In this document: positions 1 through 14,896 of the stretch, one piece after another | Layout of the letters: every line of letters begins with the position of its first letter | Position numbering within the stretch: the first letter of the stretch is position 1 | NCBI RefSeq assembly: GCF_006345805.1 | Contig: NW_021825658.1 | Span: 1-14,896, forward strand | Reading direction: 5' to 3' | Length of the DNA: 14,896 bases | Origin: Octopus sinensis | Lineage: Eukaryota | Translations under genes and position numbers: made by a program | The notes under the pieces: model-generated | What the model was told of the DNA's origin: nothing | Seen by the model: the letters and a program-made list of their open reading frames with translations, nothing else | The model's database searches: none

Positions 1-35
1 TATCTATATACATGAATACATATATATGTACATAT

Positions 36-91
<56 letters not shown>

Positions 92-440
92 AATATATAT
101 ATGTGTATGTATGTCTGCATGTGCACGTACGTTGATAATTATATATTTATAAATACACACACATATATACACACATACATACACATATACATGTATGCTT
201 TCGCATGCATACATATAAACATACATACACACATATACACGGGAAATATATATAAATATACATACATACATATACAAATATGCACACATACATGCATATA
301 TGTACACATGCATTCGCATATACAAACAAGTATACTTATATACCTAAACACATACATACATACAACATACATACATACATAGCCACATACATAAATACGC
401 TGATGCATGCATAGAAACATACATATATACAAGCATGCAC
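1..440. repeat. (TATC)n plus cryptic (TACA)/(TA)/(CA) low-complexity tract
   Basis: Pure TATC run at ~36-90 followed by degenerate TACA/CA repeats; explains the YLSI/HTYI ORFs. Confidence 0.95.
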
Positions 441-579
441 ATAAATAGTCGACGTTACTAATATTTCATTGGTTCATCGTACCTTATATTGTCTAAACAT
501 TTCCTATAGGTATCTTCATTAGCGAACATAACCGTAGAGAAATATGTACAACCCCCCTAACCTACCCCATACATTCATA

Positions 580-641
580 AGTATGTATTTATGTATGCAT
601 GCGTATATGTATGTATCTATAGCTATATCTATATCTATTTC

Positions 642-673
<32 letters not shown>

Positions 674-718
674 TGTATGTATGTATGTATCTATCTATCT
701 ATCTATCTATCTATATAT

Positions 719-757
<39 letters not shown>
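580..757. repeat. Compound microsatellite (TATG)n-(TATC)n-(TA)n
   Basis: Directly visible tandem units. Confidence 0.95.
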
Positions 758-997
758 ATGTGTAAAGCGATTTATTTCGTACTATACGAGAGTTTCACGC
801 TAGGGCGAAACACATAAGTATTTGCATAAAATGGTCTCACGCGAGTAGACAAGAATTTGGACAGAGCCACCTTTACAGGATATTGCCGTAGTCGTTGAAG
901 TAAAATACCTTCACAATCGTGATTAAGTCTGTTGAAGACCGGTGGATCCAAATTCCTGGAGACTACAGTGAAGCAATGCAACGGAAGTAGCTACCGA

Positions 998-1533
998 CAT
1001 ACATACATACATACATACATACATACATACATACATACATACATACATACATGCATGCATGCATGCATGCATGCATACATACATACATACATACATACAT
1101 ACATGCATACATGGATACATACATACATACATACATACATACATACATGCATACATACATACATACATGCATGCATACATACATACCATACATACATACA
1201 TACATACATACATACGGACATACATACGTAAACAGAGACACATACATAGCTAGCTAGCTAGACACACAGACAGACAGATAATAGACAGTTAGATAGATAG
1301 AAAGATAGATACATACATACATAGGTAGGTAGATAGATAGATAGATAGGTAGGTAGATAAACATATAGATAGATAAACAGACGGACAGGCAATCGGACAG
1401 ACAGATAGATAGGTAGATAGACAGATAGACAGATAGATAGGGAGGGAGAAAGAGAGAGAGGAACGGACAGACAGACTGATAGACAAACAGGCAAACATAT
1501 AGATAGATAGAATGAGAGAGAGAGAGAGAGAGA

Positions 1534-1573
<40 letters not shown>

Positions 1574-1574
1574 G
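998..1574. repeat. Compound microsatellite (CATA/CATG)n, (GATA/GACA)n, (GA)n(GT)n(GA)n
   Basis: Directly visible tandem units. Confidence 0.95.
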
Positions 1575-1870
1575 CGATTGGTAAGTTTCGAAGGGACTGA
1601 AATGCAATGAAAATCAAATCTAAAATAAAAAAATTAAGTAGAATATTTACGATCGCGTGTGCGCATACATGTGTGCGTATGTCTGCGTGAGTGTGTGCGT
1701 CTGTGAGTGTGTTTGCATCTTTGTTTATATTCCTGAATGATACAATGTTTTGTCTCTCTTTATAATTTATACTAGAGCGTAACATAGTATTTTAATTGAC
1801 ACAAATTAATAAAGTATACACCAGAAATAGATGCAAGAGTCGATATCATTAACAGGAAAACTGAAGTGAG

Positions 1871-1917
1871 GCTCCAGCATGGCCGGAGCCCAGTAACTGA
1901 AACCATTTAAAGAATAA
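1871..1917 (+). mobile_element. 3' tail fragment of SINE family A
   Basis: gctccagcatggccg...aactgaaac matches the 3' end of the copy at 10217-10627 (gctccagcatggccgcagtcaaatgactgaaac). Confidence 0.65.
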
Positions 1918-1944
1918 CAGATACACATTCATGTATATATGTAT

Positions 1945-2203
1945 GTAGGGTTCATACTGTGGCACCTGTTCCTTCTGCCAGTCAGCACATCTGTGCATTA
2001 TGCAATACAATGCGCAAAACTTTCATCCGGCTCAAGAGTCATACAAGGGCCTCACTTTGCTTCATCAATGACTCATTTCAATGGTTCTTTCTGGCAATGG
2101 CTTTGCTCGTATACAAGAAATCACTTACTATGTATGTATGTATGTATGTATGTATGTATGTATGTATGTATGTATGTATGTATGTATGTATGTATGTATG
2201 TAT
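1945..2203 (+). mobile_element. Probable 3' end of a decayed RTE-clade LINE with (TATG)n tail
   Basis: 1986-2051 reads HICALCNTMRKTFIRLKSHTRA; single changes (cgc>tgc, cgg>ggg) give CxxCxxxCKTxxGLKSHxR, like the C-terminal finger of RTE ORFs; short UTR then (TATG)n at 2129-2203. Confidence 0.5.
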
Positions 2204-2412
2204 TGTATCTGTGTAAACGCTCGCCTATGTGTACAATAATTTATATATATATATTAGTCGAAAGACACCTGTTGTTATTCTCTATTTGTTTGTATTTGTA
2301 TTAGTGTAACATTTTCTCCGTTTTCTCGTTTTTTTTTTGTCTGTGTTGTCGTACATACTTTCTTGCCTTCTTTCAAAAATGTAATGGTCTTAGCTTAGAT
2401 TTTTGGGGCCTA

Positions 2413-2479
2413 CCAATTTTGAACAGTCTCAAGTGTAACAGGCTGAAACTGTAATGATAATTGGAAGCTTGACTGATGA
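2413..2479 (+). ncRNA. Degenerate hammerhead-like scaffold with downstream CTGATGA box
   Basis: CCAATT-TTGAACA-GTCT..AGGC-t-GAAAC-tgtaat-GAT-AATTGG: 6 bp stem I, 4 bp stem II, non-canonical core; CTGATGA at 2473-2479. Confidence 0.4.
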
Positions 2480-2586
2480 GTAGAGGGCCACAAATTATCC
2501 GTCCTAGTTTTTCCTGTCCGTTTTAGTATCGTTTATCTGTCCTTATATTTTTATTGTCGTCCGTTACGTTCTTATTCCGTTTTTTG

Positions 2587-2589
<3 letters not shown>

Positions 2590-2644
<55 letters not shown>

Positions 2645-2648
2645 TATA
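2590..2648. repeat. (TA)n microsatellite
   Basis: Directly visible. Confidence 0.97.
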
Positions 2649-2803
2649 ATAAGAGTAAATAATTTCTATAATGGTTTTAAAAAGAACCCACAATTACTTA
2701 CTGGTAGAATTCGGTATGTAAATATAGCCGATTAACGGTAGGAACTTCTGTAAAGTTCAGTATATATATTGTATATAAGTAAATGGGATAGGCAACAGGA
2801 AAG

Positions 2804-2916
2804 CTGCGCTGAAGACGGATGTTAAATACATATGCAATGTATATGAAATATATATTAAAAATATATATTCAATATATATTCAATATATTTATAATCCAGA
2901 AACATGATGTTTGCAG
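2804..2916 (+). ncRNA. Type I hammerhead ribozyme candidate with long stem II
   Basis: Stem I CTGCG(2804-2808)/TGCAG(2912-2916); CTGAAGA 2809-2815; stem II GGAT..ATCC extended by an AT-rich imperfect hairpin; GAAA 2899-2902; stem III ACAT-G-ATGT; GUU cleavage triplet ending at 2911. Confidence 0.7.
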
Positions 2917-3031
2917 ATAACCGCCATACTTTGTTTTCGTTATCTATTCCTTCTGTTTTGCATATGTGAATTACAGGGTATGTCGTGTGTGGAGCCCCAC
3001 TTGTAGAAAATAGAAATAAACAGTCTTGACT

Positions 3032-3267
3032 GCTAAGTTACGGGGACGTAAACTCACCAACATCGGTTGTCAAATAGACACAGACACAAACGCACACACA
3101 TATACGACGGGCTTCTTTCAGTTTCCGTCTAACAAATCCGGTCAGAAGTCTTTGGTCAACCCAAGGCTGTTGTCGAAGGCACTCGTCCATGGTGCCACGC
3201 AGTGGAACTGTTCCCGGAACTATATAGTTGGGAAGCTAGCTTCTTACAACACAGCCACGCCTGCACC
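3032..3267 (-). mobile_element. SINE family A, 3'-truncated copy
   Basis: Reverse complement aligns to 10217-~10485, including the head (gtggctgtgttgtaagaagctagc) and gacggaaactgaaagaagcccgtcg. Confidence 0.9.
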
Positions 3268-3282
3268 TATTGATGTATATTG

Positions 3283-3351
3283 CTGGATTCGAATAGTCTC
3301 GGTCCTAAAAGGGTGCGAAACTATAATGACTTACCAGAAACCGACAGATGA
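3283..3351 (+). ncRNA. Degenerate hammerhead-like scaffold related to 2413-2479
   Basis: CTGG..gaatagtctc..GAAAC-tataat-GAC-tta-CCAG, then CAGATGA at 3345-3351; shares gaaYagtctc and gaaactRtaatga with 2421-2457. Confidence 0.3.
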
Positions 3352-3515
3352 AGAAATCTGCTGCGAATGGTCCATATATCTTGTTTCTGTTCTGTTTGCC
3401 GTTTGTTATATTATCGTCTGTGTTATCGCTTATGTAAGTTATCGTCTATTTTTCCGCATGTTGTGTTTTGTTCAATTTCGCTTATGTTCTTTTTGTCCTA
3501 CCTTTGTTTTATATA

Positions 3516-3529
3516 TAATAATGATGATG

Positions 3530-3602
<73 letters not shown>
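3516..3602. repeat. (TAA)n microsatellite
   Basis: Directly visible; source of the poly-I/poly-N ORFs. Confidence 0.97.
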
Positions 3603-3605
<3 letters not shown>

Positions 3606-3620
3606 CAATATATATATGTA

Positions 3621-3676
3621 TTACTCTTTTCTCTTTTACTCTTTTACTTGTTTCAGTCATTTAACTGCGGCCATGC
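3621..3676 (-). mobile_element. 3' tail fragment of SINE family A
   Basis: ctcttttacttgtttcagtcatttaactgcggccatgc is the reverse complement of ~10576-10612, with a similar short repeated tail. Confidence 0.85.
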
Positions 3677-4640
3677 ATGTATGGGTCTAGGACGTCCGTA
3701 ACTGTGTAAGCAACATGAAATACGTAGACAAACGAGTTAAATACATAAAGAACGAGAGAAAAAAATGGAAAACTGGGCAAGTAAACACAGAGAAACGACC
3801 CTTCATCAGTTGTCAGCCGTCTATCTACTCCTCATTTCGAGCATTCAACGACAATGAGTCTTCAAAGACAGTTGCTCTCTTAAATTCTAAAATAAATTTA
3901 GGATTTATGGAGGGTCAAAGTTGAGAACAAAAACAGGACAGTGGAGACATACAAGGAAGCCGAACAAAAACAAACATGGAGGATCGTTAGACCAGAACGA
4001 GAGGAAAATAGTGTACGCTAGGAGAAATATTTTCTTTGAAAAGAGAAAAGATAGAAGAGAGAGAGAGAGAGAGAGATAGAGAGAGAAAAAGTCCACTTCT
4101 ATGAACGTCCGTGCTGGAAAAGAAAGATGGTAATGTGTGAGCAACGAGAGAGAGAGAGAGAGAGAAAGAAAGAAAAACAGATAGGAATCGGTGAACGAGG
4201 GAGGGGGAGAAAAAGGGAATTAGAGAAGGATGGCGGGAGACAATAGTTTCTTTTTTTGTTTCTCCCTTCTATCTTTCCTCAACGAAAATATTTCACCCAG
4301 CGTTCACTATTTTCCTCTAGCTCTGGTTTAACCATCCTCTATGTTTGTTTTCGTTCGGCTTCCTTGTATGTCTCCAGTGTCCTGTTTTTGTTTTCAAATT
4401 TGACCCTCCATAAATCCGAAATTTTATTTTAGAATTTATGGGGGCAACTGTCTTTGAAGACTCATACTGTCGTTGAATGCTCGAAATGAGGAATAGATAG
4501 AGAGCCGACACCTGATGAAGGATCGTTTCTCTGTGTTTACTTGTCCAGTTTTCCGCTTTTTCTCTCGTTGTTTATGTATTTAACTCGTTTGTGTACGTAT
4601 TTCATGTTTACACAGTTGGTGACGTCCTATACCTATATAT
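3677..4640. repeat. Long inverted repeat: arms ~3677-4062 and ~4261-4640, spacer ~200 bp
   Basis: Arms are reverse complements along their length, e.g. catgaaatacgtagacaaacgagttaaatacataaa vs tttatgtatttaactcgtttgtgtacgtatttcatg, with scattered mismatches. Confidence 0.95.
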
Positions 4641-4656
4641 GCACTATATATATATA

Positions 4657-4701
<45 letters not shown>

Positions 4702-4740
4702 TATTTATATATATACATATATATATATTATTATGCATAG

Positions 4741-4795
<55 letters not shown>

Positions 4796-4800
4796 GAAGA

Positions 4801-4882
<82 letters not shown>

Positions 4883-4902
4883 AATAATGATAATAATAAT
4901 AA
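4636..4902. repeat. (TA)n followed by (TAA)n microsatellites
   Basis: Directly visible. Confidence 0.97.
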
Positions 4903-5140
4903 GTGGGTGTAAACACATGAATGAAATAAGAATAAACAAAAACAAAAACAAATTACACAAATTACACGAACGTATATAAACAGAAGATACAAATATTAAA
5001 GGCATTCCCCCCACCACACTAACTAAACATAGACGCATATAGAGATATACGCATGCGCAAATGGAGACACATACAATAGAAATACAAAATGGCTGACGAG
5101 TAGTAAGGAGAGACACACAAATAAGAAAGAAGAAAGCAAA

Positions 5141-5185
5141 GGATCACTGATGCGGTCACAGGAGTGTGACGAAAGAATTCTGGCC
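5141..5185 (+). ncRNA. Minimal hammerhead-like motif (A9>C variant)
   Basis: GGATCA-CTGATGC-G-GTCACA-ggag-TGTGAC-GAAA-GAATTC-TGGCC: perfect 6 bp stem II directly followed by GAAA, palindromic stem III region, imperfect stem I. Confidence 0.5.
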
Positions 5186-5297
5186 GAAATAAGATTAAGA
5201 TTAATGTAAAAAATAAATAACGCTTAAACAAAGTAGCACCAAATATATAGTGCGTGTGTTTTTATTGATTAAACTGGCAAAATGATCATTCCTAAAT

Positions 5298-5328
<31 letters not shown>

Positions 5329-5425
5329 ACGGGAAGCTTTATGAAAATAAACAAAAGACGAAGGCAGGTGGAATACAAACAAACAATTGTATTAGTATGG
5401 CGCTCAGGAATATAAATAAAGCAAG

Positions 5426-5463
5426 TCTTTTACGTTTCGAGCCTACGCTCTTCAACAGAAAGA
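5426..5463 (-). ncRNA. Minimal type I hammerhead ribozyme candidate (A6>U variant)
   Basis: Minus strand TCTTT-CTGTTGA-A-GAGC-gtag-GCTC-GAA-ACGT-A-AAAGA: 5 bp stem I, 4 bp stem II, loopless palindromic stem III, GUA triplet. Confidence 0.65.
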
Positions 5464-5764
5464 TACACAGAAAAGAAACACAGAAAGAAACAAGGAGAGA
5501 AAAAAATGCGTGCAGAGGCTAGCGAATCAACGGCAAATAAGAAAACGGAGTGGATATAAAATCGACAGACATCAGCCTGTAAACATTCCAGTATGTCTGT
5601 TTATTTAAATGTATTGGATAAATACACACACATGTATGAGTGAAGGGCATGAAAATATATAAGCATATAGAAACAAATGAGCAAGAGAGCAAATTGGCAA
5701 TAAACTGAATGGGTGTGCAGGTGCTAGTTCCTAGTTGGTTTCTCAACCTCTAACTCACACAGAA

Positions 5765-5765
<1 letters not shown>

Positions 5766-5804
<39 letters not shown>

Positions 5805-5806
5805 AT
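5766..5806. repeat. (CA)n microsatellite
   Basis: Directly visible. Confidence 0.95.
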
Positions 5807-5809
5807 ACC

Positions 5810-6185
5810 ACCCGGTCTTGGGTCCACTGTCATTGAGTACCGCTGTCTTCTGCTGTAGTCTCCGCTGACCAATGACACGTGAGTGAATTTGTTATTCGGA
5901 AACTGAGTGAAAGCCCTACACGTGTATGTATGTATGTATGTATGTATGTATGTATGTATGTATGTATGTATGTATGCATGTATGTGTGTGCTTTGTATTT
6001 GTGTTCGTCTCCCACTACCACTCCTCAACCGTTGTTGGTTTCTTTATGTTTGTGTTAACTAGCGGTCCGGCAAAAGAGGTTCGATAGAATTAGTACCAGA
6101 GTTAACAATAAGCACCTGTTCGATTAAACCGCCGTAGGCGGTGTCGCAGCACAGCAGTGGTTCATTGACTGTAACAAGTAAAACA
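5810..6185 (+). mobile_element. Old diverged SINE family A copy with internal (TATG)n
   Basis: tgtcttctgctgtag, gtgagtgaatttg, cggaaactga, tagcggtccggcaaaagag, gatagaat and tgactgtaacaagtaaa are colinear with 10217-10627; head eroded. Confidence 0.8.
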
Positions 6186-6594
6186 GATTATCTCCCTTTT
6201 TCATGGAAAGTTTTTTTCTTAACATTTACTTTCGGTTTCATTTTCTTTCCCCTGAAGTAAATTTCTATTCAATAATCCAATAGATAACCACCTACCTCAA
6301 CCACATATATTCATATCTTTCACCCAATTGAATTAATTCCCTAGGCCTAATTTCTGTAATTATGACGATGACAACGTCCAGATTATCATATCCTCATGAA
6401 TATTAACCCATAGATGTGGAAGAGAGGGATAGATCACATGTTCATAGCTCGAGAGTGTCAACTATAAAGTAATTAGCTCTCCAAGGCAGGACATGTTAAT
6501 TGAATACAGTTCTCACAATTAATGAAACATGACGGTTCTAATTAGACAGGAAACGTTTTAATTGTGATTAAGGTTTGTTGTTGCTTTGGCACTC

Positions 6595-6688
6595 ATATAC
6601 ATACATACATACATACATACATACATACATACATACATACATACATACATACATGTATGTGTGTGTGTTTGTGTGTATGTGTGTGTGT
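6595..6688. repeat. (CATA)n-(TG)n microsatellite
   Basis: Directly visible; abuts the 3' end of the SINE at 6690-7001. Confidence 0.95.
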
Positions 6689-6689
6689 C

Positions 6690-7001
6690 GGTTACGACGA
6701 TGAGGGTTACAGTAGATCCGATCGACGGAACAGCCTGCTCGTGAAATTAACGTGCAAGTGGCTGAGCATTCCACAGACACATGAGCCCTTAATGTAGTTC
6801 TCAGGAAGATACAACGTCACATAGAGTGTGACAAGGCTGGCCCCTTTGAAATACAGGTACAACTCATTTTTTCCAGCTGAATGACCTGGAGCAACGTGAA
6901 ATAAAGTATCTTGTTCAAGGACACAACGAGCTGCCGGGAACTGAACTCACGACCTTACGATGGTGAGCCAAATACCCTAACCACTAAACCATGCGCCTTC
7001 A
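6690..7001 (-). mobile_element. tRNA-derived SINE family B
   Basis: Minus strand starts tgaaggcgca with A box TGGTTTAGTGG (6981-6991) and B box GAGTTCAGTTCCC (6936-6948), then gtgtccttgaacaagatacttt; head shared with 13292-13409. Confidence 0.85.
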
Positions 7002-7027
7002 AACATACACACGCACACACATGTATG

Positions 7028-7060
<33 letters not shown>

Positions 7061-7075
7061 GTATGTGCGTAAATA

Positions 7076-7238
7076 CGCAGGCATGGCTGAGAAGCTCGTT
7101 TCAGAATCCCGTAGTTTCGGATTTCAGCTCCTCTGTAGAGTGCCAGGGGTAAGTGCCTTTTCTATTAGCCTTGCTAGACTAAAATGCTTTATGAGCAAAC
7201 TTGGCGTAAACGGAAACTGTGAAGAAGTCCTGCATATA
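7076..7238 (+). mobile_element. Diverged 5' half of SINE family A
   Basis: cgcaggcatggctg..agaagct..aagtgccttttctatta..acggaaactgtgaagaag is colinear with 10217-10380. Confidence 0.65.
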
Positions 7239-7504
7239 TATTACACTCATTTGATTTATTAATCACTAGTGTCGTAAATAGCTGTCGGATTGGGTAAAAA
7301 TTGGTTATTATGGACAGAAGCAATGTTAGTTCAAAATAGCATTCTGTATATCTTACTTAAAGCGGATATAGTACAGAGAGCCACACAGCTGCAGTGTTTC
7401 TCTAGAAAAAGCATCTCGTATAGATGTTTAGTGCTAAAAAGTACAGCACAGATGAGCATCATCAGCAGATGACAAAAGCCTACAAGCAGTGGTGGAGTTT
7501 CAAG

Positions 7505-7591
7505 GATTTGAACTCGATACATAAAATGCCGGAAAAGATGATGTTGAGTATTTTGTCCGACGTGCAAAGGAACCTGTTAACTTGCAACCTT
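7505..7591 (-). mobile_element. Diverged head of SINE family C
   Basis: gatttgaactc...tattttgtccgacgtgc...aacttgcaacctt resembles the reverse complement of 7977-8062. Confidence 0.5.
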
Positions 7592-7610
7592 ACTTTTCCA
7601 CATTGTAAAT

Positions 7611-7891
7611 CAAGAGTTCTCAACTATTTTTTTTTTATCTATGGATCCCTTTGATTACTATTCTTTACTACTGGACCCCCATAGTCATTCGATTTTAAAA
7701 CCTATTTTTATAGAAACCCCTTTCAAGAATCCTATTTTATTTTTCACGCGTTAACTTGAGTAGGTTGAACCGTGTAAAATGTTATAGAAAGAAACCTGTT
7801 TCTTACAGTATATACCAATATATACATCTAAAGCAAATTTTTTTTCATGGGCCCTTAAAATACTATTGTGGACCCCCAGTTTAATATTTTG
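7611..7891. mobile_element. Possible decayed hAT-type MITE
   Basis: Left end caagagttctcaac resembles the CAGTGGTTCTCAAC hAT/Charlie terminus; repeated tggacccc motifs; right end eroded, no TSD seen. Confidence 0.35.
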
Positions 7892-7899
7892 CTTGCGTA

Positions 7900-8423
7900 G
7901 GTCAAGGTAATCGACTTTCCCTATACCCCGAAACTTCTGGCCTTGTGCTAAAATTTGAAACCATTATTATTATTTCAAGGCAGCGAGCTGGCAGAATCGT
8001 TAACACGCAAGACAAAATGTCTAGTGGCCTTTCGTCCCTCTTCACGTTCTAAGTTCAAATTCCGACGAAGTCGGCTTTGCCTTTCATCCTTTTTGGGTCG
8101 ATAAAATACGTACTATCTGAGCACTGGGGTTGATATAATCGACTTACTCCCTCTCCCAAAATTGCTGACTTTGTGCTAAAATTTGAAACGATTACTATTA
8201 TTGTAAGGCAGCGAACTGGCAGAATCGTTAAAACACAGGGGACAATGCTTAGTGGCATTTCGTCCGTCTTTACTTTCTGAGTTCAAATTCCGCCGAGGTC
8301 GACTTTGCCTTTCATCCTTTTTGGGTCGATAAAATAAGTACTATCCGAGCACTGGGGTCGATGTAATCGAATTACTCCCTCCCCCAAAATTGCTGGCATT
8401 GTATCAGAATTTGAAACTAATAT
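7900..8423 (+). mobile_element. Tandem array of SINE family C (about 2.3 units, 228 bp period), Nin/Deu-like central domain
   Basis: Units start aaggcagcgaRctggcagaatcgtt at 7977 and 8205; B box GAGTTCAAATTCC 8279-8291; core gtcgactttgcctttcatcctttttgggtcgataaaataagtac; 3' third of another unit at 7900-7976. Confidence 0.9.
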
Positions 8424-8429
8424 ATCGCA

Positions 8430-9052
8430 TACATAGCTAAGGCTCGAGTGAGGCCCATAAAGGAGTAATGCAGTCAATCTAAGGCGGTGTTACTGCTGCA
8501 GAAAATGAGATTCTGGATTGCATCCAGAGGAGGATCAATTGTTTGGTATTGAACCATTAACGGGTACACTTGAGCTTCTCACCCACAGGCCTGCTGCGTG
8601 TGGTCTGTGAAACCTATTTGAGTTAGATGTAGGCGTAGTGTGTTGTTACCTAGGTGAAATGTGTGTGTATTGGCTGTACCCTTTCTAAACAACAGAGCCC
8701 GTGACCTTTGCAAAGCGTTGAAGACTGGTGAACTTATCTTTTCTATTGTTACCAAAATGGCCTCCGTTCTCCGAAGCTGGAAGCGCTTGTACCCTTATCA
8801 CTCCTCCTCACTTGATTCTCTGTTCTTTCCACATCGTGTCTAATTGCATCAGTTCTGCACTAGCCATTATGCCAAATCCATATCCCCCAGAATATCATCC
8901 TTCTGGAATCTCCTTCCCGTTCACGTATTTCGCGTAGATGTTGACTAGCAATCGCTTAAAAGGAACATCAGCGGCACCAAATTCACTAATATTAGAGGCT
9001 CTGCAAAAGACACGGGCTCTGCCCCTTCTTTCAGAAGGGGTACAGCCAATAT
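8430..9052 (+). mobile_element. Decayed LINE 3' end (CR1/Jockey-group ORF2 C-terminus plus 3' UTR), interrupted at 8599-8734
   Basis: Manual translation across stops and frameshifts: KARVRPIKE*CS..GG..ILDCIQRR..LELLTHR..FYCYQNGLRSPKLEALVP..TSHYAKSISPRISSFWNLLPVHVF..D*QSLKRNI, matching the post-RT motifs VRPxxEYCS, LDxIQRR and WNxLP. Confidence 0.85.
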
Positions 9053-9228
9053 AATACACACACACGCGCACACACACACACACATTTCACCCACGTCACA
9101 ATAGACCTCGCAAACACCTTACATAGATCACAGACCACATATTAATCTTATTCATCCATACTATCCCCACAAACTTAGTACGTAAGAGATACATACAAGC
9201 TTAGCCACTAGCTTCACAAACGTCTCAC

Positions 9229-9229
<1 letters not shown>

Positions 9230-9311
<82 letters not shown>

Positions 9312-9345
9312 GCAAACACACACACTTACACACACGCACACTCAC
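9230..9345. repeat. (CA)n microsatellite
   Basis: Directly visible. Confidence 0.97.
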
Positions 9346-9394
9346 CCATTCTTAATATTCTCTCCACAAACATCTATAACTGTCTTAATGTATA

Positions 9395-9603
9395 CAGTAA
9401 TTCCTCGACTATCGCGGGTGTTACGTTCCAAAACATCCCACAGAAATAATTAAAATCTACAAAAATATATCAGAGACCCAGATATGTTGAGGAGTCCGTG
9501 ATATAAATTTACATATATTAACCAGAAAAATCCGTGATCTATGGGTGAACCGCGATGTACTGAGTGCACGATAGGCGAACCGCGATATGGCGACGAATTA
9601 CTG
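9395..9603. mobile_element. Tc1/mariner (pogo/Tigger-like) MITE, 209 bp
   Basis: TIRs cagtaattcctcgactatcgcgg (9395-9417) and ccgcgatatggcgacgaattactg (9580-9603), TA on both flanks, subterminal gaaccgcgat at 9547 and 9577. Confidence 0.9.
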
Positions 9604-9620
9604 TATATAAATAATACTCA

Positions 9621-9680
9621 TGAATGTCTGATGAGCGGTTACAGGAAACTCCAACCCCGCGAATCTCCGTCTTGTGTTCA
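9621..9680 (+). ncRNA. Degenerate type I hammerhead ribozyme
   Basis: TGAATGT-CTGATGA(9628-9634)-GCGG..CCGC-GAAt-C-tcc-GTC-tt-GTGTTCA: perfect stem II base, GAAA>GAAT, GUC triplet, wobble-rich displaced stem I. Confidence 0.55.
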
Positions 9681-9784
9681 GAAGCGCGCGCGCGCAGTGT
9701 GCGTATTTTCTGCGTGCATGTGTGTTGTGATATATAATAGCGTCAGTGTGTATTTTTGCTCGTCTGTGTGTATGTTTCTGTTAT

Positions 9785-10108
9785 CTTTTTCTGTTTCCTG
9801 TTTCATGCGGCCACGCTGGGGCAACGAATCGATCCCAGTATTTATCTTTTATGCCTGGTAAATTAGCGGAGTCGCTAAGTTACGGGGACGTAAGCACACC
9901 AATATCGGTTGTCAAGTTGTGATCCGTGGAAAACACACACACACACACACAACGTAACGTACATATATATACGACGGGCTTCTTTCAGTGTCCGTCTAAC
10001 AAATTCACTCACAAGGCTTTGGTCAGCCTGAGGATATGCTGGAAAACACTTACCCAAGGTGCCACGCAGTGATACTGAACCCGGAACCACGTGTTCGGGA
10101 AGCAAGCT
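9785..10108 (-). mobile_element. SINE family A copy lacking its first ~25 nt (head found at 10868-10899)
   Basis: 9873-10108 is the reverse complement of ~10242-10485; eroded tail at 9785-9860. Confidence 0.9.
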
Positions 10109-10216
10109 TTTTTTTTATTTCATTAAATTGGCTATGGAAGCCGTACACAGATGTAGAAACTGCGGGCTGGATAAAGACATTAATAAGATGAGATGAATGA
10201 TGAACAGGAAGGTATA

Positions 10217-10627
10217 GGCGCAGGAGTGGCTGTGTGGTAAGTAGCTTGCTAACCAACCACATGGTTCTGGGTTCAGTCCCACTGCGTGGCATCTTGGGCA
10301 AGTGTCTTCTGCTATAGCCCCAGGCCGACCAATGCCTTGTGAGTGGATTTGGTAGACGGAAACTGAAAGAAGCCTGTCGTATATATGTATATATATATAT
10401 ATGTGTGTGTTTGTGTGTCTGTGTTTGTCCCCCTAGCATTGCTTGACAACTGATGCTGGTGTGTTTACGTCCCCGTCACTTAGCGGTTCGGCAAAAAAGA
10501 GACCGATAGAATAAGTACTGGGCTTACAAAGAATAAGTACCGGGGTTAATTTGCTCGACTAAAGGCTGTGCTCCAGCATGGCCGCAGTCAAATGACTGAA
10601 ACAAGTAAAAGAGAGTAAAAGAGAGTA
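10217..10627 (+). mobile_element. Near-intact tRNA-derived SINE family A (CORE-like block, internal TA/TG tract)
   Basis: A box TGGCTGTGTGG 10227-10237, B box GGTTCAGTCCC 10270-10280, cttgggcaagtgtctt block, tandem tail (gtaaaagaga)x2; several relatives in the window. Confidence 0.95.
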
Positions 10628-10690
10628 TTAATAAGAGGAGGCTAAAGACGCCCGTCGTTCTTTGCTTCTCTAAAACATTGTTCTTTTGTG

Positions 10691-10868
10691 AACTTACAAT
10701 TTGAGGCAATATTTTTTTGGGGACTCAAGGTCCTTACAATGAGGCACTAAGCTTCTTACCTCAAATGACACCTTGTCCTTGAAATGAGGCACTTGGCCTC
10801 TTACAATTTTCTTCGTATTGGCTATATGTCCTTTCAATATGAGGCACTCATCCTCTTTTACAATTTAC
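10691..10868. repeat. Degenerate spaced direct repeats, core ATGAGGCACT
   Basis: gtcctt..atgaggcact..ct(c)ttac units start at 10730, 10775 and 10828; partial unit at 10691-10710. Confidence 0.75.
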
Positions 10869-10899
10869 AAGCTCCTTGCCACACAGCCACGCTTACGCC
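10868..10899 (-). mobile_element. Detached 5' head of SINE family A
   Basis: Reverse complement ggcgtaagcgtggctgtgtggcaaggagcttg matches 10217-10248. Confidence 0.8.
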
Positions 10900-10929
10900 T
10901 ATATATATGTATAATATTTGCATATTTCT

Positions 10930-10991
<62 letters not shown>

Positions 10992-11062
10992 ATGTGTGTG
11001 TGTGTCTGTGTGTGTGTCTGTGTGTGTGTGTCTGTGTGTATGTCTCTGTGTGTGTGTATGTA
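10930..11062. repeat. (CA)n(TA)n(TG)n compound microsatellite
   Basis: Directly visible. Confidence 0.95.
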
Positions 11063-11450
11063 TATTTGCATATTTCCAGGGCTTAATAATAAAATAACAG
11101 AAATCATTATCAGTTACTCTCAAACTATAAAATGCGTTTCATCATTCACCTTTTTTCCATGCAAAAATTACCAATATTTTGGATGGCCATGGAGCGGGAA
11201 AGAATATTGAACATGGCGGTGGTTGGACATTATTACTGAAAAATAATAGCCTGATTGATCCAATCTTATTCCAGTTCTTGAAGTCTTTGAGAAATTTAAT
11301 AACACCGAGCAGTAGCAGCAGATATTTTCTTTACTTGATCGGAGCTGATGAAACGAGATACTTGCTTAAAATTCTCATATGTGGACATGAAACGAACACT
11401 CCCGGCCAATAACGTTCCAATGAACAGATATTATTATATTAACTAACAGA

Positions 11451-11488
11451 CTGCTACTACTACTGCTGCTGCTGCTGCTGCTACTACT

Positions 11489-11567
<79 letters not shown>

Positions 11568-11676
11568 CACCCACCACCACCACCACCACACCACCACCAC
11601 CAGCACCACCACTGCCGCCGCCGCCGCCACCACGGCCGCCACCACCACTGCCACCACCACCACCACCACCACCACC

Positions 11677-11728
<52 letters not shown>

Positions 11729-12657
11729 GAATAAGAACAGTGGCAGTAGTATTTGTAACAACAATAAAAATAGCAATAAAAACAACATTAATAATAACAA
11801 CAACAACAACAACAATAACAACAACAACAACAACAGTAGTAATAATGATATAGCGAGGCCAGTAATAACATTGTCGCATCAATAATGCTAGTAGTGGCAG
11901 CAGCGTTAGAAGAAGTTAAAAGTAATGATAATGGTGATGATGATGGTGATGATGAGGTGATGGTGAGATGATGATGATGAGGAGGAGGTGGAGGTGGAGA
12001 ATGGTGATGATAAGACCAATCTCTTGTAAACCAACAGCTATAACGATGACCTACTAAACTCGTAACACAACGACTTATGTATCATCAACGCAGCTCTCAC
12101 CGTTATCATCATCATCATCATCATCATCACCATTATCACTATCAATATCTTAATCCACCCACCATCACCACCACCATCATCACCACTACCACCATCGTCA
12201 TTATCATTGTCATTGCTATCGTCACCATCATCAACATCATCACCATTATCATCATGATCATCACCACAACCCAACCACGAACACCACCACTATCATAACC
12301 ACCACCTTCATTATAACCACAACCACCGCCACCACCTCCTCCAGGTCGCCCCCGCCGCTGCCGTCATCACCATCACCACTATCACCTCCATCAACTACCA
12401 ATATCACCACCACCATCACCATCATTATCACTACCATCGTCATTCTAACCGTTGTCGTCGTCGTCGCCACAGTCTTTGTAAACAACAACAACAACATCAA
12501 CAACAACACAACACAACAACAGTATCCACAGCACACTAGAGCGCGAAGGGAAGCAGCAATATCCGTAACTATGGTAACGAAATAATAAATTATTTATATA
12601 TTTATTTAGTAACACAATATATCAACGACACGGACAATAATTGAAATATCAGCTAAT

Positions 12658-12704
<47 letters not shown>

Positions 12705-12860
12705 AAACATCATCAACAGCAGTAATGACAACAGCAACAAAAACAACAATAATTAGTGCTGCTCGATTGGGACTGAAATATCAGCTAATACCAGCAACAG
12801 CAGCAGCAGCGGCCACAACATCCTCAACAGCAGCAATAATAACAACAACAGCAACGGTTG
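11451..12860. repeat. 1.4 kb mosaic of trinucleotide repeats (CTA, CTG, CCA, CCG, CAA, GAT, GAG, CAT, CAG)
   Basis: Directly visible; phase slips at ~11490, ~11571 and ~11590. Confidence 0.95.
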
Positions 12861-13067
12861 CGGTGACGGCGGCAAGGTTGATTGCTGTCATTTGACGAAA
12901 AGGGAGTCGGTTGTTGCATTTATTGAATTACCTGCCCTTGAATTAAAGTGTCCATAACTGAAATATTGTTCCTTCGAAGAGTCCCTGGAATACCATTACT
13001 CAGGAGGGTGCCTAGCTAGGAGATCAAGCAGTTTCTCCCGGTCAAGCTGCTATTCCTATGCATTAAG

Positions 13068-13102
13068 AGGTCATAGCTCTGGTACTAGGTCATAGCTCTG
13101 GT
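13068..13102. repeat. 16 bp exact direct repeat aggtcatagctctggt, 19 bp period
   Basis: Copies at 13068-13083 and 13087-13102. Confidence 0.9.
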
Positions 13103-13107
13103 GATTA

Positions 13108-13409
13108 GGGTAAAAGACCCCGTTCGGTCATGAATAACCATGGGATTGCACCTAGAAAGTTCCCCTCCGAGCCACAAGTTCGGGCAAGGTGGTTTATGCA
13201 GTCGCCCATGCATACAAGCTTCCTCTCTCCATGCCACCGATGTTATCCAAGCGAAAGGCAAAGGCCGAGACAGCTTGGCACTAGTGATGTCGCAACGTGA
13301 AATAAAGTGTCTTGCTCAAGAATACAACACACAGCCCGGTCCGGAAATCGAACTCACTACCTTATGATTTTGGGCTCGACGCTCTAGCCATTGAGCAATG
13401 CACCTTCAC
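13108..13409 (-). mobile_element. tRNA-derived SINE with a family B head and a different 3' body
   Basis: B box GAGTTCGATTTCC 13343-13355; gcaacgtgaaataaagtgtcttgctcaag shared with 6891-6919; 13108-13290 is unrelated to 6690-6860 and its 3' limit rests on recall of the family. Confidence 0.75.
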
Positions 13410-13546
13410 CCCACCCATATATATATATATCTATCTTGTATTTTATTGTGCAGTTTTATTGTTACGTCCTGTTTGTGTTACATTTTTTACGTGCTTGTTT
13501 TACCCCTCTGCGAGGTTATTTTATTTTAATTGTCTCGCAAGAAGGC

Positions 13547-13601
13547 CTAGTATTGACGAGTCGTGTCCTGTCTTGCTTTCGAAACACGCTAAGTCTACTA
13601 G
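13547..13601 (+). ncRNA. Type I hammerhead ribozyme candidate (C3>U), followed by a second CTGATGA at 13608
   Basis: CTAGTA-TTGACGA-G..C-GAAA-C-acgctaa-GTC-TACTAG: perfect 6 bp stem I in register, G-C closing pair, GUC triplet; rest of stem II weak. Confidence 0.6.
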
Positions 13602-13963
13602 CGACAGCTGATGATTGGGGATTTTCCTTGTGTAGCTTGTCCTGTACCTTGTTTTTCTGTTGTAAATAATGTTTTTCCCGTTTTCGTTCTCGTCCTGTTC
13701 CACGTCTCTGTCTTTCTGTTGTAAAAAAATGACTTTTCCGTTTTCGTTTCTGTCGAGTTCTACGTCTTTTTGTGGTGTCCTGTACTTACGTATATATATA
13801 TTTATATATGCATGTATATATACATGTAGATGTAGGTACGTACATATATGTTTGTATGTATGCATATATTTTATTTATTACACTATTGTCTGACAGCGCT
13901 TCGCGTCGGGTTCGTTCGATTCTTCGCTTCGTTCCGTTTCTTATCCTCCCAGTATTGTTTTAT

Positions 13964-13966
<3 letters not shown>

Positions 13967-14022
<56 letters not shown>
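13967..14022. repeat. (CA)n(TA)n microsatellite
   Basis: Directly visible. Confidence 0.95.
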
Positions 14023-14023
<1 letters not shown>

Positions 14024-14126
14024 CCGGAGTAAACACATAAATGTGAAACAAGGTGGAAAAAAGAGTACTCAAATACCAGTGGTAGAGTAATATGCTTTAT
14101 TTAAAGCAGCAGAAAATTTAACAAAA

Positions 14127-14150
14127 CCTGTTACTCTGAGTTTCACGTTC
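14127..14150 (-). ncRNA. 3' half of a hammerhead motif truncated at (AT)n
   Basis: Minus strand gaacgt-GAAA-CTC-a-GAG-TA-acagg: near-palindromic stem III and GUA triplet; no CUGANGA half. Confidence 0.35.
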
Positions 14151-14167
14151 ATATATATATATGTATC

Positions 14168-14203
<36 letters not shown>

Positions 14204-14360
14204 TATCATCATTATCATCATGATGCCTAGGCTGGCACGCTGGAAGGCTGCGTGAAGCTCCAGTCTGATTTGGCATGGTTTTCTACCGCTGGATGCCCTT
14301 CCTAAATCCAACCACTCCGTGACTGTAATCGGTGCTTTTATGTGTCACCTGCACGGTTAC
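14168..14360 (-). mobile_element. Retroposon 3' fragment with (GAT)n tail
   Basis: Minus strand gtggttggatttaggaagggcatccagcggtagaaaacc, a motif I recall from animal SINE/LINE repeats, ending in (GAT)n at 14168-14222; no second copy in the window. Confidence 0.5.
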
Positions 14361-14424
14361 CATATCCTACACACAGTTACGCGCGCGCGCGTTCATGTGT
14401 GTGTGTGTGTGTGTCTGTGTGTGT

Positions 14425-14590
14425 GTGCAGGTGCGGCTGTGTGGTAAGAAGCTTGTTTCTCAATCACGTGATTTCGGGTTCAGCTCCACTGCGTGGAACC
14501 TTGGACAAGTGTCTTCTACTATAGTCTCGAGCCAACCAAAGCCATAGGAGTAGAACTGATAAATAGAAACTAAAAGAAGCCTTTCGCATA
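14425..14590 (+). mobile_element. 5' half of SINE family A
   Basis: ggctgtgtggtaagaagcttg, gggttcagctccactgcgtggaaccttggacaagtgtcttctactatag align to 10217-10380. Confidence 0.9.
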
Positions 14591-14797
14591 CACACGCGCG
14601 CGCGCACGCGTGTGTGTGTAATTGCTTTTTAGAAAAGCGAAATTTGAAGCAGATTCGAACATATAAAATATTGGGTAAAAGAACCCTTTAGACAGAAAAA
14701 TTCGAAAGGTTTTCATGCATTTTATCTGCTTCGTGACTGGCAGTTGCAAAGAGACTATTTCACATTCTTTCGAAGTTTATAAATTATATGACGTCAT

Positions 14798-14799
<2 letters not shown>

Positions 14800-14853
<54 letters not shown>
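14800..14853. repeat. (TA)n microsatellite
   Basis: Directly visible. Confidence 0.97.
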
Positions 14854-14856
<3 letters not shown>

Positions 14857-14896
14857 TAGCAAGGATGTCCAGGTATCAGTGCATTACGGCCGTTTC

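What the first reader, a model, noticed from the sequence alone, without database searches (positions are those of the whole stretch)
2413..13642. Recurrent bipartite layout: weakened hammerhead followed 6-11 nt later by an orphan CTGATGA box
Seen in five places (second box at 2473, 3345 as CAGATGA, 3803-3809 minus, 4512, 13608). The first unit keeps GAAA but has UUGA-type changes; the second keeps CUGAUGA and in some copies a gaca/tgtc closing stem but lacks GAAA. The host repeats are T-rich, up to ~350-400 bp, and end near (TA)n; two have similar ends (gtcctatacc 4624, gtcctgtact 13777). Inference: a split or complementing double-hammerhead, or an alternative-fold switch; I do not recognise this arrangement as described.
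Basis: partly seen in the sequence, partly recalled or inferred. Interest (0 to 1): 0.7.

Follow-up and report, generated by a model that had tools for sequence, protein, structure and literature searches.

The report
Core-opened rearranged hammerhead in Naiad retroelements
The five sites are not pairs of broken ribozymes: each is one predicted hammerhead fold wired in an order I could not find in print, the same wiring sits in the tail of Naiad jumping genes from corals to octopus, and it is likely the self-cutting RNA that this family was reported to lack, although cutting is untested.

Summary
Order, 5' to 3': IVa, hairpin H0, IIa, Pa, IIIa, UH (cut), Ia, IIb, GAAA, IIIb, Pb, Ib, CUGAUGA, IVb. 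Cut site, GAAA and CUGAUGA come in the non-circular order of type-SGC/CSG hammerheads (Eckert 2023). The difference is that stem II's partner lies about 40 nt upstream of GAAA, so A9 and G10.1 are not joined; two extra helices form a four-way junction there. Four unrelated repeat families in the window keep the helices with different letters (4 hits against 0.10 in shuffles). The family majority restores every defective pair of one copy. The same layout is in 87 of 111 metagenome loci, some behind a Naiad-like RT end, in 0 of 125 viral controls, and by eye in 11 of 54 published Naiad consensus sequences; 6 nematode Naiads are type CSG. Cleavage is untested, RNA reads showed no ends at the site, and the window copies' Naiad origin is inferred. 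New variant of a known kind.

The parts
2365..2488 (+). Copy 1 of the rearranged hammerhead: IVa 2365-2371, H0 2373-2406, IIa 2407-2411, Pa 2413-2418, IIIa 2423-2427, predicted cut after C2428, Ia 2429-2433, IIb 2440-2444, GAAA 2445-2448, IIIb 2448-2452, Pb 2459-2464, Ib 2468-2472, CUGAUGA 2473-2479, IVb 2482-2488; kink-turn-like loop 2419-2422 with 2453-2458
   Evidence: stems I 5/5, II 5/5 (one G-U), III 5/5, P 6/6, H0 8/8, IV 7/7
2256..2589 (+). Approximate host repeat of copy 1, between a short TA run and (AT)30 at 2590-2648
   Evidence: sequence; bounds approximate
3275..3351 (+). Copy 2, decayed and 5'-truncated: IIa remnant 3275-3281, Pa 3283-3286, IIIa 3293-3297, cut site after C3298, Ia 3299-3303, IIb 3311-3316, GAAA 3317-3320, Pb 3334-3337, Ib 3340-3344, CAGAUGA 3345-3351 (core U4 changed, predicted inactive); helix IV and H0 absent, a SINE end lies there
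   Evidence: SINE arm 3071-3270
3271..3510 (+). Approximate host repeat of copy 2, followed by TA and (ATA)n at 3515-3610
   Evidence: sequence
3796..3917 (-). Copy 3 (minus strand): IVa 3917-3911, H0 3910-3878, IIa 3877-3873, Pa 3871-3866, IIIa from 3858, cut site 2 nt shorter than in copy 4 (predicted inactive), IIb 3843-3839, GAAA 3838-3835, Pb 3822-3817, Ib 3815-3810, CUGAUGA 3809-3803, IVb 3802-3796
3676..4270 (-). Host repeat of copy 3, the longer arm of a head-to-head inverted pair with the host of copy 4
   Evidence: I3; 88% over 382 nt
4402..4524 (+). Copy 4: IVa 4402-4407, H0 4408-4441, IIa 4442-4446, Pa 4448-4453, IIIa 4461-4465, predicted cut after A4466, Ia 4467-4472, IIb 4478-4482, GAAA 4483-4486, IIIb 4486-4490, Pb 4499-4504, Ib 4506-4511, CUGAUGA 4512-4518, IVb 4519-4524
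   Evidence: majority letters of related copies
4250..4633 (+). Host repeat of copy 4, member of a high-copy family, followed by (TA)n at 4645-4728
   Evidence: (3884 and 4766 contigs laid in two DNA runs at 80% likeness)
13503..13620 (+). Copy 5: IVa 13503-13506, H0 13509-13539, IIa 13541-13546, Pa 13547-13552, IIIa 13562-13566, predicted cut after C13567, Ia 13568-13572, IIb 13575-13580, GAAA 13581-13584, IIIb 13584-13588, Pb 13596-13601, Ib 13603-13607, CUGAUGA 13608-13614, IVb 13617-13620
   Evidence: stems I 5/5, II 6/6 (one G-U), III 5/5, P 6/6, H0 8/8, IV 4 bp
13432..13790 (+). Approximate host repeat of copy 5, with TA runs on both sides
   Evidence: sequence

Best explanation
Each site is one predicted hammerhead ribozyme, likely carried in the 3' end of a 5'-truncated Naiad-type Penelope-like retroelement, whose blocks run cut site, GAAA, CUGAUGA and whose chain is opened inside the core, between A9 and G10.1. 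Shown by sequence and comparison: stems I, II and III with all conserved core letters; the 5' strand of stem II lies 38-42 nt upstream of G12; the tail after CUGAUGA pairs with a segment about 75 nt upstream of G12 (helix IV), and a hairpin (H0) sits between that segment and G10.1, so core, stem II, H0 and helix IV meet in a four-way junction with 0-2 unpaired bases; helix P extends stem III through an asymmetric, in two families kink-turn-like, loop and joins the far ends of stems I and II, like the 'I' helix of type-SGC/CSG hammerheads. Inferred: the RNA folds only after CUGAUGA has been transcribed and then cuts slowly after UH, probably with help from a protein; in tandem elements the cut in the upstream repeat frees the element RNA from read-through transcripts, while uncut RNA is the template for insertion into (TA)n, which is why genomic copies keep the whole motif plus 110-180 nt behind it. 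The window copies are old; copies 2 and 3 are predicted dead.
For: Four families with no BLAST similarity keep the helices with different letters: in the four copies with a whole cut site stem III is 20/20, stem I 20/21, P 21/22 paired; stem II is 16/16 in copies 1, 4, 5 and 5/5 in copy 3. Descriptor with the upstream stem-II partner: 4 hits, shuffle mean 0.10, 0 of 300 shuffles reach 4; with the partner behind A9: 1 hit, 8 of 300 reach it. Related copies laid on 4180-4632: the majority letter differs from the window at 4443, 4467, 4502, 4511 and 4522 (89-99% of contig depth in both DNA runs), and each change gives a Watson-Crick pair in stem II, stem I, P or helix IV. A metagenome search whose pattern did not contain IIa, H0 or IV gave 120 loci: upstream stem II 569 of 620 cells paired against 114-275 of 548 for partners behind A9; helix IV and H0 abut the core with no unpaired base; on 30 of them 92.7% of cells pair against 24-46% when slid, with two-sided changes between the two subfamilies in stem I, P and helix IV. 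Descriptor met by 87 of 111 metagenome loci and 0 of 125 viral loci that carry the same two core words. Loci L047, L035, L056, L058, L005 carry the end of an RT frame that stops about 210-230 nt before the motif with no endonuclease behind it. By eye, 11 of 54 Naiad consensus sequences of PMC8557442 show the same order and 6 nematode ones are type CSG. Type SGC and CSG hammerheads cut in vitro (PMC10085705). A Penelope hammerhead is protein-assisted and uncut RNA is the insertion template (PMC11167929, passages).
Against: No cleavage test. I found no paper showing that a hammerhead works with A9 and G10.1 unlinked; Eckert et al. assume this block cannot be interrupted. Two RNA runs showed family reads on both strands and no pile-up of ends at the site (table 6; about 6% of each run read, mostly diverged copies). 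The window holds no Naiad ORF remnant (tblastn best E 0.31), so the Naiad origin of these five copies rests on shared layout, short shared words, TA targets and the inverted pair. The RT piece P0001 matched no Pfam family; its Naiad likeness is by eye. A covariance model from the metagenome copies did not find the window copies significantly (copy 1 aligned whole at E 3.1, below microsatellites). Stem II shows no two-sided change within the metagenome set, and the count of pairs with two-sided change (5) did not exceed shuffles (364 of 500); those changes are few events between two subfamilies. Helix IV is only 4 bp in copy 5, missing in copy 2 and weak in Naiad_Obim/Ovul; stem II is weak in Naiad_Esco. 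Nested MFE folds recover only part of the model. Helices IV and H0 were found after looking and were not put through a window shuffle test.
Confidence: 0.65

Rival explanations
1. Same secondary structure, but it is active only as a domain-swapped dimer: the loop of one copy's P/III hairpin (cut site, Ia, IIb, GAAA) pairs with the flanks (IIa; Ib-CUGAUGA) of a second copy in a tandem transcript, so cutting reports the presence of two terminal repeats.
For: Canonical Penelope hammerheads work as dimers (PMC4209133, read in part). In the metagenome families stem III is 13 bp with a palindromic centre and joins P through a one-sided 7-nt bulge, and one published Naiad has a near-continuous 15-bp helix (by eye); a monomer must make a U-turn there, which long straight helices make hard (inference from geometry).
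Against: Copies 1 and 2 and Naiad_Obim/Ovul have a kink-turn-like loop at exactly this bend, and others have a three-way junction or asymmetric loop, which would let a monomer fold back. Type SGC/CSG monomers cut (PMC10085705).
Confidence: 0.2
2. A hammerhead-derived but non-cutting RNA scaffold that the element's RT-endonuclease recognises to start reverse transcription.
For: Inserted copies always keep the uncut motif; no RNA ends at the site; hammerhead cutting was not needed for Penelope insertion in vitro (PMC11167929); the core is opened in an untested way.
Against: Every catalytic letter (CUGANGA, GAAA, A15.1-U16.1, H17, G10.1-C11.1) is kept across phyla while stems change freely, and sister Naiads in nematodes carry type CSG, a form shown to cut.
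Confidence: 0.11
3. Ordinary type-SGC hammerhead with stem II formed by the bases right after CUGAUGA (my first reading).
For: Block order S, G, C fits; copy 3 can form 4 pairs (two G-U) there.
Against: Only 21-50% of cells pair in the metagenome set against 92% for the upstream partner; 7 of 111 against 87 of 111 loci; those bases pair in helix IV instead.
Confidence: 0.02
4. One reading: a weakened type I hammerhead plus a second, orphan box that complements it or switches its fold.
For: The UUGA word and helix P mimic a type I core and stem I.
Against: The UUGA words lack the core pattern in two copies and no stem II or UH site fits that reading; the family majority does not restore CUGA; coral-type and other Naiads with the same layout have no UUGA word at all.
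Confidence: 0.02

Closest known systems
Type-SGC and type-CSG non-circularly permuted hammerhead ribozymes (Eckert, Friedrich, Weinberg and Weinberg 2023, PMC10085705; main text read, supplement in part)
   Same: Cyclic block order S-G-C; short linker joining Ia to IIb; an extra helix (their 'I', here P) joining the far ends of stems I and II; all conserved core letters.
   Different: There CUGAnGA and the adjacent stem II strand are contiguous ('block C'); here they are on opposite ends of the motif, with helix IV and H0 inserted as a four-way junction, and P is joined to stem III on both strands. SGC was found only in metatranscriptomes and CSG in soil DNA, none in genomes of known organisms.
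Naiad clade of Penelope-like elements, 'HHR_half_core' annotation (Craig et al. 2021, PMC8557442; passages and supplement files S1, S5 in part)
   Same: (TA)n targets, 5'-truncated and inverted copies, motif near the 3' end; Naiad_Obim and Naiad_Ovul share the layout, the kink-turn-like loop and two short words with the window families.
   Different: The paper reports no canonical hammerhead in Naiads and notes only core halves 35-50 nt apart; it gives no fold. The window families are not close sequence relatives of Naiad_Obim and hold no ORF here.
Minimal type I hammerheads of canonical Penelope-like elements and non-LTR retrozymes (Cervera and de la Pena 2014, PMC4209133; Li et al. 2026 preprint 10.64898/2026.07.22.740005; both read in part)
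   Same: Hammerhead in the terminal repeat of a Penelope-like element; one extra base is tolerated between A9 and G10.1.
   Different: Those are circular type I with a 0-2 bp stem III and need dimers; these have a full 5-13 bp stem III, non-circular order and two helices at the A9/G10.1 position; no tandem retrozyme arrays in the window.
Pseudoknot-containing hammerhead (Zhan et al. 2024, PMC11300833; passages)
   Same: A hammerhead with rewired periphery and an extra helix called IV.
   Different: A9 and G10.1 stay adjacent there; its helix IV is the stem of the pseudoknot, not a helix at the A9/G10.1 step.

Membership tests
Hammerhead ribozyme class | Core words CUGANGA, GAAA and UH | tested here: met
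   All three in copies 1, 4, 5; copy 2 has CAGAUGA, copy 3 lacks 2 nt at the cut site
Hammerhead ribozyme class | Stems I, II, III flank the core words in register, with G10.1-C11.1 and A15.1-U16.1 | tested here: met
   copy 1 has G-U at 10.1-11.1
Hammerhead ribozyme class | Site-specific self-cleavage after H17 | not testable with these tools
   No assay; RNA reads showed no pile-up of ends, which is weak
Hammerhead types I, II, III (Rfam) | Circular block order and match to an Rfam model | tested here: not met
   Order is S-G-C; no hammerhead among 146 Rfam matches
Type-SGC hammerhead (Eckert 2023) | Block order S, G, C | tested here: met
Type-SGC hammerhead (Eckert 2023) | Intact block C: stem II strand within 0-2 nt behind CUGAnGA | tested here: not met
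Type-SGC hammerhead (Eckert 2023) | Helix joining the far ends of stems I and II | tested here: met
   helix P, 21/22 in the window, 866 of 933 cells in metagenome loci
Naiad Penelope-like element (window copies) | Single ORF with N-terminal GIY-YIG and C-terminal RT | tested here: inconclusive
   No ORF remnant in the window; metagenome loci show only the RT end with no endonuclease behind it; no genome held
Naiad Penelope-like element (window copies) | Insertion in (TA)n and inverted, 5'-truncated arrangement | tested here: met
   criteria from PMC8557442
Naiad Penelope-like element (window copies) | 3' end resembles known Naiad 3' ends | tested here: inconclusive
   Same motif layout, kink-turn-like loop and two short words as Naiad_Obim/Ovul (by eye); no alignment-level homology shown (not significant)
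Non-LTR retrozyme | Head-to-tail tandem units each with a type I hammerhead | tested here: not met
   No tandem array of these hosts; not type I
Kink-turn (consensus recalled, no call) | 3-nt bulge followed by tandem G-A, A-G pairs between two helices | tested here: inconclusive
   Pattern fits copies 1, 2 and Naiad_Obim/Ovul by eye; imperfect in copies 3-5; no structural test

The most novel reading that the evidence does not exclude
A seventh hammerhead architecture: non-circularly permuted and entered through a four-way junction inside the catalytic core, active, and the standard ribozyme of a large part of the Naiad clade from ctenophores and corals to crustaceans and cephalopods, with nematode Naiads carrying the sister type-CSG form. 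Non-circular hammerheads would then be common in animal genomes, thousands of copies per genome, and Naiads would give a natural series showing how one permutation turns into another.
Probability: 0.6. Interest if true: 0.9.

Novelty: new variant of a known kind. Interest (0 to 1): 0.8.

Why it matters
It would fill a stated gap (Naiads were reported to lack hammerheads), move non-circularly permuted hammerheads from anonymous environmental contigs into animal genomes with a defined host element, and break the assumption behind the 'complete' list of six permutations, that CUGAnGA and stem II cannot be separated. It is testable with one in vitro transcription, and standard ribozyme searches miss it, so copy numbers of hammerheads in invertebrate genomes may be underestimated.

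Tried and rejected
Type I reading of the first unit: rejected. Plain type SGC with stem II behind A9: my first reading, rejected; the downstream 'I helix' I first noted by eye was dropped with it. Copy 2's best-scoring stem II partner at 3263-3268 lies inside a SINE arm and is treated as chance; one search's shuffle count (4 against 0.05) and one search's table used it, so, which uses the in-register partner at 3275 (4 of the first 5 paired, two G-U), is the one to rely on; the scan listed a second-best register for copy 5, and for copy 4's IIa. Own genome not held. A strict pattern for the kink-turn subtype found nothing in metagenome or viral contigs. Coral-type pattern in viral contigs: 1 chance hit. 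Rows dropped: 5 of 121 loci as chance and 6 unassigned; 6 chance, 19 too short, 16 truncated upstream and 3 unassigned; 9 of 120 too short. Covariance model search of the window not significant. Pfam on P0001 empty. tblastn of RT pieces against the window empty. Runs with small word shares were not used as evidence. A word shared between an oligo of CSG-1 and a nematode Naiad proved to be in different positions and was dropped. Spider and ostracod Naiad sites with CUGACGA could not be parsed by eye.
Full report
Setting. The window is microsatellite-rich animal DNA with SINE-like repeats and no credible ORF. No whole genome is held. I take it to be cephalopod-like from recalled SINE sequence and from words shared with published octopus Naiads; this is inference. 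Rfam gave 146 matches at E up to 5, none a hammerhead.

Observation. The five boxes, the upstream GAAA, the TTGA-type words and the similar ends are at the stated places. GAAA 18-30 nt before C[TA]GATGA occurs 5 times against 0.24 in 300 shuffles. The 3809 and 4512 copies are one inverted pair (88% over 382 nt); the other hosts share no BLAST similarity, so there are four families.

Re-reading. In each site the 5 nt after a UH upstream of GAAA pair with the 5 nt before CUGAUGA (stem I), and the bases before UH pair with those after GAA (stem III). The order cut site, GAAA, CUGAUGA is the non-circular order of type-SGC hammerheads (PMC10085705, parts 1-6 of 8 read). But the bases before GAAA do not pair with those behind A9. 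Their partner lies at -38, -42, -39, -41 and -40 from G12 in copies 1-5; it is unbroken over 5-6 bp in four copies and decayed in copy 2. The descriptor with this partner gives 4 hits against 0.10 in shuffles (0 of 300 reach 4); with the partner behind A9 it gives 1 (8 of 300). Copy 3 is missed because it lacks 2 nt at the cut site. A further helix P extends stem III through an asymmetric loop, which in copies 1 and 2 fits a kink-turn pattern (consensus recalled). The tail behind CUGAUGA pairs with a segment far upstream (helix IV; 7, 7, 5 of 6 and 4 bp in copies 1, 3, 4, 5) and a hairpin H0 fills the space between that segment and G10.1. These two helices were found after looking and have no window shuffle test.

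Related copies of the window family. Twenty of 24 listed runs hold part of 3690-4640, at most 0.38 of its words. Laying four runs on 4180-4632 at 80% likeness placed 3884 and 4766 contigs from two DNA runs, so the family is high-copy. Of the rows shown (40 of 155), ten places fall in 4402-4524. Five are in helices I, II, P and IV (4443, 4467, 4502, 4511, 4522), and at each the majority letter (89-99% of depth) makes a Watson-Crick pair under the model; the other five rows concern loop or inner-hairpin positions (4418, 4431, 4455, 4493). Heterogeneity begins at 4525-4527, right behind helix IV. The two RNA runs gave 481 and 453 reads, both strands about equal, and no pile-up of ends; this neither shows nor excludes cleavage.

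Published Naiads. Craig et al. (PMC8557442; passages; supplement) report that Naiads lack canonical hammerheads, target (TA)n, form inverted truncated pairs, and in eight cases carry core halves 35-50 nt apart. Searching their consensus file for the four CUGANGA words (60 of 62, 30 of 43, 23 of 23 and 25 of 25 places seen; all Naiad parts covered; words broken by line ends are missed) and reading by eye, 11 of 54 Naiads show the window's layout: one ctenophore record, one Clytia record, three Acropora, two records in part 12, one crustacean record in part 19, Naiad_Obim, Naiad_Ovul and, with weak stem II, Naiad_Esco. Helix IV and H0 abut the core with 0-1 unpaired bases in the Clytia, Acropora, part-12 and part-19 records; helix IV is weak in Obim/Ovul. 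Six of 8 nematode Naiads are clean type CSG with block C intact. Obim and Ovul share the kink-turn-like loop with copies 1-2, an 8-nt word in the H0 loop with copies 3-5 and an 11-nt word upstream with the majority of the copy-4 family.

Independent loci. Upstream stem II: 569 of 620 cells paired; partners behind A9: 114, 170 and 275 of 548; stem I 613 of 657; stem III 1280 of 1403; P 866 of 933. In 77 copies with intact upstream sequence H0 paired in 437 of 462 cells and helix IV over 10 bp, against 23-30% when slid. On 30 copies, 92.7% of cells pair (slid 24-46%), 50 cells change on both sides (shuffles 24.2), in stem I, P and helix IV; the number of such pairs (5) does not exceed shuffles, stem II has none, and the changes are few events between two subfamilies. 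The descriptor is met by 87 of 111 of these loci and 0 of 125 viral loci with the same core words. Several loci carry the end of an RT frame that stops about 210-230 nt before the motif with no endonuclease behind it, matching Naiad RT motifs by eye; Pfam did not recognise the piece. No such remnant is in the window, and a covariance model from these loci did not find the window copies significantly.

Mechanism. Shown: the pairing pattern and core letters. Inferred: a hammerhead core in which stem II stacks on the A9-G12 pair across a four-way junction with H0 and helix IV; P plays the part of the 'I' helix and bends back to stem III; the fold completes only after CUGAUGA is made; cutting is slow or protein-assisted, frees element RNA from read-through or tandem transcripts, and uncut RNA is inserted, as reported for a Poseidon element (PMC11167929, passages). 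One extra base at this step is common in Penelope hammerheads (PMC4209133, parts 1-2 of 4), but a break is untested. The main rival is a domain-swapped dimer, favoured by long straight P/III helices in some families; a non-cutting scaffold is less likely.

Novelty. Ten searches of the open library and passages of PMC6765202, PMC3088659, PMC10162972, PMC6155905, PMC7936874, PMC13725137 and PMC11300833 showed no report of permuted hammerheads in Naiads or of a hammerhead opened between A9 and G10.1; 'type-SGC' occurs in one paper only. The preprint 10.64898/2026.07.22.740005 (parts 1-2 of 5) searched only for type I. Subscription journals are not covered. Earlier notes of this scan mention a core-opened hammerhead in phages, rearranged hammerheads in Naiad-like elements and twisters in clam Naiads; these are unchecked leads, not support. 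Verdict: real, new variant of a known kind, interest 0.8.

Noticed in passing
window 5140-5185 +: Decayed type-I minimal hammerhead-like motif (core with A9 changed, 5-bp stem II, GAAA, UUC site), perhaps from a canonical Penelope-like element.
   Followed up: no
window about 5420-5462, minus strand: Second minimal-hammerhead-like word set (UUGAAGA, short hairpin, GAAAC, GUA).
   Followed up: no
window 3676-4270 minus / 4250-4633 plus: Head-to-head inverted pair of one element with unequal 5' truncation, the arrangement described for Penelope-like insertions; contig depth drops at the joint 4244-4275.
   Followed up: partly
window 4418 and 4431: Partners in the inner H0 stem; related copies show U or C at 4418 and A or G at 4431, suggestive of covariation, but the table is unphased.
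   Followed up: partly
subfamily A loci such as L009, about 25 nt behind CUGAUGA: A second copy of the IIb word that could compete for IIa; absent from subfamily B, so not a conserved switch.
   Followed up: no
PMC8557442 supplement S5, nematode Naiads: Six of eight are type-CSG hammerheads by eye; the two validated CSG ribozymes came from soil DNA and might be nematode Naiad tails.
   Followed up: partly
PMC8557442 supplement S5, spider and ostracod Naiads: A recurrent C-run followed by CUGACGA near the 3' end that I could not fit to either layout; possibly a further variant.
   Followed up: no
window 3020-3270, 9870-10110, 10214-10610, 14425-14590: Copies of a SINE-like repeat in both orientations; one abuts and apparently truncates copy 2.
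   Followed up: partly
window 7943-8417: Two tandem copies of a 228-bp unit, 86% alike.
   Followed up: no
window 13650-13767: 60-bp tandem duplication inside the tail of the host of copy 5.
   Followed up: no

Follow-up and report, generated by a model that had tools for sequence, protein, structure and literature searches.

Permuted hammerhead motifs with a putative upstream stem II strand in octopus genomic repeats, and their likely relation to Naiad Penelope-like elements

What kind of hammerhead do the repeats of an octopus contig carry, and from which elements might it come? The stretch analyzed here, hereafter the window, comprises 14,896 nucleotides of Octopus sinensis contig NW_021825658.1, in which an earlier note had listed about ten hammerhead-shaped motifs in type I order. 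Our analysis found hammerhead words at all ten sites, at the coordinates where that note had placed them. The type I order was recovered for the motifs at 2804+ and 5426-, weakly for 5141+ and doubtfully for 9621+, and it failed for the other five full motifs (2413+, 3283+, 3821-, 4448+, and 13547+), since none of them (5/5) has a stem II in that parse: the "NUGANGA-like box" carries 1-3 mismatches and the stem II behind it has at most one leading pair. These five motifs follow a non-circular S-G-C order, with the cleavage-site strand upstream and the true box, CUGAUGA, about 28 nt 3' of GAAA (C3 at 2473, 3345, 3809-, 4512, and 13608; copies A to E, Table 1). The reading that we favor, with a probability of roughly 0.6, is that they are S-G-C hammerheads whose stem II is likely closed by a strand upstream of the motif, that they likely represent the 3' ends, or derivatives, of Naiad-type Penelope-like elements (PLEs), and that they are predicted to cut themselves.

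Table 1. Hammerhead motifs, their parts, and the repeats that carry them, in window coordinates.
Feature	Position	Strand	Details
Copy A	2407-2479	+	Upstream strand 2407-11
Copy A, outer helix	2413-17/2460-64	+	
Copy A, stem III	2423-27/2448-52	+	
Copy A, H17	2428	+	C
Copy A, stem I	2429-33/2468-72	+	
Copy A, GAA	2445-47	+	
Copy A, CUGAUGA	2473-79	+	
Copy B	3263-3351	+	Upstream strand 3263-68; H17 = C3298; G12 3317
Copy C	3803-3877	-	Sister of D; G12 3838; CUGAUGA 3809-03
Copy D	4442-4518	+	Upstream strand 4442-46; G12 4483; CUGAUGA 4512-18
Copy E	13541-13614	+	Best kept; all core letters intact
Copy E, upstream strand	13541-46	+	
Copy E, outer helix	13547-52/13596-601	+	
Copy E, stem III	13562-66/13584-88	+	
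Copy E, H17	13567	+	C (GUC)
Copy E, stem I	13568-72/13603-07	+	
Copy E, 11.x strand	13575-80	+	
Copy E, GAA	13581-83	+	
Copy E, CUGAUGA	13608-14	+	
Type I hammerhead, Hydra-clade-like	2804-2916	+	Long AT-rich stem II; H17 = U2911
Decayed minimal type I hammerhead	5141-5185	+	6-bp stem II, A9 changed, weak stem I
Minimal type I hammerhead	5426-5463	-	Palindromic 4-nt stem III; H17 = A5431
Doubtful type I motif	9621-9682	+	Intact CUGAUGA, 4-bp stem II
3' half of Hydra-clade-like type I hammerhead	14127-14144	-	GAA, 4-bp stem III, H17 = A14132
Head-to-head inverted pair	3674-4038 and 4280-4643 (3674-4643)		89% identical, holds copies C and D; self-BLAST
~355-bp non-coding repeat with copy E	13432-13787	+	Matching assembled contigs

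To compare the permuted copies, we set copies A-E beside a further pair, L006/L007, the two matches kept, forming an independent family, among nine in a metagenome scan; the other seven were attributed to chance, as their stem III fails. Both contigs carry the motif in a non-coding, head-to-tail tandem unit of ~970 nt, which matches the retrozyme arrangement, and show stem III, the outer helix, and the upstream strand, none of which was fixed by the search pattern; Rfam returned one weak, unrelated match for them. A narrow search pattern had no match in the window. Pairs were counted on anchored blocks rather than with a covariance model, since the automatic seven-copy alignment was out of register.

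Within the window, the CUGANGA box joined to stem I is exact in four of the five copies, with one mismatch in copy B (box 3345-51, U4 to A), and stem I has five Watson-Crick pairs in 4/5. GAAA with A15.1-U16.1 and a stem III of five Watson-Crick pairs is present in all five. Across the seven copies, stem III keeps 5/5 Watson-Crick pairs in every one (7/7), with both-side changes at four of the five pairs, and swapping its strands between families lowers the pairing to 1-4 of 5. Stems I and III pair across four sequence-distinct families, which agrees with the earlier claim of several distinct families. Spacing is narrow (H17-G12, 14-19 nt; G12-C3, 26-29 nt). A U-H cleavage site lies between stems III and I in four window copies (GUC, GUC, AUA, GUC) and is deleted in copy C, which is likely dead, as two cleavage-site bases are absent from it in the pairwise alignment with copy D. 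All window copies but E (4/5) carry a defect: besides those of B and C, C11.1 is U in copy A, and copy D, whose site is AUA (H17 = A4466), has a mismatched first pair of stem I. The suggestion that most copies bear core changes stands as far as decay in most copies is concerned; most of the apparent changes in the five permuted motifs came from taking the wrong box.

The strand that likely completes stem II would set these copies apart. In 7/7 copies the better partner of the 11.x strand is a stretch of 5-6 nt preceding the whole motif, which forms 5-6 pairs beginning always exactly at 11.1, versus at most four after A9; the duplex energies are -5.3 to -8.5 and +0.6 to -2.2 kcal/mol, respectively. 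The G10.1-C11.1 pair would close 5-6 pairs with the upstream strand or 0-4 leading pairs after A9, and the G of either place may serve as 10.1. Copy C pairs 5/5 by Watson-Crick (3877-73), and in copy B the upstream strand is more distant than in the others, 34 nt away. The P value for the upstream strand is only 0.045-0.19 for single copies and falls to 0.02 when the window copies are combined and to 0.005 with L006. Copy E has one G-U in stem II (13577), a position that is G-C in nearly all matching contigs of its family and in their majority letter. Variants at paired positions are scarce in those contigs (1 of 43 positions; ~2.4 expected), a deficit that falls short of significance and is subject to bias from the 80% filter.

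Given this better partner upstream, the core block appears, from its pairing, to be opened at the A9/G10.1 junction, a wiring that is not among the six published permutations. The sections of Eckert et al. (2023; PMC10085705) used here state that no insertion of more than 1-2 nt is known at this junction; G10.1 also stays beside A9 in the crystallized pseudoknot (PK) hammerhead, according to the part consulted (Zhan et al., 2024; PMC11300833). We found no precedent for this break, nor a description of the rearranged, knotted part order of the five motifs, in the portions of the literature searched. Type-SGC and type-CSG hammerheads, as far as the excerpted text describes them, share with the permuted five a pseudoknotted core (and, for SGC, the S-G-C order), a short linker between stem I and the 11.x strand, and, putatively, an additional helix that joins stems I and II; the difference is that in SGC the stem II strand follows CUGAUGA, whereas here the better partner precedes the whole motif (Eckert et al., 2023). 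The same excerpts place SGC in metatranscriptomes and CSG in metagenomes, with none in the genomes of known organisms, while the five copies reside in animal genomic repeats; the published descriptors described there require stem II right after the box and, judged by eye, would miss the window's permuted copies. The PK hammerhead takes most of its helix II from a distant strand, as the permuted five would, but its circular strand order and its G10.1 beside A9 differ from the permuted five in the part of the report consulted (Zhan et al., 2024).

An alternative is an intact type-SGC ribozyme, in which one extra base would separate A9 from G10.1. The upstream strand would then extend stem II past its first one or two pairs, like the pseudoknot helix of the PK hammerhead, or act as an off-switch holding the 11.x strand until displaced. 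Copies B, C, D, L006/7, the family E majority, and the octopus Naiads have at A9+2 a G that could serve as G10.1; four pairs after A9, with wobbles, are possible in copy C and in the family E majority (two of the four in family E); the H17-to-G12 geometry equals that of SGC-1 in the published excerpts; and the PK hammerhead shows that a distal strand can replace most of helix II. We nevertheless regard an intact SGC as unlikely, as the upstream strand forms the longer, more stable duplex in 7/7 copies and always pairs exactly from 11.1 on, four Naiad lineages (read by eye) have no G at A9+1 or A9+2, and the downstream interaction helix does not rise above shuffles (0.19-0.88). An initial reading as intact SGC with that helix was dropped for the latter reason. 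The outer helix, a putative upstream interaction helix, occurs in 5/5 nested folds and reaches 0.002-0.28 per copy against shuffles (combined 0.0004, mostly through L006); the stability of the nested folds of the permuted copies does not exceed that of shuffles (z -0.02 to 1.07).

In the fold that we propose for the split-core hammerhead, the outer helix and stem III would form a hairpin with a 14-19-nt loop that holds the cut site, one strand of stem I, the 11.x strand, and GAA. This loop would pair downstream through stem I, bringing in CUGAUGA, and upstream through stem II, closed by G10.1-C11.1, so that the whole may be viewed as the SGC/CSG ring of Eckert et al. opened between A9 and G10.1, with the outer helix as the helix joining stems I and II. 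The earlier note had taken the motifs for minimal hammerheads acting as dimers; the five permuted ones have a 5-bp Watson-Crick stem III in a pseudoknotted, permuted layout instead, and with such a stem dimerization would not be needed. Cleavage 3' of H17, possibly with the help of a protein, would free or trim the RNA of the element out of longer or tandem transcripts, a role also proposed for hammerheads of other PLEs. Copy E, the best kept, is predicted to cut itself.

A hammerhead-derived fold that does not cut by itself, serving as a protein-binding or reverse-transcription signal or cutting only with the element's protein, seems improbable. All catalytic letters and the putative G10.1-C11.1 pair are kept across distant phyla, and so is the U-H rule, with H never G in the 6/6 intact copies or in the Naiad places read. 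In its favor, the PLE hammerhead of the anole needs its protein for cleavage and is not required for insertion in vitro, 8/9 Xenopus retrozyme dimers showed no cleavage, and minimal PLE hammerheads cleave poorly in the results consulted (Cervera & De la Pena, 2014; PMC4209133).

Copy E lies in a ~355-bp repeat that directly follows (TA)n and gives way to TA-rich DNA, and this repeat matched 357, 553, 189, and 115 assembled contigs in 4/4 runs, mostly 90-99% alike, where contig depth is not equivalent to copy number. The one family tested is thus many-copy. The contigs cover 13432-13787 of the 13420-13880 query, and the right end falls where the search skips repeats; 1-5% of them continue into unlike sequence, and no head-to-tail joint was found among these short contigs. 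The permuted copies of the window are dispersed single monomers, and not tandem retrozymes. Simple-repeat flanks, as previously described, are evident, with the next (TA)n/(TAA)n 111-186 nt past A9 of the permuted copies, an association that is weak as simple repeats fill ~22% of the window. The claim that such families make up much of the apparently unique DNA is not supported, with one family tested and SINE-like dispersed repeats covering a comparable share; a tRNA gene search found none.

We read 54 published Naiad consensuses by eye and found the four-strand layout at eight places, in their 3' ends, two octopus consensuses included; all eight have a 6-bp upstream strand starting at G. The Penelope-like link drawn earlier is supported, by eye, for the permuted five. 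Eight more places, in the nematode part of the file, show an intact type CSG, no complete motif was found in 38/54 consensuses, and the ctenophore consensus has a stem I of only 2 bp. The octopus Naiads share the internal-loop letters of copy A and four of the five pairs in the stem I of copy E, with a compensatory change in the fifth (read by eye, without alignment). In the sections of Craig et al. (2021; PMC8557442) on which we draw, Naiads favor (TA)n, form inverted pairs (an arrangement typical of PLE insertions), and survive as remnants in cephalopods; eight are tagged "HHR_half_core," and Naiads are reported without a canonical hammerhead, with no permuted one described there. The window repeats resemble them in (TA)n targets, inverted pairs, and 3'-terminal position, and differ from them in having no ORF, their likeness to named Naiads being read by eye only. 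As the earlier note had stated, no RT or GIY-YIG ORF is present: none of 18 six-frame translations (1575-4644, 4903-10929, 11062-14799) has a Pfam match to either, which is expected for truncated or non-autonomous copies. A Naiad RT/GIY-YIG, in trans or before truncation, would have inserted the copies into (TA)n.

It is about as improbable as a fold without self-cutting that the ribozyme is real and the repeats are not Naiad-derived, being free retrozyme-like families that gained the fold by exchange or convergence. The missing ORF, the same fold in the ~970-nt tandem unit of L006/L007, the few ~355-bp repeat contigs that reach unlike sequence (1-5%), and a Naiad likeness read without alignment would fit such families; against them stand the loop letters and stem I common to octopus Naiads, together with (TA)n ends, a head-to-head pair, and a 3'-terminal position that match Naiad insertions. 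Non-LTR retrozymes are likewise short non-coding repeats that carry a ribozyme and are related to the ends of PLEs, but their hammerheads are of type I and in tandem, whereas the window copies occur as dispersed monomers and show a permuted fold, as far as the consulted parts of those reports go (Cervera & de la Pena, 2020, PMC7229834; Li et al., 2026, preprint). Non-autonomous Naiad derivatives would fit both a Naiad and a non-Naiad origin.

On a broader view, to which we give somewhat better than even odds, the four-strand core opened between A9 and G10.1 is a seventh natural hammerhead wiring and the resident self-cleaving ribozyme of many Naiads from ctenophores to octopus, with nematode Naiads using the related intact CSG; together the two would make non-circularly permuted ribozymes common and high-copy in animal genomes, where all current descriptors miss them. 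If true, such ribozymes would be known from animal chromosomes in addition to uncharacterized RNAs of metatranscriptomes, the published rule that CUGAUGA is inseparable from its stem II strand would be broken, the apparent absence of hammerheads from Naiads, among the most abundant PLEs, would be explained, and several "half-core" annotations would be resolved. The presence of CSG and split forms in one retroelement clade would provide a traceable path for the evolution of RNA permutations, a question left open in the text consulted of Eckert et al. (PMC10085705).

We read the other motifs as ordinary type I hammerheads from other PLE families, one of them weak, one doubtful, and one a half. 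The 2804+ motif has a 4-bp stem III with a 1-nt loop and a stem II flanked on either side by one extra base, and folds as a three-way junction (z = -3.46). The 5426- motif has an extra base after A9, G10.1-C11.1, and a changed A6. In the 9621+ motif A15.1 is changed and stem I is mostly wobble, and the type I descriptor missed it. At 14127-, (TA)n stands in place of the 5' half, and what remains is nearly identical to the corresponding half of the Hydra-2_aMil row (PMC8557442 File S2). The motifs at 5426-, 5141+, 2804+, and 14127- fit the minimal PLE (PMC4209133) or Hydra-clade (PMC8557442) type I hammerheads, as described in the parts consulted, by being dispersed single motifs with an extra base after A9, G10.1-C11.1, and a short or palindromic stem III; the permuted five differ in strand order and in their 5-bp stem III. 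That these five are decayed minimal type I hammerheads working as dimers is very improbable: copy E can be parsed with a stem I of 6 bp, a box with one mismatch, GAAA, and GUC, and four copies have a TTGA-like word before stem III, but the lack of stem II in 5/5 would remain, and exact CUGAUGA, perfect stems I and III, and fixed spacing would be left unexplained.

Scan counts for the S-G-C motifs lie far above shuffled controls, although the figures are optimistic, since the descriptors were composed after the motifs had been inspected. The strict S-G-C descriptor gave four matches versus a mean of 0.013 (0/300 shuffles reach four), and the other five block orders gave none in the window. The relaxed one gave six versus 0.5 (0/150 reach that count), two of which (13315+ and 7465-) look like chance, and the four-block scan gave four versus 0.018 (0/1000). 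Type I also exceeded its controls (two matches with at most one defect versus a mean of 0.003; 0/300 reach two). In the window, neither parsing as type II or type III nor the CSG and GCS orders yielded a strict match, and their relaxed matches stayed at chance level. Rfam did not bear out a hammerhead: there was none among the 150 of 168 window matches listed at E<=10, which were microsatellite-driven and of miRNA type only. Viral sequence scans for the permuted motif gave no matches; viral loci with both core words numbered 62 plus at least 121, and of the 183 listed, three pass stems I and III and none passes the four-block test. A chance layout of short words in AT-rich, repeat-rich DNA, favored by post hoc descriptors and by relaxed scans that yield ~0.5 chance matches per order, is barely credible and largely refuted by the shuffles (0/300, 0/1000) and the listed control loci (0/183), with the layout recurring in L006/L007 and in Naiad consensuses.

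Finally, beside stem III of copy A lies a loop that, judged by eye, may be kink-turn-like. The features of a kink-turn (3-nt bulge, tandem G-A, flanking helices) gave no fit by eye in copies C, D, E, and L006/7, and were seen by eye in copies A and B and in the octopus Naiads.

The earlier note had read about ten hammerhead motifs here, all in type I order. Hammerhead words do occur at all ten sites, but the type I parse fails at five of them (copies A to E), where stem II behind the supposed box is absent in every case. In these five, GAAA is preceded at 14-19 nt by the cleavage-site strand and followed at 27-29 nt by the true box, which is the S-G-C strand order (cleavage-site strand, GAAA strand with 11.x, CUGAUGA box) of Eckert et al. 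(PMC10085705). A generic strict descriptor, run on the window in all six block orders, gave four S-G-C matches and none for the other five orders; shuffles gave a mean of 0.013 S-G-C matches and reached four in 0/300, figures that are optimistic because the descriptors were drawn up after inspection of the motifs. Copy C, which has two bases missing at the cut site, is the fifth S-G-C copy. Stem III shows 5/5 Watson-Crick pairs in every copy, with changes on both sides at 4/5 pairs between families, and stem I has both-side changes too, across three sequence types. As judged from these sequences, a rearranged hammerhead is present in at least four repeat families of the window.

Pairing at the expected position of stem II is poor. 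We anchored a helix at 11.1 and sought its partner on both sides, in the window copies and in two metagenome contigs, L006 and L007. The best 11.x partner was upstream in 7/7 copies, with 5-6 contiguous pairs against at most 4 directly after A9 (duplex energies of -5.3 to -8.5 kcal/mol, as against +0.6 to -2.2 kcal/mol). It precedes U16.1 by 20-25 nt, and by 34 nt in copy B. Its P value is weak in each copy (0.045-0.19) and combines to 0.005 with L006, or 0.02 for the window alone. The four-block pattern occurs four times in the window versus 0.018 in shuffles (0/1000), and among the matches listed it is found at 0/183 viral loci with both core words. An outer helix follows the upstream strand and precedes stem III, with its partner strand placed before stem I; it is modest in each copy, and was found with stem III in 5/5 nested folds, the stability of which is not above that of shuffles. 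Since its connections are those of the interaction helix of SGC-1 in Eckert et al. (PMC10085705), the layout would correspond to their ring opened between A9 and G10.1.

The metagenome scan, which fixed stem I and core words only, gave nine loci; stem III fails in seven. The other two, L006 and L007, belong to one family; their stem III is perfect, the outer helix has 8-9 bp and the upstream strand 6 bp. L006:1-1061 and L007:1-1109 consist of a non-coding tandem unit of ~970 nt and 51-52% GC; each unit carries a single permuted hammerhead, an organization like that of a retrozyme; no partner was found for the second conserved CUGAUGA of the unit (L007:611). By eye, the viral contig segment L143:151-198 looks like an ordinary type II hammerhead, with two pattern matches 275 bases apart.

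Naiads, a clade of Penelope-like elements (PLEs), prefer (TA)n, form inverted pairs and persist in cephalopods only as remnants; they lack canonical hammerheads, and eight, of which two are cephalopod entries, have a "half core" with GAAA on either side (Craig et al., PMC8557442, available part). We examined the 54 Naiad consensuses by string searches and by eye. By eye, the 19 CUGAUGA places comprised eight with the split layout, two intact type CSG, one degenerate, one unclear and seven with nothing, and the 36 CGAAAC places added six CSG motifs in the nematode part, a type previously known from two metagenome sequences only (PMC10085705, as far as available). A non-circular hammerhead therefore stands at 16 places, apparently 16/54 consensuses with none in 38, which is a lower bound because motifs interrupted by a line break or with a different N7 letter escape the string searches. 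In the split cases, read by eye, the upstream strand makes six pairs from G10.1-C11.1 (one mismatch in Aacu), and G is absent after A9 and A9+1 in four lineages. The Obim Naiad, also by eye, has internal-loop letters identical to those of copy A and 4/5 stem I pairs in common with copy E, the fifth being compensatory. The repeat tails of the window and its match to octopus Naiad motifs suggest a cephalopod source, probably an octopus. The comparison by eye suggests that the window repeats descended from Naiads, and we predict that the rearranged hammerhead is likely an overlooked Naiad ribozyme. Several arthropod-part Naiads (PMC8557442 supplement, parts 17-19) have a common C-rich lead-in to CUGACGA.

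We favor a split, Naiad-linked reading (probability about 0.6), with a putative four-strand, doubly pseudoknotted hammerhead cutting 3' of H17, in copy E C13567, as a monomer. The element RNA would be processed by the hammerhead cut, as proposed for PLE hammerheads (PMC4209133). Insertion into (TA)n would be carried out by the Naiad RT/endonuclease, and cleavage may perhaps occur only with protein. The internal-loop letters of copy A resemble the box C/D kink-turn consensus, and the kink-turn-like loop could be a putative binding site for an L7Ae-family protein.

An intact or hybrid SGC hammerhead would leave the A9/G10.1 junction closed, and the G kept after A9 in cephalopod-type copies counts for it and against the split. 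The want of precedent for such a break in the available parts of PMC10085705 and PMC11300833 also counts against the split; no report of a core split at A9 appeared among the matches listed, mostly non-subscription full texts. The family E majority after A9 (one A, then G's) could pair with 11.x and also supports the intact SGC reading. Set beside the upstream pairing in 7/7 copies, we consider this alternative rather unlikely. The defects in 4/5 window copies count against the four-strand self-cutting mechanism. A non-catalytic reading, which is not exclusive of the others, we hold to be improbable. An origin outside Naiads, likewise not exclusive, is equally improbable beside the features in common with the Obim consensus.

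Within their available text, Eckert et al. (PMC10085705) did not find SGC or CSG ribozymes in genomes of known organisms. No report of permuted hammerheads in PLEs, Naiads or octopus appeared among the matches listed, mostly non-subscription full texts and partly available (including PMC13725137, PMC7761336, PMC7229834, PMC10162972, PMC6765202 and PMC13282606).

Window segment 13420-13880 matched 357, 553, 189 and 115 contigs in 4/4 assembled sequencing runs, which carry three organism labels. Most of these contigs are 90-99% alike, and they cover 13432-13787; family E is a many-copy repeat beginning at the (TA)n tract. No head-to-tail joint was found among the contig matches listed. Substitution reaches at least 20% at only one of 43 core and stem positions, 13577, where a G-U of stem II becomes G-C; positions 13560-62 are missing from one contig of run X10. 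Given 20 variable places in 356 bases, ~2.4 would be expected among these 43, so the low variation is consistent with a hammerhead but not significant.

Features of the window and of the Naiad consensuses
Feature	Location	Strand	Remarks
Permuted hammerhead, copy A	2413	+
Permuted hammerhead, copy B	3283	+
Permuted hammerhead, copy C	3821	-
Permuted hammerhead, copy D	4448	+
Permuted hammerhead, copy E	13547	+
Kink-turn-like internal loop beside stem III	2417-2464, 3287-3337		Common to octopus Naiad consensuses
Lengthened stem II of 2804+	2817-2897		~75 AT-rich bases; one long hairpin when folded
Lone CUGANGA words	5093-5099, 11345-11351		No matching hammerhead parse found
SINE-like family, internal microsatellites	3029-3270, 5844-6190, 9873-10112, 10214-10624, 14425-14590	both	67-84% alike
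Second SINE-like dispersed-repeat family	6891-7001, 13292-13408
Tandem duplication, 228 bp	7908-8417		2.1 copies, 86% alike
Tandem duplication within repeat E, 60 bp	13650-13767		Contigs there have a joint going back 55 bases
Split-layout Naiad places	Bfor, Amil, Aacu, Anas, Obim, Ovul, two unnamed		By eye; Bfor stem I only 2 bp
Complete type-CSG hammerheads, nematode Naiads	Nbra-1, -2, -3, Hpol, four unnamed		By eye, parts 13-16; long stems and interaction helix

The type I order proposed earlier holds for 2804+ and 5426-, which match a type I descriptor with at most one defect each (0.003 expected from 300 dinucleotide shuffles); 5141+ is decayed and 9621+ doubtful. Rfam recognized no hammerhead in the window among the 150 of 168 matches listed. 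Motif 5426- shows the hallmarks of PLE minimal hammerheads given by Cervera and De la Pena (PMC4209133). The fold of 2804+ is a three-way junction, with z = -3.46. Like the Hydra-clade rows of PMC8557442, 2804+ and the half motif 14127- have a 4-bp stem III and a 1-nt loop. The ordinary share of the motifs is made up of type I PLE hammerhead remnants, and the earlier observation is confirmed, and its interpretation as several ribozyme-bearing retroelement families supported, in part. The window is non-coding; no tRNA genes were found, and 18 six-frame translations spanning most of it matched neither RT nor GIY-YIG. Simple repeats make up ~22% (11,549 of 14,896 bases left after masking), and SINE-like dispersed repeats are also present.

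What the first reader, a model, noticed from the sequence alone, without database searches (positions are those of the whole stretch)
2804..2916. Best hammerhead candidate: complete core with a ~40 bp AT-rich stem II
Seen: CUGAAGA, GAAA and GUU all present; 5 bp stem I; stem III ACAU-G-AUGU with a 1 nt loop; 83 nt between the boxes fold as an imperfect hairpin closed by GGAT/ATCC with a C-A mismatch at its base. Established: stem III loops this short favour dimeric folding. Inference: stem II has grown by TA-rich expansion while staying paired, which length-limited searches would miss. Predicted cut after 2911.
Basis: partly seen in the sequence, partly recalled or inferred. Interest (0 to 1): 0.7.

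Follow-up and report, generated by a model that had tools for sequence, protein, structure and literature searches.

The report
Stretched hammerhead ribozyme from jumping gene
This is a complete hammerhead-ribozyme-shaped sequence whose second stem is 81 bases of self-pairing AT repeats; it is likely a decayed leftover of a Penelope-like jumping gene and predicted to cut weakly or not at all, so it is an odd-looking copy of a common motif.

Summary
The boxes and stems are present at 2804-2916 and exceed chance in this window (0 of 6000 shuffles; 4 of 400 with a looser descriptor). It is a type I hammerhead skeleton.

Three corrections. Stem II is predicted at 33 bp in six segments, not about 40. 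The 1-nt stem III loop cannot fold as drawn. C2816 and A2898 fit the 'extra N10' and 'extra N11' of the published Penelope (PLE) minimal-hammerhead descriptor, making G2817-C2897 the conserved G10.1-C11.1 pair.

The long stem II is six ~11-nt near-palindromic units. Reordering them keeps the hairpin closed in 644 of 720 orders, so pairing is a by-product, not evidence of selection.

The cleavage-competent fold is predicted at 1.5% (monomer) and about 0.1% with flanks. The window holds no same-strand partner and no second copy, and 37 scanned frames gave no PLE domain.

Best reading: a truncated PLE end beside (TA)n whose loop II was lengthened by repeat duplication, now weak or dead. No homologue was reachable, so a family-wide long-stem variant is not excluded (about 0.12).

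The parts
2590..2648 (.). (TA)n tract at the left edge of the module; likely insertion target (inferred)
   Evidence: TRF, period 2, 29.5 copies. A (TA)n insertion preference is listed for several PLE families (PMC8557442)
2649..2803 (+). 5' non-coding flank, purine-rich near the ribozyme; presumed remnant of the element's 3' end (inferred)
   Evidence: No second copy in the window. Its pairing with the 3' flank is no better than shuffles (546 of 1000)
2804..2808 (+). Stem I, 5' strand
   Evidence: Pairs with 2912-2916; probability 0.88-0.96 for four pairs and 0.14 for G2808.U2912 in the 113-mer
2809..2815 (+). Core box C3-A9, CUGAAGA (N7 = A)
   Evidence: Sequence
2816..2816 (+). C after A9: best read as the extra nucleotide (N10) typical of PLE hammerheads; it faces A2898
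   Evidence: PMC4209133 Fig S3 and descriptor S7
2817..2897 (+). Stem II domain, 81 nt, 85% AT, closed by G2817-C2897 (G10.1-C11.1 in the PLE register); 33 predicted pairs
   Evidence: z -4.8 for 2816-2898
2824..2890 (+). Six ~11-nt near-palindromic AT units (degenerate minisatellite) that make up the length of stem II
   Evidence: TRF period 11; unit list and permutation control; the two arms align equally well as direct (36.5) or inverted (35.5) repeats
2898..2898 (+).
   Evidence: Allowed by the published descriptor; 1 of 56 published rows has an A before GAAA
2899..2902 (+). Core box G12-A15.1, GAAA
   Evidence: Sequence
2902..2910 (+). Stem III, 9-nt near-palindrome with an odd central G; 3 bp plus triloop as monomer, 4+4 bp around a G.G mismatch as dimer
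   Evidence: self-duplex -6.4 kcal/mol
2911..2911 (+). H17 = U; predicted cleavage 3' of this base
   Evidence: Position from the hammerhead consensus; not tested
2912..2916 (+). Stem I, 3' strand
2917..3028 (+). 3' flank, pyrimidine-rich near the ribozyme, ending where a SINE-like repeat begins (3029-3270, minus strand)
   Evidence: Self-BLAST: 3029-3270 matches 10214-10487 at 72%

Best explanation
It is a type I hammerhead skeleton with an intact core and an 81-nt stem II made of near-palindromic AT repeats, likely the remnant 3' end of a truncated Penelope-like retroelement, and predicted to cleave weakly or not at all. Shown: the core, the stems and the repeat make-up of stem II. Inferred: the ancestral ribozyme had a short helix II closed by G2817-C2897 after an extra C, as in published PLE hammerheads, and would have cut the element's RNA after U2911 as a dimer through its palindromic stem III (G12 as base, G8 2'-OH as acid; recalled chemistry). 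Inferred: after insertion next to (TA)n, slippage or tandem duplication of an 11-nt self-complementary unit lengthened loop II; such units pair with each other automatically, so the hairpin needs no selection. Predicted: the C/A junction at the helix II base, the odd G in stem III, mispairing of A13/A14 with the cut-site uridines, the distance of loop II from stem I, and the lack of a tandem partner leave little activity.
For: Core and stems beyond chance. The signature matches PLE minimal hammerheads: extra base after A9, G10.1-C11.1, short helix I, palindromic helix III (PMC4209133 text; rows counted by eye; the descriptor permits extra N10 and N11). The context is full of similar remnants: a short-stem hammerhead skeleton with one core change at 5426-5463 minus, a 365-bp inverted pair at 3674-4038/4280-4643 (89%; inverted 5'-truncated copies are a described PLE trait, PMC8557442), and five core-box modules followed by TA tracts. 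Expansion is a by-product: 644 of 720 unit orders keep the base closed and 76 of 720 fold at least as well; 7 of 11 hand-picked TA-rich 81-mers elsewhere in the window (two pairs of them overlap) fold as well or better. Low activity: cleavage-competent secondary structure 0.015 in the 113-mer and 0.0007-0.0012 with flanks. 10.1-11.1 is the most conserved pair after 15.1-16.1, and U-U is the best tolerated mispair (PMC3088659 passage). A single PLE minimal hammerhead showed no cleavage and dimers only low cleavage.
Against: No homologous copy was found, so neither the short ancestral stem II nor the PLE link is shown. No RT or GIY-YIG domain in 37 frames scanned. The core has no substitution despite a large stem II change, which fits constraint or young age as well as decay. 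The published 5' U-rich flank is absent; this 5' flank is purine-rich. Imperfect helix II bases can be active: the axolotl motif with a U.U base gave 22% cleavage in 1 h as monomer. The native unit order still folds better than most permutations (-20.8 against mean -17.6, sd 2.4). Two copies cofold favourably as a double hammerhead. Secondary-structure energies do not model the catalytic fold.
Confidence: 0.6

Rival explanations
1. The long stem II and the C/A junction are family traits of an active hammerhead variant that cleaves as a dimer and is invisible to size-limited descriptors.
For: Perfect core; stem II z -4.8; the outer 13 nt of the two arms are complementary at 10 positions; extra N11 is allowed in the published descriptor and seen in 1 of 56 rows; dimer cofold is favourable.
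Against: Longest helix II domain among 56 published rows is 23 nt against 81 here (by eye). Pairing is reproduced by permuting units. Single copy, no partner. Competent fold is rare.
Confidence: 0.13
2. One reading: the ancestor had U10.1-A11.1 with no extra base, and a single T-to-C change at 2816 damaged this copy; the rest of the history is as in the best explanation.
For: Needs one transition. U10.1-A11.1 occurs in 2 of 56 published rows (by eye).
Against: Both of those rows also carry the extra base; 0 of 56 combine U-A with no extra base. CUGAAGAC followed by G occurs in 8 of 56 rows.
Confidence: 0.1
3. It is a solitary monomer of a non-autonomous, non-LTR retrozyme or SINE-like element rather than the end of a coding PLE.
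For: Module of about 380 nt without ORF; retrozyme monomers are dispersed through genomes and are proposed to derive from PLE ends (bioRxiv 10.64898/2026.07.22.740005).
Against: No tandem repeat. Lacks the canonical 6-bp helix I, 4-bp helix II and loop-loop signature of retrozyme hammerheads; it has the PLE-type extra base instead.
Confidence: 0.1
4. A chance arrangement of short motifs around a self-pairing AT minisatellite, with no ribozyme ancestry.
For: Descriptors are post hoc; the loosest one yields 0.25 hits per shuffled window. A genome-wide scan reads very many windows. No Rfam hit and no homologue. The outer flank helix is not significant.
Against: 0 of 6000 and 0-4 of 400 shuffles for descriptors with an exact box. 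PLE-specific details (extra base, G-C at 10.1-11.1, palindromic stem III) were not demanded by the scan. Other hammerhead-like remnants lie in the same window.
Confidence: 0.07

Closest known systems
PLE minimal type I hammerheads (Cervera and de la Pena 2014, PMC4209133)
   Same: CUGANGA plus extra base, G10.1-C11.1, short helix I, small palindromic helix III, optional extra base before GAAA, mostly solitary copies scattered through metazoan genomes
   Different: Helix II domain 81 nt against at most 24 nt in the descriptor and 23 nt in 56 rows; stem III palindrome has an odd central G; 5' flank not U-rich; no PLE ORF shown here
Non-LTR retrozymes with canonical type I hammerheads (PMC7229834; bioRxiv 10.64898/2026.07.22.740005)
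   Same: Type I topology, dimer-type stem III, small non-coding module; precedent for a mismatch at the base of helix II (axolotl HHR_Amex2, U.U)
   Different: No tandem array here, no canonical helix sizes or loop 1-loop 2 signature
Naiad PLE 'HHR_half_core' ends (Craig et al. 2021, PMC8557442)
   Same: PLE 3' ends with (TA)n preference whose core boxes lie too far apart (35-50 nt) for standard descriptors; includes cephalopod families
   Different: There the authors found no full hammerhead fold; here all three stems form and the spacing is 83 nt. Three window motifs searched in that supplement gave 0 hits
Rodent Clec2 discontinuous hammerhead (Martick 2008; seen only as a passage and citation in PMC3088659)
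   Same: A natural hammerhead with a very large insertion
   Different: Conserved and active in an mRNA 3' UTR; type III with the insertion in loop I (recalled); this one is a single repeat-derived copy

Membership tests
Type I hammerhead ribozyme | Core boxes CUGANGA and GAAA, A15.1-U16.1, H17 not G | tested here: met
   2809-2815, 2899-2902, A2902-U2910, U2911
Type I hammerhead ribozyme | Three helices around the core, open-ended stem I | tested here: met
   Three-way junction in the 113-mer; beyond chance; stem I is lost in longer context
Type I hammerhead ribozyme | R10.1-Y11.1 pair directly next to A9/G12 | tested here: inconclusive
   G2817-C2897 is present but separated from the core by C2816 and A2898
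Type I hammerhead ribozyme | Tertiary contact between loop II and a stem I bulge | tested here: inconclusive
   The terminal loop is 33 bp from the core; a 2x2 internal loop sits 4 bp from the core; the extension of stem I is no better than shuffles (546 of 1000); 3D contacts were not modelled
Type I hammerhead ribozyme | Match to an Rfam hammerhead covariance model | tested here: not met
   None among 146 and 7 hits; expected for an oversized stem II, and the short-stem motif at 5426-5463 was also missed
Type I hammerhead ribozyme | Site-specific self-cleavage | not testable with these tools
   Needs in vitro transcription or RNA end mapping
PLE minimal hammerhead (PMC4209133) | Extra nucleotide between A9 and 10.1 | tested here: met
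   C2816; 54 of 56 published rows have one, C in 11 (by eye)
PLE minimal hammerhead (PMC4209133) | G10.1-C11.1, optional extra N11 | tested here: met
   G2817-C2897 with A2898; descriptor S7
PLE minimal hammerhead (PMC4209133) | Helix I of 3-7 bp | tested here: met
   5 bp including one G.U
PLE minimal hammerhead (PMC4209133) | Helix II 3-7 bp with a 3-10 nt loop | tested here: not met
   81 nt, 33 pairs against the descriptor. For this reason it is described as PLE-like and not filed as a member
PLE minimal hammerhead (PMC4209133) | Palindromic 15.2-16.2 and loop 3 | tested here: inconclusive
   C15.2-G16.2 met; 8 of 9 positions self-complementary, central G.G
PLE minimal hammerhead (PMC4209133) | Lies in the pseudo-LTR of an RT/GIY-YIG element | tested here: inconclusive
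   No Pfam domain above cutoff in 37 frames (36 of 105 frames plus one); most published motifs are also solitary
PLE minimal hammerhead (PMC4209133) | Multi-copy family with covariation | not testable with these tools
   No eukaryotic genome collection was available; indirect searches found nothing
Non-LTR retrozyme | Tandem repeat with a hammerhead in each unit | tested here: not met
   No second copy of either flank in the window

The most novel reading that the evidence does not exclude
A PLE-derived hammerhead family whose normal form has a 30-bp-plus AU-rich stem II and a C/A junction under the core, still cleaves as a dimer, and has escaped all size-limited ribozyme screens. Such a stem could also be a double-stranded-RNA editing or binding target that tunes cleavage (speculation, no call).
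Probability: 0.12. Interest if true: 0.5.

Novelty: new variant of a known kind. Interest (0 to 1): 0.25.

Why it matters
On the best reading it matters little: PLE hammerheads occur in hundreds to thousands of highly variable copies per genome (PMC4209133), and this is one oddly decayed copy. Its practical lesson is that repeat expansion inside loop II hides intact cores from descriptor and Rfam searches, so counts of hammerheads in microsatellite-rich genomes may be low. If the long stem proved to be a family trait and active, it would widen the known size range of PLE hammerheads about threefold. It would also give a natural test of how much helix II length and junction mismatch the dimeric ribozyme tolerates.

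Tried and rejected
Homologue searches all failed. Translations of the flanks found no candidate in the word-index search. The full HMMER scan gave 2 hits, both tandem-repeat proteins matching short stretches, rejected as chance. A 21-nt pattern in prokaryotic genomes gave 1 hit, in Halorubrum, with nothing beyond the pattern, rejected as chance. Phage blastn gave no match. Window self-search found no second copy. Neither flank aligned to 9 other window modules better than shuffles (best 13 of 100 shuffles as good). Three window motifs were absent from the Craig et al. supplement.

A search with a SINE reading frame to place the taxon found nothing. The octopus-like origin therefore rests on recall plus a by-eye likeness to published Naiad ends and stays unverified.

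An apparent long extension of stem I (2783-2803 with 2930-2951) was rejected as unremarkable: 546 of 1000 shuffles and 1398 of 5882 same-geometry window positions do as well. The minus strand has no CUGANGA box in 2701-3030. A Plasmodium snoR21 match over the locus (E 3.9, 20.6 bits against gathering 90) was rejected as AT bias. ARAGORN found 0 tRNA genes.

Left unchecked: eukaryotic genomes, metagenome and viral contigs, the O. vulgaris repeat library on Zenodo, and Lunse et al. 2016 (not held). Rfam scoring of a version with stem II shortened was not run.

Full report
Setting. The window is non-coding, repeat-saturated DNA of eukaryotic type: 96 tandem-repeat rows, several copies of a SINE-like repeat, a 228-bp tandem pair and a 365-bp inverted pair. 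No tRNA gene was found. No Pfam domain reached its cutoff in 37 frames (36 of the 105 listed plus one). From recall the repeat landscape looks octopus-like; a search meant to test this found nothing, so the taxon is unverified.

Observation. The isolated 113-mer folds as a three-way junction (z -3.16, 1 of 200 shuffles). A descriptor that just admits the candidate found it once in the window and in 0 of 3000 global and 0 of 3000 local shuffles. Looser descriptors with an exact box gave 0 of 400 and 4 of 400. The loosest, with one box mismatch, gave 2 observed, a shuffled mean of 0.25, and 10 of 400 shuffles reaching 2. These descriptors are post hoc, but the skeleton is unlikely to be chance at window scale. 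Rfam reports no hammerhead.

Corrections. Stem II is predicted to hold 33 pairs in six segments over 81 nt. The 1-nt stem III loop cannot close; the monomer has 3 bp and a triloop, and in the MFE A13 and A14 pair with the uridines at 2912 and 2911, burying the cut site. The probability of a cleavage-competent secondary structure is 0.015-0.017 for 113-131 nt and 0.0007-0.0012 for 171-380 nt.

Register. Published PLE minimal hammerheads carry an unpaired base after A9 and a conserved G10.1-C11.1 pair (PMC4209133, main text parts 1-2 of 4). In its Fig S3 text I counted by eye: extra base in 54 of 56 rows (C in 11), G at 10.1 in 51 of 56, C at 10.1 in 0 of 56, one row with A before GAAA, longest helix II domain 23 nt. 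The descriptor in Fig S7 allows an extra N10 and an extra N11 and caps helix II at 7+10+7 nt. So C2816 and A2898 fit those two optional positions and G2817-C2897 is the conserved pair. Whether A2898 is a lesion of this copy or a family trait cannot be told without other copies. PMC3088659 (passages).1-11.1 the most conserved pair after 15.1-16.1 and U-U the best tolerated mispair. An axolotl motif with U.U there cleaved 22% in 1 h as monomer (PMC7229834 section 15), so some activity is not excluded.

The long stem. It consists of six ~11-nt units, each close to its own reverse complement. The arms align equally well as direct or inverted repeats (36.5 and 35.5). Of 720 unit orders, 644 keep the GGAU/AUCC base closed and 76 fold at least as well as the native order (native -20.8, mean -17.6, sd 2.4). 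Of 11 hand-picked TA-rich 81-mers elsewhere in the window, 7 fold as well or better, two pairs of them overlapping; the 4 that do not are less purely TA. The z-score of -4.8 therefore reflects palindromic repeats and is not evidence of selection. Expansion after insertion is inferred, not shown.

Dimer. Two copies cofold with intermolecular stems I and III (-62.0 against 2 x -25.7; stem III duplex -6.4 with a central G.G). The stem III sequence occurs once in the window and neither flank has a second copy, so any partner must come in trans or from outside the window. A single PLE minimal hammerhead gave no cleavage and dimers low cleavage in the published tests (review passage PMC6765202).

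Context. A short-stem hammerhead skeleton with a U at position 6 lies at 5426-5463 minus. Five of 10 C(U/A)GAUGA boxes have GAAA(C/U) 27-29 nt upstream and a TA tract 118-193 nt downstream, against a maximum of 1 in 500 shuffles (post hoc spacing; two of the five are the inverted copies). The published octopus Naiad 3' ends show the same arrangement at 27 nt by eye. PLEs are described as 5'-truncated, often inverted and biased to microsatellites (PMC8557442 passages). This makes a PLE origin for the candidate likely, though its flanks do not align to any of these modules.

Homologues. None found; see Tried and rejected. No eukaryotic genome collection was available, so this is weak evidence of absence.

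Literature. Nine searches listed no paper that, in the listings or passages I read, describes a PLE hammerhead with a helix II this long. Widely spaced core boxes at PLE ends are noted in print (35-50 nt), as is a natural hammerhead with a very large loop, and 235 hammerhead-1 Rfam hits in giant squid (PMC6962438 passage). Also seen: bioRxiv 10.64898/2026.07.22.740005 parts 1-2 of 5 (its supplements were not available); passages of PMC6155905, PMC2837043, PMC544870 and PMC13282606; PMC8557442 supplement by search and part 24 of 59. Lunse et al. 2016 was not held and is known only second-hand; it and unread supplements may contain longer-stem examples.

Verdict. A real type I hammerhead skeleton that looks like a PLE minimal hammerhead. 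It is not filed as a member because it fails the helix II size test and no PLE ORF is shown. Most likely it is a decayed, weak or silent copy with a repeat-expanded loop II (0.6). Novelty: new variant of a known kind, at the level of one copy. Interest 0.25; the family-wide active long-stem reading has probability 0.12 and interest 0.5.

Noticed in passing
window boxes at 2473(+), 3345(+), 4512(+), 13608(+), 3809(-): Five of 10 C(U/A)GAUGA boxes have GAAA(C/U) a near-constant 27-29 nt upstream and a TA tract 118-193 nt downstream (shuffles: max 1 of 500). Published octopus Naiad 3' ends, one labelled 'HHR_half_core', show 27 nt by eye. The reversed box order at fixed spacing could be a permuted (type II-like) hammerhead at PLE ends; I saw no consistent stems by eye. 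Possibly more interesting than the assigned finding.
   Followed up: partly
window 5426-5463 (-); also 929-935 (+): Short-stem type I hammerhead skeleton with 5-bp Watson-Crick stem I, 4-bp stem II and palindromic stem III, but CUGUUGA instead of CUGANGA. The same box with similar neighbours occurs at 929 and by eye in the published Naiad ends; it may be a family-level core variant.
   Followed up: partly
window 13547-13602 (+): Decayed type I hammerhead-like motif with a 6-bp stem I, UUGACGA box and GAAAC, directly followed by a second CUGAUGA box (read by eye).
   Followed up: partly
window 3674-4038 and 4280-4643: 365-bp inverted pair, 89% identical, 241 nt apart; the arrangement described for inverted 5'-truncated PLE ends. 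It would form a long dsRNA if transcribed through.
   Followed up: partly
window 10214-10617 (+), 3029-3270 (-), 9873-10112 (-), 14425-14590 (+), weaker at 5844-6190 and 7090-7135: Copies of a SINE-like repeat with an internal (TA)/(TG) microsatellite, 67-84% identical. tRNA-derived and octopus-like by recall only.
   Followed up: partly
window 7908-8417: 228-bp tandem repeat, about 2.1 copies, 85-86% identical; no hammerhead box in it.
   Followed up: no
window 8800-8990 (+): Stop-interrupted stretch that by recall resembles the C-terminal end of a CR1/L2-type LINE ORF2; Pfam found nothing in the open frames tested.
   Followed up: partly
window 5147-5185 (+): CUGAUGC followed by a 6-bp hairpin and GAAA: hammerhead-like boxes with a G-C closed stem II but no evident stems I and III.
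   Followed up: partly
window 11450-12850: About 1.4 kb run of mixed trinucleotide microsatellites (ACT, ACC, AAC, ATG, ATC).
   Followed up: no
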